A stretch of DNA of 32,946 bases. Source: a virus (taxonomy: Duplodnaviria > Heunggongvirae > Uroviricota > Caudoviricetes). How positions within the stretch are numbered: position 1 is the first letter of the stretch; the number at the start of each line of letters is the position of its first letter. Location of the stretch: the IMG/VR virus record IMGVR_UViG_2713897042_000007; one strand, written 5' to 3'. Of this stretch, positions 1 through 32,946 are shown one piece after another. Both the position numbers and the translations under genes were made by a program. Under the pieces are notes generated by a model. The model had not been told where the DNA came from and did no database searches. It worked only from the letters and a program-made list of their open reading frames with translations.

Positions 1-996
1 TTATGGACGCATTATGGACATTCCTGACACCGGGTTAAGAGTCACTGCATCTTGTAAGAAATCCGGTGCAAAGTGTGCGTAGGTCATAGTTTGCTGAATG
101 TTAGAATGACCCAGGATGCGCTGCAATGTGATTATGTTACCTCCATTCATTATAAAATGTGTGGCAAATGTATGCCTCAAAACATGCACTGCCTGTCCGT
201 CAGGTAAATCGGGTTTTACTTCCCTGAGAGCGTTGCGCACTTTGTAGTAACTGGCATTAAAAAGCCTGCCTGAATTTTTGGTCTTGATCCGTTTAATCAG
301 GTCCTGCGAAACGGGAATTGTCCTGCGCTTTCCGTTTTTAGTTTTCATAAACGTAACCATCTGGTTAATGATGTGTTCAGCTTTTAAATTAGACACTTCA
401 CTCCAACGTCCACCAGTAGAAAGGCAGACCAGCGTTGCATTTAATTCATCGCCATCAAGCATGGATAACAGCCGCGTAATCTCTTCACTGGACAAAAAAG
501 CCATTTCCGTAACAGCTTCACGTAACCGCTTAACCTCACGGAACGGGTTGTGAGAGTGGTATTCACCGGCGTCAATTAACTTGGTGAACATCCCGCTCAT
601 TATTGCCAGATGCCGATTTACGCTGGCTGGTTTTAGACCATCGTTCATCATTACAACGCGATAATCAGTTATCGTTTTCTTTGTTAGCTGGTCTGCTCTG
701 GACACTCCCATTTCTGCAAATTTGGCGATTATTGTCGTTAAACGCCCTCGTTCAATATCTCCACGCTCATGTGATTTTCCGTGATATATCCACCATCTGC
801 CTAACAACTCTGTAAGAGTTCGGCGGTCGGCTGGCTTCTCTAACCACTCTTTGTTGTGATAATTAACCAGCACATGACGTTCGAATGCCTGAGCTTCACC
901 TTTAGTTTTAAATTTCCGCCTGATACGTTTTCCATCTGCACCCTGCGGTCTGACGTCCACTTCATAACGACCATCATCGAGCTTTTTAATAGACAT
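1..996 (-). CDS. int: P2-type tyrosine integrase
   Basis: 331-aa ORF ending at the window edge (stop at 1-3). C-terminal tyrosine-recombinase signature (HVLRHTFATH...GHSNIQQTMTYAH). GGAGG RBS upstream of the ATG at 994-996. Sits beside the C repressor as in P2. Confidence 0.93.
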   Translation of the reverse strand: MSIKKLDDGRYEVDVRPQGADGKRIRRKFKTKGEAQAFERHVLVNYHNKEWLEKPADRRTLTELLGRWWIYHGKSHERGDIERGRLTTIIAKFAEMGVSRADQLTKKTITDYRVVMMNDGLKPASVNRHLAIMSGMFTKLIDAGEYHSHNPFREVKRLREAVTEMAFLSSEEITRLLSMLDGDELNATLVCLSTGGRWSEVSNLKAEHIINQMVTFMKTKNGKRRTIPVSQDLIKRIKTKNSGRLFNASYYKVRNALREVKPDLPDGQAVHVLRHTFATHFIMNGGNIITLQRILGHSNIQQTMTYAHFAPDFLQDAVTLNPVSGMSIMRP

Positions 997-1089
997 AAAG
1001 CCCTCCGATGACGCTGTTTACTTCTACTACTTGAAAATTAATGCAATTTTCTTTCGTACATTTACTGCACACATATGCTGAATAAATCG

Positions 1090-1389
1090 TCAGCCAGTTT
1101 TTTGGTCTGAGTGGTGCAAGATTGTTGAGTCTTGCCCAATGTGTGCGAGAGCCGGGGCTATTTGTCCAGCTGCTGGATCAGTTTCATCAAACATGAACCA
1201 GTCACGGTATTTTCTGAACCTTTCTACTTTAAAAAACTTCTTAGCATTTTCTAGGGACATCATAGCCTTACCTGATTCATAACCTGCATATGTGGTGTAG
1301 TTGATGCCAGCTAGTTCAGCTACCTCCTTCATTTTCAGACGTTCAGACTCACGGATAAGCTTCAAACGTTCGCTAGTGTCAGTTGACAT
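1090..1389 (-). CDS. C: Immunity repressor, P2 C-like
   Basis: Six-frame ORF is 116 aa, but the internal Met at 1389 gives 99 aa, the P2 C length. C-terminus GQIAPALAH...SDQKTG resembles P2 C as I recall it. Divergent from cox. Confidence 0.85.
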   Translation of the reverse strand: MSTDTSERLKLIRESERLKMKEVAELAGINYTTYAGYESGKAMMSLENAKKFFKVERFRKYRDWFMFDETDPAAGQIAPALAHIGQDSTILHHSDQKTG

Positions 1390-1492
1390 AAATTCTCTAA
1401 CCTCGTATTCTTTTGCATAGTTGATATGATTTATCAGCATCTAACGACTCTAAATCGCTCTAGATCGCTGACATCAATGTGAGGATAACAAA
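1390..1492. promoter_or_regulatory. Lysis-lysogeny switch region (face-to-face Pe/Pc promoters and operator expected)
   Basis: 103-bp gap between divergent C and cox. Direct repeat aATCGCTc (1453-1460) and gATCGCTg (1463-1470), one helical turn apart. Short inverted repeat TGATAtgatTTATCA at about 1422-1437. Promoter elements were not resolved. Confidence 0.4.
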
Positions 1493-1849
1493 ATGAATGT
1501 CGGATCTGAAATTTGTGACGAGAAAAGACAAGAAGTTTCTGCTCTTAAAAAAAACAAGCGTGATTCCATTAAGTTGGCTGCGGATCCGTCAGATTTACTG
1601 TCGAAAGAGGGTTTTGCTCTTTACATTGGTAAGACTCCTCGTGCGGTGGCTGAAATGGCACGAGCTGGAAAGCTGCCAGCATTCTATATGACAGACCCGT
1701 TAAAGCCGGGCGGTCATGCTGAGTTATGGATTAATCGTCGTGAGTGGGACAAATATGCAGCTCAACTAGTCGATGAAGCTCCGACAGAATGGCATGACTG
1801 GAAGAATCGCATAAGTTACAGCAAATCCAGACATGGCCACGCGGCCTAA
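1493..1849 (+). CDS. cox: Cox-like excisionase / early-promoter regulator
   Basis: First gene of the rightward early operon. Central region YIGKTPRAVAEMARAGKLPAFYMTDP resembles the P2 Cox HTH region. At 118 aa it is longer than P2 Cox (91 aa), so the start is uncertain. Confidence 0.7.
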   Translation: MNVGSEICDEKRQEVSALKKNKRDSIKLAADPSDLLSKEGFALYIGKTPRAVAEMARAGKLPAFYMTDPLKPGGHAELWINRREWDKYAAQLVDEAPTEWHDWKNRISYSKSRHGHAA

Positions 1850-1859
1850 GGAGGTAATT

Positions 1860-2048
1860 ATGGGAAAACAACAGAGTGTTATTGCAGCAGATAACGAGGC
1901 ATTAACGCCACAAGAAATGCTGGATTTGTCGGTGAGGGCTGGTGACTTTCTGAAACAAGAAGCCGGACGTTTAGGTAAGCAATTGTCCGGCAGAGAAATT
2001 AGCTGTATCGCGGGAATTTTAGATTTTCTTTACCAGCACGAGAAATAA
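1860..2048 (+). CDS. Hypothetical early protein (position of P2 orf78)
   Basis: 62-aa ORF with a GGAGG RBS 6 nt upstream of the ATG at 1860. The longer 1833 start overlaps cox. Confidence 0.5.
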   Translation: MGKQQSVIAADNEALTPQEMLDLSVRAGDFLKQEAGRLGKQLSGREISCIAGILDFLYQHEK

Positions 2049-2225
2049 TTATTTTTTCCCAAGTTTTTCTTCGAGCTTTCGTTCAAGAACTGGGTAAACA
2101 GCATCAAACAACCGCTCGATGCGTACCTCTACAGGGAGAGGCATTCTTGATTGTTCAGTAAGTGCTCCACCGATGACTGAACAGGTCTGCTCAAAAAGAA
2201 ACTTGGTTTTTTCTAAATCATTCAT
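2049..2225 (-). CDS. Hypothetical small protein, antisense to the early operon
   Basis: 58-aa ORF from an internal Met (MNDLEKTKF...), with AAGGA about 8 nt upstream on the minus strand. Fills a 294-bp stretch with no plus-strand ORF. Confidence 0.3.
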   Translation of the reverse strand: MNDLEKTKFLFEQTCSVIGGALTEQSRMPLPVEVRIERLFDAVYPVLERKLEEKLGKK

Positions 2226-2342
2226 GTCGTTATTCCTTGTGTTACGAACTACTTGCTTACATTTGGAGTGAAAGCAATTGGATAGTACCACAAGACCATG
2301 CGCCGGACATGGCTAAAAACCGGCTCTGTTTCAGGAGGAGTT

Positions 2343-2513
2343 ATGCAGGAACCTCGTTGTATTGCTCAGTTATTGCGTAACGAAAGCCCCAGGGCGATTG
2401 ACTTCACCATCACCCACGGGAAGGGACGCAAAGGAATCATTATCCGCACCAAAAAACAGAGTCCGTTAAAGAAGGCTCTGACCTTTCTGAAAAGCCGGAG
2501 GGTCTGGAAATGA
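2343..2513 (+). CDS. Hypothetical early protein
   Basis: 56-aa ORF from the ATG at 2343, preceded by cAGGAGGag. Stop overlaps the B start (ATGA). Confidence 0.5.
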   Translation: MQEPRCIAQLLRNESPRAIDFTITHGKGRKGIIIRTKKQSPLKKALTFLKSRRVWK

Positions 2514-3010
2514 CAGTGATGACGCTCAATCTCGTTGAAAAACAGCCAGCAGCTATGCGCCGGATAATTGGTAAGCATCTTGCCGTCCCTCGCTGGCAGG
2601 ATACATGTGATTATTATAATCAGATGATGGAGCGCGAACGGTTAACGGTTTGCTTTCATGCGCAGTTAAAACAGCGTCACGCAACGATGCGTTTTGAAGA
2701 AATGAACGACGTCGAACGTGAACGGCTGGTTTGTGCAATTGATGAATTGCGTGGGGCATTCTCAAAACGCCGTCAGGTCGGTGCAAGTGATTATGCATAT
2801 ATTAGCTTTTTAACTGTCAGTCAGCGCCGTACTTTATTTATGCACGCACGACTGACAGAAAAAGAATTTAACCAACCATACTGGCGAATTAATGAAGAGT
2901 CATGTTACTGGCGTGATGCTTTATTCCGTGCATTACGTGAATTATTTAGTCTGTTTGAATATGCACCGACAATTCTGACGTCGGTAAAACCAGAGCAATA
3001 TCTGCATTAA
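2510..3010 (+). CDS. B: Replication protein B (helicase-loader-like)
   Basis: 166 aa, the P2 B length, in the position between cox and the small early ORFs. Confidence 0.85.
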   Translation: MTVMTLNLVEKQPAAMRRIIGKHLAVPRWQDTCDYYNQMMERERLTVCFHAQLKQRHATMRFEEMNDVERERLVCAIDELRGAFSKRRQVGASDYAYISFLTVSQRRTLFMHARLTEKEFNQPYWRINEESCYWRDALFRALRELFSLFEYAPTILTSVKPEQYLH

Positions 3011-3073
3011 GTAATTAACCAAAGTTTTTAACGCACTTAATTGTGCGGGGCTTCTTTTTGCCTGGAGAAAGTC

Positions 3074-3286
3074 ATGCATACAGTTTCTGAAAATCAGTGC
3101 GGTAAATACGCATTACTGCTGCAACAGGCCAGAACCGAAGCACAGGCCGACGCAGCGACGCGCTTTTCTTCTCATCTTGACGCCATGATTCGCCATATCA
3201 CAAAGGCGGAGTTATCCCGCGTGGAGATAGTCGAGTTGCTCAGTCAGGAGTCTGCCAAATTCCATAATCTAGGACTCAATAAATAA
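3074..3286 (+). CDS. Hypothetical early protein (P2 orf80 position)
   Basis: 70-aa ORF from the internal ATG at 3074 with a GGAGA RBS. Syntenic with P2 early small ORFs. Confidence 0.55.
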
Positions 3287-3300
3287 CAGGGAAGTTGGAG

Positions 3301-3546
3301 ATGACAAATACAAAATGGTTCAGGAAACGCTTAACAGATTATCAACTTTCATTACTTAAAAAATTAGATGACAAGACTCCACTACATCCTTCAAGCGATG
3401 TCTTCCGCTCCTGTCCTAGTCGTGTGGAAAAAGCATTTATAGCAATGGGGAAATGGGGGCTTGTGACCAAATCAAGAGAAGGTTTCTGTATTACCGATAA
3501 TGGCCGGGAAATGATTGATTCTGCGGAGAGGGCATATAGCGAATGA
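3301..3546 (+). CDS. Hypothetical early protein (P2 orf81 position)
   Basis: ATG at 3301 preceded by AGGGAAG. The six-frame track starts at a TTG two codons earlier. Confidence 0.55.
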   Translation: MTNTKWFRKRLTDYQLSLLKKLDDKTPLHPSSDVFRSCPSRVEKAFIAMGKWGLVTKSREGFCITDNGREMIDSAERAYSE

Positions 3547-3833
3547 AAAATATATTGCTTAATAACTGGCTGAAGATTTCAGTCATGAAAAATGGTGATT
3601 TGTCGCTAGCTGATATTAAACGCGATAAAAACACTGGGGATATGGTGGAATCAACTATAGCCATTTATGCGGATAAATTAAATCTCTTGTCTGATGTGGT
3701 CAATTTACTTGTTAAACGCGCTGTATTTCATAAGCAAATTTCATCCGTGGATGAACTAACAAAATTAACGACAGAAATCGCCAGCTATTGCGCTGATGAA
3801 TTTAAGAAACTGAACGACAAAAGGAACTGGTAA
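3543..3833 (+). CDS. Hypothetical early protein (P2 orf82 position)
   Basis: 96-aa ORF translationally coupled to its neighbours (ATGA overlaps at both ends). Confidence 0.55.
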   Translation: MKNILLNNWLKISVMKNGDLSLADIKRDKNTGDMVESTIAIYADKLNLLSDVVNLLVKRAVFHKQISSVDELTKLTTEIASYCADEFKKLNDKRNW

Positions 3834-4057
3834 TGCCGGACAACGTAGATTTTATTCAGGAACAACAGGCTGAATTACTGGAGCGTCAGATTAACGCGGC
3901 AAGGGTAAAACATTGCGGTGCTTCTGCGCTGGTTTGCGAAGAGTGTGACGCGCCAATACCTGCTGCCCGTCGTGCGGCTTATCCGTCAGCCACGCGTTGT
4001 GTTTCCTGTCAGTCAGTCTTTGAAGCAAAAAACAAACATTACCGGAGAACGGCATGA
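3833..4057 (+). CDS. TraR/DksA-family C4 zinc-finger protein (P2 orf83 position)
   Basis: 74 aa with a C-x2-C ... C-x2-C arrangement (CEECDAPIP...CVSCQ), typical of the TraR/DksA zinc finger. Confidence 0.7.
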   Translation: MPDNVDFIQEQQAELLERQINAARVKHCGASALVCEECDAPIPAARRAAYPSATRCVSCQSVFEAKNKHYRRTA

Positions 4058-4329
4058 GTATTCGTATTGAAATTGGCGAACGTTATGTCGTTACCAGTGA
4101 CAGCTTTCAGTTTATTCTCCACGAGAAAAAGAGAGCGGAAAGCGGTAAAAACGCCGGTCAGGAATGGCTGGCAGTGGTTGGTTATTACCCGAAATTAAGC
4201 CAGCTCGTTTCCGGCCTGATGCATCACGATATTCTGACCGGAAGCGCAAAGTCTTTTGCTGATTTAAACGCGCAGGTTGAGCAACTCAGCAGGCGTTGTT
4301 CAGAGGCTTTTGGCTCATATGGCCGTTAA
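4054..4329 (+). CDS. Hypothetical protein upstream of A
   Basis: 91-aa ORF, coupled start (ATGA). Its 3' end overlaps the A start. Confidence 0.5.
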   Translation: MSIRIEIGERYVVTSDSFQFILHEKKRAESGKNAGQEWLAVVGYYPKLSQLVSGLMHHDILTGSAKSFADLNAQVEQLSRRCSEAFGSYGR

Positions 4330-6604
4330 AGCCTCCGGGCGTTTTGTCCCTCCGTCAGCATTTGCCGCAGGCACCGGTGAGACGTTTACCGGTGCTTATG
4401 CATGGAACGCGCCACGCGAGGCCGTCGGGCGCGAAAGACCCCTTACACGTGACGAGATGCGTCAGGTGCAAGGTGCTTTATCCACGATTAACCGCCTGCC
4501 TTACTTTTTGCGCTCGCTGTTTACTTCACGCTATGACTACATCCGGCGCAATAAAAGCCCGGTGCACGGGTTTTATTTCCTCACATCCACTTTTCAGCGT
4601 CGTTTATGGCCGCGCATTGAGCGTGTGAATCAGCGCCATGAAATGAACACCGACGCGTCGTTGCTGTTTCTGGCAGAGCGTGACCATTATGCGCGTCTGC
4701 CGGGGATGAATGATAAGGAGCTGAAAAAGTTTGCCGCCCGTATCTCATCGCAGCTTTTCATGATGTATGAGGAACTCTGCGATGCCTGGGTGGATGCGCA
4801 TGGCGAAAAAGAATCGCTGTTTACGGATGAGGCGCAGGCTCACCTCTATGGTCATGTTGCTGGTGCTGCACGTGCTTTCAATATTTCCCCGCTCTACTGG
4901 AAAAAATACCGTAAAGGACAGATGACCACGAGGCAGGCATATTCTGCCATTGCCCGCCTGTTTAACGATGAGTGGTGGATTAGTCAGCTTAAAGGCCAGC
5001 GTATGCGCTGGCATGAGGCGTTACTGATTGCTGTCGGGGAGGTCAATAAAGACCGTTCACCTTATGCCAGTAAACATGCCATTCGTGATGTGCGTGCACG
5101 CCGCCAGGCAAATCTGGAATTTCTTAAATCGTGTGACCTTGAAAACAGGGAAACCGGCGAACGCATCGACCTTATCAGTAAGGTGATGGGCAGTATTTCT
5201 AATCCTGAAATTCGCCGGATGGAGCTGATGAACACCATTGCCGGTATTGAGCGTTACGCCGCCGCAGAGGGTGATGTGGGGATGTTTATCACGCTTACCG
5301 CGCCGTCAAAGTATCACCCGACACGTCAGGTCGGAAAAGGCGAAAGTAAAACCGTCCAGCTAAATCACGGCTGGAACGATGAGGCATTTAATCCAAAGGA
5401 TGCGCAGCGTTATCTCTGCCATATCTGGAGCCTGATGCGCACGGCATTCAAGGATAATGATTTACAGGTCTACGGTTTGCGTGTCGTCGAGCCACACCAC
5501 GACGGAACGCCGCACTGGCATATGATGCTTTTTTGTAATCCACGCCAGCGTAACCAGATTATCGAAATCATGCGTCGCTATGCGCTCAAAGAGGATGGCG
5601 ACGAAAGAGGAGCCGCGCGAAACCGTTTTCAGGCAAAACATCTTAACCGGGGCGGTGCTGCGGGGTATATCGCAAAATACATCTCAAAAAACATCGATGG
5701 CTATGCACTGGATGGTCAGCTCGATAATGATACCGGCAGGCCGCTGAAAGATACTGCTGCGGCTGTTACCGCATGGGCGTCAACGTGGCGCATACCACAA
5801 TTTAAAACGGTTGGCCTGCCGACAATGGGGGCTTACCGTGAACTACGCAAACTGCCTCGCGGCGTCAGCATTGCTGATGAGTTTGACGAACGCGTCGAGG
5901 CTGCACGCGCCGCCGCAGACAGTGGTGATTTTGCGTTGTATATCAGCGCGCAGGGCGGGGCAAATGTCCCGCGCGATTGTCAGACTGTCAGGGTCGCCCG
6001 TAGCCCGTCGGATGACGTTAACGAGTACGAGGAAGAAGTCGAGAGAGTGGTCGGCATTTACGCGCCGCATCTCGGCGCGCGTCATATTCATATCACCAGA
6101 ACGACGGACTGGCGCATTGTTCCGAAAGTGCCGGTCGTTGAGCCTTTGACTTTAAAAAGCGGCATCGCCGCGCCTCGGAGTCCTGTCAATAACTGTGGAA
6201 AGCTCACCGGTGGTGATACTTCGTTACCGGCTCCCACACCTTCTGAACACGCCGCAGCAGTGCTTAATCTGGTTGATGACGGTGTTATCGAATGGAATGA
6301 CCCGGAGGTCGTGAGGGCGCTCAGGGGCGCATTAAAATACGGGCTGAGAACACCAAATCGTCAGCAGAGAAACGGAAGCCCGTTAAAACCACATGAAATT
6401 GCACCATCGGCCAGACTGACCCGGTCGGAAAGAATGCAAATTACCCGTATCCGCGTTGACCTTGCTCAGAACGGTATCAGGCCGCAGCGATGGGAGCTTG
6501 AGGCGCTGGCGCGTGGCGCGACCGTAAATTATGACGGGAAAAAATTCACGTATCCGGTCGCTGATGAGTGGCCGGGATTCTCAACAGTAATGGCGCGGAT
6601 ATAA
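4319..6604 (+). CDS. A: Rolling-circle replication initiator A (HUH endonuclease)
   Basis: Start at the in-frame ATG 4319 gives 761 aa, the P2 A length (track ORF from 4277 is 775 aa). HUH motif TPHWHMMLF and paired tyrosines GYIAKYISK. Confidence 0.92.
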   Translation: MAVKASGRFVPPSAFAAGTGETFTGAYAWNAPREAVGRERPLTRDEMRQVQGALSTINRLPYFLRSLFTSRYDYIRRNKSPVHGFYFLTSTFQRRLWPRIERVNQRHEMNTDASLLFLAERDHYARLPGMNDKELKKFAARISSQLFMMYEELCDAWVDAHGEKESLFTDEAQAHLYGHVAGAARAFNISPLYWKKYRKGQMTTRQAYSAIARLFNDEWWISQLKGQRMRWHEALLIAVGEVNKDRSPYASKHAIRDVRARRQANLEFLKSCDLENRETGERIDLISKVMGSISNPEIRRMELMNTIAGIERYAAAEGDVGMFITLTAPSKYHPTRQVGKGESKTVQLNHGWNDEAFNPKDAQRYLCHIWSLMRTAFKDNDLQVYGLRVVEPHHDGTPHWHMMLFCNPRQRNQIIEIMRRYALKEDGDERGAARNRFQAKHLNRGGAAGYIAKYISKNIDGYALDGQLDNDTGRPLKDTAAAVTAWASTWRIPQFKTVGLPTMGAYRELRKLPRGVSIADEFDERVEAARAAADSGDFALYISAQGGANVPRDCQTVRVARSPSDDVNEYEEEVERVVGIYAPHLGARHIHITRTTDWRIVPKVPVVEPLTLKSGIAAPRSPVNNCGKLTGGDTSLPAPTPSEHAAAVLNLVDDGVIEWNDPEVVRALRGALKYGLRTPNRQQRNGSPLKPHEIAPSARLTRSERMQITRIRVDLAQNGIRPQRWELEALARGATVNYDGKKFTYPVADEWPGFSTVMARI

Positions 6605-6816
6605 TGACAAAGATTCACAAAGTAAAGCTGCACGCAAGATATTTCAACCTTGTGCTGGAGGGAAAAGAAACGCACAGAATTTAGGGGGATAGCCGTTATC
6701 ATGTGTATGAAGCACTTGAAATGTATCTGCATCACTTGGGAGTGTGTCAACGGGGAATTTCCATCTATGTGATTTTTTGAGAGCAATGCAGTGAAGATAA
6801 AGATACTTATTATAAA

Positions 6817-6936
6817 TCAATGTGATAGATGGTGCCTCGCAAACGTAAATGATAGTTTTGAAGCTTCAGGGCTGATGTCGTTCATAAGACTGTGTTTACG
6901 CTATCATTTATGATAAAAATAATTAATTTTTATCAT
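6817..6936. promoter_or_regulatory. Putative promoter/operator of the cargo operon
   Basis: AT-rich region upstream of the 6961 start. Palindrome ATGATAAAAA-N7-TTTTTATCAT at 6910-6936. Related TGATAG/ATGATA copies at 6822-6830, 6846-6854 and, inverted, 6901-6909. Confidence 0.4.
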
Positions 6937-6960
6937 AAAGATTCAACAGAGGATATGTTG

Positions 6961-8466
6961 ATGAATCAACTAAAATCAATGAATATCAATAAGTTACTTT
7001 TGGATGTTGATAACCCTCGTTTCCCGACGTCAGCAGAAAATCAGCGTGATGCTATTGCCAAGATGCTTGACTTGCAGTACGACCGCATTTATCGCTTGGC
7101 TAAAGATATTGCTTCGAAAGGTTTAGATCCGTCTGAAAACATATTAGTTTATCCTAGTGAAGAGGAATCTGGCTTTTTCGTCGTTGCTGAAGGTAATCGT
7201 CGAGTTACAGCCCTTAAACTTTTACACTCTCCTAGACTTGCACCAACAGAAAAAGCACGGAAAGCTTTTGAAAAACTTAAGATTACTCAGCTTAAAGATA
7301 TTAATGTTATAGATAACTGCGTTCTTTTTGACGATGATGAATATGAGCATTGGGTCAATTTAAAGCATACTGGTCAAAATGCTGGAGTTGGAAGAGTTGA
7401 ATGGACTGCAACAGAAAAAGCACGACATCTGGCTAGGATGGGTAAGCAGTCATTTGGTAATCAAATACTTACATTTATAGAGTTCAATACTGATTTATAT
7501 AAAGAGATAATTGCTAAAAAAAGACTTTTAAAAATCACAAACATCACGCGTCTTTTTGGTGATTTAAAGGTGAGGGATTATTTTAATTTAAAAAGCATTA
7601 ATGGAGTTCTATACTCATATCAGCCTTATGAACGTTTTTGTGCACAATTAAAAAATATTTTAGATGTAATGATTGAAGAGGATGATAAAGGTAAGGCTTG
7701 TTTTACTGTTAATAGGATTCGTAGCCAAGATGACAGGGTTACATTTATTATTGAACAAAAAATAAAACCTTCAGAATCTCTTTTAGATAAGCCGTGGAGT
7801 TTACTAGAGCCTAAATCTTTTCTTACAGAGAAAAAACATGATTCTATTGACAAAAATGATGCATCTGTGAGTGTAAAGAAAGTAGGTCTTTCAGAAGGTG
7901 ATGCCTTAAAGAATACAGGTGTGGATAAACAGGAAGATGATTATTCTAGACATGTAGGCACAGAAGAGAGTAAATCTAAAGTTTCGGGTACGGAACAGAA
8001 TAAAAACAAGGGAAAAACTCCTCCTAAAGTAGATCGTAATGTGTTGGTGCCATCTTATGTGAAATTTAATTTTAGAGGGCATAAGAAATGCTCTAGAATA
8101 TTTAATGAGCTTAAGTCGCATCTGACATTTGATAACACCCCTAATGCTATCTCAATATTGTTGAGAATATTTATAGATCTCTCTGTAAGCACTTTTGTTG
8201 AAGAAAACAAGTTACAATTTAAGGAACCACATAGAACTCCAGGGCTTCATGATAAGGTTAAAATGTGTGCTAATTTCCTTCGGGAAAATAAAAAGATGAC
8301 GGGGAGTCAATGTACGGCTGTAATAACTTTCTCGAGCCAAATAACTAAACATGATGGTTCATTGCAGCAGTATGTACATAACCCACACTTAATTCCCTCA
8401 AAAGAGGCTGTCAACACTGAGTGGGATAACTTTGAGTTGTTATTAAGCCTTATTTGGAGTGAGTGA
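6961..8466 (+). CDS. ParB/Srx-like N-terminal domain protein with uncharacterised C-terminal region (cargo)
   Basis: About 501 aa from the ATG at 6961 (GAGGA 7 nt upstream; in-frame alternatives at 6955 and 6892). N-terminus has ParB-type motifs (DVDNPRF; VVAEGNRRVTALKLL, the GxRR box). Central K/E/S-rich low-complexity linker. Visibly AT-rich against flanking phage genes. Confidence 0.7.
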   Translation: MNQLKSMNINKLLLDVDNPRFPTSAENQRDAIAKMLDLQYDRIYRLAKDIASKGLDPSENILVYPSEEESGFFVVAEGNRRVTALKLLHSPRLAPTEKARKAFEKLKITQLKDINVIDNCVLFDDDEYEHWVNLKHTGQNAGVGRVEWTATEKARHLARMGKQSFGNQILTFIEFNTDLYKEIIAKKRLLKITNITRLFGDLKVRDYFNLKSINGVLYSYQPYERFCAQLKNILDVMIEEDDKGKACFTVNRIRSQDDRVTFIIEQKIKPSESLLDKPWSLLEPKSFLTEKKHDSIDKNDASVSVKKVGLSEGDALKNTGVDKQEDDYSRHVGTEESKSKVSGTEQNKNKGKTPPKVDRNVLVPSYVKFNFRGHKKCSRIFNELKSHLTFDNTPNAISILLRIFIDLSVSTFVEENKLQFKEPHRTPGLHDKVKMCANFLRENKKMTGSQCTAVITFSSQITKHDGSLQQYVHNPHLIPSKEAVNTEWDNFELLLSLIWSE

Positions 8467-8535
8467 GATTTGTCTACATCTGGACATGGATGTCCAGAAA
8501 CTGATAAACTACAAAATCAGGAATGAGAGGGATTT

Positions 8536-9420
8536 ATGAAATTTTATACTCCATTAAGATACCCCGGCGGGAAAGGTAAGTTATCTTACTTTTTAAAAGA
8601 TGTTATTGAAAAAAACTCGTTGAATGATGGAGCATATGCAGAACCTTACGCTGGTGGTGCAGGGGTGGCTTTAGAATTATTATTGGAAGAGTATGTCCGT
8701 AAAATCTATATAAATGATGCAGATTTTGCTGTTTATTCTTTTTGGTCATCTGTTGTTAGTGATACTGATGAGCTTTGCCGACTTATTAGCCGAGCAAAGA
8801 TAGATATGGATGAATGGTCTTTTCATCGCTATGTTATTTCGAATCCTTCTGAGTTTACTAAGCTTGAGGTTGGCTTTGCTGCGTTTTTCTTAAATAGAAC
8901 AAATCGTTCAGGTATTCTCAAGGCGGGGGTTATAGGCGGGAAATCACAAAATGGAAAATGGAAAATGGATGTTCGCTTTAACAGGGCGGATTTAATTTCA
9001 AGAATTGAGAAGATAGCAAATTATAATCAAAGAATAGTAGTAACTAATCTGGATGCTTTGGATTTTCTTGATGCCTTGAATTTTATGGATAATATGGGAA
9101 AGGTGGATAAAAATAAAATTCTTTTGTATTTGGATCCTCCTTACTATATTAAAGGGCAAGGGCTTTACAGGAATTTTTATGAGCATGATGACCATGTATT
9201 GGTTATGAAGAAACTCACAGAAATTAATTTCCCAAATTGGCTTGTTTCTTATGATAACGCTAAGGAAATTAAAGATATTTATAATGGATTTCCGCAAGTT
9301 GAGTATTCATTGCAATATACAGCGCATCTCAAAAAATCTGGAGAGGAAGTGATGATTTTTTCTCCTGAAATAATTATTCCTAATACCCTGAAAGGGGTCT
9401 CAATTCCAACTTGCGCCTGA
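8536..9420 (+). CDS. Dam-family (D12 class) N6-adenine DNA methyltransferase (cargo)
   Basis: 294 aa. N-terminal RYPGGKGKL, AdoMet-binding EPYAGGAG and catalytic DPPY align to the same positions as in E. coli Dam. RBS GAGAGGG upstream. AT-rich, co-oriented with the gene before it. Confidence 0.85.
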   Translation: MKFYTPLRYPGGKGKLSYFLKDVIEKNSLNDGAYAEPYAGGAGVALELLLEEYVRKIYINDADFAVYSFWSSVVSDTDELCRLISRAKIDMDEWSFHRYVISNPSEFTKLEVGFAAFFLNRTNRSGILKAGVIGGKSQNGKWKMDVRFNRADLISRIEKIANYNQRIVVTNLDALDFLDALNFMDNMGKVDKNKILLYLDPPYYIKGQGLYRNFYEHDDHVLVMKKLTEINFPNWLVSYDNAKEIKDIYNGFPQVEYSLQYTAHLKKSGEEVMIFSPEIIIPNTLKGVSIPTCA

Positions 9421-9567
9421 TTTTACTTATTTTTTGTCAGTAAGTAATTAGTTTGGTGCATTTATTTGCATTCATTTTTAAATGCCAGTTCTGGTATCTA
9501 ACATCAGTGCTGGCGCATTCTAACCATTACTGCTGCACTGCATTTAAAGCCCTGCATGAAGCGGGCG

Positions 9568-9586
9568 GGCGAGGCGGGGAAAGCAC
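9568..9586. other. cos cohesive-end site
   Basis: GGCGAGGCGGGGAAAGCAC matches the 19-nt P2/186 cohesive end as I recall it. Lies in the non-coding gap just before the portal/terminase genes, as in P2, with G/T-rich repeats to its right. Confidence 0.75.
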
Positions 9587-9728
9587 TGCGCGCTGGCGGT
9601 GGTGCTGATTTTATTTTTTCAGCGTCTCAGCGCGTCGTAATGGCGTTTAGATTGTGCGCCGGGGCGCTGGTGTGTCTGCGGGCTGTTTTGTGCGGTGGTG
9701 AGTGTGTGAGGGCGTGATGACGGGGTGT

Positions 9729-9750
9729 AAAAAAGCCGCCCGCAGGCGGC
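9729..9750 (-). terminator. Rho-independent terminator after Q
   Basis: On the minus strand: GCCGCC-tgcg-GGCGGC hairpin followed by TTTTTT, immediately after the Q stop codon. Confidence 0.65.
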
Positions 9751-9755
9751 GATGT

Positions 9756-10790
9756 TCAGCCGTTGTCTGTGTCCAGTGAGTAGTTTTTAAAGCGGATGAC
9801 CTCCTGACCGAGCCAGCCGTTTATTTCCCGAATCCTGTCCTGTAGCGGGATAAGCTCATTGCGGACAAAGACCTTTGCCACTTTCTCAATATCACCCAGC
9901 GACCCGACGTTCTCCGGCTTGCCGCCCATCAACTGAAAGGGGATGCGGTGTGCGTCCAGCAGGTCAGCGGCGCTGGCTTTTTTGATATTAAAAAAATCGT
10001 CCTTCGTTGCCACTTCACTGAGCGGGATAATTTTAATGCCGTCAGCTTTCCCCTGCGGGGCATAGAGAAACAGATTTTTAAAGTTGTTGCGGCCTTTCGA
10101 CTTCACCATGTTTTCGCGAAGCATTTCGATATCGTTGCGATCCTGCACGGCATCGGTGACGTACATGATGTATCCGGCATGTGCGCCGTTTTCGTAATAC
10201 TTGCGGCGGAACAACGTGGCCGACTCATTCAGCCAGGCAGAGTTAAGGGCGCTGAGGTATTCCGGCAGGCCGTACAGCTCCTGATTAATATCCGGCTCCA
10301 GCAGGTGAAACACGGAACCGGGCGTGAAAGGTGTCGGCTCGTTGAAGGACGGCACCCACCAGTAAACATCCTCTTCCACACCACGGCGGGTATATTTTGC
10401 CGGTGAGGTTTCCAGTCTGATGACCTTACCGGTGGTGCTGTAACGCTTTTCCAGAAACGCATTACCGAACACCAGAAAATCCAGCACAAAGCGGCTGAAA
10501 TCCTGCTGGGACAGCCACGGGTGCGGGATAAACGTTGAAGCCAGAATATTGCGTTTGACGTAAATCGGTGAGCTGTGATGCACGGCAGCACGCAGGCTTT
10601 TTGCCAGACCGGTAAAGCTGATTGGTGGCTCATACCATCTGCCGTTACTGATGCATTCGACGTAATCCAGAATGTCACGGCGGTCGAGTACCGGCACCGG
10701 CTCACCAAAGGTGAATGCCTCCATTTTCGGAGCGCTGGCGGTGATTGTTTTTTCCGCAGGTTGCGGTGTTTTCCCTTTTTTCTTGCTCAT
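9756..10790 (-). CDS. Q: Portal protein
   Basis: 344 aa, the P2 Q length. First gene of the leftward Q-P operon next to cos. Confidence 0.93.
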   Translation of the reverse strand: MSKKKGKTPQPAEKTITASAPKMEAFTFGEPVPVLDRRDILDYVECISNGRWYEPPISFTGLAKSLRAAVHHSSPIYVKRNILASTFIPHPWLSQQDFSRFVLDFLVFGNAFLEKRYSTTGKVIRLETSPAKYTRRGVEEDVYWWVPSFNEPTPFTPGSVFHLLEPDINQELYGLPEYLSALNSAWLNESATLFRRKYYENGAHAGYIMYVTDAVQDRNDIEMLRENMVKSKGRNNFKNLFLYAPQGKADGIKIIPLSEVATKDDFFNIKKASAADLLDAHRIPFQLMGGKPENVGSLGDIEKVAKVFVRNELIPLQDRIREINGWLGQEVIRFKNYSLDTDNG

Positions 10791-12562
10791 CAGTAAAACT
10801 CCAGAATGGTGGATGTCAGCGGGGTGCTGATACCGGCGGTGAGTGGCTCATTTAACAGGGCGTGCATGGTCGCCCAGGCGAGGTCGGCGTGGCTGGCTTC
10901 CTCGCTGCGACTGGCCTCATAGGTGGCGCTGCGTCCGCTGCTGGTCATGGTCTTGCGGATAGCCATAAACGAGCTGGTGATGTCGGTGGCGCTGACGTCA
11001 TATTCCAGACAGCCACGGCGGATAACGTCTTTGGCCTTGAGCACCATTGCGGTTTTCATTTCCGGCGTGTAGCGGATATCGCGCGCGGCGGGATAGAACG
11101 AGCGCACGAGCTGGAACACGCCGACACCGAGGCCGGTGGCATCAATTCCGATGTATTCGACGTTGTATTTTTCGGTGAGTTTGCGGATGGATTCAGCCTG
11201 AGTGGCAAAGTCCATGCCTTTCCACTGGTGACGCTCAAGTATTCTGAATTTGCCACCGGCCACCACCGGCGGTGCCAGCACCACGCATCCGGCACTGTCG
11301 CCACGGTGTGACGGGTCGTAACCAATCCAGACCGGGCGGGAGCCGAACGGATTGGCGGCAAACGGCGCATAGTCTTCCCATTCTTCCAGCGTGTCGACCA
11401 TGCAGCGTTGCAGCTCCTCGAACGGGAACACCGATGCCTTGTCGTCAACAAATTCACACATGAACAGGTTTTTAAAATCGTCGGCGCTGTTTTCGCGTTT
11501 GAGCTGCTCAATGTCGAACAGCGTGCAGCCGCCTTTCAGGGCGTCCTCAATGGTGACAATCTGTCGCCACTGGCCGTCCGCACAGAGAAGACCTCCGGCA
11601 AGGGCGTTATGACTGACGTCGATTTCCACGCGTTCGGCGGCGCTGGCGCGTCCCCGGTTGAACAGTTCACCCGACCAGAACGGGTAGGCGTCGTGCGCCA
11701 GCGTGGACGGGGTGGAGAAATAGGTCGAGCGCAGGTGACTCTGTGAGGCCATACCTGATGCCACCTTACGCAGTACCTGAAAATTCGGGATCCAGAAAAT
11801 CTCGTCGACGTACAGGTCGCCGTTATGGCTCTGTGCGGTGTTGGAGTTGGTGCCGAGAAAAATCAGTTTTGCGCCGTTATTGCCCAGGACAATCGGGTCA
11901 CCGGTAAGGTCAACGTCAACCAGACGGGCAAAGGCGATGATGTATTCGCGGAACACATACGCCTGCGTTTTACTGGCCGACAGAAAAATCTGGTTATGAC
12001 CGGTTTTCAGGGCGCGCAGCAGCGCCTCGCGGGAAAAATAAAACGTTGCGCCAATCTGGCGGGATTTCAGGATATCGCGGATGCGGTGCTCAAGCCCGGC
12101 GCGATACCAGTGCAACTGATAGTCGAAAGACTGCTCAAAGAAAATCTGCTCCAGCTTTTCGATGGCCTCGTCACTGAAAAAATTCTTTTTCGGTTTGCGA
12201 CGCCCGCCTTTGTTGCGGTTAGCGACGTTCGGATTAAGGTCTGCTTCGTTGCCGGTCTGACTGTAGCGGTTGACCCGTGCCAGTCGTTCAATCTGGCGTC
12301 CGAGCAGGTCAATTTCCTTGAAGTCACCGCCGGTTTTCTGCGGTTTGATGATGAGCTGGGTCAGCCGCGCTTCCAGACTCATTTCGACACGGCTGATGGG
12401 GGCAACGCTGTCCCAGCCGTCGCGCTGTTTCCAGCTCTGCACCGTCGGGCGTTTCATCTGCAACATGGCGGCAATCTGCGGCACGGAAAACCCCTGCCAG
12501 TACAGCAGCGCCGCCTGACGACGCGGGTCGTGTAAAAGAGTGGTGTCTGTGGTGATGGTCAT
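10790..12562 (-). CDS. P: Terminase large (ATPase) subunit
   Basis: Start at the internal Met (MTITTDTT...) gives 590 aa, the P2 P length (track ORF is 600 aa). Stop overlaps the Q start by 1 nt. Confidence 0.92.
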   Translation of the reverse strand: MTITTDTTLLHDPRRQAALLYWQGFSVPQIAAMLQMKRPTVQSWKQRDGWDSVAPISRVEMSLEARLTQLIIKPQKTGGDFKEIDLLGRQIERLARVNRYSQTGNEADLNPNVANRNKGGRRKPKKNFFSDEAIEKLEQIFFEQSFDYQLHWYRAGLEHRIRDILKSRQIGATFYFSREALLRALKTGHNQIFLSASKTQAYVFREYIIAFARLVDVDLTGDPIVLGNNGAKLIFLGTNSNTAQSHNGDLYVDEIFWIPNFQVLRKVASGMASQSHLRSTYFSTPSTLAHDAYPFWSGELFNRGRASAAERVEIDVSHNALAGGLLCADGQWRQIVTIEDALKGGCTLFDIEQLKRENSADDFKNLFMCEFVDDKASVFPFEELQRCMVDTLEEWEDYAPFAANPFGSRPVWIGYDPSHRGDSAGCVVLAPPVVAGGKFRILERHQWKGMDFATQAESIRKLTEKYNVEYIGIDATGLGVGVFQLVRSFYPAARDIRYTPEMKTAMVLKAKDVIRRGCLEYDVSATDITSSFMAIRKTMTSSGRSATYEASRSEEASHADLAWATMHALLNEPLTAGISTPLTSTILEFY

Positions 12563-12735
12563 GAATACCTCGCCGTGATGAATACACGGCAAGGCTACTG
12601 AGTCGCGCCCCGCGATTCGCTAATGTGCTGTTGTGTCAGTGATAAACCATCCGGGACTGATGGCGGAGGATGCGCATCGTCGGGAAACTGATGCCGACAT
12701 GTGACTCCTCTAATCACTATTCAGGACTCCTGACA

Positions 12736-13590
12736 ATGGCAAAAAAAGTCTCAAAATTCTTTCGTATCGGCGTTGAGGGTGACACCTGTGACGGGCGTGT
12801 CATCAGTGCGCAGGATATTCAGGAAATGGCCGAAACCTTTGACCCGCGTGTCTATGGTTGCCGCATTAACCTGGAACATCTGCGCGGCATCCTGCCTGAC
12901 GGTATTTTTAAACGTTATGGCGATGTGGCCGAACTGAAGGCCGAAAAGATTGACGATGATTCGGCGCTGAAAGGCAAATGGGCGCTGTTTGCGAAAATCA
13001 CCCCGACTGATGACCTTATCGCGATGAACAAGGCCGCGCAGAAGGTCTATACCTCAATGGAAATTCAGCCGAACTTTGCCAACACCGGCAAATGTTATCT
13101 GGTGGGGCTGGCCGTCACCGATGACCCGGCAAGCCTCGGCACGGAATACCTGGAATTCTGCCGCACGGCAAAACACAACCCCCTGAACCGCTTCAAATTA
13201 AGCCCTGAAAACCTGATTTCAGTGGCAACGCCCGTTGAGCTGGAATTTGAAGACCTGCCTGAAACCGTGTTCACCGCCCTGACCGAAAAGGTGAAATCCA
13301 TTTTTGGCCGCAAGCAGGCCAGCGATGACGCCCGTCTGAATGACGTGCATGAAGCGGTGACCGCTGTTGCTGAACATGTGCAGGAAAAACTGAGTGCCAC
13401 TGAGCAGCGCCTTGCTGAGATGGAAACCGCCTTTTCCGCTCTTAAGCAGGAGGTGACTGACAGGGCGGATGAAACCAGCCAGGCATTCACCCGCCTGAAA
13501 AACAGTCTCGACCACACCGAAAGTCTGACCCAGCAGCGCCGCAGCAAGGCCACCGGTGGTGGCGGTGACGCCCTGATGACGAACTGCTGA
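12736..13590 (+). CDS. O: Capsid scaffolding protein
   Basis: Start at the internal Met (MAKKVSKFF...) gives 284 aa, the P2 O length. Divergent from P. Confidence 0.9.
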   Translation: MAKKVSKFFRIGVEGDTCDGRVISAQDIQEMAETFDPRVYGCRINLEHLRGILPDGIFKRYGDVAELKAEKIDDDSALKGKWALFAKITPTDDLIAMNKAAQKVYTSMEIQPNFANTGKCYLVGLAVTDDPASLGTEYLEFCRTAKHNPLNRFKLSPENLISVATPVELEFEDLPETVFTALTEKVKSIFGRKQASDDARLNDVHEAVTAVAEHVQEKLSATEQRLAEMETAFSALKQEVTDRADETSQAFTRLKNSLDHTESLTQQRRSKATGGGGDALMTNC

Positions 13591-13648
13591 CCGGCGTCAG
13601 TCAGTCCGGGAAAACCTTCACGATTAACCCTTAATTTCAGGAAAAACT

Positions 13649-14722
13649 ATGCGCCAGGAAACCCGCTTTAAATTTAATGCTTACCTGTCCCGTGTTGCCG
13701 AACTGAACGGCATCGACGCCGGTGATGTGTCGAAAAAATTCACCGTTGAACCGTCGGTCACCCAGACCCTGATGAACACCATGCAGGAGTCCTCTGACTT
13801 TCTGACCCGCATCAACATTGTGCCGGTCAGCGAAATGAAAGGGGAAAAAATTGGCATCGGTGTCACCGGCTCCATCGCCAGCACCACCGACACCGCCGGT
13901 GGCACCGAGCGTCAGCCGAAGGACTTCTCGAAGCTGGCGTCAAACAAGTACGAATGCGACCAGATTAACTTCGATTTTTATATCCGCTACAAAACGCTGG
14001 ACCTGTGGGCGCGTTATCAGGATTTCCAGCTCCGTGTCCGTAACGCCATTATCAAACGCCAGTCCCTTGATTTCATCATGGCCGGTTTTAACGGCGTGAA
14101 GCGTGCCGAAACCTCTGACCGCAGCAGTAACCCGATGCTGCAGGATGTGGCGGTCGGCTGGCTGCAGAAATACCGCAATGAAGCCCCGGCGCGCGTGATG
14201 AGCAAGGTTACTGACGAGGAAGGTCACACGACCTCTGAGGTCATCCGCGTGGGTAAGGGCGGTGATTATGCCAGCCTCGATGCACTGGTGATGGATGCGA
14301 CCAACAACCTGATTGAGCCGTGGTATCAGGAAGACCCTGACCTTGTGGTGATTGTGGGGCGTCAGCTGCTGGCGGACAAGTATTTCCCCATCGTCAACAG
14401 GGAGCAGGACAACAGCGAAATGCTGGCCGCTGACGTCATCATCAGCCAGAAACGCATCGGTAACCTGCCGGCGGTACGCGTCCCGTACTTCCCGGCGGAT
14501 GCGATGCTCATCACGAAGCTGGAAAACCTGTCCATCTACTACATGGATGACAGCCATCGCCGCGTGATTGTGGAAAACCCGAAACTCGACCGCGTGGAGA
14601 ACTACGAGTCAATGAACATTGATTACGTGGTGGAAGACTACGCCGCCGGTTGTCTGGTGGAAAAAATCAAGGTCGGTGACTTCTCCACACCGGCCAAGGC
14701 GACCGCAGAGCCGGGAGCGTAA
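13649..14722 (+). CDS. N: Major capsid protein
   Basis: 357 aa, the P2 N length, following O. Confidence 0.93.
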   Translation: MRQETRFKFNAYLSRVAELNGIDAGDVSKKFTVEPSVTQTLMNTMQESSDFLTRINIVPVSEMKGEKIGIGVTGSIASTTDTAGGTERQPKDFSKLASNKYECDQINFDFYIRYKTLDLWARYQDFQLRVRNAIIKRQSLDFIMAGFNGVKRAETSDRSSNPMLQDVAVGWLQKYRNEAPARVMSKVTDEEGHTTSEVIRVGKGGDYASLDALVMDATNNLIEPWYQEDPDLVVIVGRQLLADKYFPIVNREQDNSEMLAADVIISQKRIGNLPAVRVPYFPADAMLITKLENLSIYYMDDSHRRVIVENPKLDRVENYESMNIDYVVEDYAAGCLVEKIKVGDFSTPAKATAEPGA

Positions 14723-14725
14723 CCG

Positions 14726-15469
14726 ATGACGAGTCCCGCACAGCGCCACATGATGCGGGTCTCGGCAGCGATGACCGCGCAGCGGGAAGCCGCCCCGCTG
14801 CGACATGCAACTGTCTATGAGCAGATGCTGGTTAAGCTCGCCGCAGACCAGCGCACACTGAAAGCGATTTATTCAAAAGAGCTGAAGGCCGCGAAAAAGC
14901 GCGAACTGCTGCCGTTCTGGTTGCCGTGGGTGAACGGCGTGCTGGAGCAGGGCAAAGGCGCACAGGATGACATTCTGATGACGGTCATGCTGTGGCGTCT
15001 GGATACCGGCGATATTGCCGGTGCGCTGGAGATTGCCCGTTACGCCCTGAAGTACGGTCTGACCATGCCGGGTAAACACCGCCGCACCCCGCCGTACATG
15101 TTCACCGAGGAGGTGGCGCTCGCGGCCATGCGTGCTCACGCTGCCGGTGAGTCTGTGGATACCCGCCTGCTGACGGAGACCCTCGAACTGACCGCCACGG
15201 CTGACATGCCTGATGAAGTGCGCGCAAAGCTGCACAAAATCACCGGTCTGTTTCTGCGTGACGCTGGTGATGCCGCCGGTGCGCTGGCGCACCTGCAACG
15301 TGCGACACAGCTCGACTGTCAGGCAGGCGTCAAAAAAGAGATTGAACGACTGGAGCGGGAACTGAAACCGAAGCCGGAGCCACAGCCAAAAGCGGCCACC
15401 TGCGCCCCGCGTAAGACCCGGAGCGCGACACCGGCAAAACGTGGACGCCCGAAAAAGAAAGCCAGTTAA
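14726..15469 (+). CDS. M: Terminase small (endonuclease) subunit
   Basis: 247 aa, the P2 M length. Confidence 0.9.
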   Translation: MTSPAQRHMMRVSAAMTAQREAAPLRHATVYEQMLVKLAADQRTLKAIYSKELKAAKKRELLPFWLPWVNGVLEQGKGAQDDILMTVMLWRLDTGDIAGALEIARYALKYGLTMPGKHRRTPPYMFTEEVALAAMRAHAAGESVDTRLLTETLELTATADMPDEVRAKLHKITGLFLRDAGDAAGALAHLQRATQLDCQAGVKKEIERLERELKPKPEPQPKAATCAPRKTRSATPAKRGRPKKKAS

Positions 15470-15568
15470 CAACCGAATGCGCCCCGCGCCAGGGCGGCAC
15501 GCCGGTCAGTGAGGGTGAATCACCTGACACTGCACCGGCGTCCACCGCCCGACTTTTCAGAGGTAGTC

Positions 15569-16078
15569 ATGATGACGCTGATTATTCCGCGAAAGGAGGC
15601 TCCCGTGTCCGGTGAGGGTACGGTGGTCATCCCGCAACCGGCAGGCGACGAGCCGGTGATTAAAAACACGTTCTTTTTTCCCGATATCGACCCGAAGCGC
15701 GTCCGGGAACGTATGCGCCTTGAGCAGACCGTCGCCCCCGCCCGTCTGCGTGAGGCTATCAAGTCAGGCATGGCGGAGACAAATGCGGAGCTGTACGAGT
15801 ACCGCGAACAGAAAATTGCCGCCGGTTTTACGCGTCTGGCGGACGTCCCGGCGGACGACATCGACGGTGAAAGCATCAAAGTTTTTTACTACGAGCGCGC
15901 CGTGTGTGCGATGGCGACCGCGTCGCTTTATGAGCGTTATCGCGGCGTGGATGCCAGTGCCAAGGGCGACAAAAAGGCCGACAGCATAGACAGCACCATT
16001 GATGAACTGTGGCGGGATATGCGCTGGGCGGTGGCGCGTATCCAGGACAAGCCGCGCTGCATCGTGAGTCAAATCTGA
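15569..16078 (+). CDS. L: Head completion protein
   Basis: Start at the MM pair (15569) gives 169 aa, the P2 L length, with a GAGGT RBS. Stop overlaps the X start. Confidence 0.88.
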   Translation: MMTLIIPRKEAPVSGEGTVVIPQPAGDEPVIKNTFFFPDIDPKRVRERMRLEQTVAPARLREAIKSGMAETNAELYEYREQKIAAGFTRLADVPADDIDGESIKVFYYERAVCAMATASLYERYRGVDASAKGDKKADSIDSTIDELWRDMRWAVARIQDKPRCIVSQI

Positions 16079-16281
16079 TGAAGACCTTTGCGCTACAGGG
16101 CGACACGCTCGACGCCATTTGTGTCCGGTATTACGGGCGCACTGAGGGCGTGGTTGAGACCGTGCTCGCCGCAAATCCGGGACTGGCTGAACTGGGGGCG
16201 GTGCTGCCACACGGCACCGCCGTCGAACTGCCCGACGTTCAGACCGCACCCGTGGCTGAAACTGTCAATCTGTGGGAGTAA
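16078..16281 (+). CDS. X: Tail protein X (LysM-like)
   Basis: 67 aa from the ATG at 16078 (MKTFALQGDTLDAICVRYYG...), the P2 X length. Track ORF starts further upstream. Confidence 0.88.
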   Translation: MKTFALQGDTLDAICVRYYGRTEGVVETVLAANPGLAELGAVLPHGTAVELPDVQTAPVAETVNLWE

Positions 16282-16284
16282 CGC

Positions 16285-16566
16285 ATGACAGCAGAAGAAA
16301 AAAGCGTCCTGTCGCTTTTCATGATTGGGGTGCTGATTGTTGTCGGCAAGGTGCTTGCCGGTGGTGAACCCATCACCCCGCGTCTGTTTATCGGGCGCAT
16401 GTTGCTCGGTGGTTTTGTCTCGATGGTTGCCGGTGTTGTTCTGGTGCAGTTTCCTGACCTGTCACTGCCTGCGGTGTGCGGCATCGGCTCCATGCTGGGT
16501 ATCGCCGGTTATCAGGTGATTGAGATTGCCATTCAGCGCCGCTTTAAGGGCAGGGGGAAACCGTAA
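16285..16566 (+). CDS. Y: Holin
   Basis: 93 aa, hydrophobic segments, first gene of the lysis cassette. Confidence 0.88.
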   Translation: MTAEEKSVLSLFMIGVLIVVGKVLAGGEPITPRLFIGRMLLGGFVSMVAGVVLVQFPDLSLPAVCGIGSMLGIAGYQVIEIAIQRRFKGRGKP

Positions 16567-17063
16567 TGCCGGTAATTAACACGCATCAGAATATCGCCGC
16601 CTTTCTCGACATGCTGGCGGTATCCGAAGGGACGGCGAATCATCCGCTGACGAAAAACCGGGGCTATGACGTGATAGTCACCGGACTGGACGGGAAGCCG
16701 GAAATATTCACCGACTACAGTGACCACCCGTTCGCGCATGGCCGACCGGCGAAGGTGTTTAACCGTCGCGGTGAAAAATCCACGGCCTCCGGTCGCTATC
16801 AGCAGCTTTACCTGTTCTGGCCGCACTACCGCAAACAGCTTGCCCTGCCGGATTTCAGTCCATTGTCACAGGACAGACTCGCCATTCAGTTGATCCGCGA
16901 ACGCGGTGCACTGGATGACATCCGGGCGGGACGCATTGAGCGCGCCATTTCACGCTGTCGCAATATCTGGGCGTCCCTGCCGGGTGCCGGTTACGGTCAG
17001 CGTGAGCATTCACTGGAAAAACTGGTCACCGTCTGGCGTACCGCTGGCGGCGTACCGGCTTAA
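16566..17063 (+). CDS. K: Endolysin (lysozyme)
   Basis: 165 aa, the P2 K length, directly after the holin. Confidence 0.9.
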   Translation: MPVINTHQNIAAFLDMLAVSEGTANHPLTKNRGYDVIVTGLDGKPEIFTDYSDHPFAHGRPAKVFNRRGEKSTASGRYQQLYLFWPHYRKQLALPDFSPLSQDRLAIQLIRERGALDDIRAGRIERAISRCRNIWASLPGAGYGQREHSLEKLVTVWRTAGGVPA

Positions 17064-17077
17064 ACGGAGTAAACACC

Positions 17078-17503
17078 ATGAAGAAATTATCCCTTTCACT
17101 GATGTTGAACGTGTCGCTGGCGCTGATGCTGGCACTGTCCCTGATTTACCCGCAGAGCGTGGCCGTCAGTTTTGTCGCCACCTGGGCGATTCTGGCGACG
17201 GTTATCTGTGTGGTTGCCGGTGGTGTCGGGGTGTATGCCACTGAGTATGTGCTGGAACGCTACGGGCGGGAGCTGCCGCCGGAATCGCTGGCTGTGAAGA
17301 TTGTCACGTCGCTGTTTTTGCAGCCGGTGACGTGGTGCAGACGGGCGGTGGGTCTGGTGGTGATGGTGGCGACGTTTATCTCGCTGGTCGCTGCCGGGTG
17401 GATTTTTACCGCACTGATTTATCTCGTGGCATCGCTGTTTTTCCGGCTGATACGTACGGCCTGCCGTCAGCGTCTTGAGGGGCGGGAACTATGTCAAAAC
17501 TGA
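17078..17503 (+). CDS. lysA: Lysis timing membrane protein LysA
   Basis: 141 aa, strongly hydrophobic, in the P2 lysA position. Confidence 0.85.
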   Translation: MKKLSLSLMLNVSLALMLALSLIYPQSVAVSFVATWAILATVICVVAGGVGVYATEYVLERYGRELPPESLAVKIVTSLFLQPVTWCRRAVGLVVMVATFISLVAAGWIFTALIYLVASLFFRLIRTACRQRLEGRELCQN

Positions 17504-17916
17504 TGACTGTGCTGGTTGTGTTGTTATCACTGGCGGTGGCGGGGCTGTTTCTGGTGAAGCATGAAAATGCCAGCCTGCGCGCCTCGCTGGACAGGGCGAA
17601 CAACGTCGCCAGTGAACAGCAGACGACCATCACCGTGCTGAAAAATCAGCTTCATGTTGCCATCACCAGGGCAGATAAAAACGAGCTGGCGCAGGTGGCA
17701 CTGCGTCAGGAACTGGAGAACGCCGCGAAACGTGAAGCACAGCGCGAGAAAACCATCACGAGGTTACTTAATGAAAACGAGGATTTTCGCCGCTGGTATG
17801 GCGCTGACCTGCCTGATGCTGTGCGCCGGTTGCACCAGCGCCCGGCCTGCGCCGACGCCAGTGATTGTCCACAACGCCTGCCCGAAAGTGAGTCTTTGCC
17901 CGATGCCGGGCATTGA
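17491..17916 (+). CDS. lysB: Rz-like inner-membrane spanin LysB
   Basis: 141 aa with an N-terminal transmembrane segment, then a charged helical region. Confidence 0.85.
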   Translation: MSKLMTVLVVLLSLAVAGLFLVKHENASLRASLDRANNVASEQQTTITVLKNQLHVAITRADKNELAQVALRQELENAAKREAQREKTITRLLNENEDFRRWYGADLPDAVRRLHQRPACADASDCPQRLPESESLPDAGH

Positions 17917-18061
17917 CCCGCAGACGAACGGCGATTTAAGTGCCGATATCCGGCAGCTTGAGAACGCGCTGGCACGCTGTGCCAGCCAGGTAAAAATGAT
18001 TAAACACTGTCAGGACGAAAACGATGCTCAAACCCGACAGCCTGCGCAGGGCGCTGACTGA
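17771..18061 (+). CDS. lysC: Rz1-like outer-membrane lipoprotein spanin LysC, embedded in lysB
   Basis: 96 aa from the ATG at 17771 in the +1 frame of lysB. Signal peptide with lipobox LCAGC. Matches the P2 lysC length. Confidence 0.8.
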   Translation: MKTRIFAAGMALTCLMLCAGCTSARPAPTPVIVHNACPKVSLCPMPGIDPQTNGDLSADIRQLENALARCASQVKMIKHCQDENDAQTRQPAQGAD

Positions 18062-18491
18062 TGCCGTCACGGTGCTGAAAACAAGCCCCGAGATGCTGCG
18101 GATATTCGTGGATAACGGGAGTATTGCCTCCACACTGGCGACGTCGCTGTCATTCGAAAAGCGTTACACGCTCAATGTCATTGTGACCGATTTTACCGGT
18201 GATTTTGACCTGCTCATCGTGCCGGTGCTGGCGTGGCTGCGGGAAAATCAGCCCGACATCATGACCACCGACGAAGGTCAGAAAAAGGGCTTCACGTTTT
18301 ATGCAGACATCAACAATGACAGCAGCTTTGATATCAGCATCAGCCTGATGCTGACCGAGCGCACGCTGGTCAGTGAGGTTGACGGTGCGCTGCATGTGAA
18401 GAATATCCCGGAACCTCTGCCGCCGGAGCCGGTCACCCGCCCGGTGGAGCTTTATATCAATGGTGAACTGGTGAGCAAGTGGGATGAATGA
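18024..18491 (+). CDS. R: Tail completion protein R
   Basis: 155 aa, the P2 R length. Confidence 0.88.
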   Translation: MLKPDSLRRALTDAVTVLKTSPEMLRIFVDNGSIASTLATSLSFEKRYTLNVIVTDFTGDFDLLIVPVLAWLRENQPDIMTTDEGQKKGFTFYADINNDSSFDISISLMLTERTLVSEVDGALHVKNIPEPLPPEPVTRPVELYINGELVSKWDE

Positions 18492-18936
18492 GTTTAAGCG
18501 TTTTGAAGACCGGCTGACCGGACTTATTGAATCGCTGTCACCGTCAGGGCGTCGGCGACTGAGTGCCGAACTGGCGAAACGTCTGCGGCAGAGTCAGCAG
18601 CGTCGGGTGATGGCACAGAAAGCCCCGGACGGCACCCCCTACGCGCCACGCCAGCAGCAGAGCGCCAGAAAAAAGACCGGTCGCGTTAAGCGAAAAATGT
18701 TTGCGAAACTTATCACCAGTCGTTTTTTGCATATCCGCGCCAGCCCGGAACAGGCATCAATGGAATTTTACGGCGGGAAGTCACCGAAAATCGCCAGTGT
18801 GCATCAGTTCGGTCTGTCGGAAGAAACCCGGAAAGACGGTAAGAAAATTGATTATCCGGCGCGTCCTCTGCTCGGCTTCACCGGTGAGGATGTACAGATG
18901 ATTGAAGAGATTATCCTGGCTCACCTCGACCGTTAG
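18484..18936 (+). CDS. S: Tail completion protein S
   Basis: 150 aa, the P2 S length. Confidence 0.88.
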   Translation: MNEFKRFEDRLTGLIESLSPSGRRRLSAELAKRLRQSQQRRVMAQKAPDGTPYAPRQQQSARKKTGRVKRKMFAKLITSRFLHIRASPEQASMEFYGGKSPKIASVHQFGLSEETRKDGKKIDYPARPLLGFTGEDVQMIEEIILAHLDR

Positions 18937-19002
18937 TTGTGCCATTCCCGACACCTCATCGTCACATTGCCGCCGGTATGACCCGGCGGCATCCTTCCCG
19001 TT

Positions 19003-19638
19003 ATGAACACTCTCGCAAATATTCAGGAAATCGCGCGCGCACTGCGCAACATGATCCGCATCGGCCTTGTCGTCGAAACCGACCTTAACGCCGGTCGCTG
19101 CCGTGTGCAGACCGGCGGCATGTGCACTGACTGGCTTCAGTGGCTGACCCATCGTGCCGGTCGTTCGCGCACATGGTGGGCACCTTCCGTGGGGGAGCAG
19201 GTGCTGATTCTGGCCGTGGGCGGTGAACTCGACACGGCGTTCGTTCTGCCGGGGATTTATTCCGGCGATAACCCCGCGCCGTCTGCGTCGGCGGATGCCC
19301 TGCATATCCGTTTCCCTGACGGGGCGGTGATTGAATATGAACCTGAAACCAGTGCACTCACGGTAAGCGGAATTAAAACGGCTAGCGTGACGGCTTCTGA
19401 TTCTGTTACTGCCACGGTGCCGGTGGTCATGGTGAAAGCATCAACCCGCGTCACCCTGGACACACCGGAGGTGGTCTGCACCAACAGGCTGATTACCGGC
19501 ACGCTGGAAGTGCAGAAGGGCGGGACGATGCGCGGCAACATTGAACACACCGGCGGTGAACTCTCATCAAACGGTAAGGTACTGCATACCCATAAACACC
19601 CCGGCGACAGCGGCGGCACAACCGGGAGCCCTCTATGA
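19003..19638 (+). CDS. V: Baseplate spike protein V
   Basis: 211 aa, the P2 V length. Confidence 0.9.
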   Translation: MNTLANIQEIARALRNMIRIGLVVETDLNAGRCRVQTGGMCTDWLQWLTHRAGRSRTWWAPSVGEQVLILAVGGELDTAFVLPGIYSGDNPAPSASADALHIRFPDGAVIEYEPETSALTVSGIKTASVTASDSVTATVPVVMVKASTRVTLDTPEVVCTNRLITGTLEVQKGGTMRGNIEHTGGELSSNGKVLHTHKHPGDSGGTTGSPL

Positions 19639-19982
19639 CAGCGCGTTATCTCGGAATGAATCGCAGTGATGGCCTGACGGTCACTGACCTTGAGCATATC
19701 AGCCAGAGTATCGGCGATATCCTGCGCACACCGATCGGCTCACGGGTGATGCGTCGTGATTACGGCTCGTTGCTGGCGTCAATGATTGACCAGCCGCAGA
19801 CCCCGGCGCTTGAGTTGCAGATTAAGGTCGCCTGTTACATGGCGGTGCTGAAATGGGAACCCCGCGTCACGCTGTCATCTGTCACCACGGCGCGCAGTTT
19901 TGACGGGCGAATGACGGTCACGTTAACCGGCCAGCACAACGACACCGGCCAGCCACTTTCGTTAACCATCCCTGTGAGTTGA
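19635..19982 (+). CDS. W: Baseplate protein W (gp25-like)
   Basis: 115 aa, the P2 W length. Confidence 0.9.
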   Translation: MTARYLGMNRSDGLTVTDLEHISQSIGDILRTPIGSRVMRRDYGSLLASMIDQPQTPALELQIKVACYMAVLKWEPRVTLSSVTTARSFDGRMTVTLTGQHNDTGQPLSLTIPVS

Positions 19983-19986
19983 AACC

Positions 19987-20895
19987 ATGCCGATTATCGA
20001 CCTGAACCAGCTACCCGCACCGGATGTGGTCGAGGAGCTGGACTTTGAAACCATTCTCGCCGAACGCAAGGCGACACTGATTTCCCTTTACCCGGAAGAC
20101 CAGCAGGAGGCGGTCGCCCGTACCCTGACGCTGGAATCTGAGCCTCTCGTCAAACTGCTGGAGGAAAATGCTTATCGTGAGCTTATCTGGCGTCAGCGTG
20201 TGAATGAGGCTGCACGGGCAGTGATGCTGGCCTGTGCAGCCGGTAATGACCTTGATGTGATTGGTGCCAATTACAACACCACGCGCCTGATTATCACCCC
20301 GGCAGATGATTCGACCATCCCGCCGACACCGGCAGTGATGGAATCTGACACCGATTATCGTCTGCGTATTCAGCAGGCGTTTGAAGGTTTAAGCGTCGCC
20401 GGGTCGGTGGGTGCCTATCAGTATCATGGCCGCAGTGCCGACGGGCGTGTCGCGGATATCTCTGTCACCAGTCCGTCTCCGGCCTGCGTCACCATCTCTG
20501 TGCTGTCACGTGAGAATAACGGTGTGGCATCCGAAGACCTGCTGGCTGTGGTACGTAACGCCCTTAATGGCGAGGATGTCAGGCCGGTGGCCGACCGCGT
20601 GACCGTGCAGTCTGCCGCCATCGTTGAATACCAGATAAACGCCACGCTTTACCTTTACCCTGGTCCCGAAAGCGAACCCATCCGCGCGGCCGCAGTAAAA
20701 AAACTGGAAGCGTATATCACGGCACAGCACCGGCTGGGGCGCGACATCCGTCTGTCTGCCATTTATGCCGCTTTGCATGTGGAAGGCGTGCAGCGTGTCG
20801 AACTGACTGCACCACTGGCTGACATCGTGCTCAACAGTACGCAGGCGTCTTTCTGTACCGAATACCGCGTCGTGACCGGAGGCTCGGATGAGTGA
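19987..20895 (+). CDS. J: Baseplate protein J
   Basis: 302 aa, the P2 J length. Confidence 0.9.
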   Translation: MPIIDLNQLPAPDVVEELDFETILAERKATLISLYPEDQQEAVARTLTLESEPLVKLLEENAYRELIWRQRVNEAARAVMLACAAGNDLDVIGANYNTTRLIITPADDSTIPPTPAVMESDTDYRLRIQQAFEGLSVAGSVGAYQYHGRSADGRVADISVTSPSPACVTISVLSRENNGVASEDLLAVVRNALNGEDVRPVADRVTVQSAAIVEYQINATLYLYPGPESEPIRAAAVKKLEAYITAQHRLGRDIRLSAIYAALHVEGVQRVELTAPLADIVLNSTQASFCTEYRVVTGGSDE

Positions 20896-21418
20896 TTCGC
20901 GACTGCTGCCGACCGGCTCATCACCGCTTGAAGTTGCTGCCGCAAAAGCCTGTGCGGAAATTGAAAAAACGCCGGTCAGTATTCGTGAGCTGTGGAACCC
21001 GGATACCTGTCCGGCAAATCTGCTGCCGTGGCTGGCGTGGGCGTTTTCGGTCGACAGGTGGGATGAAAAGTGGCCGGAAGCGACAAAACGCGCCGTTATC
21101 CGCGATGCGTATTTCATTCATTGTCATAAAGGCACTGTCGGCGCAATCCGGCGTGTGGTGGAGCCGCTCGGCTATCTCATTAACGTAAAGGAATGGTGGG
21201 AGACAAACGACCCGCCCGGAACCTTTCGCCTTGATATCGGTGTGCTGGAAAGCGGTATCACGGAGGAGATGTATCTGGAAATGGAACGGCTGATTGCCGA
21301 TGCCAAACCCGCAAGTCGCCACCTTATCGGTCTGAACATTATCCAGGACATTCCCGGCTATCTGTATACAGGCGGTGTGGTCTGTGATGGTGATGTTATT
21401 ACTGTTTATCCCGGATAA
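20888..21418 (+). CDS. I: Baseplate/tail protein I
   Basis: 176 aa, the P2 I length. Confidence 0.9.
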   Translation: MSDSRLLPTGSSPLEVAAAKACAEIEKTPVSIRELWNPDTCPANLLPWLAWAFSVDRWDEKWPEATKRAVIRDAYFIHCHKGTVGAIRRVVEPLGYLINVKEWWETNDPPGTFRLDIGVLESGITEEMYLEMERLIADAKPASRHLIGLNIIQDIPGYLYTGGVVCDGDVITVYPG

Positions 21419-21428
21419 GTGAGAAACA

Positions 21429-24170
21429 ATGAGCACGAAATTTAAAACCGTTATCACTACTGCCGGAGCCGCAAAGCTGGCAGCCGCCACTGTCCCCGGC
21501 GGGAAAAAAGTAAACCTGTCTGCAATGGCCGTGGGTGACGGTAATGGCAAATTGCCGGTGCCGGATGTCGGTCAGACGAAACTGGTGCATGAGGTCTGGC
21601 GTCACGCTCTGAATAAAGTCAGCGTGGATAACAAGAATAAAAACTATATCGTGGCTGAACTGGTTGTACCGCCCGAAGTGGGCGGCTTCTGGATGCGTGA
21701 ACTTGGTCTGTATGACGATGCCGGAACACTGATTGCGGTATCCAACATGGCAGAAAGCTATAAGCCAGAACTGGCTGAAGGCTCCGGACGTGCGCAGGCC
21801 TGCCGCATGGTTATTATTCTCAGCAACGTGGCGTCCGTTGAGCTGAGTATTGATGCCAGCACAGTGATGGCGACGCAGGATTACGTCGATGACAAAATCG
21901 CAGAGCATGAGCAGTCCCGCCGCCATCCTGACGCCACGCTGACAGAAAAAGGTTTTACTCAGTTAAGCAGTGCAACAAACAGCACCAGTGAAAAGCTGGC
22001 GGCAACGCCAAAAGCGGTCAAGGTAGCAAATGACAACGCAAATTCACGTCTGGCGAAAAATCAGAACGGTGCAGATATCCAGGATAAATCAGCTTTTCTG
22101 GACAATATTGGCGTTACCAGCCTGACGTTTATGAAACACAATGGAATGATTCCAACCACTGACAATCTTGACTCCTATGGCCCAGAAGAAAAATATCTTG
22201 GAACGTGGTCATGTCCGTCACAATCCACTGCAAAACCAGAGTCTGGTTACCCTGAAGATAAAGGCAATGGGGTTCTGGAAGTATTCAATGCTGGTCGCTT
22301 TCACTGCACACAACGCTACACCACCCGAACCGGTAATATTTACATTCGGATGCTTGATGCAGAATGGAACCCAGCCAGTCCAACATGGAGTGCATGGAGA
22401 GTTATTACAAGCGGGACTCGACCATTAAGCACGTCAATTGACCTGAATTCTTTAGGTGGCGCGGAACACCTAGGAATATGGCGCAATAGCAGTACATCAA
22501 TAGCCTCATTTGAACGTCATTTCCCGGAGGACGGGAGCTTTGGTCAGGGTATTCTGGAAGTCTTTGAAGGCGGTCTGTATGGGAGAATGCAACGTTACAC
22601 CACCCGTAGTGGGACTATGTACATTCGCGGACTGACTGCCCCATGGGATGCAGAGAATCCACAATGGGAGGACTGGATTGCTGTTGGGTATCAGTCCACG
22701 GGATGGACTTATTCAGGGGATCTTGATGACCTTTTAAAGCCTGGTATTTATAGCGTCACGAAACAGGCCACAAATGCACCAGTCACCGACTCTAAAGATC
22801 TTGCTGTTGGCTCAATAGTTGAAGTGAAAAAACGTTGTGATATTGAATCGTATATCCAGACATATACGACAGTTTCTGCAACGGATGCCTATAAAAACCG
22901 GACATTTCAACGAACTCGTGCCAGCGGTGAAGCTGACTGGGGGGAATGGGCGGAAGTTTACAACTCAAAATCATTACTCACTAAATTAGGTGTCGGCGGT
23001 GTTACCGACAGGTTATCCAGTCTGGACTGGCAGACCTACGACTTTGTGCCGGGCAGCATGATAACTGTCAGACTCTCCGATATGACCAATATCCCCGATG
23101 GGATGGAATGGGGCGTCATTGATACTAACCTGATAAATATCACTGTTGGCCCCAGTGAAGGTGGAGGTGTCGCCCGTTCAATGCAGGTATGGCGCAGCAC
23201 CTCAAACAAAACCAACTATCGTTTTTTTACAGTCCGCTTATATGGCAATCCTGGGGAGCGTAGCTTCAATATTCGTCGGCTACCAATTATCGACGAAGCC
23301 CAGACATGGGAGGCAAAACAGACATTCAGTGCAGGCCTTTCTGGTGAACTGTCCGGCAATGCGGCGACAGCAACAAAGCTGAAAACAGCCCGTAAAATTA
23401 ATAACGTTTCGTTTGATGGAACATCAGATATTAACCTGACGCCGAAAAATATTGGTGCATTTGCTTCAGGAAAAACAGGAGACACCGTTGCGAATGATAA
23501 AGCCGTTGGATGGAACTGGAGTAGCGGAGCCTATAACGCAACTACTGGTGGGGCATCAACGTTAATTCTTCATTTTAATATCGGTGAAGGTAGTTGTCCC
23601 GCAGCCCAGTTCCGCGTTAATTATAAGAACGGCGGTATTTTTTATCGTTCTGCTCGTGATGGTTACGGATTCGAGGCTGACTGGTCTGAGTTTTATACCA
23701 CAACGCGAAAACCTACAGCGGGAGATGTTGGTGCACTGTCGTTATCTGGTGGTCAATTGAATGGTGCACTGGGCATCGGAACATCCAGTGCTCTTGGCGG
23801 TAATTCGATTGTTTTGGGTGATAATGACACGGGCTTTAAACAAAATGGTGATGGTAATCTGGATGTTTATGCTAATAGCGTCCATGTTATGCGCTTTGTC
23901 TCCGGAAGCATTCAAAGTAATAAAACCATAAATATTACGGGGCGTGTTAATCCTTCGGATTACGGTAACTTTGATTCCCGCTATGTGAGAGATGTCAGAC
24001 TTGGCACTCGTGTTGTTCAGACCATGCAGAAAGGGGTGATGTATGAGAAAGCAGGGCACGTAATTACAGGGCTTGGTATTGTCGGTGAAGTCGATGGTGA
24101 TGACCCCGCAGTATTCAGACCAATACAAAAATACATCAATGGCACATGGTATAACGTTGCACAGGTGTAA
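21429..24170 (+). CDS. H: Tail fiber protein H (enlarged, mosaic)
   Basis: 913 aa, against about 669 aa for P2 H as I recall. Conserved N-terminal region, three tandem repeats of about 100 aa in the middle, and a C-terminal region (GNAATATKLKTARKINNVSFDGTSDINLT) of the kind seen in Mu/P1/lambda side tail fibers. Confidence 0.88.
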   Translation: MSTKFKTVITTAGAAKLAAATVPGGKKVNLSAMAVGDGNGKLPVPDVGQTKLVHEVWRHALNKVSVDNKNKNYIVAELVVPPEVGGFWMRELGLYDDAGTLIAVSNMAESYKPELAEGSGRAQACRMVIILSNVASVELSIDASTVMATQDYVDDKIAEHEQSRRHPDATLTEKGFTQLSSATNSTSEKLAATPKAVKVANDNANSRLAKNQNGADIQDKSAFLDNIGVTSLTFMKHNGMIPTTDNLDSYGPEEKYLGTWSCPSQSTAKPESGYPEDKGNGVLEVFNAGRFHCTQRYTTRTGNIYIRMLDAEWNPASPTWSAWRVITSGTRPLSTSIDLNSLGGAEHLGIWRNSSTSIASFERHFPEDGSFGQGILEVFEGGLYGRMQRYTTRSGTMYIRGLTAPWDAENPQWEDWIAVGYQSTGWTYSGDLDDLLKPGIYSVTKQATNAPVTDSKDLAVGSIVEVKKRCDIESYIQTYTTVSATDAYKNRTFQRTRASGEADWGEWAEVYNSKSLLTKLGVGGVTDRLSSLDWQTYDFVPGSMITVRLSDMTNIPDGMEWGVIDTNLINITVGPSEGGGVARSMQVWRSTSNKTNYRFFTVRLYGNPGERSFNIRRLPIIDEAQTWEAKQTFSAGLSGELSGNAATATKLKTARKINNVSFDGTSDINLTPKNIGAFASGKTGDTVANDKAVGWNWSSGAYNATTGGASTLILHFNIGEGSCPAAQFRVNYKNGGIFYRSARDGYGFEADWSEFYTTTRKPTAGDVGALSLSGGQLNGALGIGTSSALGGNSIVLGDNDTGFKQNGDGNLDVYANSVHVMRFVSGSIQSNKTINITGRVNPSDYGNFDSRYVRDVRLGTRVVQTMQKGVMYEKAGHVITGLGIVGEVDGDDPAVFRPIQKYINGTWYNVAQV

Positions 24171-24173
24171 TTT

Positions 24174-24701
24174 ATGCAGCATTTAAAAAATATTACTGCG
24201 GGTAATCCAAAAACTGTTGCCCAATATCAACTGACAAAAAATTTTGATGTTATCTGGTTATGGTCCGAAGAGGGAAAAAACTGGTATGAGGAAGTAAGTA
24301 ATTTTCAGGAAGACACGATAAAGATTGTTTACGACGAGAATAATATAATTGTCGGCATCACCAGAGATGCTTCAACGCTTAACCCTGAAGGTTTTAGCGT
24401 TGTCGAGGTTCCTGATATTACCGCCAACCGACGTGCTGATGACTCAGGTAAATGGATGTTTAAGGATGGTGCTGTGATTAAGCGGATTTATACGGCAGAC
24501 GAACAGCTGCAACTGGCGGAATTACAGAAGTCAGCTTTGCTTTCCGAAGCTGAAACTATCATTCAGCCACTGGAACGCTCTGTCAGACTGAATATGGCAA
24601 CAGATGAGGAGCGTAGCCGACTGGAAGCATGGGAACGCTACAGTGTTCTGGTCAGCCGTGTGGATCCTGCAAATCCTGAATGGCCGGAAATGCCGCAATA
24701 A
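24174..24701 (+). CDS. G: Tail fiber assembly chaperone G
   Basis: 175 aa, the P2 G length, immediately after H. Confidence 0.88.
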
Positions 24702-24735
24702 GTTGTATGATCTCTGGAGTGAGCTAACGTATCTA

Positions 24736-24890
24736 TAGCACAGAGTAAAGCCTAATCTGACAGTCTGCTCTGTGCTAGGAGCGGACTGACCTGCTCCCCG
24801 ATGATTAATACACAGCTATGCTAGTAATGTCCGTAGATCGCTGTGTGTTGCATCCATCGGTTGAACTCACAGTCCAAACCAGACTGTCAG
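24736..24890. repeat. Inverted-repeat-rich non-coding leader
   Basis: 10-bp perfect stem TAGCACAGAG (24736-24745) / CTCTGTGCTA (24768-24777). 11-bp inverted pair CTGACAGTCTG (24757-24767) / CAGACTGTCAG (24880-24890). No ORF in the track covers this region. Confidence 0.6.
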
Positions 24891-25122
24891 CTTTGATTAG
24901 ATTCTACCTACTCAACCTGTCAGATAAGGTCTGAGCTAATACATCTAATATATGGCTTTGTGCAGGGGACGGCTATCGCGAACGTTAGGCCAGGTATCTG
25001 AATACGCACAGTTCACTTGGTTGTACTTCTTGCACTGATCTGCTATCCCGCACAGCTATTTATAGGTAATCTTCAGTGTATAATCTGCCAACTTATGGAA
25101 GCTTGTACAACAGGAGAAATAT

Positions 25123-25965
25123 ATGAAAAAAGAATTGTTTGGACGTTGCCCGTTTGATCTTGACGAAGATGTAAAAAAAATAGCCGCGATAAATAAATAT
25201 ATCCATGCAAAATTTGAGGAGCATAAAAATAAAATAGACAACCTAAAGGGTGTGGAACAAAAATTGATGGTCTTACAGTACTTTAATGTACTGAATGAAC
25301 TTAGTAATCAGGCTATCTCTTCTTTGAATATAGGAGCCTTTTCAGCATCGGAAGTATTAGCTAGGGTTATAATAGAACAGGCTGCCAATCAATTTTATAT
25401 AGCAATAGATGATGGCGAAAATGCACAAGCGTTACTCAAGGCTAGTAAGAAATTAGTTCATAGTAATGGAAAACGGTGGCTGGAGTGTTTAAAATCCAAA
25501 GGAATGACTAATCCAGCAGCAAATGAAAGGATTCGCATGGGAAAAGAACTAACTGATCTATTTAATAGATTGTGGCCAAATACACCTGAATATCCAGGAA
25601 CCAGAAAACTTTTTGAATTAATTGGCTGGGAAACACACTATCATGCCCATTACGTTCCCCTTTGTGATTCAATACATACATTCTCTGATGATATGGTAAA
25701 TATAGTATCTCTATATAATGCAATCCAAAGTGATGAAACTACTGCTATCGAATTCATTCTTGCAGTTAAACAAGAAAATAAACGGCTGGCAATTTATAAT
25801 TTTGTAATTGCTACGGCCCTTCGGTGTGAGGCCTTAGTAAATGTATTTAACTCTTTAGGTTATCAGGATATTATAACAGAAATGACACCAACAATAGATA
25901 CAGTCAACCAGACTATAATTCGATATGATGATTTTGATCATTCCAGAATTGATGATTGTCAATAA
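25123..25965 (+). CDS. Hypothetical cargo protein (position of P2 Z/fun)
   Basis: 280-aa ORF with AGGAGA RBS and a TATAAT-like element about 40 bp upstream. Strongly AT-rich. No catalytic motif I can recognise. Confidence 0.7.
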   Translation: MKKELFGRCPFDLDEDVKKIAAINKYIHAKFEEHKNKIDNLKGVEQKLMVLQYFNVLNELSNQAISSLNIGAFSASEVLARVIIEQAANQFYIAIDDGENAQALLKASKKLVHSNGKRWLECLKSKGMTNPAANERIRMGKELTDLFNRLWPNTPEYPGTRKLFELIGWETHYHAHYVPLCDSIHTFSDDMVNIVSLYNAIQSDETTAIEFILAVKQENKRLAIYNFVIATALRCEALVNVFNSLGYQDIITEMTPTIDTVNQTIIRYDDFDHSRIDDCQ

Positions 25966-26071
25966 TTAATTGACAGAATACGTACATGCGCAACAACTAG
26001 TGATAGTTGACTTATTTTCGCTCTTGAGAGACAACCATACTCAAATCTCCCACATTGCAGGAGATTTGAAT

Positions 26072-26179
26072 ATGAAAACATCACCGTGGAATAAAGACCG
26101 TACCATCGGTCAAAAAAGGCCACTTCAGATATCTCATATCTGGGGGATCCGGATTAGACTTGAGTTGGAAGGTAAATAA
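26072..26179 (+). CDS. Possible small basic peptide
   Basis: 35-aa ORF (MKTSPWNKDRTIGQKRPLQISHIWGIRIRLELEGK) with AGGAGA 8 nt upstream. A weak GGGCA/TGCCC hairpin plus T-rich tract follows. Confidence 0.3.
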   Translation: MKTSPWNKDRTIGQKRPLQISHIWGIRIRLELEGK

Positions 26180-26344
26180 ATTGTCAGTCGGAAAATAAGT
26201 GAGTACAAATTAGGGCAGGTGAGCGAATTGCCCGCCTTTTCTTTACCGGTGGTTGTGCTGTCGATTAGCCAACCGGGACAAATAGCCTGACATCTCCGGC
26301 ACAACTGAAAATACCACTCACCCATTAACCACGGAGTTAAACGG

Positions 26345-27535
26345 ATGAGCGACTATCATCATGGCGTGCAGGTGCTGGAGATTAACGACGGCACCCGCGT
26401 CATTTCCACCGTATCCACCGCCATTGTCGGCATGGTCTGCACGGCCAGCGATGCGGATGCGGAAATCTTCCCCCTCAATAAACCGGTGCTGATCACCAAT
26501 GTGCAGAGCGCAATTGCAAAGGCCGGTAAAAAAGGCACGCTGGCGGCATCGTTGCAGGCCATCGCTGACCAGTCAAAACCGGTCACCGTTGTCGTGCGCG
26601 TGGAAGACGGAACCGGCGACGACGAAGAAACGAAACTCGCGCAGACCGTTTCCAATATTATCGGCACCACCGACGAAAACGGTCAGTACACCGGACTGAA
26701 AGCCCTGCTGGCGGCGGAGTCGGTAACCGGTGTTAAACCGCGCATTCTCGGTGTGCCGGGACTGGACACCAAAGAGGTGGCTGTTGCACTGGCATCAGTC
26801 TGTCAGAAGCTGCGCGCTTTCGGGTATATCAGCGCATGGGGCTGTAAAACCATTTCCGAGGTGAAAGCCTACCGTCAGAATTTCAGCCAGCGTGAGCTGA
26901 TGGTCATCTGGCCGGATTTCCTCGCATGGGATACGGTCACCAGTACCACCGCCACCGCGTATGCCACCGCCCGTGCACTGGGCTTGCGCGCTAAAATCGA
27001 CCAGGAGCAGGGCTGGCATAAAACACTGTCCAACGTCGGGGTGAACGGTGTTACCGGCATCAGCGCATCTGTATTCTGGGATTTGCAGGAGTCCGGCACT
27101 GATGCTGACCTGCTTAACGAGTCAGGCGTCACAACGCTGATTCGCCGTGATGGTTTCCGCTTCTGGGGTAACCGTACCTGCTCTGATGACCCGCTGTTCC
27201 TCTTTGAAAACTACACCCGCACCGCGCAGGTGCTGGCCGACACGATGGCTGAGGCGCACATGTGGGCGGTGGACAAGCCCATCACCGCAACGCTGATTCG
27301 CGACATCGTTGACGGCATCAATGCCAAATTCCGTGAGCTGAAAACAAACGGCTATATCGTGGATGCGACCTGCTGGTTCAGCGAAGAATCCAACGATGCG
27401 GAAACCCTCAAGGCCGGAAAACTGTATATCGACTACGACTATACACCGGTGCCTCCTCTCGAAAACCTGACCCTGCGCCAGCGTATTACCGATAAATACC
27501 TGGCAAATCTGGTCACTTCGGTTAACAGCAATTAA
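26345..27535 (+). CDS. FI: Contractile tail sheath protein
   Basis: 396 aa, the P2 FI length. Confidence 0.93.
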   Translation: MSDYHHGVQVLEINDGTRVISTVSTAIVGMVCTASDADAEIFPLNKPVLITNVQSAIAKAGKKGTLAASLQAIADQSKPVTVVVRVEDGTGDDEETKLAQTVSNIIGTTDENGQYTGLKALLAAESVTGVKPRILGVPGLDTKEVAVALASVCQKLRAFGYISAWGCKTISEVKAYRQNFSQRELMVIWPDFLAWDTVTSTTATAYATARALGLRAKIDQEQGWHKTLSNVGVNGVTGISASVFWDLQESGTDADLLNESGVTTLIRRDGFRFWGNRTCSDDPLFLFENYTRTAQVLADTMAEAHMWAVDKPITATLIRDIVDGINAKFRELKTNGYIVDATCWFSEESNDAETLKAGKLYIDYDYTPVPPLENLTLRQRITDKYLANLVTSVNSN

Positions 27536-27547
27536 GGAGCCTGACCG

Positions 27548-28066
27548 ATGGCAATGCCGCGCAAACTCAAGTTAATGAACGTCTTTCTGAACGGCTACAG
27601 CTATCAGTGCGTTGCAAAGTCCGTCACGCTGCCAAAACTGACCCGTAAGCTCGAAAACTATCGCGGTGCGGGGATGAACGGCAGCGCACCGGTAGACCTC
27701 GGCCTTGATGACGATGCGCTGTCAATGGAGTGGTCTCTCGGGGGCTTCCCGGATTCGGTTATCTGGGAGCTTTACGCCGCAACCGGTGTGGATGCTGTGC
27801 CGATTCGTTTTGCCGGTTCTTACCAGCGCGACGATACCGGCGAAACGGTGGCCGTCGAGGTGGTCATGCGTGGACGTCAGAAAGAAATCGACACCGGCGA
27901 GGGGAAACAGGGAGAAGACACCGAGTCGAAAATCTCCGTGGTCTGTACCTATTTCCGGCTGACGATGGACGGTAAGGAGTTGGTCGAAATTGACACCATC
28001 AACATGATTGAGAAGGTGAACGGCGTCGACCGGCTGGAGCAACACCGCCGCAATATCGGCCTGTGA
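27548..28066 (+). CDS. FII: Tail tube protein
   Basis: 172 aa, the P2 FII length. Confidence 0.93.
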   Translation: MAMPRKLKLMNVFLNGYSYQCVAKSVTLPKLTRKLENYRGAGMNGSAPVDLGLDDDALSMEWSLGGFPDSVIWELYAATGVDAVPIRFAGSYQRDDTGETVAVEVVMRGRQKEIDTGEGKQGEDTESKISVVCTYFRLTMDGKELVEIDTINMIEKVNGVDRLEQHRRNIGL

Positions 28067-28122
28067 TTTTCATCCGGTCAGCCGGGCTGACCGGTTAACC
28101 CCGATTCATAAGTGAGAAAACC

Positions 28123-28398
28123 ATGAACAAAGAAAATGTGATTACCCTGGACAATCCGGTCAAGCGTGGTGAGCAGGTTATCGAACAGGTCACGCTGATG
28201 AAACCCAATGCCGGGACGCTGCGCGGTGTCAGTCTGGCTGCGGTCGCAAATTCCGAAGTCGATGCACTGATTAAAGTGCTGCCGCGCATGACGGCACCGA
28301 TGCTGACCGAGCAGGAGGTCGCCGCGCTGGAACTGCCTGACCTTGTGGCGCTGGCCGGTAAGGTGGTCGGTTTTTTGTCGCCGAACTCGGTGCAGTAA
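28123..28398 (+). CDS. E: Tail assembly chaperone E
   Basis: 91 aa, the P2 E length. Contains the slippery heptamer T_TTT_TTG at 28371-28377. Confidence 0.88.
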   Translation: MNKENVITLDNPVKRGEQVIEQVTLMKPNAGTLRGVSLAAVANSEVDALIKVLPRMTAPMLTEQEVAALELPDLVALAGKVVGFLSPNSVQ

Positions 28399-28550
28399 CG
28401 TTTCCGAAAAATCTCTCGGTCGATGACCTGATGGCGGATGTGGCAGTGATATTTCACTGGCCGCCATCAGAACTGTATCCCATGAGCCTGACCGAACTCA
28501 TCACATGGCGCGAAAAGGCGCTCCGGCGAAGCGGAAACACGAATGAGTAA
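28123..28550 (+). CDS. E': Tail assembly chaperone E+E' (programmed -1 frameshift product)
   Basis: A -1 shift at 28371-28377 opens a 57-codon extension with no stop until TAA at 28548-28550. Total 142 aa, the P2 E+E' length. Confidence 0.75.
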
Positions 28551-30990
28551 CAATGTAAAATTACAGGTATTGCTCAGGGCTGTTGACCAGGCATCCCGCC
28601 CGTTTAAATCCATCCGCACAGCGAGCAAATCGCTGTCGGGGGATATCCGGGACACACAAAAATCACTGCGCGAGCTGAACGGTCACGCATCCCGTATTGA
28701 GGGATTTCGCAAGACCAGTGCACAGCTCGCCGTGACTGGTCAGGAACTGAAAAAAGCCAGACAGGAAGCCGCAGCTCTGGCTGTCCAGTTTAAAAATACT
28801 GAACGACCGACAAATGCACAGGCAAAGGCAATGGAAGCCGCGCGTAAAAATGCGTCTGAGTTACAGGCGAAATATAACAGCCTGAGATTGTCGGTACAGC
28901 GCCAGCGTCAGGAATTGAGTCAGGCGGGTATTAATACCCGTAATCTGGCGCATGATGAACGAGGGCTGAAAAACCGTATCAGTGAAACCACCGCACAGCT
29001 TAACCGTCAGCGTGACGCGCTGGCACGTGTCAGTGCACAACAGGCAAAACTTAACGCAGTCAAACAGCGTTATCAGGCCGGAAAGGAACTGGCCGGAAAT
29101 ATGGCCTCGGTGGGCGCTGCCGGTGTGGGGATTGCGGCGGCGGGAACGATGGCCGGAGTTAAGTTGCTAATGCCCGGTTATGAGTTTGCGCAGAAAAACT
29201 CAGAATTGCAGGCCGTGCTCGGAGTGGCAAAAGACTCCGCCGAAATGGCTGCACTCCGCAAGCAGGCGCGCCAGCTCGGCGATAATACCGCCGCCTCGGC
29301 GGATGATGCGGCCGGTGCGCAGATTATCATTGCGAAAGCGGGTGGAGATGCTGCGGCTATTCAGGCGGCAACGCCGGTCACGCTGAATATGGCACTGGCG
29401 AATCAGCGGTCGATGGAAGAAAACGCGCAACTGTTACTGGGGACTAAGGCATCCTTTCAACTGTCAAATGATGATGTCAGCCATGTGGGCGACGTGTTGT
29501 CGGCAACGATGAATAAGTCGGCGGCTGATTTTCAGGGACTCAGTGATGCACTGACTTACCTCGGGCCGGTTGCGAGGACGGCAGGTGTAAGTCTTGAGCA
29601 GGCAGCGGCCATGACAGGTGTGCTGCATGACAATAACATCAGGGGGTCAATGGCGGGTACGGGTAGCAGTGCCGTTGTCACCCGATTACAGGCACCGACT
29701 GGAAAAGCATGGGATGCACTCAAAGAGCTTGGCGTTAAAACCTCGGACAAAAAGGGAAATATGCGTCCGTTGTTCACCATTCTGAAAGAGATTCAGGCCA
29801 GCTTTGATAAACACAAGCTGGGAACGTCTCAGAAGGGGGAATACCTTAAAACCATTTTTGGTGAGGAAGCCCTGAAATCAGCGAACGTTTTACTGGCAGC
29901 GGCAGCAAGCGGAAAACTGGATACGCTGACCGCCACGCTGAAAGCCTCGGACGGTAAAACGGAAGAGCTGGTTAAAATCATGCAGGATAACCTCGGCGGT
30001 GACTTTAAGGAGTTTCAGTCCGCTTATGAGGCGGTGGGGACTGACCTGTTTGACCAGCAAGAAGGCACACTGCGTAAGCTCACGCAGACGGCCACAAAGT
30101 ATGTGTTAAAACTCGACGGCTGGATACAGAAAAACAAATCACTGGCGTCAACCATTGGCCTCATTGCCGGTGGCGCACTGGCGCTGACTGGTGTCATCGG
30201 TGCCATTGGTCTTGTAGCCTGGCCGGTTATCACCGGCATCAATGCCATCATCGCGGCAGCAGGCGCAATGGGGGCAATCTTCACGACGGTTGGTAGTGCC
30301 GTTATGACGGCCATCGGGGCGATTAGCTGGTCGGTTGTGGCTGTGGTGGCCGCCATTGTCGCCGGGGCGTTGCTTATCCGTAAATACTGGGAGCCTGTCA
30401 GCGCATTCTTCGGCGGTGTGGTTGAAGGGCTGAAAGCAGCATTTGCGCCGGTGGGGGAACTGTTCACGCCACTTAAGCCGGTGTTTGACTGGCTGGGTGA
30501 AAAGTTACAGGCCGCGTGGCAGTGGTTTAAAAACCTGATTGCCCCGGTTAAAGCCACCCAGGACACCCTGAACCGTTGCCGTGACACGGGCGTCATGTTC
30601 GGGCAGGCACTGGCTGACGCGCTGATGCTGCCGCTTAATGCGTTCAACAAACTGCGCAGCGGTATTGACTGGGTACTGGAAAAGCTCGGGGTCATCAACA
30701 AAGAGTCAGACACACTTGACCAGACCGCCGCCAGAACTCATGCCGCCACGTATGGCACCGGTGGTTATATTCCGGCGACCAGCTCTTATGCAGGCTATCA
30801 GGCTTATCAGCCGGTCACGGCACCGGCTGGCCGCTCTTATGTGGACCAGAGTAAAAACGAATATCACATCAGCCTGACGGGTGGTACTGCGCCGGGGACA
30901 CAGCTTGACCGCCAGTTACAGGATGCGCTCGAAAAATACGAGCGGGATAAACGTGCGCGCGCCCGTGCCAGCATGATGCATGACGGTTAA
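28543..30990 (+). CDS. T: Tail tape measure protein
   Basis: 815 aa, the P2 T length. Helical N-terminal half and Gly/Ala-rich hydrophobic segments. Confidence 0.93.
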   Translation: MSNNVKLQVLLRAVDQASRPFKSIRTASKSLSGDIRDTQKSLRELNGHASRIEGFRKTSAQLAVTGQELKKARQEAAALAVQFKNTERPTNAQAKAMEAARKNASELQAKYNSLRLSVQRQRQELSQAGINTRNLAHDERGLKNRISETTAQLNRQRDALARVSAQQAKLNAVKQRYQAGKELAGNMASVGAAGVGIAAAGTMAGVKLLMPGYEFAQKNSELQAVLGVAKDSAEMAALRKQARQLGDNTAASADDAAGAQIIIAKAGGDAAAIQAATPVTLNMALANQRSMEENAQLLLGTKASFQLSNDDVSHVGDVLSATMNKSAADFQGLSDALTYLGPVARTAGVSLEQAAAMTGVLHDNNIRGSMAGTGSSAVVTRLQAPTGKAWDALKELGVKTSDKKGNMRPLFTILKEIQASFDKHKLGTSQKGEYLKTIFGEEALKSANVLLAAAASGKLDTLTATLKASDGKTEELVKIMQDNLGGDFKEFQSAYEAVGTDLFDQQEGTLRKLTQTATKYVLKLDGWIQKNKSLASTIGLIAGGALALTGVIGAIGLVAWPVITGINAIIAAAGAMGAIFTTVGSAVMTAIGAISWSVVAVVAAIVAGALLIRKYWEPVSAFFGGVVEGLKAAFAPVGELFTPLKPVFDWLGEKLQAAWQWFKNLIAPVKATQDTLNRCRDTGVMFGQALADALMLPLNAFNKLRSGIDWVLEKLGVINKESDTLDQTAARTHAATYGTGGYIPATSSYAGYQAYQPVTAPAGRSYVDQSKNEYHISLTGGTAPGTQLDRQLQDALEKYERDKRARARASMMHDG

Positions 30991-31004
30991 GGAGGTGACG
31001 AAAA

Positions 31005-31484
31005 ATGATGCTCGCGTTAGGTATGTTTGTTTTTATGCGCCAGACGCTGCCACACCAGACCATGCAGCGTGAATCAGATTATCGCTGGCCGTCAAATTCC
31101 CGTATCGGTAAACGGGATGCCTTTCAGTTTCTCGGTGTGGGTGAGGAAAACATTACGCTTGCCGGTGTGCTTTATCCAGAACTGACAGGCGGAAAGCTGA
31201 CGATGACCACGCTCAGACTGATGGCAGAGGAAGGCCGGGCGTGGCCGTTGCTGGATGGCACCGGCATGATTTACGGCATGTATGTCATCAGCAGGGTGAG
31301 TGAAACAGGGAGTATTTTCTTTGCAGACGGCACACCCCGAAAAATTGATTTTACGCTGTCGCTCACCCGCGTTGATGAATCACTGGCCGCGCTTTATGGC
31401 GATATCGGTAAACAGGCGGAATCGCTCATCGGTAAGGCGGGCAGTATGGCGACTAAATTCACGGGTATGACGGGGGCGGGATAA
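31005..31484 (+). CDS. U: Tail protein U
   Basis: 159 aa, the P2 U length. Confidence 0.9.
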   Translation: MMLALGMFVFMRQTLPHQTMQRESDYRWPSNSRIGKRDAFQFLGVGEENITLAGVLYPELTGGKLTMTTLRLMAEEGRAWPLLDGTGMIYGMYVISRVSETGSIFFADGTPRKIDFTLSLTRVDESLAALYGDIGKQAESLIGKAGSMATKFTGMTGAG

Positions 31485-32647
31485 TGCTGGATGCGCTGAC
31501 ATTTGATGCAGGCAGTACGCTGACGCCGGATTACATGCTGATGCTCGACAGCAGGGATATTACCGGTAATATCAGCGACCGTCTGATGAGTATGACCCTG
31601 ACGGATAACCGGGGCTTTGAGGCTGACCAGCTTGATATTGAACTGAACGATGCCGACGGGCAGGTCGGGCTGCCGGTTCGTGGCGCTGTCCTGACGGTGT
31701 ATATCGGCTGGAAAGGTTTTGCCCTGGTATGCAAAGGGAAATTTACCGTTGATGAGGTTGAACACCGGGGCGCACCGGATGTGGTCACCATCCGCGCCCG
31801 GAGTGCAGATTTTCGCGGGACGCTCAATTCCCGCCGTGAAGGCTCCTGGCATGACACCACGCTCGGTGCGATTGTTGAGGCGATAGCCTCCCGTAACAGG
31901 CTGGAAGCCAGTGTCGCTCCGTCACTGGCCGGAGTTAAAATTCCGCACATCGACCAGTCGCAGGAGTCTGATGCAAAATTCCTGACCCGCCTTGCTGAAC
32001 GCAACGGCGGTGAGGTGTCGGTAAAAATGGGAAAACTGTTGTTTCTCAAGGCGGGGCAGGGGGTGACGGCCAGCGGTAAAAAAATCCCGCAGATTACCAT
32101 CACCCGCAGCGACGGCGACCGTCATCATTTTGCGATTGCTGACCGTGGAGCTTACACCGGCGTAACGGCAAAGTGGTTACACACCAAAGACCCGAAGCCG
32201 CAAAAGCAGAAGGTAAAACTGAAACGCAAAAAGAAAGAGAAACACCTGCGCGCACTGGAGCACCCGAAAGCGAAACCGGTCATGCAGAAGAAAGCGCCAA
32301 AAGTACCGGAAGCGCGCGAAGGTGAATACATGGCCGGTGAGGCTGACAACGTTTTTGCACTGACCACGGTATATGCCACGAAAGCGCAGGCCATGCGCGC
32401 CGCTCAGGCGAAGTGGGACAAACTGCAACGGGGCGTCGCGGAGTTTTCCATCAGCCTGGCTACCGGTCGGGCTGATATTTACACGGAAACACCGGTTAAA
32501 GTGTCAGGCTTTAAGTGCGTCATAGACGAGCAGGACTGGACAATCACTAAGGTGACACATTTTCTGAATAATAGCGGCTTCACGACGTCCTTAGAGCTTG
32601 AGGTCAGGCTTTCTGATGTGGAGTACGAAACAGAAGATGATGAGTGA
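31484..32647 (+). CDS. D: Tail protein D
   Basis: 387 aa, the P2 D length. Last structural gene before ogr. Confidence 0.92.
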   Translation: MLDALTFDAGSTLTPDYMLMLDSRDITGNISDRLMSMTLTDNRGFEADQLDIELNDADGQVGLPVRGAVLTVYIGWKGFALVCKGKFTVDEVEHRGAPDVVTIRARSADFRGTLNSRREGSWHDTTLGAIVEAIASRNRLEASVAPSLAGVKIPHIDQSQESDAKFLTRLAERNGGEVSVKMGKLLFLKAGQGVTASGKKIPQITITRSDGDRHHFAIADRGAYTGVTAKWLHTKDPKPQKQKVKLKRKKKEKHLRALEHPKAKPVMQKKAPKVPEAREGEYMAGEADNVFALTTVYATKAQAMRAAQAKWDKLQRGVAEFSISLATGRADIYTETPVKVSGFKCVIDEQDWTITKVTHFLNNSGFTTSLELEVRLSDVEYETEDDE

Positions 32648-32727
32648 AATTTTATTTTATCTGTTTGTTTTGTAAGGATAAATTAACTAGAATGGCACCA
32701 TCAACAAAACCGGAAGAGGTGCTCGCG

Positions 32728-32946
32728 ATGTTTCATTGTCCTTTATGCCAGCATGCCGCACATGCGCGTACAAGCCGCTATATCACTGACACGACAAAAG
32801 AGCGTTATCACCAGTGTCAGAACGTGAATTGCAGCGCCACGTTCATCACTTATGAGTCGGTACAGCGATACATCGTGAAGCCGGGAGAAGTCCATGCCGT
32901 GAGGCCGCACCCGTTGCCGTCAGGGCAGCAAATTATGTGGATGTAA
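32728..32946 (+). CDS. ogr: Late-gene transcriptional activator Ogr (zinc finger)
   Basis: Start at the internal ATG 32728 gives 72 aa (MFHCPLCQHAAHARTSRYITDTTKERYHQCQNVNC...), closely matching P2 Ogr as I recall it, with CxxC...CxxxxC zinc ligands. The in-frame upstream part of the track ORF is probably 5' leader. Confidence 0.9.
   Translation: MFHCPLCQHAAHARTSRYITDTTKERYHQCQNVNCSATFITYESVQRYIVKPGEVHAVRPHPLPSGQQIMWM

Follow-up and report, generated by a model that had tools for sequence, protein, structure and literature searches.

A two-gene cargo matching the anti-phage system PD-λ-5 in the gpA–cos hotspot of a P2-like prophage

Two AT-rich genes between gpA and cos

The window, that is, the whole stretch of 32,946 nucleotides analysed here (IMG/VR record IMGVR_UViG_2713897042_000007), carries two co-oriented genes, A and B, as cargo of the hotspot between the P2 gpA stop (6604) and cos (9568–9586) (Table 1). 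Both are AT-rich, with a GC content of 0.30–0.39 across positions 6600–9450 as against 0.49–0.61 in the flanking P2 genes. The RefSeq start of gpA is equivalent to window position 4319. On the right, the interval is bounded by GGCGAGGCGGGGAAAGCAC, the P2 cos 19-mer; nucleotide 1 of the linear genomes L-413C and P24B2 aligns with window position 9568. Beyond it, the portal gene Q is intact here and frameshifted in E. coli A7. The gpA–cos hotspot of P2-like phages is dedicated to anti-phage cargo; ParB or methylase cargo is not mentioned in Rousset 2022. A preliminary description of this DNA, made from its letters alone, had placed a two-gene AT-rich cargo in the gpA-to-cos hotspot, and every element that it named lies where it was put.

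Table 1 Features of the gpA–cos interval and its flanks (window coordinates)
Feature	Position	Strand	Evidence or remark
P2 gpA, replication endonuclease; left hotspot flank, outside the system	4319..6604	+	ORF; RefSeq 'replication endonuclease' in 99.9% identical loci
DUF3850 / P2 orf91-type gene remnant (5' stub, pseudogene)	6604..6685	+	Matching positions of L001 and L002 carry a DUF3850 CDS that RefSeq marks as frameshifted and incomplete
Promoter-like site TTTACG-17-AATAAT, upstream of gene A	6895..6923	+	Weak evidence only
Perfect 14-bp inverted repeat, 5-nt spacer (TTTATGATAAAAAT / ATTTTTATCATAAA)	6907..6939		Overlaps promoter-like site; 22 nt before gene A start
PD-λ-5 gene A, 501 aa	6961..8466	+	PADLOC PD-Lambda-5_A, PHROG 9592, E. 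coli A7 identity
A residues 1–288, predicted ParB/Srx-fold N-terminal domain and helical KorB/ParB-like DNA-binding region	6961..7824	+	Structure model, fold searches
E77-G-N-R-R81 box of A, invariant	7189–7203	+	
A residues 289–354, predicted disordered low-complexity linker, K/E/S-rich	7825..8022	+	pLDDT <50; without conserved columns
A residues 355–501, predicted all-helical HEPN-fold domain	8023..8463	+	Fold search
R425-x4-H430 in the HEPN-fold domain of A	8233–8250	+	
Y471-x-H473-N474 of A, family-invariant	8371–8382	+	
PD-λ-5 gene B, D12-class (Dam-family) N6-adenine DNA methyltransferase, 294 aa	8536..9420	+	PADLOC, Pfam MethyltransfD12
DPPY catalytic motif of B, residues 200–203	9133–9144	+	
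P2 cos 19-nt cohesive-end sequence, right hotspot boundary	9568..9586		19-mer match; alignment to L-413C, P24B2
P2 portal gene Q; right flank, outside the system	9756..10790	−	ORF; RefSeq 'phage portal protein' in L001

The mechanical open reading frame of gene A spans 6892–8466, but its real start is the ATG at 6961, which sits 7 nt past a GAGGA Shine–Dalgarno sequence. RefSeq uses the same start, the PADLOC and PHROG profiles begin there, and both this ATG and its ribosome-binding site are kept in Enterobacter and Salmonella. Gene B follows 69 nt downstream on the same strand.

The 356 bp upstream of gene A (6605–6960) hold an orf91-type gene remnant and a promoter-like site. Wphi and L-413C have an intact orf91 (DUF3850) at the position of the stub, which is a scar left by cargo replacement. 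Promoter-like sites in the region show no excess over chance (12 found, 10.7 expected), and promoter and terminator scans gave counts not above those of shuffled controls, so no regulatory claim is built on them. The 14-bp inverted repeat recurs unchanged in the ECOR7/A7 prototype; Enterobacter and Salmonella have a degenerate version and Serratia has none. Kept neither there nor in four distant loci, this palindrome was dropped as a candidate conserved operator. The insert of the functional prototype clone reached at least 272 bp upstream of A, and the vector supplied no promoter (PMC9519451).

The gene pair matches PD-λ-5

PADLOC calls PD-Lambda-5 over the full length of both proteins, where the preliminary description had been unable to match the pair to any named system. 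PD-Lambda-5_A (PDLC03998) matches A at 6.3e-168 (residues 24–523 of the long open reading frame against profile positions 1–465 of 466), another 24 PD-Lambda-5_A profiles also match, and PHROG 9592 matches at 1.6e-210; PD-Lambda-5_B (PDLC04018) matches B at 1.5e-121 (residues 1–286 against profile positions 1–280 of 291). In E. coli A7, an orangutan isolate that we equate with ECOR7, the locus again lies between gpA and the portal gene and is identical at 2955/2963 nt, with 500/501 residues of A the same. Table S2 of Vassallo 2022 lists PD-λ-5 as ECOR7 RCQ13837.1 + RCQ13838.1, 'ParB/HEPN, methyltransferase', with a span of 2460 bp (PMC9519451). The gene span here (6961–9420) is likewise 2460 bp, and B is identical at 291/294 residues to P0018 = RCQ13838.1, the published PD-λ-5 methylase, with which it falls in the same 90% cluster.

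The gene pair, its order, the 69-nt spacing, the span and the P2 gpA–portal position are thus all as in the prototype. The present locus departs from it by 8 nt; at the protein level, A has V308A, which falls in its disordered linker, and B has three substitutions, two within its last 8 residues. A and B lie adjacent on one strand as a single unit, and nothing weighs against the assignment. We therefore regard it as close to certain that the locus is PD-λ-5, carried as a two-gene anti-phage moron cargo in the gpA–cos hotspot of a P2-like prophage, and that it is essentially the prototype allele (ECOR7).

The locus is accordingly real and defensive, and it is already known: PD-λ-5 has been named, catalogued and phenotype-validated since 2022, and has been listed in PADLOC and DefenseFinder since 2022–23. 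A cloned locus of 99.7% identity has been shown to defend (PMC9519451), which bears out the earlier proposal that the gpA–cos pair is an anti-phage module; a defence module in a P2 hotspot had been correctly recognised from raw sequence. The preliminary description had named a match of both proteins to a well-characterised system as its refutation, and this holds by half: both match a named system of which the phenotype, though not the mechanism, has been established by experiment.

Cloned with its native promoter in E. coli, PD-λ-5 gave protection against 9/10 phages, strongest against T-even phages but covering also λvir and T7, for example, whose DNA is unmodified (PMC9519451). Cloning of the prototype needed a host lacking mrr, namely MG1655 lacking mrr (PMC9519451), and the discoverers thought the system to be a compacted R-M plus Abi system (PMC9519451). 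Apart from this original remark, the papers searched for a PD-λ-5 mechanism yielded census mentions and nothing further.

Domain architecture of A and motifs of B

On the structure model (mean pLDDT 78), A is predicted to begin with a ParB/Srx part and its helical region, joined through a disordered linker to a HEPN-fold domain. Fold searches with A returned ParB/Srx and HEPN folds only: the N-terminal part has a ParB/Srx fold and matched ParB, KorB and Noc, and the C-terminal part has a four- to five-helix HEPN fold. This architecture, taken from the structure model, is a new detail for PD-λ-5.

Pfam hmmscan and NCBIfam searches of A gave nothing significant (the sole match, RepB at E 0.021, is far below cut-off), and Pfam ParBc gave no hmmscan match to A at E up to 1; by HHpred, Vassallo 2022 obtained ParBc at 96.4% probability for A (PMC9519451). 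Among Pfam HEPN families, DUF4145 was matched by 1/37 members (0.021) and DUF5677 by 6/37 (best 0.0041), all below curated cut-offs, and HEPN_MAE_28990 and HEPN_Swt1 gave no sequence-level match to A. PDB sequences searched with the A family profile produced chance matches only. A DUF5677 protein from the second hotspot of the prophage was considered as a relative of the C-terminal domain of A and rejected (hhalign probability 0.1). The protein of ~500 aa with a ParB/Srx-type N-terminus noted at the outset is thus upheld by the structure model, the fold searches and the invariant EGNRR, and not via Pfam hmmscan.

Conservation across the family singles out several positions. The GxRR(xxA) box of the ParB/Srx superfamily, which serves nucleotide binding or catalysis, takes the form E77-G-N-R-R81-x-T-A in 37/37 homologues, down to 30% identity, a further new detail for PD-λ-5; H136, G138, N140 and G142 are also invariant. 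In the C-terminal domain the polar residues R359, E383, R402, Y471, H473 and N474 are invariant, which favours catalysis or ligand binding over scaffolding. The HEPN Rx4-6H motif occurs in A as R425-TPGL-H430. Homologues retain H430 to about 40% identity and R425, which K or Q may replace, to about 43%; the most divergent clade (~30% identity) has neither, and there R or K precedes Y471-x-H473-N474 with Rx6H spacing. A per-sequence check shows RTPGLH to be clade-restricted.

Pfam MethyltransfD12 matches B at 3.6e-16, in agreement with the D12-class adenine methyltransferase first assigned to it, and at the level of sequence the D12 motif set of B, with DPPY and with EPYAGGAG at residues 36–43, is intact. 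The PADLOC model for a 'Type II methyltransferase' matches B as well, at 3.7e-103. The methyltransferase of the PD-λ-5 pair most likely marks DNA.

These assignments raise the question of whether the pair is simply a type II-like R-M system, in which A would be an endonuclease cutting unmethylated DNA via its ParB/Srx site, the HEPN-fold domain would have a structural, dimerisation or regulatory role and there would be no Abi arm. B is consistent with this, having intact catalytic and SAM-binding motifs as well as the type II match; A stands where a restriction gene would, nuclease activity is documented for ParB/Srx proteins (Maindola 2014), and the Rx4-6H of A is not family-invariant. A partner endonuclease of recognised restriction fold was, however, not found in A, for which Pfam, PADLOC and fold searches gave no PD-(D/E)XK, HNH, GIY-YIG or PLD fold, and the invariant polar residues of its C-terminal domain argue against the reading. 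So does the design of the original screen, in which clones with high-frequency R-M-type escape plaques were put aside before candidates were picked (PMC9519451). Furthermore, most classical restriction enzymes fail on the glucosyl-hydroxymethylcytosine DNA of T-even phages (PMC9519451), and the strongest protection being against these phages, with their hypermodified cytosines, makes a simple type II reading a poor fit. We consider it unlikely.

Distribution and conserved pairing

The allele is present in 22/5426 complete E. coli genomes (≥99% identity, full length), where it was seen only in prophages; 12 further E. coli genomes among the 5426 gave partial matches at 90–95%. Among 50,697 phage records, megablast with 6605–9567 found none that matched. 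Of the independent loci examined, 8/9 keep a D12 methylase paired with A, down to 25% identity and from E. coli to Desulfoluna and a Pseudomonas phage, and this conserved pairing is a new detail for PD-λ-5. A D12 methylase comes after A in Desulfoluna, Acinetobacter, a metagenome, Vibrio parahaemolyticus, Enterobacter, Salmonella and Serratia; the pair of the Pseudomonas phage is convergent (A 25.6%, B 45% identical), and a Vibrio prophage encodes a distant A-like protein without a methylase neighbour.

The fallback offered in the preliminary description, an orphan anti-restriction or epigenetic methylase beside a functionally unrelated neighbour, is disfavoured by this pairing, which persists in different phyla and contexts, whether the genes lie in tandem or converge, and also by the cloning of A and B together as a functional unit (PMC9519451). 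That B alone has all methyltransferase motifs speaks for it, and we judge it highly improbable.

The A–B pair moves as a unit among prophages, integrase islands and chromosomal sites. R-M-like pairs behave as selfish addiction modules, and both this behaviour and the joint mobility would suit post-segregational killing, whereby loss of the prophage would dilute the methylation by B, A would kill the cell and defence would be a side effect. The robust, broad anti-phage phenotype of a plasmid clone (PMC9519451) and a position in a hotspot dedicated to anti-phage cargo point the other way, making addiction quite improbable as the primary role. One module could serve both addiction and defence.

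A possible mechanism

The likeliest mechanism is methylation-based self-marking that is read by A, with either the ParB/Srx nuclease site of A or its HEPN domain as effector. B would methylate adenines at a short motif on host and prophage DNA. A would read DNA via its ParB-like, probably nucleotide-dependent, module and tell apart incoming DNA lacking the mark; in the effector step the ParB/Srx site may then nick, the HEPN-fold domain may cleave RNA, or the two may act together. Such a scheme would amount to the 'compacted R-M plus abortive-infection' idea of the discoverers, and the prophage would gain a lysogen shielded from superinfection. That the prototype was kept only without Mrr, which restricts methylated DNA, suggests that the self-mark of B is active in vivo. 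Against the scheme, none of the four folds recognised for restriction nucleases was found in A, its Rx4-6H is lost in the most divergent clade, hmmscan gives no Pfam HEPN or ParBc match to A, protection is best against T-even phages with their restriction-resistant DNA, and a Vibrio prophage has a distant A-like protein without a neighbouring methylase.

We further propose, as a possible if doubtful reading, that PD-λ-5 is a distinct form of modification-dependent immunity, in which a ParB/KorB-like, nucleotide-gated DNA-loading module reads adenine methylation and is coupled to a HEPN-fold effector within a single polypeptide.

Relation to other defence systems

The three components have been predicted together before. 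Anantharaman et al. 2013 predicted, in operons of the MAE_28990 family, HEPN proteins associated with both a ParB nuclease and a DNA methylase, and also ParB–HEPN fusions (Saro_3948). Those systems have the same ParB/Srx, HEPN and DNA methylase components and were proposed as a multi-pronged defence of R-M plus RNase; in PD-λ-5, by contrast with the MAE_28990 operons, a single polypeptide holds both ParB and HEPN. PrrC–EcoprrI, in which a type I R-M system harbours a latent anticodon nuclease, is similar in concept, with modification as first line and a HEPN RNase as suicidal second line. However, PrrC has an ABC ATPase N-terminus and acts inside a three-subunit type I system, whereas PD-λ-5 is a two-gene system with a ParB-like N-terminus and without HsdR or HsdS.

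A two-domain plan like that of A is found in GmrSD, BrxU and SspE, which join an N-terminal ParB-superfamily nucleotide-dependent module to a C-terminal nuclease-type effector and whose activity is tied to DNA modification. By analogy, A might use methylated self DNA as platform or activator, or sense modified phage DNA, and then attack the invader. The shared plan, the best protection being against T-even phages with their modified DNA and the existence of a distant A-like protein without methylase all agree with such modification-stimulated logic. Against it, A has no Pfam match to DUF262 or DUF1524; protection also reaches λvir and T7, whose DNA is unmodified; and the strict pairing in 8/9 loci fits self-marking more simply. 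We regard this alternative as improbable. PD-λ-5 further differs from those DUF262 + DUF1524 proteins in its C-terminal domain, which has a HEPN and not an HNH fold, and in bringing its own methyltransferase.

The same P2 hotspot in Wphi carries gp98, gp96 and mth. The ParB-like N-terminal 300 residues of gp98 match A (26% identity, E 4e-9), and the gene beside gp98, mth, encodes a DNA methyltransferase. Unlike in PD-λ-5, mth is on the opposite strand and its product carries a cytosine methylase annotation, gp96 is an extra gene, and in gp98 (401 aa) the first ~300 residues alone align with A.

If modification-dependent reading by a ParB/KorB-like module coupled to a HEPN-fold effector is correct, what is new would be how a named system works, and not the locus. 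PD-λ-5 would then be a restriction-like system without a classical restriction nuclease, and its activity on T-even phages would be explained. EGNRR, H136/G138/N140/G142, R402, Y471-x-H473-N474, the domain boundaries of A and the pairing with B offer concrete leads for work on this mechanism, and ParB-like proteins beside methylases in other P2 hotspots, such as gp98 with mth in Wphi, could in that case belong to a wider unrecognised family of this kind.

Identity and layout of the cargo locus

The preliminary description had noted, from sequence alone, two AT-rich ORFs encoding a ParB-like protein and a Dam-family methyltransferase in the interval between P2 replication gene A (gpA) and cos, and every particular of it was confirmed by coordinates, GC content and domains. 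Its supposition that no named system fits these two genes was wrong: a PADLOC check of both proteins identifies the first (A) as PD-Lambda-5_A (6.3e-168, full length, with 24 further PD-Lambda-5_A profiles) and the second (B) as PD-Lambda-5_B (1.5e-121). A Pfam search of A returned nothing; B matches MethyltransfD12 (3.6e-16), and PHROGs places A in a family of unknown function (1.6e-210) and B among DNA methyltransferases.

PD-λ-5 was found by functional selection (Vassallo et al. 2022; PMC9519451), is labelled 'ParB/HEPN, methyltransferase' in Table S1 of that study and comes, according to Table S2, from E. coli ECOR7, contig QOWS01000001 (RCQ13837.1 and RCQ13838.1). The published gene span (264599-267059) equals 6961-9420 of the window in length. 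By exact-sequence look-up, B shares a 90% cluster with RCQ13838.1, to which it is identical at 291 of 294 residues. The longest contig recorded for RCQ13838.1 is the 4,836,060-bp chromosome of E. coli A7, an orangutan isolate, as is ECOR7; there the locus has the P2 replication endonuclease on one side and the portal gene on the other, A is identical to that of the window at 500 of 501 residues, and 8 positions of the 2963-bp interval are different. It is near-certain, by all criteria testable here, that the window locus is PD-λ-5, and it is thus an already known locus, not a new one.

A whole P2-like (Peduovirus) prophage, with int at one end and ogr at the other, makes up the window. Yersinia phage L-413C and Peduovirus P24B2 share ~96% identity with its structural half (9568-32946), position 9568 aligns with nucleotide 1 of their linear genomes, and the 19-mer GGCGAGGCGGGGAAAGCAC at 9568-9586 is what we take to be the P2 cohesive end (cos). 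GC content is 0.30-0.39 over 6600-9450, versus 0.49-0.61 in the P2 genes on either side. The truncated DUF3850 stub looks like a scar of the replacement of ancestral orf91/tin/old-type cargo by PD-λ-5.

Coordinates of the cargo genes, their flanks and related features (window positions unless a locus is named)
Feature	Position	Strand	Remarks
P2 replication gene A	stop 6604		left flank of cargo
DUF3850 (P2 orf91-type) stub	6604-6685	+	truncated and frameshifted; RefSeq annotation in 99.9% identical loci; directly after gpA stop
ORF containing gene A	6892-8466	+	524 aa as mechanical ORF
Perfect 14-bp inverted repeat, 5-nt spacer	6907-6939		22 nt upstream of A start; overlaps promoter-like site
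Gene B ORF	8536-9420	+	294 aa
Portal gene Q	9756-10790	minus	right flank of cargo; ORF intact, 344 aa
Second AT-rich cargo gene	25123-25965	+	Z/fun locus; 280-aa DUF5677 protein
Unannotated D12 methylase, 291 aa	4397-5272 of L012 (Pseudomonas phage OQ658368.1 locus)	minus	partner A homologue labelled 'hypothetical protein'

The true start of gene A is ATG 6961, giving 501 aa, since a GAGGA Shine-Dalgarno sequence lies 7 nt ahead of it, RefSeq chose it in 99.9% identical loci, the PADLOC and PHROG profile alignments begin there, and Enterobacter and Salmonella homologues keep both this start and its ribosome-binding site. The ECOR7 prototype carries the upstream inverted repeat unchanged; Enterobacter and Salmonella have degenerate versions of it, and Serratia and the more distant loci examined lack it. 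The number of such repeats expected by chance in the interval is roughly estimated at ~0.005.

Distribution of the allele

Of 5426 complete E. coli genomes, 22 carry the allele at ≥99% identity and full length, each time on the chromosome, and it was found in no sequenced phage record searched; the A sequence of the window is recorded on 353 contigs. In 8 of 20 E. coli chromosomes among the matches listed, the match falls at record positions 2286/2287-5248/5249, which means that those assemblies are rotated to begin at the P2 gpA replication gene; start-fixing tools probably mistook this prophage gene for the chromosomal start. In the A7/ECOR7 locus (L002, NZ_CP028767.1) the portal gene is annotated as frameshifted (6151-7184), whereas it is intact in the window, so the prophage of the prototype may be defective and that of the window may not.

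Domain plan and conserved residues of A

A collection of 5.8 billion proteins yielded 204 homologues of A, down to 28% identity; Gammaproteobacteria contribute most of them, and Desulfobacteria and metagenomes are also represented. When 37 homologues are aligned, invariant columns occur in the N-terminal part (E77-G-N-R-R81, W131, H136, G138, N140, G142, W148, R197 and D201) and in the C-terminal part (R359, P364, E383, L384, R402, L429, Y471, H473 and N474). In the ParB/Srx superfamily, the GxRR box, invariant in this alignment, serves for nucleotide binding and catalysis.

In the AlphaFold model made from the same alignment (mean pLDDT 78), residues 1-288 are folded, residues 289-354 form a disordered linker (pLDDT <50) and residues 355-501 a helical C-terminal domain. 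A canonical HEPN Rx4-6H motif, R425-TPGL-H430, is found where helix 429-442 begins. Homologues retain H430 down to ~40% identity and R425, with K/Q swaps, down to ~43%; neither occurs in the ~30% identity clade, in which R or K precedes the invariant H473 in Rx6H spacing. The model shows a domain plan of ParB/KorB-like N-terminal module, linker and HEPN-fold domain. B carries the SAM-binding motif EPYAGGAG and the catalytic motif DPPY.

Pairing of A with D12 methyltransferases

A D12 methyltransferase directly follows the A homologue in Enterobacter asburiae (same P2 hotspot), Salmonella (integrase island), Serratia fonticola (past a P2 gpA), Vibrio parahaemolyticus, Acinetobacter baumannii (amid housekeeping genes), Desulfoluna spongiiphila (a prophage-like region by an integrase) and a metagenomic contig (30% identity). 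In Pseudomonas phage OQ658368.1, a 25.6% identical A homologue is convergent with a D12 methylase 45% identical to B; this is a PD-λ-5-like pair that went unnoticed in a deposited phage genome.

Pairing thus holds in 8 of 9 independent contexts and in two orientations, which for practical purposes rules out the alternative, also raised in the preliminary description, of an orphan methylase with an unrelated neighbour; its main interpretation was right in kind. In the sole exception, a Vibrio cyclitrophicus prophage element (Vibrio phage 10N.286.55.C4_PE001, PQ189371.1) carries at its edge a distant A-like protein (552 aa, 27% identity), with no D12 methylase nearby. The protein adjoins a 425-aa HNH_2-domain protein, labelled a type II REase by the depositors, and may represent a methylase-free variant or a system cut by the element boundary.

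Activity and possible mechanism

Methylated DNA is restricted by Mrr. Cloning of the prototype, under its native promoter on a low-copy plasmid, required MG1655 without the mrr region (PMC9519451); evidently, then, the methylase works in vivo. The prototype was shown to defend its host, and it did so more strongly against T-even phages than against λvir, the selecting phage; the authors' HHpred table assigned residues 6-89 of A to ParBc (96.4% probability), with only faint HEPN-clan hints at the C terminus (DUF4145 at 35.6%; PMC9519451). A literature search found no later mechanistic study of PD-λ-5; later papers give census counts or repeat the remark that it is 'thought to be R-M/Abi'.

An R-M-like sensor-plus-effector model can be proposed, to which we give slightly less than an even chance. 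B would lay down an m6A self-mark, and the ParB/KorB-like module of A would engage DNA and tell unmarked DNA apart. As effector, either the ParB/Srx site would nick DNA or the HEPN-fold domain would act as an RNase. RNase action would supply an abortive arm of the type that Anantharaman et al. (2013) suggested for HEPN proteins linked to R-M systems; their study had already listed operons that combine HEPN families with ParB nucleases and methylases, together with one ParB-HEPN fusion. Without a recognised restriction fold in A, PD-λ-5 falls outside the classical type II R-M systems. How strongly T-even phages are affected counts against a conventional cytosine-sensitive type II enzyme and allows for a modification-stimulated logic like that of SspE or GmrSD. 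Having neither a DUF262 nor a DUF1524 domain, PD-λ-5 does not belong to the GmrSD or SspE family.

Other cargo in P2 hotspots

The second AT-rich gene of the window occupies the other P2 hotspot of this prophage, flanked by the tail-fibre assembly gene (24174-24701) on one side and by sheath gene FI (26345-27535) on the other; its GC content is 0.33-0.37 versus 0.5-0.59 in its flanks. Its product matches Pfam DUF5677 (5.3e-10, above cut-off) and PHROG 4167 (unknown function), had no PADLOC match and shows no detectable relation to PD-λ-5_A; the gene is a candidate for an unnamed single-gene defence.

In the PD-λ-5 hotspot itself, Escherichia phage Wphi (NC_005056.1, 28504-32684) encodes gp98, a 401-aa ParB-like protein 26% identical to PD-λ-5_A over 300 residues, and gp98 and gp96 adjoin the oppositely oriented mth, which encodes a DNA cytosine methyltransferase. 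L-413C (27058-30728) carries there a lone 330-aa ParB-like protein, a distant relative of PD-λ-5_A. The combination of a ParB-like protein with a methylase may be a recurring theme of the P2 hotspot.

Follow-up and report, generated by a model that had tools for sequence, protein, structure and literature searches.

Paired palindromic sites over a promoter are familiar from type II restriction-modification systems, in which the C-protein operators overlie the nuclease promoter and delay or limit production of a toxic enzyme. Fur-repressed promoters of prophage accessory genes also exist, that of stx1 being one example, and the defence genes found at P2 hotspots are usually assumed to be constitutively expressed. 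Among proteins of the ParB superfamily, DndB binds two TACG-N10-CGTA palindromes at the dnd promoter of Salmonella enterica, as established by EMSA and footprinting (PMC4507180), and KorB of plasmid RK2 combines an HTH domain with a conserved 13-bp site, OB (PMC11790492). PD-lambda-5 ("ParB/HEPN, methyltransferase") was first reported from ECOR7 by Vassallo et al. 2022, who cloned it together with 272 bp of upstream DNA in a promoterless low-copy vector (PMC9519451). The cloned system was active in MG1655, required an mrr deletion host and gave unusually broad protection, against nearly all phages tested (PMC9519451).

The IMG/VR window of 32,946 bp analysed here represents a P2-like (Peduovirus) prophage. 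Its homology with P2, Wphi and L-413C continues across gpA as far as a shortened orf91 and ends at ∼6685. The cargo that follows occupies the P2 A/orf91-Q hotspot and has a G+C content of 34-39%, compared with 54-57% in the flanking phage DNA. The P2 orf91 (DUF3850/ASCH-like), at 6604-6685, is cut after ∼27 codons, at the start of the cargo; the insertion has taken the place of its remainder and of the P2 tin/old region. A second low-GC island (G+C 35-42%) lies at 24700-26300, after the tail-fibre genes and at the P2 Z/fun position; it contains a 280-aa ORF (25123-25965) without a PADLOC match, which may be an unclassified cargo or defence gene.

By profile match the cargo is PD-lambda-5, an already known anti-phage gene pair, both the A and the B profile of PADLOC PD-Lambda-5 being matched by two adjacent genes (Table 1). 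The gene A protein, for which a Pfam search gave no match, consists of a ParB/Srx N-domain, an unassigned middle domain, a disordered linker and a C-terminal HEPN domain, the last of which probably makes this effector toxic. The product of gene B is a D12-class N6-adenine DNA methyltransferase (Dam-family m6A methylase) of 294 aa, with the Pfam methylase domain at residues 9-255. That an mrr deletion host was required for the cloned system implies that gene B encodes an active methylase. In 5426 complete E. coli genomes, gene A was present as one variant only, carried by 22 genomes and at least 99.5% identical in all of them. Given this single variant, the "native promoter" fragment of 272 bp cloned from ECOR7 very probably corresponds to 6689-6960 of the window. 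Matches to the DNA upstream of the cargo came solely from copies of this prophage, carried by 22 E. coli genomes, and none came from plasmids; all carriers of this region are at least 97% identical.

Table 1. Positions of the features discussed, numbered from the first nucleotide of the window
Feature	Position	Strand	Remarks
Integrase ORF	1-996	-	
Replication gene A (gpA) of the P2-like prophage	4277-6604	+	
E. coli-lineage upstream region, beyond P2 homology and up to the start codon	6686-6960	+	11 GATA/TATC
TTATCAT copy	6696-6702	-	Missing from the original prediction
GATAAAGATACTTATTATA, Fur-box-like	6796-6814	+	15/19 of consensus GATAATGATAATCATTATC; consensus match only
TGATAG copy	6823-6828	+	
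TAAATGATAG, distal arm of second inverted repeat	6846-6855	+	Includes ATGATAG 6849-6855
Alternative sigma-70 candidate, TTTACG (6895-6900), 17 nt, AATAAT (6918-6923)	6895-6923	+	Top-ranked in the window; consensus match only
CTATCATTTA, proximal arm of second inverted repeat	6901-6910	-	Includes CTATCAT 6901-6907
Perfect 33-bp palindrome	6907-6939		Arms TTTATGATAAAAAT (6907-6920) and ATTTTTATCATAAA (6926-6939), 5-nt centre
TATGAT, candidate -10 hexamer in the palindrome left arm	6909-6914	+	Conserved in the family
PD-lambda-5 gene A	6961-8466	+	PADLOC PD-Lambda-5_A, E 5e-168
A-B intergenic palindrome, TCTGGACAT-GG-ATGTCCAGA, perfect	8479-8498		Within 8467-8535, over a candidate internal methylase promoter
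PD-lambda-5 gene B	8536-9420	+	PADLOC PD-Lambda-5_B, E 1.5e-121
Portal and terminase genes	9756-12592	-	

The original prediction had placed a 27-bp element with 10-bp arms in front of the cargo genes. Both of these arms are present (ATGATAAAAA at 6910-6919 and TTTTTATCAT at 6927-6936), but they are really 14 nt long. Among perfect inverted repeats of the window whose arms are ≤12 nt apart, this is the longest, the runners-up having 10-nt arms. Arms of 14 nt were reached in none of 5000 dinucleotide shuffles of 6686-6960 (maximum 12), nor in any of 5000 such shuffles of the AT-rich core at 6880-6960 (maximum 11). The element had also been thought to overlap the 5' end of the cargo operon, but it touches only a mechanical ORF that begins at GTG 6892. 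The start codon of gene A is ATG 6961, as indicated by the N termini of homologues and by the RefSeq annotation of an identical prophage, and is preceded by AGAGGA at 6948-6953. The palindrome therefore lies upstream of gene A, at -54 to -22, and not inside it.

As single-stranded DNA the palindrome has a folding energy of -10.7 kcal/mol (z -6.1), with a stem made entirely of A-T pairs. A search of viral contigs returned 29 matches, 7 of which were this prophage; the others occurred in unrelated, mostly AT-rich contexts, ∼10 of them giant-virus contigs, as would be consistent with chance, and no copy in a meaningful context was found among the viral contigs. Since there are no other copies, and since the cargo varies among P2-like phages, readings of the palindrome as a mobile element or a single-stranded DNA origin were set aside. 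The palindrome may also resemble hix/gix invertase sites and the P22 Arc operator; neither an invertase gene nor a small RHH gene is present in the ORF list of the window.

Each arm of the palindrome holds one copy of TTTAT(G/C)ATAAA, at 6907-6917 and 6929-6939, and the two copies are 22 bp apart. This unit is its own reverse complement except at the centre base, so that repeating it head to tail necessarily yields an inverted repeat too. The further TGATAG/ATGATA copies that had been listed around the palindrome were all found, in both orientations (Table 1). Two of them belong to TAAATGATAG and CTATCATTTA, which together form a second perfect 10-nt inverted repeat with an ATGATA core and with its arms 45 nt apart; CTATCATTTA shares 4 nt with the left arm of the 33-bp palindrome. 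Outside the palindrome, three ATGATA/TATCAT copies were counted against 0.40 expected (P 0.004) and three TGATAG/CTATCA copies against 0.21 (P 0.0014). The pattern WWWATGATAR, which was chosen after the copies had been seen, has four matches in the 33-kb window, all inside the 94 bp of 6846-6939. The core underlying these motifs is GATA. Eleven GATA/TATC occur in 6686-6960 against 3.6 expected (0/3000 shuffles), eight GATAR against 1.7 (P 0.0003), and the density of GATA in this region is 40 per kb, compared with 9-13 per kb in the remaining cargo and prophage. As judged by shuffle statistics, the repeats upstream of the cargo operon are non-random.

To place these elements in a wider context, more than 100 loci encoding gene A homologues were gathered. 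Relatives with 60-78% identity in A were found in P2-like phages (L115, L119 and L123), on a plasmid-like contig with ccdAB and ardC (L116), in an integrase-flanked island (L117) and in other phage contexts, and their modules always kept the methylase gene. Upstream DNA is alignable among the relatives from about -75 to -1 only, and the best-conserved stretch of this block, TATGATA-A-A, is the left arm of the palindrome. The right arm differs, reading TTTTGACCAT, TTTTAACAAT, TTTTGACGTC and similar, and at two positions of the arms complementarity is lost in 13-14 of 16 sequences. The perfect symmetry is accordingly a derived state of the E. coli lineage. The palindrome is thus not a conserved feature of PD-lambda-5, since relatives with an A protein 64-78% identical keep its left arm and not its symmetry. 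The GATA motif follows the same pattern: eight copies lie in -200 to -1 of the window against 2.8 expected (P 0.004), and no enrichment is seen when 16 relatives are summed (38 against 30.7). Symmetry and GATA array alike are confined to the E. coli lineage.

The hexamer TATGAT in the left arm agrees with TATAAT at 5 of 6 positions, A at position 2 and T at position 6 among them, and lies 47-52 bp upstream of the start codon. Of 16 relatives from differing mobile elements, 14 have TATGRT at -50 to -56, and the alignment columns of the TATGAT stretch (T59-A65) are invariant or near-invariant. When candidate sigma-70 promoters were ranked with a scoring matrix of approximate consensus frequencies, TTAAC(A/G)-N19-TATGAT came first or second in L009, L119, L116, L038, L025 and L013, the -35-like hexamer of L013 being TTAACC. 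Because TATGAT is kept at the same distance from the gene across unrelated contexts, the left arm was assigned as the -10 element, and it is likely, from this conservation, that TATGAT is the -10 box of the PD-lambda-5 operon throughout the family. The palindrome would accordingly occupy the core promoter region of the operon.

The -35 element of the window is less clear-cut in sequence. ATAAGA, which lies 19 bp from TATGAT, agrees with the consensus at 3 of 6 positions, and TTTACG is 8 bp from TATGAT and 17 bp from AATAAT, the -10 hexamer of the alternative candidate, which sits in the palindrome centre. An 11-bp deletion in the promoter of the window is backed by the alignment with L009, whereas the alignments with L119, L117 and L038 favour a mostly collinear arrangement without an 11-bp gap. 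For any of the three -10-like hexamers, the predicted transcription start falls at ∼6919-6943, in or just past the palindrome. A weak sigma-70 candidate was also detected farther upstream (TTGAGA at 6777-6782, 19 nt, GATACT at 6802-6807). The repeats lie within the cloned 272-bp native promoter fragment and on its sole conserved -10 box, a placement that would suit an operator. That PD-lambda-5 was active when cloned with this fragment in a promoterless vector supports, indirectly, a promoter here.

The reading tentatively favoured here is that this promoter is overlaid by an operator array specific to the lineage, with a host factor as a likelier binder than the ParB-like protein. Starting from a left arm that serves as the -10 box, the E. 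coli lineage would have gained a second copy of TTTAT(G/C)ATAAA two helical turns away, and the resulting perfect 33-bp palindrome would extend across the -10 box and the site where transcription is predicted to start. The 275 bp upstream have likewise gathered 11 GATA-core motifs, among them those of the second inverted repeat and of a Fur-box-like site. A repressor seated as a dimer or oligomer on the two units would block the -10 box and the start site and would keep expression of the toxic effector low, with the distal GATA sites contributing cooperative binding. An operator array, as first predicted, is a reasonable reading of repeats that are non-random and lie on a -10 box; the promoter assignment, the occlusion and the protein that would bring it about, we infer.

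DndB offers a precedent for palindromic operators at restriction-like promoters and thereby supports this reading. In both cases a restriction-modification-like defence operon has a promoter with palindromic repeats and encodes a protein of the ParB superfamily. However, DndB is a dedicated regulator with proven binding, whereas in PD-lambda-5 the ParB fold is fused to a HEPN effector and its binding is putative; the ATGATA/GATA motif is, moreover, unrelated to TACG-N10-CGTA and is not conserved in orthologous modules. The likeness to C-protein operators lies in paired palindromic sites that overlap the promoter of a toxic-enzyme gene. Unlike the C-protein systems, the PD-lambda-5 cargo has neither a C gene nor a small HTH ORF, and no C-box of the GACT...AGTC type was seen on reading of the sequence.

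It is possible, on the other hand, that the region is a promoter and nothing else, and this close rival to the operator reading remains strong. The palindrome would then be a by-product of two -10-like hexamers (TATGAT and TATCAT) in a self-complementary unit, having arisen recently, either because the unit was duplicated in place or because an ancestral quasi-palindrome was "corrected" by template switching. Its symmetry would be read by no dedicated protein, and any effects would come from competing overlapping RNA polymerase sites or from AT-richness. The repeat unit is itself -10-like, self-complementary and AT-rich, so that two promoter-like hexamers could mimic an operator, a direct repeat of the unit sufficing to generate the inverted one. 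Relatives already possess a quasi-palindrome, TTATGATAAAAA ... TTTTGACCATAA, with 10 of 12 positions matching by our own count, and the two changes that perfect the symmetry (G to T and C to T) also create TATCAT. By a further count of our own, divergence from the nearest relatives amounts to ∼10/22 in the centre and right arm versus 1/32 in the adjoining 5'UTR, a concentration that suggests a local rewrite. Natural operators are rarely perfect over 14 bp, which argues against the operator reading, and with carriers at least 97% identical the perfection may simply reflect recent mutation: there has been no time for decay, and a recent event would still look perfect. No regulator was found in the cargo, where only short ORFs without regulator features occur at 6640-6965 and 9400-9760. 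What a promoter alone leaves unexplained is why this core recurs in a second perfect inverted repeat with 10-nt arms and why GATA is in threefold excess over 275 bp, and a template switch would not yield dispersed distal copies.

If the array is indeed an operator, its absence from the modules of other hosts and the lack of a repressor-type domain in A and B make a host protein the likelier binder. Among the three binders that had been proposed, a host regulator best fits the lineage-specific pattern, the ParB-like protein is poorly supported and parS-like loading is unlikely. Fur may be one concrete host candidate, judged from consensus matches, and H-NS a generic alternative. Nowhere in the 33-kb window is the Fur consensus matched as well as at GATAAAGATACTTATTATA (P 0.0015 against shuffles of 6686-6960), which falls inside the GATA array and overlaps the weak sigma-70 candidate. 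Together with the GATAAT-like hexamers that form an AT-rich array at an accessory-gene promoter, this 15/19 match is the point of likeness to Fur-repressed prophage promoters. The palindrome itself differs from such promoters. It scores 13/19 against the Fur consensus, a score reached or exceeded at 13 places in the window, its Fur-like 7-mers are by our reading 11 bp apart and not 1, and strict NATWAT hexamers are not enriched in 6686-6960. The wrong half-site spacing and the 13/19 score of the palindrome, and the lack of NATWAT excess in the region, count against Fur. The operator of the P2 immunity repressor was also considered and rejected, the direct repeats of the C-cox intergenic region (CTCTAAATCG and CTCTAGATCG) being unrelated to ATGATA.

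Autoregulation by the module, with the ParB/Srx-HEPN protein or the methylase binding the ATGATA/GATA sites, is unlikely. One version of it would be sensitive to methylation, the sites containing the methylase target and promoter activity depending on self-methylation. Dam-family methylases recognise GAT-containing sites, and the methylase here appears to be active, as judged from the need for an mrr deletion host. The TTATGATAA unit is kept in relatives, and in the distal, non-homologous upstream DNA of 12 independent relatives ATGAT/ATCAT is in ∼2-fold excess (14 against 6.4; 0/300 shuffles), which points weakly towards a binder encoded by the module. ParB-superfamily proteins can, moreover, repress at operators, as DndB (PMC4507180) and KorB (PMC11790492) do. 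Against this, the GATA array and the symmetry are missing from relatives in which A is 64-78% identical, no HTH or wHTH is recognisable in the middle domain of A, and the methylase domain fills residues 9-255 of B, which leaves no room for an N-terminal HTH or other additional DNA-binding domain there. The palindrome between A and B is unrelated in sequence, so that one protein would not obviously read both control regions. Autoregulation by the ParB-like protein, one suggestion of the original prediction, is therefore not well supported, given that the sites are absent from orthologous modules and the protein lacks an HTH.

The companion suggestion of a parS-like site, at which the ParB-fold protein would load as an NTP-dependent clamp, is very improbable. 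In its favour, E77-G78-N79-R80-R81 is invariant in 28 homologues and resembles the NTP-binding arginine patch (GxxR) of ParB Box II, with which it may be equivalent. However, no HTH is found beside the ParB fold of A, a difference from KorB, and the best matches in 6686-6960 are 10/16 to one parS (TGTTACACGTGAAACA) and 8/13 to one OB sequence (TTTAGCCGCTAAA), neither of which sits on the palindrome. The element resembles neither parS nor the OB operator of KorB and, its symmetry being lost in relatives, is not conserved among orthologues.

An RNA element, either a hairpin in the 5'UTR or a terminator shielding the cargo from early transcription of P2, is scarcely tenable and has been largely refuted. 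The palindrome would fold if transcribed from upstream, for example from the TTGAGA-N19-GATACT candidate at 6777-6807. Its stem, however, would be all A-U with no U-run after it, and a terminator scan was empty at 6900-6945. RNAalifold gave 0 conserved pairs among 16 relatives, the leader of the window folded no better than shuffles (z 0.18), and no Rfam match, other known RNA family or tandem repeat was found at the site. A hairpin hiding the RBS through the pairings TCAACA/TGTTGA and GATTCAACA/TGATGAATC was rejected on the same absence of conserved pairs and the same leader z value, even though L025 shows one compensatory-looking change.

Should the favoured reading of a host-read, lineage-specific operator be correct, an imported defence module would have been wired into host regulation, and the 33-bp palindrome would provide a single site to mutate and hence a simple experimental handle. 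It is rather improbable that the GATA array is a methylase target sensed by the ParB/Srx-HEPN protein, or that it puts the defence system into the host Fur regulon. Were the former true, the promoter would report how the cell's own DNA is methylated and would accordingly free the toxic HEPN effector or hold it in check; a functional Fur-box-like site could mean iron control of a defence module. Either would constitute new regulatory logic for a defence system of the P2 hotspot. Were the palindrome no more than a by-product of mutation, this DNA would still be of use as the mapped promoter of PD-lambda-5.

Palindromes close to the promoter were also surveyed across the wider family. Of 95 non-redundant A homologues, 6 had a strong palindrome centred at -50 to -25, where shuffles gave 0.38; of 122 neighbouring genes, 3 had one at this position. 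A family-wide operator was rejected on these counts, promoter-proximal palindromes being no commoner at the A homologues than at the genes beside them. In the distant A homologues L076, L063 and L086 (26-28% identity), strong palindromes of unrelated sequence have their centres 31-45 bp before the start codon; no more frequent than at neighbouring genes, they are striking taken one by one. That of L076 (TTAAATAATATTGTTAACAATATTATTTAA), at ∼1735-1764, has 15-nt arms; those of L063 and L086 lie at ∼2946-2966 and ∼432-453, respectively, and L028 also has a strong promoter-proximal palindrome.

The A-B intergenic palindrome is kept in position by all relatives. Its outer arm positions co-vary, as in ATAGACAT/ATGTCTAT of L011 and L039, and L014 has an unrelated palindrome with 12-nt arms at the same place. 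Overall, 84.7% of cells were paired, and the covariation score was reached in 2 of 500 shuffles. In relatives the palindrome is followed by TTTTGATATACT, which reads as a T-run plus an extended -10 element (TGnTATACT), and a -35-like TGGACA lies inside the palindrome. This second control region is probably an attenuator, an operator or both, placed over an internal promoter of the methylase gene.

Follow-up and report, generated by a model that had tools for sequence, protein, structure and literature searches.

The genes at positions 6961..8466 and 8536..9420 of the window, by which we mean the whole 32,946-nucleotide stretch of viral DNA analyzed here, almost certainly constitute the anti-phage system PD-λ-5, with a ParB/HEPN protein as subunit A and a D12 m6A methyltransferase as subunit B, carried as low-GC cargo in defense hotspot #1 of a P2-like E. 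coli prophage, between gpA (the replication endonuclease) and the portal gene. The family of the 6961-8466 reading frame is therefore already known as part of a published, named, and validated defense system, described in ECOR7 by Vassallo, Doering, Littlehale, Teodoro & Laub (Nat Microbiol 2022; PMC9519451; proteins RCQ13837.1 for A and RCQ13838.1 for B) and labeled "ParB/HEPN, methyltransferase" in Table S1 of that paper. The identification is supported by the local gene order (gpA, A, B, portal, terminase) and by the fall in GC to 0.35 at the cargo, both of which agree with the published hotspot. Both genes, their order, and the P2 hotspot are alike in ECOR7 and in the window; there is no material difference, and we regard the window copy as another allele. 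B was aligned directly with RCQ13838.1, the validated ECOR7 methylase (291 of 294 residues identical, 99%), while the likeness of A rests on a full-length profile match. From the start of A to the stop of B, the span is 2460 bp in the window and 2461 bp in PD-λ-5 (PMC9519451, Table S2). Two observations are new here: the HEPN domain of A has no family-wide Rx4-6H motif, R402 and H473 being invariant or nearly so instead, and a D12 methylase lies directly downstream of A in 77 of 78 loci.

PD-λ-5 of ECOR7 reduced the efficiency of plating (EOP) or the plaque size of 9 of 10 phages, the T-even phages being hit hardest (PMC9519451). Table S1 of that paper records no escape plaques for the PD-λ-5 clone, unlike the RM clones of the same screen. 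Cloning needed an mrr-deleted host (PMC9519451), which indicates that the methylase of the ECOR7 allele is active in vivo. Phage protection is thus demonstrated for the ECOR7 allele; for the window allele, it is expected from identity with that system. Vassallo et al. read PD-λ-5 as a compacted "RM + Abi" system (PMC9519451).

Subunit A (6961..8466, + strand) is a protein of 501 aa that joins a ParB/Srx domain, a middle domain, a disordered linker, and a HEPN domain. It matches the PADLOC profile PD-Lambda-5_A (E = 5.4e-168, residues 1-500 against profile positions 1-465 of 466) and phrog_9592 (E = 3e-210), and some RefSeq records call it a "ParB N-terminal domain-containing protein." The initial annotation had described the frame as a ParB/Srx-like domain followed by an unassigned C-terminal region, and the frame itself is real. 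Its start at ATG 6961 is supported by a GAGGA Shine-Dalgarno sequence 7 nt 5' of the codon, by the RefSeq CDS of 501 aa at 99.6%-identical loci, and by the homologs and the PADLOC profile, all of which align from residue 1; the stop codon is a TGA ending at 8466. We rejected GTG 6892, the mechanical start of the open reading frame, because homologs and profiles begin at M1 (ATG 6961) and the ribosome-binding site fits that codon. The family comprises 6144 clusters (50% identity) at E <= 1e-3 and 1842 at E <= 1e-30. PDB searches that used the sequence of A, a full-length profile, or a C-domain profile found no relative, the matches being low-complexity and coiled-coil noise. The interpretation in the initial annotation was borne out in part: it missed the PD-Lambda-5_A family and the methylase partner, and the whole protein does belong to a known family, an outcome it had named as contrary to its proposal, although that family is not one of partition proteins.

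Subunit B (8536..9420, + strand), separated from the upstream A gene by 70 nt, is a D12-class (Dam-like) N6-adenine DNA methyltransferase, matching Pfam MethyltransfD12 (PF02086; E = 3.6e-16) and PADLOC PD-Lambda-5_B (E = 1.5e-121) in addition to its identity with RCQ13838.1. The 78 A loci span many bacterial phyla, with a few found in archaeal MAGs, and lie in unrelated genomic contexts; in 74, the adjacent methylase is on the same strand as A, and in three it is on the opposite strand. Since the D12 methylase is an obligate partner, A cannot be interpreted alone, while the three opposite-strand loci show that strict cotranslation of A and B is not required.

The N-terminal domain of A (residues 1-125; 6961..7335, + strand) carries two ParB-type motifs, as the initial annotation had noted: box I, DNPRF, at residues 17-21 (7009-7023), and box II, EGNRR (7189-7203), within VVAEGNRRVTALKLL at residues 74-88 (7180-7224). 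In an alignment of 81 sequences from distant phyla, E77-G78-N79-R80-R81 is 100% invariant and N18 and R20 of box I are 97% conserved, so the motifs are not chance matches. Box II also shows the GxxRxxA phosphate-binding pattern (G78-N-R-R-V-T-A84). The domain adopts a ParB/Srx alpha/beta fold, its best Foldseek matches being KorB and ParB. Pfam ParBc (PF02195) gave no hmmscan match at E <= 1 in A or in any of 36 family members; HHpred assigned ParBc to residues 6-89 of PD-λ-5 A with a probability of 96.4% (PMC9519451, Table S3). ParB folds can bind CTP, ATP, or GTP (PMC12704722), and, given the conservation of its motifs, the ParB domain of A may bind an NTP as well.

A conserved middle domain follows (residues 126-294; 7336..7842, + strand), with an invariant loop H136-T-G-Q-N-x-G142 (7366-7392). 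H136, G142, W148, and R197 (7549-7551) are invariant in the 81-sequence alignment, and the structure model shows helices and a beta-hairpin. Foldseek alignments of A to KorB/ParB constructs containing the N and HTH parts cover about 270 columns. In ParB and KorB, a helical domain comes after the NTPase domain, and by analogy the middle domain of A is presumed to be the DNA-binding part. Beyond it lies a disordered K/S/D/E-rich linker of 57 residues (295-351; 7843..8013, + strand) with AlphaFold2 pLDDT < 50, which coincides with the K/E/S-rich linker previously placed at about 7830-8030. K, E, S, and D make up 49% of the linker and 31% of the whole protein. It is the most length-variable stretch of the family, and its positions carry 56-75% gaps in the 81-sequence alignment, so neither its length nor its sequence is conserved.

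The C-terminal domain (residues 352-501; 8014..8463, + strand) has the helical up-down bundle of the HEPN type, as judged by fold search. The roughly 390 residues behind the ParB motifs had been reported to hold no recognizable motif, which is understandable given that Pfam hmmscan finds nothing there at E <= 1; nevertheless, they contain two conserved folded parts, the middle domain and this one. No HEPN model reached a useful E-value when A and 36 or 10 family members were run through Pfam and NCBIfam hmmscan, and the C-terminal domain shows sub-threshold matches only, to DUF5677, DUF4145, and Csm6-HEPN. Rx4-6H, expected where the last core helix begins, is not a family-wide motif in the 81-sequence alignment; the family-wide motif at that site is [LF]-[NHQ]-x-[YF]-V-H473-[NS], without an Arg, and Y471-V-H473-N474 (8371-8382) is near-invariant. 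R402 (8164-8166), 100% invariant, lies about 70 residues N-terminal of the H473 motif in another helix. The invariant R402 together with H473 points to an active site or a binding site that the family has kept, and the domain may be a nuclease, putatively an RNase. The window protein also contains R425-x4-H430, which we rejected as the catalytic HEPN motif because it is conserved in the gammaproteobacterial branch only. Similarly, a possible link to the DUF5677 protein of hotspot #2 amounts to a 25-residue local hhalign match around the helix-1 arginine (probability 3.7%, E = 0.012); we kept it as a lead and rejected it as evidence. No restriction endonuclease domain (PD-(D/E)XK, HNH, GIY-YIG, or PLD) was detected in A by Pfam, NCBIfam, PADLOC, or fold search.

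Two inverted repeats flank the A gene. A perfect 14-nt repeat, TTTATGATAAAAAT-N5-ATTTTTATCATAAA (6907..6939), lies 22 nt upstream of the A start and overlaps promoter-like hexamers. It is not random, as 14 nt was reached in 0 of 2000 dinucleotide shuffles, and it falls within the 272-bp upstream fragment that is enough for native PD-λ-5 expression (PMC9519451, Table S2). Only its left arm (the -10-like TTATGAT) is conserved in the Enterobacter, Salmonella, Cronobacter, and Edaphovirga orthologs. Since the palindrome is absent from six other loci and half kept in close orthologs, we rejected it as a conserved ParB or operator site of the family. The binding test of A on this palindrome proposed earlier is thus weakly motivated, real and nonrandom though the palindrome is. 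The second repeat, TCTGGACAT-GG-ATGTCCAGA (8477-8496), lies between A and B (element 8477..8510, + strand) and overlaps a promoter-like site found by promoter scan, with a -35 TGGACA, an 18-nt spacer, and a -10 TAAACT with an upstream TG. This repeat is partially conserved in orthologs; in Edaphovirga, GGACA/TGTCC becomes AGACA/TGTCT. The site is a candidate for a separate promoter or operator of the methylase.

How might the two subunits work together? In the literature that we searched, no paper addressed the mechanism of PD-λ-5 or of other systems that combine ParB, HEPN, and a methylase. With confidence about evenly balanced, we propose that PD-λ-5 is a restriction-modification-like module with the HEPN domain as effector. 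Methylase B would place m6A on host and prophage DNA at its target sites. A would engage DNA lacking this mark through its ParB/Srx NTP-binding domain, by way of the invariant box II arginines, and its middle domain. NTP-dependent self-association of the ParB domains would then pair up two HEPN domains, which hang on the flexible linker. Such pairing would switch on cleavage, since HEPN nucleases work as dimers. The most likely target would be RNA, and infection would be halted, possibly at the cost of the infected cell, as Vassallo et al. have it in their "RM + Abi" interpretation. The DNA binding, methylation sensitivity, NTP binding, and dimerization of A are all predictions of this scheme. 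In its favor we count the D12 adjacency, the ParB/Srx fold with EGNRR, the HEPN fold with R402 and H473, and the variable-length flexible linker that joins the two halves; AbiR and the Wphi module, discussed below, provide parallel cases. On the other side of the balance we set the missing hmmscan match to Pfam ParBc and the failure of sequence and profile searches to reach a PDB relative. More tentatively, and with rather less confidence than in the general scheme, A may be a methylation-reading ParB-type NTP switch that loads or closes on DNA without m6A, with nucleotide-driven N-domain dimerization building a noncanonical HEPN site, in which Arg402 and His473 from different helices replace Rx4-6H, that cuts RNA.

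A more conventional possibility, somewhat unlikely in our view, is a compact type II-like RM system, in which A would be an endonuclease that cuts DNA lacking the m6A of B, with catalysis by the ParB/Srx or the HEPN-like domain and defense by direct destruction of phage DNA. A ParB/Srx domain nicks DNA in some family members. Yet PD-(D/E)XK, HNH, and GIY-YIG domains were not detected in A, and, to our knowledge, the HEPN domains characterized so far are RNases or noncatalytic. Moreover, PD-λ-5 produces no escape plaques, unlike the RM clones of the same screen, and gives its best protection against the T-even phages; their DNA contains glucosyl-hmC and is refractory to most DNA-cutting RM enzymes (preprint discussion). 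The phenotype of PD-λ-5 is not that of classical RM; the lack of escape plaques and the strongest protection falling on glucosyl-hmC phages fit a non-DNA target or an abortive outcome.

Alternatively, A might be a latent toxin that continuing methylation, or B itself as a protein, keeps restrained and that is released indirectly by the phage, through SAM depletion, host expression shut-off, or a burst of unmethylated DNA. Incoming phage DNA would not be recognized directly, and the pair would resemble PrrC guarded by EcoprrI or R-M post-segregational killing. Such a guard or addiction module would agree with the "RM+Abi" description (PMC9519451), with the toxicity of AbiR without its methylase (PMC13064643), and with the 9 of 10 phages affected, which fits a general infection cue; likewise, a conserved separate promoter-like element for B would let the A:B ratio be set and disturbed. 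We nonetheless consider it improbable, as an A-B protein interaction would be hypothetical, B is on the opposite strand in three loci, and direct DNA sensing is the simplest account of the conserved DNA-binding-type module of A (ParB plus middle domain). Finally, A could be a housekeeping prophage ParB, acting as a partition or segregation factor or as a KorB-like repressor at the upstream palindrome, with the methylase an unrelated orphan. KorB and ParB are indeed the top Foldseek matches, the perfect nonrandom palindrome overlaps the promoter region, and there is a weak NCBIfam RepB match (E = 0.021). We find this scenario scarcely credible and rejected a ParABS partition or regulator role: the RepB match scores 14 bits against a cutoff of 201, the neighbors are gpA and the methylase with no parA nearby, the element is integrated, and the palindrome is not conserved in orthologs. 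It would also leave the HEPN C terminus and the 77/78 methylase linkage unexplained, and the cloned ECOR7 pair protects against phages.

As a discovery, the locus adds little, since PD-λ-5 has already been published and named, and both PADLOC and DefenseFinder-based censuses list it. Its significance lies in mechanism: this is a large family whose A-B pair is almost always intact over very distant lineages, it protects from T-even phages, on which most R-M systems fail, and it pairs a HEPN domain with a nucleotide switch of the ParB type, modules that are widespread but usually occur apart, and adds methylation as a presumed self mark. If the RNase model is true, PD-λ-5 would amount to an R-M system in which unmodified DNA sets off an RNase that serves as the "restriction" arm, in a two-gene module conserved from Proteobacteria to Actinomycetota and in some archaea. 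Reading of methylation by a ParB domain, together with the role of the atypical HEPN domain, would tie the new biology of the ParB-CTPase switch to immunity. The invariant residues R80, R81, H136, R197, R402, and H473 offer targets for mutagenesis.

Several known systems share parts of this architecture. Canonical CTP-dependent clamps (ParB, KorB, and Noc) have in common with A the N-domain fold, box I (NPR), box II (GxRRxxA), and a helical domain after the NTPase domain; in contrast, A has no ParA partner, parS, or ParB-type C-terminal dimerization domain, ends in a HEPN domain, and is missed by Pfam ParBc and TIGR00180-type models. GmrSD, BrxU, and SspE fuse a DUF262 ParB-like NTPase to a DUF1524 HNH nuclease and are modification dependent (type IV) or PT sensing. 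They rely on an HNH DNase, mostly without a cognate methylase, whereas PD-λ-5 has a HEPN-fold effector and an obligatory methylase, and their box II reads DGQQR or DGQHR in DUF262 rather than EGNRR. PD-T4-2, from the same screen, likewise brings ParB-superfamily and HEPN domains to phage defense (PMC9519451, Tables S1 and S3), yet as two separate proteins, a DUF262 protein and a HEPN protein, without a methylase and with a DUF262-type N-domain where that of PD-λ-5 A is of the ParBc type. PrrC-EcoprrI and RloC, like PD-λ-5, couple DNA methylation or restriction to a HEPN-class RNase that aborts infection, the "RM+Abi" concept invoked by Vassallo et al.; PrrC differs in its ABC-ATPase N-domain, in being a separate protein within a full type I R-M operon, and in its trigger, the T4 Stp peptide, while a separate restriction enzyme is absent from PD-λ-5. 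Lactococcal AbiR (AbiRi-iii plus the LlaKR2I methylase) has a ParB-like component and depends on a DNA methylase, in whose absence it is toxic (PMC13064643), but it comprises three proteins, including Snf2/REase-like and sigma70-like ones, lacks HEPN, and borrows its methylase from a neighboring R-M system. The gp98-gp96-Mth module of phage Wphi (PADLOC candidate PDC-M38A) occupies the same P2 hotspot as PD-λ-5, and its gp98, which adjoins a DNA methylase, has the module of ParB and middle domains in common with A (26% identity over residues 2-308); it differs in having no fused HEPN, an extra gene, gp96, without detectable domains, and a C5-cytosine methylase encoded on the opposite strand.

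The gene pair at 6961-8466 and 8536-9420 (both on the + strand) is almost certainly PD-λ-5, the two-gene system from ECOR7 (RCQ13837.1 and RCQ13838.1; Vassallo et al., Nat Microbiol 2022, PMC9519451). Its first product, A, matches PADLOC PD-Lambda-5_A across its full length (E=5.4e-168), and its second, B, a D12-class adenine methyltransferase (Pfam PF02086), matches PD-Lambda-5_B (E=1.5e-121). The methylase is identical to RCQ13838.1 at 291 of 294 residues, and A start to B stop spans 2460 bp here versus 2461 bp in Table S2 of PMC9519451. The A ORF ends at 8466, and its start at ATG 6961 is supported by a GAGGA Shine-Dalgarno sequence 7 nt 5' of it, by the RefSeq length of 501 aa, and by every homologue beginning there. 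Since PD-λ-5 is already published, the system is known rather than new. The ECOR7 pair protects against phages, most strongly T2, T4, and T6; escape plaques were absent with the original clone; the methylase activity suffices to turn DNA into an Mrr target, and the cloning host necessarily lacked mrr (PMC9519451). Our literature search found no mechanistic study of PD-λ-5, later papers merely counting or citing it. The interest left lies in its mechanism, for which we supply a model open to test, residues to target, and support from structure prediction.

The published domain labels of A were based on HHpred, with 96.4% for ParBc over residues 6-89 but only 35.6% for DUF4145 and 8% for HEPN_RiboL-PSP at the C terminus (PMC9519451). 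With a cutoff of E<=1, Pfam hmmscan detected neither ParBc nor HEPN in the window protein or in 36 relatives, and PDB sequence and profile searches with A returned no match. Sequence models by themselves thus support the domain calls weakly, and the structure was therefore predicted, with 99 aligned sequences as input. The model covers the whole protein (mean pLDDT 84.4) and shows two ordered parts, residues 1-294 and 352-501, separated by a disordered linker. In a Foldseek search of the PDB, the top matches were Caulobacter ParB and KorB-CTPγS (probability 0.98-1.0, E about 8e-3) and the next ones sulfiredoxins, upholding the ParB call of the initial annotation. That reading had left the C-terminal region unassigned, which agrees with the lack of a Pfam match but not with structure prediction and fold search, by which it is an HEPN fold. 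Its interpretation was partly right: the ParB call holds, and the C terminus, for which it suggested an effector or DNA-recognition function, has an effector-like HEPN fold. The tentative HEPN label of the literature is thereby raised to a structurally supported one.

Conservation was assessed by aligning 81 proteins whose loci come from many phyla. The ParB-type motifs first noticed by eye, DNPRF (residues 17-21) and VVAEGNRRVTALKLL (residues 74-88), are real: E77-G78-N79-R80-R81 is invariant (81/81), and N18 and R20 are kept in 79/81, so chance does not account for these motifs, which must be strongly selected. The K/E/S-rich linker, also noted initially, coincides with residues 295-351 (window 7843-8013), the one segment that AlphaFold2 models as disordered; K, E, S, and D make up 49% of it, and it varies more in length than any other segment in the family. 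Residues 126-294, which connect the ParB domain to the linker, form a conserved middle domain, modeled as helices and a beta-hairpin, in which H136, G142, W148, and R197 are invariant and W131, G138, and G144 nearly so. Foldseek alignments to KorB/ParB constructs with an HTH domain extend over ~270 columns, and by this analogy it is reasonable to regard the middle domain as a putative DNA-binding part.

The motif that defines the HEPN family, Rx4-6H, is not kept as a family-wide feature of the HEPN domain of A in the same alignment. The conserved stretch is instead [L/F]-[N/H/Q]-x-[Y/F]-V-H473-[N/S], and the only invariant arginine of the domain, R402, is located in an earlier helix. R425-x4-H430 of the window protein was rejected as the catalytic motif, being present only in the gammaproteobacterial branch. 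To judge from these residues, the domain would either have a non-canonical active site, with R402 contributed by another helix, or be non-catalytic, as are the HEPN domains of sacsin and Roquin.

The methylase partner is obligatory and its linkage to A near-absolute. A D12 methylase lies directly downstream of A in all six loci reached through individual homologues, which include a Methylomonas chromosome by Tn7-like genes, a MAG, an ArdA-bearing conjugative element, and Enterobacter and Serratia P2-like prophages, and likewise in the Salmonella, Cronobacter, and Edaphovirga loci (3/3). A family scan of one genome per species yielded 409 confirmed relatives, from which 80 loci were kept in addition to the earlier ones. 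Among the 78 loci with at least 950 bp past the A stop codon, 77 carry, within -150 to +300 bp, a methylase resembling PD-λ-5B (E<1e-40), on the same strand in 74 and convergent in 3. The exception, from Actinocorallia sp. (A homologue at 3971-5500 of locus L060), has a D12-like ORF (E=3.8e-21) about 1.3 kb upstream, at 1499-2704. Among the hosts are Proteobacteria, Bacteroidota, Bacillota, Actinomycetota, Acidobacteriota, Chloroflexota, Cyanobacteria, Nitrospirota, and Spirochaetota, along with a putative Saccharibacteria MAG and putative Micrarchaeota and Methanobacteriota MAGs; an exhaustive profile search found 6144 clusters (50% identity) at E<=1e-3 and 1842 at E<=1e-30. Pseudomonas phage OQ658368.1 carries a 291-aa D12 methylase ORF convergent to its PD-λ-5A homologue (locus L088, 4397-5272, - strand), over which the deposited record has no CDS. 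Distant PD-λ-5 pairs adjoin AAA_15/AAA_21 ATPase genes in L004 (3406-7210), a conjugative element also carrying the anti-restriction protein ArdA, and in L091 (4265-4506), company typical of defense islands or mobile elements.

The window holds a nearly entire P2-like E. coli prophage, with an integrase at its left end and capsid, tail, and late genes beyond the terminase (10790-12592, -). The pair sits between the gpA replication endonuclease gene (4277-6604, +) and the portal gene (9756-10790, -), a P2 defense hotspot occupied in P2 by old and tin (PMC9519451). GC content falls from 0.51-0.53 in gpA to 0.35-0.37 over 7001-9000 and returns to 0.55 in the portal gene. A truncated DUF3850 (P2 orf91-like) pseudogene directly after gpA (~6604-6685), frameshifted and partial in the RefSeq annotation of a 99.6%-identical genome, shows where the inserted low-GC cassette begins on the left. 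By megablast, complete E. coli chromosomes contain the 6600-9700 stretch (99.4-99.7% identity) between the same flanking genes; at least 80% of it is present in only 22 of 5426 complete genomes, the remaining matching genomes covering <80%. The second P2 hotspot, in the tail-fiber/sheath region, holds a 280-aa low-GC (0.35) ORF (25123-25965, +) whose product belongs to DUF5677 (Pfam E=5.3e-10) and to phrog_4167 (unknown function) and has no PADLOC match. It is possibly an uncharacterized defense gene, perhaps HEPN-like. Of the 36 PD-λ-5A relatives, 6 show a weak DUF5677 match in their HEPN-like C domain, and hhalign of the A C domain against this protein gave a 25-residue match only, around the helix-1 arginine (probability 3.7%).

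Two inverted repeats accompany the genes. Just upstream of A, a perfect 14-nt repeat with a 5-nt spacer (6907-6939) overlaps promoter-like hexamers; its length was reached in 0 of 2000 dinucleotide shuffles, and it may be a local operator. We rejected it as a family-wide ParB site: Enterobacter, Salmonella, Cronobacter, and Edaphovirga orthologues, in which the 5' UTR and RBS are well conserved, retain only the left arm (TTATGAT, -10-like), and loci further removed lack a repeat of this kind upstream of A. As far as sequence comparison goes, only the E. coli lineage has it. The 70-nt spacer between A and B contains TCTGGACAT-GG-ATGTCCAGA (8477-8496), which overlaps a promoter-like site (8477-8510; -35 TGGACA, 18-nt spacer, -10 TAAACT with an upstream TG). 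This repeat is partly conserved in close (Enterobacterales) orthologues alongside a TATACT-type -10, and Edaphovirga shows a paired, compensatory-looking change (GGACA/TGTCC to AGACA/TGTCT), which together suggest that the methylase may be transcribed separately from its own, possibly regulated, promoter/operator. Separate methylase transcription is common in restriction-modification systems.

This analysis established which residues are invariant, the fold assignments, and how nearly absolute the linkage of A and B is; the mechanism is a proposed model, which we consider about evenly poised between right and wrong. B would mark self DNA, and the ParB-type nucleotide-binding domain of A, with the middle domain, would engage unmarked DNA. 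Nucleotide-dependent association of the N domains, as in ParB/KorB clamps, would then unite two linker-tethered HEPN domains, whose pairing would switch on cleavage, with RNA as the probable target. Such a scheme agrees with the absence of escape plaques, the strongest protection being against glucosyl-hmC phages, and the lack of any classical DNase domain. The main rival, a plain restriction-modification system in which A itself cuts unmethylated DNA, draws on the existence of nickase-active ParB/Srx proteins and seems to us distinctly less probable. A guard or addiction role is improbable, and a housekeeping ParB role scarcely credible.

In phage Wphi (NC_005056.1; locus L087, 28004-32684), the same hotspot is occupied by gp98, which has the module of ParB and middle domain (26% identity to A residues 2-308; PADLOC PDC-M38A, E=9e-25). 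Alongside it are gp96, in which no domain was detectable, and a C5-cytosine methylase in convergent orientation. The arrangement looks like a related design of ParB plus methylase in which the effector is organized differently.

Follow-up and report, generated by a model that had tools for sequence, protein, structure and literature searches.

The open reading frame at positions 8536..9420 of the window, i.e., of the whole stretch of 32,946 nucleotides analysed here, very likely encodes the methyltransferase half of PD-λ-5, a named, experimentally validated and thus already known two-gene anti-phage system. This identification is based on near-identity to the validated protein, on the same genomic position and on the preserved pairing with a ParB/HEPN protein. 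The original prediction had described the gene as a Dam-family methyltransferase carried as prophage cargo, which could protect DNA from a linked effector. Indeed, the upstream gene encodes a conserved partner (PD-λ-5A), and the pair corresponds to validated PD-λ-5; that the two genes together are a named and tested system had been overlooked. The features discussed below are collected in Table 1.

Table 1. Features of the window in and around the cargo island
Feature	Position	Strand	Evidence or remark
P2 orf91 (DUF3850) remnant, 82 nt, right 3' of replication gene A	6604..6685	+	RefSeq, P2 position
Cargo island at P2 hotspot #1, flanked by replication gene A and cos/portal gene Q	6686..9503		2818 bp, GC 0.35
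Perfect 14-nt inverted repeat, TTTATGATAAAAAT / ATTTTTATCATAAA, 5 nt apart	6907..6939		22 nt 5' of the PD-λ-5A start
PD-λ-5A, 501 aa, ParB/Srx N-terminal and HEPN-like C-terminal domain	6961..8466	+	
A-B spacer, 69 nt	8467..8535	+	9-nt inverted repeat and extended -10-like element
Probable PD-λ-5B, D12-class (alpha-type) DNA methyltransferase	8536..9420	+	PF02086, PADLOC, identity to RCQ13838.1, fold

PD-λ-5 in a P2-like prophage

PD-λ-5 was isolated when genomic fragments of E. coli were subjected to a functional selection against λvir (Vassallo et al. 2022, Nat Microbiol, PMC9519451). According to the supplementary table of that study, it originates from ECOR7 (contig QOWS01000001, 264599-267059) and consists of RCQ13837.1 and RCQ13838.1, labelled 'ParB/HEPN, methyltransferase'; section 8 places it between the replication endonuclease and portal genes of a P2-like prophage. 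[quoted passage not shown] A literature search for the PD-λ-5 recognition motif, P2-prophage methylomes and the mechanism yielded only the screen that first described the system, census papers, and reviews.

The methyltransferase in the window is identical to RCQ13838.1 at 291 of 294 residues and belongs to the same 90% identity cluster. The three substitutions relative to the ECOR7 protein (A180V, V288G, and I290M) are expected to make no functional difference. PD-λ-5A likewise falls within the same cluster of E. coli proteins (at least 90% identity), its likeness to RCQ13837.1 holding at cluster level only. Both proteins are matched over their full length by the corresponding PADLOC models, i.e., PD-Lambda-5_A (PDLC03998, 557 bits) and PD-Lambda-5_B (PDLC04018, 403 bits), and the methyltransferase additionally matches the MTase_II model PDLC03358 (343 bits). 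From the start of A to the stop of B, the pair spans 2460 bp, the same length as the ECOR7 locus (264599-267059), with which it shares both the gene order and the P2 A-Q hotspot.

The methyltransferase gene starts with ATG, preceded 6 nt upstream by the Shine-Dalgarno sequence GAGAGGGA, and encodes 294 amino acids. The motifs RYPGGK (motif X, aa 8-13, nt 8557-8574), EPYAGGAG (motif I, aa 36-43, nt 8641-8664), and DPPY (motif IV, aa 200-203, nt 9133-9144) are invariant among the 25 homologues aligned, and their succession, with the variable (target-recognition) region between motifs I and IV, is the order of the D12 class. Residues 9-255 align with positions 1-245 of the 253-position profile of Pfam PF02086 (MethyltransfD12), with 60.1 bits against a gathering score of 22 (E 3.6e-16), and the AlphaFold model (pLDDT 78.6) resembles M.CbeI (Foldseek E 2e-12), E. 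coli Dam (6e-11), and DpnM (8e-10). These family and fold matches are far above chance. Thus, the D12-class assignment made earlier is upheld by profile, motifs, and fold together.

The window represents a nearly complete P2-like prophage, which begins with int (1..996, minus strand), an HTH repressor gene, cox, B, and replication gene A and continues beyond the island with Q, P, and the head, lysis, and tail genes up to D. Homology to the P2-like backbone (Yersinia phage vB_YpM_50) ends at 6685 and restarts at 9504, which sets the limits of the cargo. The GC content of the methyltransferase gene equals that of the island, compared with 0.52 in the rest of the window; the gene is therefore, as had been claimed, AT-rich and unlike the phage backbone, and it is prophage cargo, since the low-GC island interrupts that backbone at the A-Q hotspot. 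Where P2 carries orf91, the RefSeq annotation of an identical locus in E. coli shows a DUF3850 pseudogene that is frameshifted and partial, and the remnant is a scar of past cargo exchange at hotspot #1. The A-Q position of the P2 reference genome (NC_001895) holds orf91, tin, and old, and the annotation of that genome contains no methyltransferase, which agrees with the earlier statement that P2 itself encodes none. Other P2-like phages carry Fic/VbhT, cytolethal distending toxin (CDT), or a DUF4209 protein in this slot. Near-identical copies of the whole island are present in 22 of 5426 complete E. coli genomes, the DNA is at least 99.3% identical to 15 complete E. coli genomes among the matches listed, and Salmonella P2-like prophages harbour an 87%-identical A-B pair in the same slot. 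Among deposited phage genomes, no methyltransferase with more than 51% identity was found; on plasmids, there were no close copies of PD-λ-5A.

A second low-GC patch (GC 0.34-0.36), flanked by genes G (tail-fibre assembly) and FI (sheath), lies at P2 hotspot #2, which is the position of fun(Z) in P2. It contains an ORF of 280 aa (25123..25965, plus strand) that matches Pfam DUF5677 (E 5e-10), has no hit in PADLOC, and is a candidate for uncharacterised defence cargo. The non-essential orf30, which P2 carries between its tail genes S and V, has no counterpart in the window, where S (18484..18936) and V (19003..19638) are nearly adjacent across the orf30 site (18936..19003).

The partner protein and the pairing of the two genes

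The start of PD-λ-5A was placed at ATG 6961 and not at the mechanically assigned GTG 6892, based on the ribosome-binding site AGAGGA (6947-6953), the RefSeq annotation, and the PADLOC alignment. The protein comprises a ParB/Srx domain (aa 1-125), a helical middle part (128-290), a disordered linker (290-352), and a four-helix C-terminal domain (aa 375-498) that is HEPN by fold. A Pfam search of PD-λ-5A matched no family. In an alignment of 33 homologues, three groups of residues are invariant: E77-G78-N79-R80-R81 within the first domain, a second block comprising W131, H136, G138, N140, G142, and W148, and R402, Y471, H473, and N474 in the C-terminal part. The first group displays the G-x-R-R-x-x-A spacing of the arginine box of ParB proteins. 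Among known structures, the C-terminal domain resembles the HEPN folds of Roquin (9.4), AbiA (8.5), and HepN toxins (8.2 and 7.9), as well as those of sacsin, Csm6, and AbiV. Fold matches thus independently confirm the ParB and HEPN labels, which had been assigned by weak HHpred matches (ParBc with 96% and DUF4145 with 36% probability; PMC9519451).

Nevertheless, the HEPN-like domain is atypical, as judged from the alignment. The catalytic motif Rx4-6H is not a family-wide feature, as an arginine 4-6 residues before invariant H473 occurs in 4 of the 33 homologues, and RTPGLH (aa 425-430) of the protein in the window is common to about half of them. A search of PD-λ-5A for PD-(D/E)xK, HNH, GIY-YIG, and PLD nuclease folds found none. 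A classical type II restriction-modification (RM) system was accordingly rejected because PD-λ-5A possesses no recognised restriction-endonuclease fold. The window does resemble such systems in having a methyltransferase beside an effector gene and in the expected self/non-self logic, but differs in the ParB/Srx and HEPN-like domains of the partner. A ParB/Srx fold with an arginine-rich box is also coupled to an effector and to DNA modification in DndB and in the DUF262 domains of GmrSD, BrxU, and SspE; these proteins have His-Me or DUF1524 nuclease partners and sense modified DNA or regulate phosphorothioation. PD-λ-5 differs from them in using base methylation as its modification and in the HEPN-like C-terminus of PD-λ-5A.

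The two genes, which lie on the same strand in the window, are also found together far beyond it. A species-level scan (one genome per species) detected at least 581 relatives of the methyltransferase, the best 80 of which (46-71% identity) were examined; two of these loci are cut off upstream, leaving 78 that are assessable. The 80 relatives are from Proteobacteria, Bacteroidota, Nitrospinota, and Acidobacteriota, a Clostridium, a Saccharibacteria genome, and others. Directly 5' of the methyltransferase, a PD-λ-5A homologue is encoded at 67 of the 78 loci (one of them reassigned by hand, as the stop-to-stop ORFs overlap), an ABC-ATPase at 9 (about 12%), a fragmented A at 1, and something else at 2. 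An effector-type gene, i.e., either of the first two, is therefore present at 76 loci. The same-strand order, with the A homologue directly 5' of the B homologue, likewise occurs in an integrase-bearing island of Desulfoluna, in a Shewanella Mu-like prophage (between mor and lysis genes), and beside Tn7-like genes in Undibacterium. In all 51 comparable loci, conservation is higher for B than for A (mean identity 52% vs. 30%), which fits a constrained modifier and a fast-evolving sensor or effector. The conserved pairing indicates that the methyltransferase is not an orphan but belongs, as the conserved half, to a mobile module of two genes.

The ABC-ATPases that replace PD-λ-5A (AAA_15/AAA_21, ~580 aa, at about 3200-4960 of loci L025, L031, L032, L039, L055, L058, L059, L078, and L082) are from Neisseria, Haemophilus, Acinetobacter, Cellvibrio, and a Burkholderiaceae genome, where the methyltransferases are about 48-55% identical to that in the window. 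In PADLOC, they give OLD-, Gabija (GajA)-, PARIS (AriA)-, and PtuA-like matches, and together with the methyltransferase they may form an undescribed methylation-linked ATPase system. In a Thiothrix MAG, the gene 5' of a 51%-identical methyltransferase (gene at L046:3596-4993) encodes a protein of 466 aa that is matched by neither Pfam nor PADLOC and may represent a third partner type.

The spacer between the two genes contains the inverted repeat TCTGGACAT/ATGTCCAGA (8479-8487 / 8490-8498), followed by an extended -10-like element (TG at 8502-8503 and TAAACT at 8505-8510, i.e., TG-A-TAAACT). A hairpin followed by TGnTAnnnT is usual in spacer-bearing divergent loci (the A-B gaps of L005, L007, L009, L015, L017, and L022). 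Across the island as a whole, the scan for promoters and terminators was not above chance (12 matches vs. 10.7 expected), and the spacer element is a candidate promoter of the methyltransferase, hinted at solely by the position kept in other loci. The inverted repeat upstream of PD-λ-5A overlaps a promoter-like match (6895..6923) and could possibly be an operator, a promoter region, or a site bound by a protein, perhaps by the ParB-type protein itself.

It might also be considered that A and B form a single obligate complex of the kind known from BREX or type I/III systems, in which both proteins are needed for methylation and interference, and B belongs to the sensing machine and is thus more than an antidote. 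The tight synteny, in which 2-10 nt separate stop and start in Bacteroidota loci, points in this direction, as do the missing stand-alone nuclease fold of PD-λ-5A and the published description as a compacted system (PMC9519451). However, many loci, that of the window among them, have a gap of 45-92 nt with promoter-like elements before B, which suggests separate expression, and the fact that methyltransferases of the same clade also pair with an unrelated ABC-ATPase argues for a self-sufficient module. We therefore regard an obligate complex as unlikely and favour a methyltransferase that acts on its own beside its partner.

Target sequence and target base

E. coli Dam, T4 Dam, and DpnM share the alpha-class fold and the motif order X, I, target-recognition region, IV with the methyltransferase in the window. 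Nonetheless, these three are GATC-specific D12 enzymes (TIGR00571), whereas the enzyme in the window scores 47 bits with the NCBIfam dam model TIGR00571, below its cut-off of 114.85. When aligned by structure, it is 16-18% identical to E. coli Dam. A profile built from 25 family members and run against all PDB sequences retrieved only M.CbeI (7M6B, E 6e-22), with neither E. coli Dam nor DpnM at E <= 1, and no T4 Dam chain was among the results of the sequence or fold searches. A Dam orthologue was rejected on these three grounds (model score, identity, and a profile that does not retrieve Dam). Thus, the label 'Dam-family' given earlier is valid at the level of the D12 class but fails at that of the Dam family model.

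The specificity of the methyltransferase is very probably not GATC. Cloning of PD-λ-5 required a K-12 host deleted for the mrr region, and the authors singled out mrr (PMC9519451); MG1655 is already Dam-methylated and tolerates Dam methylation. That such a host was needed although K-12 is dam+ mrr+ argues for active, non-GATC methylation. In addition, λvir and T7 are restricted although they were presumably grown on dam+ E. coli, and a GATC mark could not separate them from self. The earlier suggestion that the specificity may differ from GATC is thus favoured indirectly, by the host requirement and by the restriction of these two phages.

The target base is a separate matter. The closest solved relative by both sequence and fold is M.CbeI of Caldicellulosiruptor bescii, which, according to the depositors of 7M6B, is an alpha-class N4-cytosine methyltransferase carrying DPPY. 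It belongs to a conventional type II system, whereas the partner of the methyltransferase in the window is unrelated to any classical restriction enzyme. Since M.CbeI shares DPPY and is nevertheless reported to modify cytosine at N4, the motif set, which had been read as that of an N6-adenine enzyme, is no proof of N6-adenine chemistry, even though all of its motifs are present. One might therefore ask whether the methyltransferase is itself an N4-cytosine enzyme, considering that M.CbeI is the sole solved structure retrieved by both the single protein and the family profile and that this profile passes over Dam and DpnM. Such chemistry appears improbable, as the identity to M.CbeI is only about 22% and DPPY is typical of adenine enzymes. 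Moreover, mrr, which was singled out in the published work, is a sensor of m6A and m5C, and T-even DNA, in which all cytosine is hypermodified, is nonetheless the best target. Based on the emphasis on mrr and on the T-even phages as best targets, adenine is the more likely target base.

A possible mechanism and its competitors

It is reasonable to assume that PD-λ-5, carried by the P2-like prophage in the A-Q cargo hotspot, would be expressed from the lysogen. The methyltransferase would then methylate a short non-GATC motif on the chromosome and the prophage and thereby provide a self mark, whereas PD-λ-5A would engage unmarked DNA through its ParB/Srx domain, possibly in a nucleotide-triphosphate-dependent manner. 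The effector step could be performed by the HEPN-like domain of PD-λ-5A or by an activity of the ParB domain itself. Within such an RM-like module, the methyltransferase would serve as both the 'M' component and the antidote. The parts of this scheme differ in their strength: we are quite confident of the identity of the methyltransferase as PD-λ-5B and of its role, while the self-marking step seems rather probable. The strong activity against T-even phages would be unusual for a methylation-gated nuclease and counts against the scheme. The A-B pair may also have a stabilising, addiction-like side effect, which is common for RM-like pairs.

In a wider and more speculative reading, the methyltransferase clade would constitute a portable self-marking cassette for unrelated effectors that are not restriction enzymes, and PD-λ-5 would stand for a class of methylation-gated systems distinct from RM types I-IV; in PD-λ-5, a nucleotide-switch ParB would read the methylation, and a non-canonical HEPN, which is no DNA endonuclease, would execute the response. 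Taken as one joint claim, this is tentative and somewhat doubtful.

Many phages carry methyltransferases for anti-restriction, and relatives of the methyltransferase reside in Mu-like and other prophages; one could thus imagine that the enzyme methylates the DNA of P2 progeny so that it escapes restriction in new hosts. This is very improbable because the gene is situated in the cargo slot for lysogenic conversion, outside any lytic operon, is constantly linked to an effector-like partner, and has homologous pairs in places other than phages, namely a Tn7-like element and chromosomal islands. Still less credible is an orphan epigenetic methyltransferase with no defence role that, like Dam or CcrM, remodels expression in the lysogen: the D12 class does include regulatory orphans, and new methylation in the lysogen could conceivably have side effects on transcription, but a solitary enzyme was rejected on account of the effector-type gene directly upstream at 76 of the 78 assessable loci, the pair is a validated defence system, and the near-obligate A-B pairing makes epigenetic regulation unlikely as a primary role.

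The correct annotation of the window would thus be that of a known, validated defence system on a prophage, the lysogen of which would be broadly phage resistant. Such a prophage would add a foreign methylation pattern that is not tolerated by K-12 type IV restriction. Carriage of PD-λ-5 therefore bears on the host range in phage therapy and on the cloning and transfer of DNA from such strains.

Follow-up and report, generated by a model that had tools for sequence, protein, structure and literature searches.

Introduction

The closest described relative of the tail fibre considered here is gpH of the Yersinia phage L-413C (NC_004745, NP_839867). According to the account of Garcia 2008 (PubMed 18045639) given in PMC7460101, this protein is a mosaic in which a P2-like N-terminal part of 207 aa and a P2-like C-terminal part of 137 aa enclose a foreign middle, and the idea that it arose by recombination was, in the same account, published in that 2008 paper (Garcia 2008). 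Its RBP function and its binding to Y. pestis were shown experimentally (PMC7460101). The receptor of L-413C is the LPS-core GlcNAc/Hep, and both L-413C and P2 vir1 need one and the same receptor in the LPS core of Y. pestis (PMC3182234).

The other system relevant to this locus is the fibre of the R1 and R2 pyocins, which carries two knob domains, Knob1 and Knob2 (6CL5, 6CL6, 6CU2; CDD cd19958). These are units of ~75–95 aa with five or six strands, which stand in tandem in a contractile-tail fibre, with the attachment part on one side and the distal binding domain on the other, and are old duplicates, with 20% identity in the R2 pyocin (Buth et al. 2018).

Results

Identity and domain organization of H

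The analysed window, a stretch of 32,946 nucleotides from a virus of the Caudoviricetes (IMG/VR record IMGVR_UViG_2713897042_000007), carries genes in the P2-family order V-W-J-I-H-G, in the same baseplate gene context as in P2. Gene H (21429..24170, + strand) is an ORF for a tail fibre of 913 aa that belongs to the P2 family and represents the L-413C gpH allele, with 99.3% aa identity over 100% of the length and six substitutions (V47A, A124T, V199A, P405S, A788D, and A875S). L-413C gpH likewise has 913 aa and lies in the same I-H-G order, and the window is 96.4% identical to the L-413C genome over 92% of 24 kb. The G protein of the window differs from that of L-413C at 13 of 175 residues, and H sits in an E. 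coli-type prophage context, unlike that of the Yersinia phage. The full H allele was found in 12 complete E. coli genomes, IHE3034 among them, and the long L-413C/P24B2 class of H is represented by 30 phage records spanning at least 80% of the protein. In view of the 99.3% identity to the published gpH, H is an ordinary, previously described kind of mosaic tail fibre, and both its repeats and its mosaic structure are already known in kind.

The protein begins with the P2-family N-terminal tail-collar/baseplate-attachment domain (aa 1–151, 21429..21881, + strand; Pfam PF12571, E = 4.5e-56), followed by a Phage_fiber_2 repeat (aa 170–211, 21936..22061, + strand; Pfam PF03406, E = 4.9e-20), which also matches residues 110–189 of Mu S/S′. 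After the repeat units described below comes a conserved rod or linker (aa 626–673, 23304..23447, + strand), the right-hand junction at which the knob cassette recombines; its identity is 98% to P24B2/P24E6b, 79% to P24A7b, and 75% to the unrelated 613R2 Stf. A Mu S′-like/gp37_C distal domain occupies aa 674–771 (23448..23741, + strand; Pfam gp37_C PF12604, E = 3e-5) and matches residues 321–418 of the Mu fibre S/S′ structure PDB 8ju3 with 168 bits (i-E = 3e-48). The P2/Mu-S-type C-terminal tip (aa 772–913, 23742..24170, + strand) was assigned by homology to P2 H; within it, aa 837–912 align with 5yvq, the C-terminus of Mu S (58.9 bits), and aa 787–859 with 6f45. Directly after H lies gene G (24174..24701, + strand), encoding a tail-fibre assembly chaperone (Pfam Caudo_TAP PF02413, E = 6.7e-34), which serves the P2-type tip of H. 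The fibre reads, from its attachment end outwards, as a P2-type N-terminal domain, Phage_fiber_2, knobs 1–3 with a probable fourth, the rod, the Mu-S′-like domain, and the P2-type tip. The identity of H and the architecture mapped here can be held with high confidence, and it is very likely that H forms a homotrimeric fibre of the L-413C gpH allele whose mid-shaft contains three tandem pyocin-knob-type domains of ~90 aa and a fourth, knob-like domain of divergent sequence.

Several ORFs antisense to H (21399–21926, 23216–23485, and 23742–24182, − strand) were treated as spurious. Because of the S′-like stretch in H, an invertible segment of the Mu-G kind was also considered; this was rejected, the locus being without flanking long inverted repeats and without opposite-strand fibre or chaperone genes downstream of G.

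Comparison with P2 gpH

The earlier note on this DNA, made from the sequence itself, had described H as enlarged and shaped by recombination. The protein is in fact 244 aa longer than P2 gpH (913 aa vs. 669 aa in NP_046775), and the two are not collinear over their full length: only aa 1–207 of H (82% identity) and aa 772–913 (52% identity to P2 H residues 472–669, with a 56-aa gap) align. The part between them, aa 208–771, is without a counterpart in P2 H, the Mu S′-like domain included; this foreign middle consists of the knob block, the conserved rod, and the Mu S′-like domain (aa 674–771). No knob unit was detectable in P2 H with the knob profile (E = 0.27). The alignments indicate that H differs from P2 H by replacement of the whole middle (aa 208–771), with the extreme tip retained, the last 78 aa of H being 79% identical to P2 H and the G protein of the window 89% identical to P2 G. 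These identities, together with the Y. pestis receptor common to L-413C and P2 vir1, contradict the proposal that the receptor-binding tip had been swapped. The accompanying statement that the C-terminal third is of a different tail-fibre type was half right, since it applies to the Mu S′-like aa 674–771 but not to the last 142 aa, which are of the P2 type. The tip is therefore not what sets H apart from P2 H.

Repeat units in the fibre shaft

Three consecutive diverged copies of one module had been noticed within the 913 aa of H, and the units R1–R3, each of 90–94 aa, were confirmed by Smith–Waterman alignment, HHalign, and profile searches. R1 (aa 236–329, 22134–22415, + strand) is supported by Smith–Waterman alignment with R2, R2 (aa 330–422, 22416–22694, + strand) by HHalign against R1, and R3 (aa 423–512, 22695–22964, + strand), a diverged copy, by profile and fold evidence. 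The knob profile covers aa 239–327 in R1 (iE = 2e-35) and aa 331–420 in R2 (iE = 9e-39). The motifs by which the copies had originally been recognized correspond to aa 281–323, 374–416, and 488–510 (22269–22397, 22548–22676, and 22890–22958), and all three lie inside the span 22150–22980 that had been assigned to the repeats.

Segment-wise Smith–Waterman alignment with shuffled controls was used for these comparisons; self-BLASTP of H gave the identity match alone. Across 89 aligned positions, 45% of the aa are identical in R1 and R2; their Smith–Waterman score is 173, whereas shuffled sequences average 27 ± 5 (z = 29; 0 of 1000 shuffles as high), and HHalign pairs them with a probability of 100% (E = 1.5e-53). 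Plain pairwise alignment of R3 with the other units by the same method of alignment and shuffling gave no significant similarity, so the similarity of the copies was found by this route for R1 and R2, and for R3 by profiles only. In HHalign, R3 aligns in register with R2 (8–90 vs. 8–88; E = 2.9e-5, probability 74%) and with R1 (E = 7e-5); against a profile built from R1/R2-type units only, it scores 9.6 bits (E = 5.9e-5), which was equalled by 2 of 2000 shuffles. At the sequence level, R3 is thus moderately supported as a repeat copy (HHalign probability 63–74%). Ten columns (L, G, P, E, V, Q, T, T, W, and W) are invariant among 14 units of all three types, and in the AlphaFold2 (AF2) model, R1, R2, and R3 each show the same six-strand pattern with matching spacing. 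The pLDDT means of 10-residue blocks are mostly 70–90 across the knobs (aa ~235–514) and 73–88 in R1.

That the units of this fibrous, beta-rich protein resemble one another merely by chance or composition might be argued from the pairwise result for R3 and from the family databases, as NCBIfam yielded no match for H or any unit, even at E ≤ 10, and Pfam none for the single repeat units. The probability of this explanation is negligible when set against the z value for R1/R2, the two independent profile tests that place R3 at E of ~3e-5 to 6e-5, the invariant columns, the identical predicted topology, and the fact that the structural matches are knob proteins. The repeats R1–R3 in H are real.

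Membership in the pyocin-knob family

In the AF2 model, R1–R3, each with six strands, fit the description of a knob as a compact unit of ~75–95 aa on a five- or six-stranded antiparallel beta-sheet, and they are similar in fold to the solved Knob1 and Knob2 and to the further knob-like domains that Buth et al. name. The top Foldseek matches of the modelled knobs were 5efv, 9euf_5, and 6cl5 (E = 3e-5 to 8e-5). Profile similarity to solved knob domains, those of the R1/R2 pyocin fibres included, was found as well, the 14-unit profile matching 9b45_2 (Pa193 gp47; 4.2e-5), 6cl5 (7.2e-4), 6cl6 (1.9e-3), and 6ct8 (2e-3). Many homologues, 59–91% identical, are named “pyocin knob domain-containing protein” by NCBI. 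The location is also that of a receptor-binding fibre, with three adjoining units between PF12571/PF03406 and a gp37_C-like distal domain. Profile and modelled fold together indicate that R1–R3 belong to the pyocin-knob family, which includes the R1/R2 pyocin fibres, phi11 gp45, and T4 gp34. Homologues of the knob unit form 1,401 representative clusters, and among the best 150 of these 1,401 matches the number of units per protein ranges from one to eight, with a mode of three. The repeat unit is thus a described and very widespread domain, in whose family tandem copies are the rule.

The H units share with the pyocin knobs their size and strand number, their tandem position between attachment part and distal binding domain in a contractile-tail fibre, and their origin as old duplicates. 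The arrangements differ in three respects: H has three sequence-related units and a fourth recognized by fold only, whereas the pyocin fibres have two knobs; the H units abut, whereas a long connector separates the pyocin knobs; and the distal part of H is Mu-S′/gp37_C-like with a P2-type tip, whereas that of the pyocin is a lectin-like foot.

The fourth segment (aa 513–625, 22965..23303, + strand) is a compact beta domain that is knob-like by predicted fold. As a sequence repeat of R1–R3 it was rejected by HHalign and profile tests, and it was kept at the fold level alone; AF2 modelled aa 515–640 poorly in a first run and better in a second run (aa 505–680). Judging by these models, the shaft of H carries three tandem knob beads, and probably four with aa 513–625.

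Age of the duplications and exchange of the cassette

At the DNA level, R1 and R2 are 53% identical, with 38% identity at third codon positions, and no relevant direct or tandem repeat was found in the H gene by a DNA repeat finder or by Tandem Repeats Finder. The low nucleotide and third-position identity and the lack of a DNA repeat show that the duplications are old. In an NJ tree, the units of all alleles examined, those of the 613R2 Stf and T-even gp37 included, sort into one clade each for R1, R2, and R3, and the same three units are present in all cassette-bearing relatives examined. Since the units group by position across alleles, even in unrelated phages, the knob array was acquired ready-made; it is an old block of fixed order that occurs in P2-like H, 613R2 Stf, and T-even gp37.

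A different origin had been suggested, in which a recent triplication of one module in situ enlarged H and, together with a replaced tip, changed the host range. Such a history would account for the additional 244 aa and for three related units standing side by side. It is nevertheless very improbable: a recent event is at odds with the divergence of R1 from R2 and with a gene devoid of DNA-level repeats; units that cluster by position rather than by phage, and that occur as the same three types in every relative with the cassette, point away from duplication in this lineage; and the P2 type is kept in the chaperone as well as at the extreme tip. Module duplication as a step in a recent change of host range is therefore not supported.

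The claim that recombination shaped H is borne out by breaks in nucleotide identity with near relatives. Against H of P24B2/P24E6b, identity is 88–100% up to aa ~240, falls to 40–78% across aa 241–620, and returns at aa ~621 from 53–55% to 92–100%, staying mostly at that level beyond aa 620, with a second drop in the last ~70 aa of P24E6b. Against P24A7b, the knobs are 92–100% identical, and everything beyond aa ~650 diverges. These comparisons show that, among P2-like phages that are otherwise near-identical, the knob block (aa ~236–620) is replaced without the distal part (from aa ~650) and vice versa; the boundaries, sharp and located in conserved linkers, mark this as cassette exchange through homologous recombination. 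Genome counts were 32 for the knob cassette, 12 for the full H allele, and 123 for the tip.

Related blocks are found in other fibres. The side tail fibre of the myovirus vB_EcoM-613R2 (annotated as Stf) has the knob block in common with H, at 45–70% identity per unit, and the linker flanking it is 96% identical to that of H; the gp37 of T-even JK23 shares the knob block at 50% identity over 97% of the query. In Mu, S′ corresponds to aa 674–771 of H, and the tip of H matches Mu S/P2 H. Segment exchange among the tail fibres of unrelated phages is textbook knowledge, and the H locus does not differ in kind from the known mosaic fibres (P2 H, Mu S/S′, Stf, and T-even gp37). It adds a clean example in which a mid-shaft cassette and a distal part assort independently, and this assortment offers a clean natural experiment on whether knobs in the mid-shaft affect host range. 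The natural junctions at aa ~236, ~620, and ~650–675 are of practical value for the engineering of P2-like phages or retargeted pyocins.

Possible role of the knobs

The AF2 models of the H knobs are monomers. By analogy with the solved pyocin fibres (Buth 2018), the beta-sheet of each knob would lie on the three-fold axis of a trimer, with the variable loops outside. From this axial-sheet geometry, the knobs would act as folding or trimerisation beads that set the length of the fibre. The loops would at the same time provide lateral, low-affinity contacts with sugars (LPS/O-antigen) that modulate the host range, and the primary recognition of the LPS core would lie in the distal part of the fibre. 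As P2, in which no knob unit was detectable, uses the same receptor as L-413C, this recognition of Y. pestis does not depend on the knobs.

Whether the knobs contribute to binding, and are not purely structural, is about an even question on these analogies. A purely structural array, made of trimerisation or folding beads and a spacer for fibre length or flexibility without cell contact, is somewhat less probable. In that case, the replacement of alleles would be neutral, carried along when the conserved linkers recombine. Such an array agrees with the folding role assigned to knobs by Buth et al., who describe a multi-hydrophobic-core domain with sheets in the trimer interface, with the shared Y. 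pestis receptor of a P2 H that has no such units, and with the order and number of the array (three plus one), fixed in all alleles examined as a constraint on length or geometry would have it. Between alleles, the loops are less conserved than the strands (45–50% vs. 62–64% identity, p = 0.01–0.03), but this excess is modest and structural constraint alone would also predict it, since any folded domain is expected to show higher variability in its loops. Against a structural role alone, no part of H diverges more than the cassette in phages that are otherwise 88–100% identical on either side, a pattern usually seen where a segment determines specificity. Knobs elsewhere also speak against it: sialic acid is bound by a knob-like domain in the endosialidase of K1F, and in the pyocin fibres Knob2 ranks with the parts that vary most, Knob2 variation tracking host range in Pseudomonas phages (PMC12625404).

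A bolder version of the contribution to binding, in which the cassette would be a second, lateral specificity module whose surface loops, acting separately from the distal tip, bind sugars of the O-antigen or the outer core, is conceivable but rather unlikely. If it were true, P2-like fibres of the L-413C class would be two-site adhesins, and exchange of the cassette alone (L-413C-type vs. P24B2-type H) would re-target or fine-tune the host range with the LPS-core-binding tip and the chaperone kept, which could explain why L-413C tells Y. pestis and Y. pseudotuberculosis apart.

Gene H and its tandem knob units

The window is a P2-like prophage, of which nt 9000–32946 show 96.4% identity to Yersinia phage L-413C with 92% of the length covered. 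The 913-aa ORF at 21429–24170 (+ strand) is preceded by homologues of V, W, J and I and followed directly by a gene for a Caudo_TAP chaperone, G (24174–24701, + strand), and was therefore identified as the tail fibre gene H. Its product shares 99.3% identity with L-413C gpH along the full length, the two being separated by six substitutions (V47A, A124T, V199A, P405S, A788D and A875S), and the same allele (≥98.8% nucleotide identity) was found in 12 of the 5,426 complete E. coli genomes, e.g., IHE3034. H is thus almost the same protein as one already published from another phage, and its repeats belong to a known and widespread domain family, in which tandem copies are usual. Between the G proteins of the window and of L-413C, 13 of 175 residues differ, in clusters at aa 8–16 and 112–136, against six of 913 for H; thus, the chaperone has diverged further than its fibre.

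The earlier note had reported three tandem repeats at 22150–22980, and the peptides quoted there map to H aa 281–323, 374–416 and 488–510, within that interval. The units were delimited as R1 (aa 236–329), R2 (aa 330–422) and R3 (aa 423–512). By their alignment, R1 and R2 are unambiguously related (45% amino acid identity over 89 positions; Smith–Waterman score 173, with shuffles giving 27 ± 5 and hence z = 29; HHalign probability 100%). The similarity of R3 to the other units was undetected by simple pairwise alignment; with homologue-derived profiles, HHalign placed R3 in register with R2 (E = 2.9e-5, probability 74%) and also matched it to R1 (E = 7e-5), and an HMM built from R1/R2-type units only scored R3 at 9.6 bits (E = 5.9e-5), a value reached by only 2 of 2000 shuffles. 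When 14 units representing the three types were aligned, ten columns proved invariant (L, G, P, E, V, Q, T, T, W and W). No direct or tandem repeat was found at the DNA level in gene H; the repeat observation, correct and well located, is therefore confirmed at the protein level.

In an AlphaFold2 model of aa 215–640, with 10-residue pLDDT block means mostly 70–90 over the knobs (aa ~235–514), all three units have a common six-strand pattern. With E-values from 3e-5 to 8e-5, the best Foldseek matches in the PDB were phi11 gp45 (5efv), the receptor-binding protein of phi812 (9euf_5) and the fibre of R1 pyocin (6cl5), which is essentially the list of knob-like domains of Buth et al. 2018 (PMC6116203). 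According to that study, pyocin fibres carry two knobs in tandem, an old duplication with 20% identity, whose loops point outward and whose beta-sheets lie in the trimer interface. By sequence only, the unit profile matched Pa193 gp47 at 4e-5 and the R1/R2 pyocin fibres at 7e-4 to 2e-3, and many homologues bear the NCBI name “pyocin knob domain-containing protein”. The CDD model cd19958 is in use in the literature (PMC11058221); Pfam-A and NCBIfam scans gave no model for the unit, and because of this, aa 212–680 of H are blank in standard scans, an annotation gap of ~470 residues in a family of more than 1,400 representative clusters. With clustering at 50% identity, the unit profile matched 1,401 such clusters at E ≤ 1e-3, and 291 when the cutoff was tightened to E ≤ 1e-10. 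Of the 150 top-ranked proteins, 10 had one matched stretch, 46 two, 51 three, 24 four, 8 five, 9 six, 1 seven and 1 eight; thus, phage fibres ordinarily include tandem arrays with differing numbers of knobs.

Age of the array and its exchange as a cassette

A recent duplication as the origin of the modules proved wrong, R1 and R2 having 53% nucleotide identity and 38% at third positions. In a neighbour-joining tree of units from eight proteins (P2-like H alleles, 613R2 Stf, JK23 gp37 and further E. coli homologues), the R1s, R2s and R3s formed separate clades, with R3 the first to branch; mean identity was 61–70% between units of the same position and 22–40% between different positions. Three units in the same order were found in every full-length cassette-bearing protein examined; P0103 showed the first two units only. 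This clustering by position and fixed order means that the duplications are older than the spread of the knob block. H was enlarged through acquisition of a ready-made array rather than by duplication within its own lineage.

Comparison with the H proteins of P2-like relatives delimits the exchanged block. In P24B2, nucleotide identity to the window H is 88–100% up to aa ~240, 42–78% over aa 241–620 and 92% at aa ~621, then mostly 95–100% with one interval at 87%; amino acid identity is 48% in R1, 71% in R2, 45% in R3 and 69% in R4 (aa 513–625, knob-like by predicted fold only). P24E6b is similar, with 90–100% up to aa ~240, 40–78% in the knob block (R1 45%, R2 70%, R3 45% and R4 71% at the amino acid level) and 92–100% from aa ~621 to ~840, beyond which the final ~70 aa differ (58% amino acid identity in the tip). 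P24A7b shows mostly 90–100% before the knobs (one interval at 72%) and 92–100% within them (R1–R4 97–99% at the amino acid level), and diverges past aa ~650. Even the unrelated side tail fibre of 613R2 has 96% identity to H in the upstream linker and 75% in the downstream rod, and the conserved linkers flanking the knob block are likely recombination junctions. Of the complete E. coli genomes, 32 carry the knob cassette (coverage of at least 80%), 12 the full allele and 123 the tip; from these unequal counts, the modules therefore assort independently. In P0003 (units at aa 66–156, 158–249 and 251–338), unit 1 is identical to the window R1 and unit 2 is close to the window allele, but unit 3 clusters with the P24B2 type; recombination has therefore also occurred inside the cassette, and single knobs can be shuffled. 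Of the host-range change by recombination and duplication that had been suggested, the recombination part holds, as block exchange among relatives; the recent duplication and the swapped tip do not.

Relation to P2 H and the distal mosaic

Alignment with P2 H, proposed earlier for finding the breakpoint, showed that the two proteins (669 aa in classic P2, 913 aa here) are not collinear: only aa 1–207 (82% identity) and 772–913 (52%, with a 56-aa gap) align, and the profile detected no knob unit in P2 H (E = 0.27). The final 78 aa are 79% identical to P2 H, and G has 89% identity to its P2 counterpart, so that, relative to P2, only the middle of H is foreign, the extreme tip and the chaperone being of P2 type. 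The same picture is given by the mosaic of four regions that Garcia et al. 2008 described for L-413C gpH, according to the summary in PMC7460101.

Judged by its matches, the distal region is itself mosaic. Residues 674–771 resemble S', the Mu G(−) fibre (8ju3, 168 bits), and aa 787–859 match the gp37-type 6f45, whereas the last ~76 aa (aa 837–912) are closer to the C-terminus of S, the Mu G(+) fibre (5yvq, 58.9 bits vs. 19.8 for that of S'), and to P2 H. The S'/S switch, together with the divergent last ~70 aa of P24E6b, points to one more breakpoint immediately ahead of the tip that binds the chaperone.

Possible function of the knobs

L-413C gpH binds Y. pestis cells (PMC7460101), and L-413C and P2 vir1 alike depend on the LPS core of Y. 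pestis, namely on its terminal GlcNAc and its heptoses (PMC3182234). As cited in PMC11464564, fusion of the R2 pyocin fibre to the receptor-binding part of L-413c retargeted the pyocin to Y. pestis. The L-413C and P2 fibres have only the N-terminus and tip in common, so the knobs are unnecessary for this Y. pestis receptor. They are probably beads that promote trimerisation and set the fibre length, and their exposed loops may make further, lateral contacts with sugars. For such a binding role, to which we give an even chance, speak the greater divergence of the cassette than of any other segment when otherwise identical fibres are compared and the lower identity of knob loops (45–50%) than strands (62–64%) between alleles (p = 0.01–0.03), but the latter difference could be explained by structural constraint alone. 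Precedents are the sialic acid-binding knob-like prism of K1F and the hypervariable pyocin Knob2 (PMC6116203), and the variation of knob2 in Pseudomonas phages, which tracks their host range (PMC12625404).

Neighbouring cargo genes

Between gene A and cos, in the cargo slot that corresponds to old/tin of P2, lies a defence gene pair on the + strand: a 524-aa product (6892–8466; PADLOC PD-Lambda-5_A, 6e-168) and a 294-aa D12-class N6-adenine methyltransferase (8536–9420; PD-Lambda-5_B, 1.5e-121). The moron slot between G and FI carries a gene for a 280-aa DUF5677 protein (25123–25965, + strand; Pfam 5e-10; phrog_4167 of unknown function, 9e-202), for which PADLOC gave no match; in P2 this slot is occupied by fun(Z), and in L-413C by another hypothetical gene, which is encoded on the opposite strand.

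Follow-up and report, generated by a model that had tools for sequence, protein, structure and literature searches.

The inverted repeats of the Z region in P2-like phages were reportedly defined by Nilsson and co-workers in 2004. Defence systems, validated ones included, are enriched in the hotspot at the fun locus (PMC9519451), and validated defence genes are known from the Z/fun hotspot of P2-like phages in more than one study (PMC9519451; bioRxiv 10.1101/2024.10.15.618418; PMC13586616). The cargo of the hotspot is mixed and also includes non-defence items, e.g. toxins, tail-fibre modules and invertases (bioRxiv 10.1101/2024.10.15.618418). Here we describe a cargo of this hotspot in a P2-like prophage, contained in a stretch of 32,946 nucleotides (the window; the features of the G-FI region given below lie on the + strand). 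Hotspot 1 of the same prophage carries PD-Lambda-5. The interval of interest is bounded by two conserved flanks, the tail-fibre assembly gene on the left (a G homologue, 24174-24701; PF02413, E 6.7e-34; labelled ‘tail fiber assembly protein’ by RefSeq in MS7163) and the tail sheath gene FI on the right (26345-27535; PF04984, PF17482 and PF22671). A previous reading of the DNA, made from the letters alone (the sequence-only reading), took this interval for a second variable hotspot, and it indeed coincides with the published Z/fun hotspot, home of validated defence genes.

The G-FI gap measures 1643 nt, from the end of G at 24701 to the start of FI at 26345, and contains an extra ORF. The insert itself is smaller than the 1.6 kb first proposed: foreign DNA occupies 24787-26176 only (1.39 kb), and both ends of the gap, 24702-24786 and 26177-26344, are conserved backbone of the P2 family, in which the inverted repeats of the Z region and the late promoter PF are located. 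On the left, 24672-24788 is the conserved ‘left inverted repeat’, with 92–93% identity to P2-EC58 and P2-EC46 (positions 1-117 of AJ512683 and AJ512680, annotated under that name), and by this identity 24702-24786 belongs to the backbone and not to the cargo. On the right, 26177-26344 aligns without gaps to positions 17484-17651 of P2 at 97.6% identity. It comprises what is left of the ‘right inverted repeat’, a GC hairpin followed by a U-rich tail (26212-26245; its folding energy alone is not significant, z -0.4), and the PF signals, i.e. the binding site of the activator (Ogr) at about 26248-26276 and the PF transcription start at about 26319-26321, both transferred by offset from the P2 annotation. 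With G and FI as neighbours and these repeats and the promoter as bounds, the insert is cargo of the Z/fun hotspot, and we regard it as a single-gene accessory (‘moron’) cassette.

The foreign block is 85–96% identical to a block shared by lambdoid prophages (E. coli E2348/69) and a Buttiauxella genome. Identity amounts to 96% with the Buttiauxella locus (L017), in which the array starts after a serine invertase, to 89.5% with loci L004-L009, and to 85%, counted from 24791, with the E2348/69 lambdoid prophage. In donor-type loci, lambdoid and Buttiauxella alike, a DUF5677 ORF is followed on the same strand by the gene for a 200-aa tyrosine recombinase that consists of the catalytic domain only; this gene carries a frameshift in E2348/69, whereas L017 and L010 have an intact copy. 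The 35-aa ORF of the sequence-only reading (26072-26179) exists, but as the 5´ stub of this gene, a pseudogene remnant of 35 codons and no functional part of the cargo: 33 of its 35 residues are shared with the N-terminal end of the L010 integrase (PF00589; 5055-5657 of L010), RefSeq has it as an incomplete ‘integrase’, and donor homology ends at 26176. Between the DUF5677 ORF and the stub lies a hairpin with a 15-bp stem (26036-26074; inverted repeat I5, 93% complementary) that covers the start codon of the stub, and the 110 nt that hold it (25966-26075) fold at z -3.2.

These identities show, at the level of the DNA, that the 1.39-kb block was captured from a lambdoid-type prophage hotspot. 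The captured piece comprises about 290 nt of upstream DNA with a -10 box and an RBS, then the DUF5677 gene, and ends 105 nt into the recombinase gene. The left crossover is situated inside a 24-nt palindromic boundary repeat common to both hotspot types, and at the right junction, where the recombinase gene is truncated, only the microhomology GTAAA is shared. One reading of the donor arrangement is that the DUF5677 protein is an accessory factor of the small tyrosine recombinase, acting in directionality or cassette mobility, and that it has become a relic in the P2 copy with its truncated recombinase. This would explain why the E. coli lambdoid and Buttiauxella copies are directly followed by the recombinase, and it agrees with the statistical enrichment of DUF5677 beside serine recombinases in defence-rich Bacillota contigs (PMC12632615). 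However, homologues of 41–53% identity have no such recombinase nearby (tblastn), and the small recombinase was rejected as a conserved partner for this reason; moreover, 38 P2-type copies that are without the recombinase retain an intact gene under purifying selection. We consider such an accessory function very improbable.

The cargo gene (25123-25965) encodes a protein of 280 aa that matches PF18928 over residues 50-194 (40.1 bits against a gathering cut-off of 27.1; E 5.3e-10), phrog_4167 (E 9e-202) and RefSeq WP_000711882.1, a ‘DUF5677 domain-containing protein’. Its earlier description as an AT-rich ORF with promoter-like and RBS elements of its own holds. GC content is 0.32–0.37 across the ORF versus 0.50–0.58 in the flanking late genes, a perfect -10 box, TATAAT, is found at 25079-25084 with a weak -35, and the RBS, AGGAG, is located at 25112-25116, 6 nt before the ATG in an unstructured region. 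TATAAT and AGGAG are kept in all of the five contexts compared. The consensus promoter scan did not call this putative promoter because the -35 is poor; the gene is probably expressed from it in the lysogen. The reading frame is intact and, with dN/dS values of 0.20–0.34, is under purifying selection. Carriers make up approximately 1% of complete E. coli genomes (57 of 5426; 38 at at least 99% identity and 19 at 90–95%), are spread over two different prophage hotspots, and include clinically relevant lineages (ExPEC S88, APEC O1/O2:K1 and EPEC E2348/69); the gene is absent from all 50,697 GenBank phage records. Very probably, this is a functional, acquired accessory gene.

A structured leader of about 420 bp had also been ascribed to the cargo. 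The 421 nt in question do fold better than shuffles (z -2.9 overall and z -3.9 for 24702-24940, with two hairpins at z about -4.4 each), but the structure is confined to the first ~190 nt, where it coincides with recombination-boundary repeats. One hairpin is situated in the left inverted repeat (24736-24777; the two adjacent hairpins of 24736-24797 fold at z -4.4). The non-coding part of the foreign block (24787-25078) contributes a 63-nt hairpin (24798-24860, z -4.5) and an inverted degenerate half-core (24875-24897; inverted repeat I1), which is a 23-nt match to the core of the P2-EC58 right repeat. Could this upstream region encode a functional RNA partner of the protein, e.g. the RNA antitoxin of a type III TA system, a riboregulator or a guide? 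Folding significantly above shuffles would be in line with it, but Tandem Repeats Finder reported 0 arrays, so there is no ToxI-like array, and a scan of 24500-26500 against Rfam at E <= 10 returned chance-level matches only (best E 1.2, far under the gathering score), such that neither a repeat nor a known structured RNA gene is seen directly upstream. The structure is made up of the P2 backbone repeat and boundary palindromes that also occur beside unrelated cassettes. The conserved -10 box is downstream of the structured part and would leave a 5´UTR of ~30 nt only, unstructured, and in more distant homologues the upstream spacer is just 98–140 nt. An RNA component is hard to credit in light of these observations. 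Neither the ‘leader’ nor the 35-aa ORF is a functional part of a cargo system; the former consists of boundary repeats, and the latter is what remains of a truncated recombinase gene.

The AF2 model of the DUF5677 protein has a pLDDT of 95.1 and predicts a soluble, ~32-kDa ten-helix bundle. The most conserved residues are R81, E85 and N89, placed i, i+4 and i+8 on one helix, together with H185, D190 and N193. All 63 relatives in the alignment (A2) match DUF5677 too, which is a family without known function; a locus search with a narrow alignment returned two related loci only. Searches with the protein yielded nothing in Pfam beyond DUF5677, no matches in NCBIfam, nothing in the PDB by sequence profile and, for the model, no significant match in the PDB by Foldseek. 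No catalytic motif is recognisable. As a guess at the chemistry, the protein would bind or cleave RNA (nucleic acid) via a HEPN-like helical core, the active site of which would be non-canonical. We regard a HEPN-like nuclease mechanism as unlikely. The Rx4-6H motif of the HEPN abortive-infection RNases (AbiV, AbiD/F and HepT toxins) is absent from the DUF5677 protein, where the sole invariant arginine, R81, precedes E85 and N89 and not a histidine, and the conserved H185 is 104 residues away. In contrast to these RNases, the two conserved groups are ~100 residues apart in sequence, and the fold has ten helices and not a minimal four- or five-helix domain. Foldseek lends no support to a relationship, and profile similarity to AbiV is lacking, with an hhalign probability of 1.5% for the alignment against an AbiV (PF18728) protein, AbiV being the only HEPN family compared directly. 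No HEPN Pfam family is among the families at E <= 10 for the 63 alignment members.

The position of the gene invites comparison with P2 Fun(Z), and a diverged Fun(Z) homologue would be expected to exclude T5 in the same way. The shared G-FI position is the only feature in favour. The two proteins are unrelated by BLASTP (best E 0.88, with 23% identity across 80 residues; NP_046777) and differ in length (280 versus 528 aa); the DUF5677 gene is co-oriented with the late genes, and fun runs on the opposite strand. The homology is rejected at the sequence level and retains practically no probability. The other database check proposed in the sequence-only reading, that against defence systems, was negative as well: 0 families of the PADLOC-DB v2.0.0 defence-protein HMMs match at E <= 1, and the protein is unrelated to any PADLOC model, the PD-T4, PD-T7 and PD-Lambda systems included.

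The case for a role in defence comes from hotspot residence and from the neighbours of homologues and is associative; hotspot residence amounts to guilt by association. In E2348/69, Septu PtuA and PtuB (PADLOC E 1.9e-165 and 1.1e-83) are encoded two genes downstream of the homologue, Lamassu LmuB (E 4.7e-224) is found near the homologue in L015, and a cluster of Dcm, Methyltransf_35 and HATPase_c_3 is located beside relatives of 22% and 41% identity in Leptospira (L020) and in a lambdoid contig (L022). Homologues are also placed directly after lambda-P-type replication genes. Further support comes from PD-Lambda-5 in hotspot 1 of this prophage and from the enrichment of DUF5677 beside serine recombinases in Bacillota, together with the serine invertase ahead of the L017 array. 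The absence of the gene from the GenBank phage records counts against defence, as do the empty searches of PADLOC-DB and NCBIfam. Defence is plausible because relatives adjoin Septu, Lamassu and Dcm-type clusters in prophage hotspots, and we give it a little less than an even chance. The most likely role is that of a phage-exclusion or abortive-infection protein, and the DUF5677 protein would fulfil it alone. To call it a candidate single-gene exclusion factor is a fair hypothesis, because the ORF is an intact, selected and horizontally acquired single gene.

A selected accessory gene may also ride recombination-prone hotspots while serving host physiology, lysogenic conversion or phage regulation, and the mixed nature of hotspot cargo is consistent with such a non-defence role, as is a protein with neither a PADLOC match nor a recognisable catalytic motif. 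In E. faecalis challenged with six phages, five ORFs were protective and a DUF5677 ORF was not one of them; this is the only reported test of the family, and it concerned a very distant Bacillota member in a heterologous host (PMC12632615). The recurrence of the gene beside clusters of the Septu, Lamassu and Dcm types, like its presence in two independent hotspots of the defence type, argues in the other direction, as do the foreign GC content and the single-gene mobility typical of defence morons, and on balance we find a non-defence role possible but rather doubtful. A third option is a factor in anti-defence or inter-phage competition that guards the prophage or its host, e.g. as an inhibitor of a neighbouring or a rival defence. 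A small, soluble protein, helical and without an enzyme signature, encoded directly upstream of Septu in the lambdoid context, could be of this kind. However, anti-defence genes are rare in P2 elements, being carried by 28 of 1511 (PMC13586616), the P2 context has no Septu partner, and the neighbours differ among distant homologues, which makes this option quite unlikely.

Whatever the protein does, the left border of its gene cassette draws attention to the palindromic core at 24763-24786, GTCTGCTC-TGTGCTAG-GAGCGGAC (consensus GTCCGCTC-TGTGCCAA-GAGCGGAC, with TGTGCCAA as the 8-nt spacer), the left crossover point of the cargo block. Homology to Buttiauxella L017 begins at 24763, and homology to the P2 left repeat stops at 24786-24788. 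The core contains GTGCCAA, which we take to be the spacer of the sfx sites in the R64 shufflon. The same 24-nt core recurs between cassettes at other loci, its exact pattern is found in 81 IMG/VR stretches, with arrays of 4–5 sites, and homology breakpoints are enriched ~20-fold within 10 nt of cores (86 observed versus 4.3 expected). By these comparisons, the palindrome marks homology breakpoints in many phage hotspots, and its recurrence and breakpoint enrichment are those of a boundary repeat in an integron-like system. The motif also occurs at 5981, within gene A, which we attribute to chance. A third element, CTGTCAG / TGTGCCAAGAGCGTAC, is found after the lambdoid recombinase gene; it has a match of 14 nt only to the P2 left repeat (E 0.7), which is suggestive and not significant alone.

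One possibility is that the palindrome and the flanking Z-region repeats constitute a cassette-exchange site served in trans by the 200-aa recombinase, in an integron-like manner, with DUF5677 as unrecognised defence cargo. Such a system would shuttle single-gene cassettes (DUF5677, AbiV, GIY-YIG and others), and the route would link the P2-like tail-gene hotspot with the lambdoid post-replication hotspot. Within the window, the cognate recombinase is represented by the 35-codon stub and not by an intact gene, and the 200-aa recombinase was found in 0 of 47 sampled P2-type loci and in 6 of 33 others. We see only an outside chance for the complete scheme, and short-homology ‘linker’ recombination accounts for the data equally well.

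The fun locus is an established anti-phage hotspot, most cargo of which is still uncharacterised, and DUF5677 is a compact candidate: a single protein of 280 aa with a fold predicted at high confidence, without a solved or annotated relative, and with a short list of conserved residues that offers targets for mutation. If the defence reading is true, DUF5677 would gain a function and anti-phage defence a new single-gene family. The locus also provides base-level evidence for movement of cargo between unrelated phage types, with one crossover at a 24-nt palindrome and one at a microhomology, and this bears on the question of why hotspot cargo is turned over so quickly.

In comparison with known systems, the arrays resemble integron attC cassettes and shufflon sfx sites in that an imperfect palindrome recurs between short, single-gene cassettes, a tyrosine recombinase gene is present in some arrays, and breakpoints fall at the repeats. 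In contrast to integrons, the recombinase is a 200-aa catalytic domain only and not IntI, and the right junction of the present cassette is a microhomology and not a site; site-specific recombination is putative. Within Pfam DUF5677 (PF18928), the protein is above the gathering threshold and in the same family as its 63 aligned relatives, but it belongs to a rare branch of ~280 aa, for which 1.84 billion proteins yield 80 representatives at 50% identity. The closest counterparts of the locus as a whole are the other cargoes of the Z/fun hotspot, including the Z-region inserts (Nilsson 2004) and the PD systems (Vassallo 2022), which occupy the same place between G and the sheath gene. The Z regions of P2-EC46 and P2-EC58 have the same flanking ‘left’ and ‘right’ inverted repeats, whereas part of the right repeat is here replaced by the recombinase stub. 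Like other Z/fun cargo, the DUF5677 cassette is a foreign, low-GC gene that carries its own expression signals.

The P2-like (Peduovirus) prophage is complete, and in it the homologue of the P2 tail-fibre assembly gene G (24174-24701; Pfam PF02413, E 7e-34) and the sheath gene FI (26345-27535; PF04984, PF17482) enclose a gap of 1643 nt, as the sequence-only reading had noted. The gap holds a single long ORF of 280 aa (25123-25965), across which GC drops to 0.32-0.37 vs 0.50-0.58 in the adjoining late genes, and a 35-codon ORF (26072-26179). E. coli MS7163 has a nearly identical region, in which RefSeq annotates a ‘DUF5677 domain-containing protein’ and, after it, an incomplete ‘integrase’. The view of the G-FI interval as a second hotspot of P2-like phages is borne out by published work, according to which it houses fun in P2 as well as three systems that Vassallo et al. 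validated (PMC9519451). The cargo is a new, uncharacterised gene in an already known hotspot.

The sequence-only reading was largely correct but over-extended in treating all of 24702-26344 as a 1.6-kb insert, since both ends of the gap are P2-family backbone by sequence identity. The interval is a mosaic of a left backbone, a foreign block and a right backbone. The left backbone (24672-24788) has 92-93% identity to the start of the ‘Z-region’ entries in GenBank for phages P2-EC58 and P2-EC46, where its counterpart is annotated ‘left inverted repeat’. The right backbone (26177-26344) aligns ungapped, at 97.6% identity, to P2 17484-17651, which bears the annotated PF activator-binding site and F-operon transcription start (by offset, at about 26248-26276 and about 26319-26321 here). 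The DNA between them is foreign to P2. For 24838-26176, lambdoid prophages have a counterpart block of 89.5% identity, which encodes an 87%-identical protein (P0002); the match to E. coli E2348/69 begins at 24791, and that to a Buttiauxella MAG runs over 24763-26176 at 96% identity.

After the DUF5677 ORF, donor-type loci encode a tyrosine recombinase of 200 aa that consists of the catalytic domain only (PF00589); its gene is intact in Buttiauxella and locus L010 but carries a frameshift in E2348/69. The window retains no more than the first 35 codons of this gene, so the 35-aa ORF, previously counted as cargo, is a pseudogene stub, 33/35 identical to the recombinase N-terminus. Since other contexts have the complete gene and the window a truncated one, the donor was a lambdoid-type locus or a common source. 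The pairing in donor-type loci might suggest that the DUF5677 protein is an accessory factor of the recombinase, which we consider highly improbable; all copies of the gene are intact, with dN/dS of 0.20-0.34 between five contexts (Nei-Gojobori). It is most likely a stand-alone, selected accessory gene taken up from a lambdoid-type hotspot. A strong hairpin (26036-26074; 15-bp stem, 93% complementary), present in the lambdoid donors as well, spans the start codon of the stub and might regulate the recombinase or terminate transcription of the DUF5677 gene.

The left crossover falls within a 24-nt palindrome, GTCTGCTC-TGTGCTAG-GAGCGGAC (24763-24786), the first base of which is the start of the cassette homology and the last the end of the P2 left-repeat homology. 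At the right junction (26176/26177), GTAAA is the only sequence common to both parents, and the joining looks like an illegitimate, microhomology-mediated event; through it the recombinase gene lost its 3´ portion and the P2 ‘right inverted repeat’ its left half.

The 8-8-8 palindrome GTCCGCTC-TGTGCCAA-GAGCGGAC recurs at cassette boundaries of P2-like and lambdoid hotspots: in addition to the window copy, at 100 and 1619 in compared locus L003, at 1843, 3059 and 5684 in L010, at 6808 in the E2348/69 locus (L016), at 5772, 6513, 7649 and 10299 in Buttiauxella (L017), and in arrays at 7966-10637 in L072 and 2245-5287 in L084. Alignment identifies the 16-mer TGTGCCAAGAGCGGAC as part of it. With up to 3 mismatches, the 16-mer occurs in one orientation between cassettes in P2-EC46, in lambdoid loci, where one copy directly follows the recombinase gene, and in the Buttiauxella array, which has four copies, the sole exception being a 3-mismatch overlapping match in L010. 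A second GTCCGC...GCGGAC unit often precedes the palindrome. The exact pattern GTCCGCTNTGTGCCANGAGCGGAC was found in 81 IMG/VR stretches; chance expectation for its 22 specified bases is, by rough estimate, well below one. It lies ~65 nt after a P2-type G gene in 47 of 80 analysed stretches and elsewhere in 33. Arrays of 4-5 sites, 0.8-1.2 kb apart, occur in some loci, with single-gene cassettes as cargo, e.g., GIY-YIG, DUF6650, a glyoxalase-family protein and AbiV. Pairwise homology ended within 10 nt of the core in 86 cases against 4.3 expected at random, a comparison that overstates independence because the loci are related to each other.

The palindrome spacer is GTGCTAG in the window (24771-24777) and GTGCCAA in the consensus. 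We take the latter to match exactly, perhaps by coincidence, the 7-bp spacer in sfx sites of the R64 shufflon; sfx sites are recognised by the tyrosine recombinase Rci. The palindrome might serve as a recombination site or as a ‘linker’ in homologous recombination. Site-specific exchange of cassettes by the small recombinase, found nearby in 6 of the 33 stretches outside the P2-type G context, and short-homology recombination at the palindromes are both possible explanations. Judging from the title of their paper, Nilsson et al. 2004 had already put forward a site-specific model for the Z-region repeats.

Folding of the 421 nt 5´ of the ORF is more stable than that of shuffled sequences (z -2.9 for the whole stretch; z -3.9 for 24702-24940), with discrete hairpins at 24736-24797 and 24798-24860 (z about -4.4 each). 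A structured leader had been proposed; the structure holds, but it belongs to the boundary repeats rather than to an mRNA leader. This is because a perfect -10 box (TATAAT, 25079-25084) lies only ~40 nt 5´ of the ATG and is conserved, with the RBS (AGGAG, 25112-25116, 6 bases 5´ of the ATG), in all five genomic contexts compared, the 50 nt just before the ATG lack structure, more distant homologues have an upstream spacer of only 98-140 nt, and neither tandem repeats nor an Rfam match was found in the locus. An RNA partner encoded in the leader would fit the folding and leaves the lack of an Rfam match to be explained; we give it very little weight. The first 43-54 nt (24789-24842) of the 63-nt hairpin match scattered E. 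coli chromosomal and plasmid sites at 85-91%, some adjoining RES-domain genes, which suggests that this hairpin is likewise a dispersed boundary repeat.

The DUF5677 gene is probably expressed from its own promoter, a predicted one since a consensus scan did not call the TATAAT site (poor -35). P2 has an annotated rho-independent terminator of the V operon directly after G (P2 15639-15666). Unlike in P2, a scan of the + strand found no intrinsic terminator after G, the counterpart (24702-24800) having hairpins without a U-tract, so that late transcripts of the V operon may extend into the cargo gene.

The protein matches Pfam DUF5677 (40.1 bits vs a cut-off of 27.1) and phrog_4167, of unknown function. 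Its relatedness to P2 Fun(Z), previously left undecided, is refuted at the sequence level: the two are unrelated (BLASTP E 0.88). The branch is rare, with 11 clusters in a 5.8-billion-protein index and 80 representatives among 1.84 billion, and full-length members are nearly all 270-300 aa. The gene is absent from all 50,697 GenBank phage records searched and present in 57 of 5426 complete E. coli genomes. Thirty-eight carriers, including S88 and APEC O1/O2:K1 strains, have copies at least 99% identical, which we infer to be P2-type; the other 19, including E2348/69, are 90-95% identical and presumably lambdoid-type.

An AlphaFold2 model from a 63-sequence alignment is a confident ten-helix bundle (pLDDT 95.1, pTM 0.92). 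R81 is invariant in the alignment, and L79, E85, N89, W119, P158, F164, Y173, H185, D190 and N193 are at least 90% conserved. A HEPN-like, nucleic-acid-directed mechanism via R81/E85/N89 and H185/D190/N193 is a weaker guess and rather improbable. HEPN-likeness is a lead, not a classification, since Foldseek returned nothing for the model (best E 0.12, TM <= 0.26 by query length), no sequence relatives were found in the PDB, the Rx4-6H motif is missing from the alignment, HEPN Pfam families gave no matches, and hhalign against one AbiV HEPN protein gave a probability of only 1.5%.

The suggestion of a single-gene exclusion or abortive infection factor is reasonable and unproven; we put it at somewhat under an even chance. 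Profile searches of PADLOC-DB v2 and NCBIfam gave zero matches, and an accessory role other than defence is a less probable, though serious, alternative. DUF5677 homologues are found in the accessory regions of prophages. The E2348/69 genes run in the order replication protein P, DUF1627 remnant, DUF5677, recombinase and Septu (PtuA E 1.9e-165, PtuB E 1.1e-83); the L015 copy comes after lambda P, with Lamassu (LmuB E 4.7e-224) close by, and the L013 copy after CI/Cro/HNH, with a Dcm and an AAA_15/21 gene in the same region. E2348/69, the prototype EPEC strain, carries the 87%-identical gene within a lambdoid prophage (NC_011601.1 1277241-1281117), where the frameshifted recombinase separates it from a complete Septu. 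A 41% relative in a metagenomic lambdoid contig (L022) and a 22% relative in Leptospira barantonii (L020), unrelated lineages, adjoin the same cluster of Dcm (C5 DNA methylase), PF20553 Methyltransf_35 and HATPase_c_3 (L022 7020-10546; L020 2922-7151, with a Vsr gene). This could reflect co-residence in defence islands or a functional link. In the P2-like prophage of the window, hotspot 1 (between A and Q) holds a complete two-gene defence system, PD-Lambda-5 (6892-9420; A, 524 aa, PADLOC E 6e-168; B, methyltransferase-like, 294 aa, E 1.5e-121). A counter-defence role is conceivable but quite unlikely.

A preprint reports DUF5677 to be enriched beside serine recombinases in defence-rich Bacillota contigs; the DUF5677 ORF tested in E. 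faecalis was outside the five of nine that were protective (PMC12632615). In Buttiauxella, the palindrome-delimited cassette array that includes DUF5677 starts right after a Hin/Gin-type serine invertase (L017 5164-5742; Resolvase and HTH_7), an arrangement that recalls the link reported between serine recombinases and defence cargo.

Follow-up and report, generated by a model that had tools for sequence, protein, structure and literature searches.

Mobile insertion cassettes and MITE-like elements carry passengers between terminal inverted repeats and are moved in trans; examples are MIC231 of Bacillus cereus and the Tn3-derived TIMEs. Transposon Tn552 has repeats of 116 bp and produces target duplications of 6-7 bp, and the IS21 family, Tn7 and Mu likewise have long ends with multiple sites. 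Insertion sequences of the IS30 family, in turn, target palindromes.

The interval between the tail genes G and FI of phage P2 is the variable 'Z/fun' locus, which a passage of Rousset et al. (2022) names as one of two sites in P2 that are hotspots for anti-phage genes. GenBank entries AJ512676-AJ512685 (Nilsson, Karlsson and Haggard-Ljungquist, Mol Biol Evol 2004) annotate a 'left inverted repeat' in the Z region of P2 and a 'right inverted repeat' before FI. In the feature tables of AJ512683 and AJ512680, the former is entered as a repeat_region (3..115), and the latter is listed as its counterpart. The literature citing Nilsson 2004 or Odegrip 2006 that we searched did not describe these inverted repeats. 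A 2026 survey of thousands of P2/P4 hotspots reported that transposable elements were almost absent, and left open the route of exchange with other mobile elements.

Here we analyse a stretch of viral DNA of 32,946 nucleotides (hereafter the window). A preliminary description, made from the sequence alone, had pointed out long inverted repeats in a non-coding leader and had favoured a folded RNA, with a recombination or protein-binding site as fallback. Our results indicate that these repeats are most probably the DNA ends of a mobile-element shell, i.e. of a non-autonomous, cargo-bearing transposon, and not an RNA.

Results

Location and anatomy of the element

In the window, which is a P2-like E. 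coli prophage, the inverted repeats lie between the tail genes G and FI (Table 1). The same locus was present in 55 complete E. coli genomes at 99-100% identity, including those of IHE3034, S88 and ATCC 11775. Of the non-coding stretch downstream of G, only the first ~85 nt (24702-24786) are common to other P2-like phages. This segment was shared by ~1,200 of the 1,263 matched E. coli records at 80-95% identity, whatever cargo they carried, and phage P2 itself matched as well. It is located directly 3' of G and is 87-92% identical, over 84-87 nt, to the annotated left repeats of P2 (AJ512683, AJ512680 and others). The remainder of the stretch (24787-25122) goes with the DUF5677 gene and not with the phage backbone. 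The term 'leader', which had been applied to the region, therefore suits it poorly: the first segment has homologues in P2-like phages carrying unrelated cargo, and the sole good -10 element upstream of the DUF5677 ORF (TATAAT, spotted by eye and not flagged by the promoter scan) is located downstream of the repeats.

All repeats listed in the preliminary description were found in the window. The perfect 10-bp stem (hairpin A in Table 1) is intrinsic to the left-end type. The 11-mer CTGACAGTCTG (24757-24767) pairs with CAGACTGTCAG within a pair of 28-nt arms that are 75% complementary; each 11-mer combines the second CTGACAG motif with the initial bases of the inner palindrome, and the two units to which they belong face each other. 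A third copy, CTGTCAG, is likewise present. The direct repeat CACAGCTAT, at 24811 and 25051, represents two copies of an IS3-type end, of which the second is degenerate; the likeness of this second copy to an IS end was read by eye and was not flagged by the scan. The region was also correctly described as free of genes, with no ORF of at least 40 aa within 24739-24925. Every one of the listed repeats is accounted for by transposon-type ends or IS fragments.

Table 1. Features of the window in and around the interval between genes G and FI, in order of position.
Feature	Position	Strand	Basis or remarks
Tail fibre H	21429-24170		Pfam
Tail-fibre assembly protein G	24174-24701		Pfam
Left 7-bp target duplication, AATAAGT	24697-24703	+	Overlaps G stop TAA (24699-24701); comparison of empty and filled sites
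Left end (LE), P2 Z-region 'left inverted repeat'	24704-24786	+	Starts 5'-TGTATGATC, ends ...GAGCGGAC
LE, CTGACAG	24757-24763
LE, hairpin A	24736-24745/24768-24777
LE, inner palindrome	24761-24770/24779-24788
IS3-family left terminal repeat fragment (TGACCTGCTCCCC...)	24787-24833	+	Aligns directly upstream of transposase ORFs in L005 and L006
ISCfr4-like IS30-family right end, last ~28 nt (...GGTTGAACTCACA)	24844-24871	+	Matches right end of the element in L007, L092 and L091
Inverted right-end-type unit (RE')	24872-24943	-	Inner ~16 nt missing; outer terminus ...GAGCTAATACA at 24943
RE', CAGACTGTCAG	24880-24890
RE', CTGTCAG	24917-24923
Cargo-specific non-coding DNA upstream of DUF5677 ORF	24944-25122	+	Moves with DUF5677 gene into lambdoid prophage
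Second, degenerate IS3-type end	25037-25075	+	Within 24944-25122
TATAAT	25079-25084	+	Within 24944-25122
Shine-Dalgarno		+	Within 24944-25122
Cargo gene, DUF5677-family protein, 280 aa	25123-25965	+	Pfam PF18928, E = 5e-10
Small tyrosine recombinase remnant, 35 codons + stop	26072-26179	+	tblastn, 97% over 35 aa against 194-aa ORF of L048
Canonical right end (RE), outer 28 nt (...TTGTCAGTCGGAAAATAAGTGAGTACA)	26180-26207	-	Aligns to P2-EC58 'right inverted repeat' and to L048 6781-6883
Right 7-bp target duplication, AATTAGG	26208-26214	+	Comparison of empty and filled sites
Hairpin + T-run	26215-26244	+	Comparison of L044 and L016 with the window
Sheath FI	26345-27535		Pfam
Tube FII	27548-28066		Pfam

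The nhmmer profile of the repeat unit matched LE at 24688-24787 (E = 1e-20), where the outer motif copy is degenerate (CTAACG), and RE' at 24954-24875 on the minus strand (model positions 9-88, E = 5e-13). RE' is ~95% identical in the lambdoid prophage L088, and a copy with 80% identity adjoins a VbhA cassette in contig L004. LE and RE' are 85 bp apart and have non-matching flanks (AATAAGT vs TCTAATA), and the pair has therefore arisen through recombination and not through a single transposition. The full right repeat, of which 28 nt are left in the window, is present in a longer allele of the locus (contig L048, 6781-6883).

The hairpin and T-run at 26215-26244 are probably the terminator of the V-W-J-I-H-G operon, because they are located directly after G in phages with an empty site. 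The stem has two mismatches in the window relative to L048, and the terminator scan missed it on the plus strand.

Architecture and distribution of the repeat unit

From 80 P2-like viral contigs, we aligned the borders of over 40 different cargos. The repeat unit is ~86 bp long, starts with 5'-TGT (TGTAYT) and ends with ACA-3'. Within it, the CTGACAG motif occurs twice, with the copies 33 bp apart, and its inner end is a palindrome, GTCYGCT...AGCGGACRTT. Over its full length, the unit has the consensus TGTATTAGCTCAGACTTGAnCTGACrGTTTTCACTGGCAGCACACAATCAAATCTGACAGTCTGCTTTGAGCGAnnAGCGGACRTT. Two types of unit were distinguished: left-type units, which have the TGGCACAGAG/CTCTGTGCCA stem, and right-type units. 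From outside to inside, both borders read AATCTGACAGTCYGCTYTG, five bases that vary with the type (tgcca left, agcga right) and NNAGCGGACRTT. The inner edge is sharp, as on both sides more than 40 unrelated cargos begin directly after GGACRTT. A clear-cut outer edge, TGTATTAGCTCAGAC, was seen in ~20 Enterobacterales loci, most of them without P2 genes nearby.

We scanned one genome per species (596 Gb) with a core of 16 specified bases. About half of the matches were chance matches, as expected, and we used only the Enterobacterales matches and those confirmed by the unit profile. Besides the chance matches, the scan yielded ~22 Enterobacterales loci. With the nhmmer profile, convergent pairs of units were found in nearly all filled P2-like loci, and also in Cedecea, Pantoea, Kosakonia, Klebsiella, an Acinetobacter and an uncultured bacterium. 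Another 98 convergent pairs were obtained from 120 further viral contigs, which were fetched by the terminal 19-mer. The right-type consensus matched 1,364 of the 5,426 complete E. coli genomes. In the loci that were fetched, the DNA adjacent to the units formed 123 clusters among 361 segments. The cargos include defence-like genes but are not limited to them: in Klebsiella spallanzanii the cargo, located downstream of carB, is a chloride channel, and in Pantoea it is a set of metabolic genes.

Several arrangements of the units recurred. A small pair of units, ~630 bp overall with ~460 bp between its ends, was present in L144 (4335-4965) and in more than 60 other viral contigs, and seemingly represents one conserved prophage locus. 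Right-type units with the identical outer flank AGGCTAACATCCAGTTAGC were found in L004 (2985-3086), L111 (7752-7855) and L137 (5603-5705). These units span E. coli, Pantoea and Enterobacter and differ in their inner sequences; the site looks like a second hotspot of the same kind, common across genera.

Target duplications and empty sites

Perfect 7-bp duplications were found outside TGT...ACA in L136 (CTTAATA), L141 (GCTAATA), L138 (CACTATT), L129 (AATAATT) and L111 (GCTAACT). Among the further viral pairs, 7 of the 21 distinct pairs also had a perfect 7-bp duplication. Over these five genome loci and seven viral pairs, the target duplications have a fixed length and at least nine different sequences. 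One site, CTATATC, carried cargos of three different sizes. About half of the distinct viral pairs had poor flank identity, which could be due to miscalled termini or to end exchange.

Empty sites were found in the P2-like contigs L044, L016, L061, L074 and L077, where the terminator hairpin follows 4 nt after the G stop and the G-FI interval measures ~130 bp. The sequence of the empty site is CGC-AATAAAY-ACAGGCGGGC, in which AATAAAY occurs once, and that of the filled site is CGC-AATAAGT, followed by the element and then by AATCAGG or AATTAGG and ACAGGCGGGC. To judge from these sequences, empty and filled P2-like loci have the geometry of a 7-bp duplication whose two copies have drifted. The two copies in P2 are only 4-5/7 identical (AATAAGT vs AATCAGG or AATTAGG) and are thus weaker than the perfect cases, which fits an old insertion. 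The repeats are missing from these otherwise homologous P2-like phages, an observation that the preliminary description had itself named among those that would count against a folded RNA.

The insertion in P2 is located between the G stop codon and the terminator. Elements with these units tend to sit in or next to intrinsic-terminator hairpins, as in L111 (1575-7855), in the left flanks of L104 and L120, and in the window (26215-26244). For L111, the predicted empty site reads AAAAGAGGCTAACTGGATGTTAGCCTTTTTT.

Neither the cargos of L111, L138, L141 and L110 nor ten larger viral cargos, the twelve largest cargo clusters or ten ORFs adjacent to units yielded a transposase or an autonomous copy; the IS30-type and DDE_3 genes near units are separate elements. 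The designation 'transposon' is based on end architecture, duplications and empty sites.

Insertion sequence fragments between the units

Between LE and RE', the window contains fragments of two insertion sequences. The IS3-family fragment (24787-24833) is one that we take to belong to the IS407 group. In L005 and L006, the transposase ORFs next to the corresponding IS3-type end encode HTH_Tnp_1 and HTH_21 domains, and a plasmid search with this IS3-type element did not retrieve a named IS. The second element, which is ISCfr4-like, has the termini TGTGAGTTCAAC...GTTGAACTCACA, as set by its intact insertions in L110 and L106, and its transposase has HTH_38 and rve domains.

The intact copies in L110 (300-1560) and L106 (2400-3650) are located at the centre of the inner palindrome of the unit. 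Both are inserted at the identical position, between GTCTGCTTTGAGC and GCGAnnAGCGGAC, in opposite orientations, each with a 2-bp GC duplication and in different genera. Hence, the inner palindrome is a preferred target of the ISCfr4-like IS, used site-specifically, which explains the location of the IS30-type debris in the window. The IS30-type fragment abuts the inner side of RE', consistent with an insertion at or near the inner-palindrome site.

Other assignments of these sequences were considered and rejected. The segment 24787-24869 was not retained as one 83-bp miniature IS with its own inverted ends, as it consists of two fragments, IS3-type on the left and IS30-type on the right. Two matches of a 19-mer (chance expectation 0.00) had pointed to homology between the inner part of the unit and the ISCfr4 terminal repeat; the IS, however, ends at TGTGAG.... 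Similarly, the units are not IS30-type terminal repeats, because the 13 nt that they have in common with the IS are its preferred palindromic target, as seen from the intact insertions in L110 and L106.

Cargo and tyrosine recombinase

RefSeq annotates the product of 25123-25965 as a DUF5677 domain-containing protein, and the protein had no match in PADLOC or NCBIfam. In a 2025 preprint, a DUF5677 gene from Bacillota was among nine phage-defence candidates and was not listed among the five that protected. The DUF5677 module, including 24787-25122, is ~89% identical in a lambdoid prophage, where it is located between replication gene P and hokD. Homology of the lambdoid copy is clear from ~24785-24787 onwards; upstream of this point it is weak, with ~60% resemblance to LE. 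The order RE'-DUF5677-recombinase is kept in the lambdoid copy, which suggests that the module moved between phage types together with the unit. The DUF5677 gene (window 25123-25965; L088 5318-6160) is preceded by the same module in the P2-like and lambdoid hotspots.

A longer allele of the locus was found in contig L048 and in 36 E. coli genomes. In this allele, the DUF5677 gene is followed by a gene for a tyrosine recombinase of 194 aa (catalytic domain only), an ORF of 129 aa and the full right end. The recombinase has weak NCBIfam matches to Xer/invertase families, and the 129-aa ORF looks hydrophobic by eye and has no Pfam or NCBIfam match. Alignment of the window with L048 showed that a deletion took the rest of the recombinase gene, the 129-aa ORF and most of the right end.

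The tyrosine recombinase (194-200 aa, catalytic domain only), truncated in the window and intact in the longer allele, was located at L048 5686-6270, L089 5055-5657, L090 5046-5648 and L110 2594-3361. The recombinase recurs with 88-93% protein identity in other prophage hotspots and islands, beside unrelated genes such as an anti-phage dGTPase, and this small tyrosine recombinase may mark mobile accessory cassettes. In the window, an inverted repeat of 19 pairs with a 3-nt loop (26035-26075) covers both the start codon and the RBS of the truncated recombinase gene. Read on the minus strand, this repeat was flagged by the scan as terminator-like; read on the plus strand, it would sequester the start of the recombinase gene.

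Alternative explanations

The most serious rival to transposon ends is that the inverted repeats are sites for the tyrosine recombinase of the cargo, and serve, like fimS or lox, either as an inversion switch or for the integration of cassettes. The longer form of the cargo (L048) carries an intact 194-aa gene for this enzyme, the gene recurs beside unit ends in L056, L064, L090 and L110 and is widespread beside defence genes, and the inner palindrome of P2-EC58 has a 13-8-13 form, as in lox. However, the 13-8-13 form was present in only 2 of the 40 left ends, most cargos are without a recombinase, and in the window the gene is cut to 35 codons. Moreover, the cargo had one orientation and was contiguous with G in all 55 E. 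coli genomes (55/55), and the 7-bp repeats flanking the elements vary by site, as expected of a staggered transposase cut and not of a fixed crossover core. On balance, we consider recombinase sites unlikely.

Alternatively, the hairpins might be transcription terminators or insulators, which would stop the late G transcript or prevent read-through from the cargo into the tail genes. Their position directly after G would suit this role, the same kind of hairpin-bearing unit is located at both exits of the hotspot, and several elements are found beside or inside terminator hairpins. Yet neither stem is followed by a T-run, and our scan of 24702-25050 found no terminator-like sites on either strand. 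In contrast, a recognisable terminator is located outside the element, directly after G in the empty-site phages. The units also have transposon-type edges and duplications, which terminators would not need. A role as terminators or insulators is therefore very unlikely.

The preliminary description had favoured a folded RNA, such as an sRNA, an antitoxin RNA, a riboregulator or a retron-like ncRNA. In this case, a structured ncRNA from the spacer between G and the DUF5677 gene would control or partner the DUF5677 protein. The 249-nt stretch indeed folded more strongly than its shuffled versions (z = -3.6; 0 of 200 shuffles folded as well), but the opposite strand folded equally well (z = -3.5). 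Since the z-scores are nearly equal on both strands, the signal is that of a DNA palindrome and is not strand-specific. Searches of Rfam gave no match at the gathering thresholds, and only chance-level matches at E up to 10, the best of which was a fragment of a Drosophila lncRNA.

Sequence variation between left ends pointed in the same direction. In 32 distinct left ends, including those of Acinetobacter (L136) and of a chromosomal island of E. coli strain 1303 (L090), RNAalifold recovered only the 10-bp stem, with a covariation term of -0.08, and none of 8 predicted pairs was kept by two-sided change. In a manual count over 39 left ends, the only variable stem position had A opposite C in six cases, opposite A in two and opposite T in two; the A-T pair of the window is therefore not a selected compensation. 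A few single-sided changes in the stem do yield G-U pairs on the plus strand. Overall, the stems are conserved as sequence, as expected for protein-binding DNA. Hairpin A in particular is strongly conserved in sequence, and may have some structural role in DNA or RNA.

The genomic setting offered the RNA one point in its favour, as 24787-25122 travels with the DUF5677 gene into another type of prophage. The stems, however, are part of the P2 left end, which was found with more than 40 unrelated cargos. No promoter-like sites were found by the scan of 24702-25050 on either strand, and there is none upstream of the region. No reverse transcriptase gene is adjacent, the neighbours being G, the DUF5677 protein, the recombinase remnant and FI, and the region of the repeats contains no tandem repeats. 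Although its 10-bp stem is perfect, a structured ncRNA is highly improbable, whereas the fallback of the preliminary description, a recombination or protein-binding site, was essentially right.

Discussion

The reading of the repeats as ends of a non-autonomous transposon suggests the following history of the locus. P2-like phages would carry a transposase-less transposon, inserted between the G stop and the operon terminator at what is now the 'Z/fun' hotspot. The window would then contain, in order, LE, debris of IS3- and IS30-family elements, an inverted right-type unit, the DUF5677 cargo and a deletion that spared the last 28 nt of RE. Because the termini are of the TG...CA type and the duplications have a fixed length and a sequence that varies by site, we infer that these elements were moved in the past by a DDE transposase that was provided in trans. 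At present, the conserved ends may function mainly as portable homology arms for cargo swaps between elements. Transcription would reach the region itself only passively, in the 3' tail of the late transcript of gene G.

A wider reading is possible, although in our view it falls somewhat short of probable. Transposase-less cargo transposons whose ends are the ~86-bp units may form a widespread family, one that has gone unrecognised in the recent hotspot literature. The 'Z/fun' locus of P2 would be one old insertion of this family, with related copies in lambdoid prophages and at chromosomal sites of several genera, and the ends would offer ~86 bp of homology for the exchange of defence cassettes.

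To a large extent our finding is a correction: there is no new RNA at this locus, and scans for structured RNAs in prophage hotspots should expect these repeats. The core observation is known, as the left and right inverted repeats have been annotated in GenBank since 2004. What may be absent from current use is the evidence from 7-bp duplications and empty sites, the occurrence of the units outside P2, the targeting by IS30-type elements and the idea of homology arms. The wider bearing is on how P2-like phages gain and lose anti-phage and accessory genes by swapping. Were the hotspot a transposon shell whose ends are portable, this would provide a concrete mechanism of exchange among P2-like phages, lambdoid phages and chromosomal islands. 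Furthermore, the units could serve as sequence tags for new cargo genes.

Compared with known systems, the locus resembles retron msr-msd regions and type III antitoxin RNAs in having non-coding inverted repeats beside a likely accessory gene in a prophage hotspot. It differs from them in having no reverse transcriptase, tandem repeats, Rfam match, covariation or strand bias. The targeting of palindromes by the IS30 family is seen in the ISCfr4-like IS, which occupies the palindrome of the unit in both orientations, at two loci independent of each other; such targeting accounts only for the debris at 24844-24871 and not for the units. The elements are like mobile insertion cassettes in their terminal inverted repeats, target duplications, empty sites, lack of a transposase inside and many types of passengers. 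In contrast to such cassettes, their units are long (~86 bp), of two types and internally structured, and we found no parent IS with the same ends. With Tn552, the IS21 family, Tn7 and Mu, the units share TG...CA termini, internal motifs repeated at a helical spacing (33 bp), left and right ends that differ from each other, and a duplication of 7 bp. This likeness is one of architecture, and in contrast to those transposons, we found neither transposase nor helper ATPase genes inside the copies. The repeats annotated in the Z region of P2 (AJ512676-AJ512685) occupy the same position between G and FI; window 24702-24786 matches the left repeat at the 87-92% identity given above, and 26180-26207 matches the outer part of the right repeat. 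Relative to these P2 repeats, the window has an extra, inverted right-type unit 85 bp from LE, and most of its true right repeat has been deleted.
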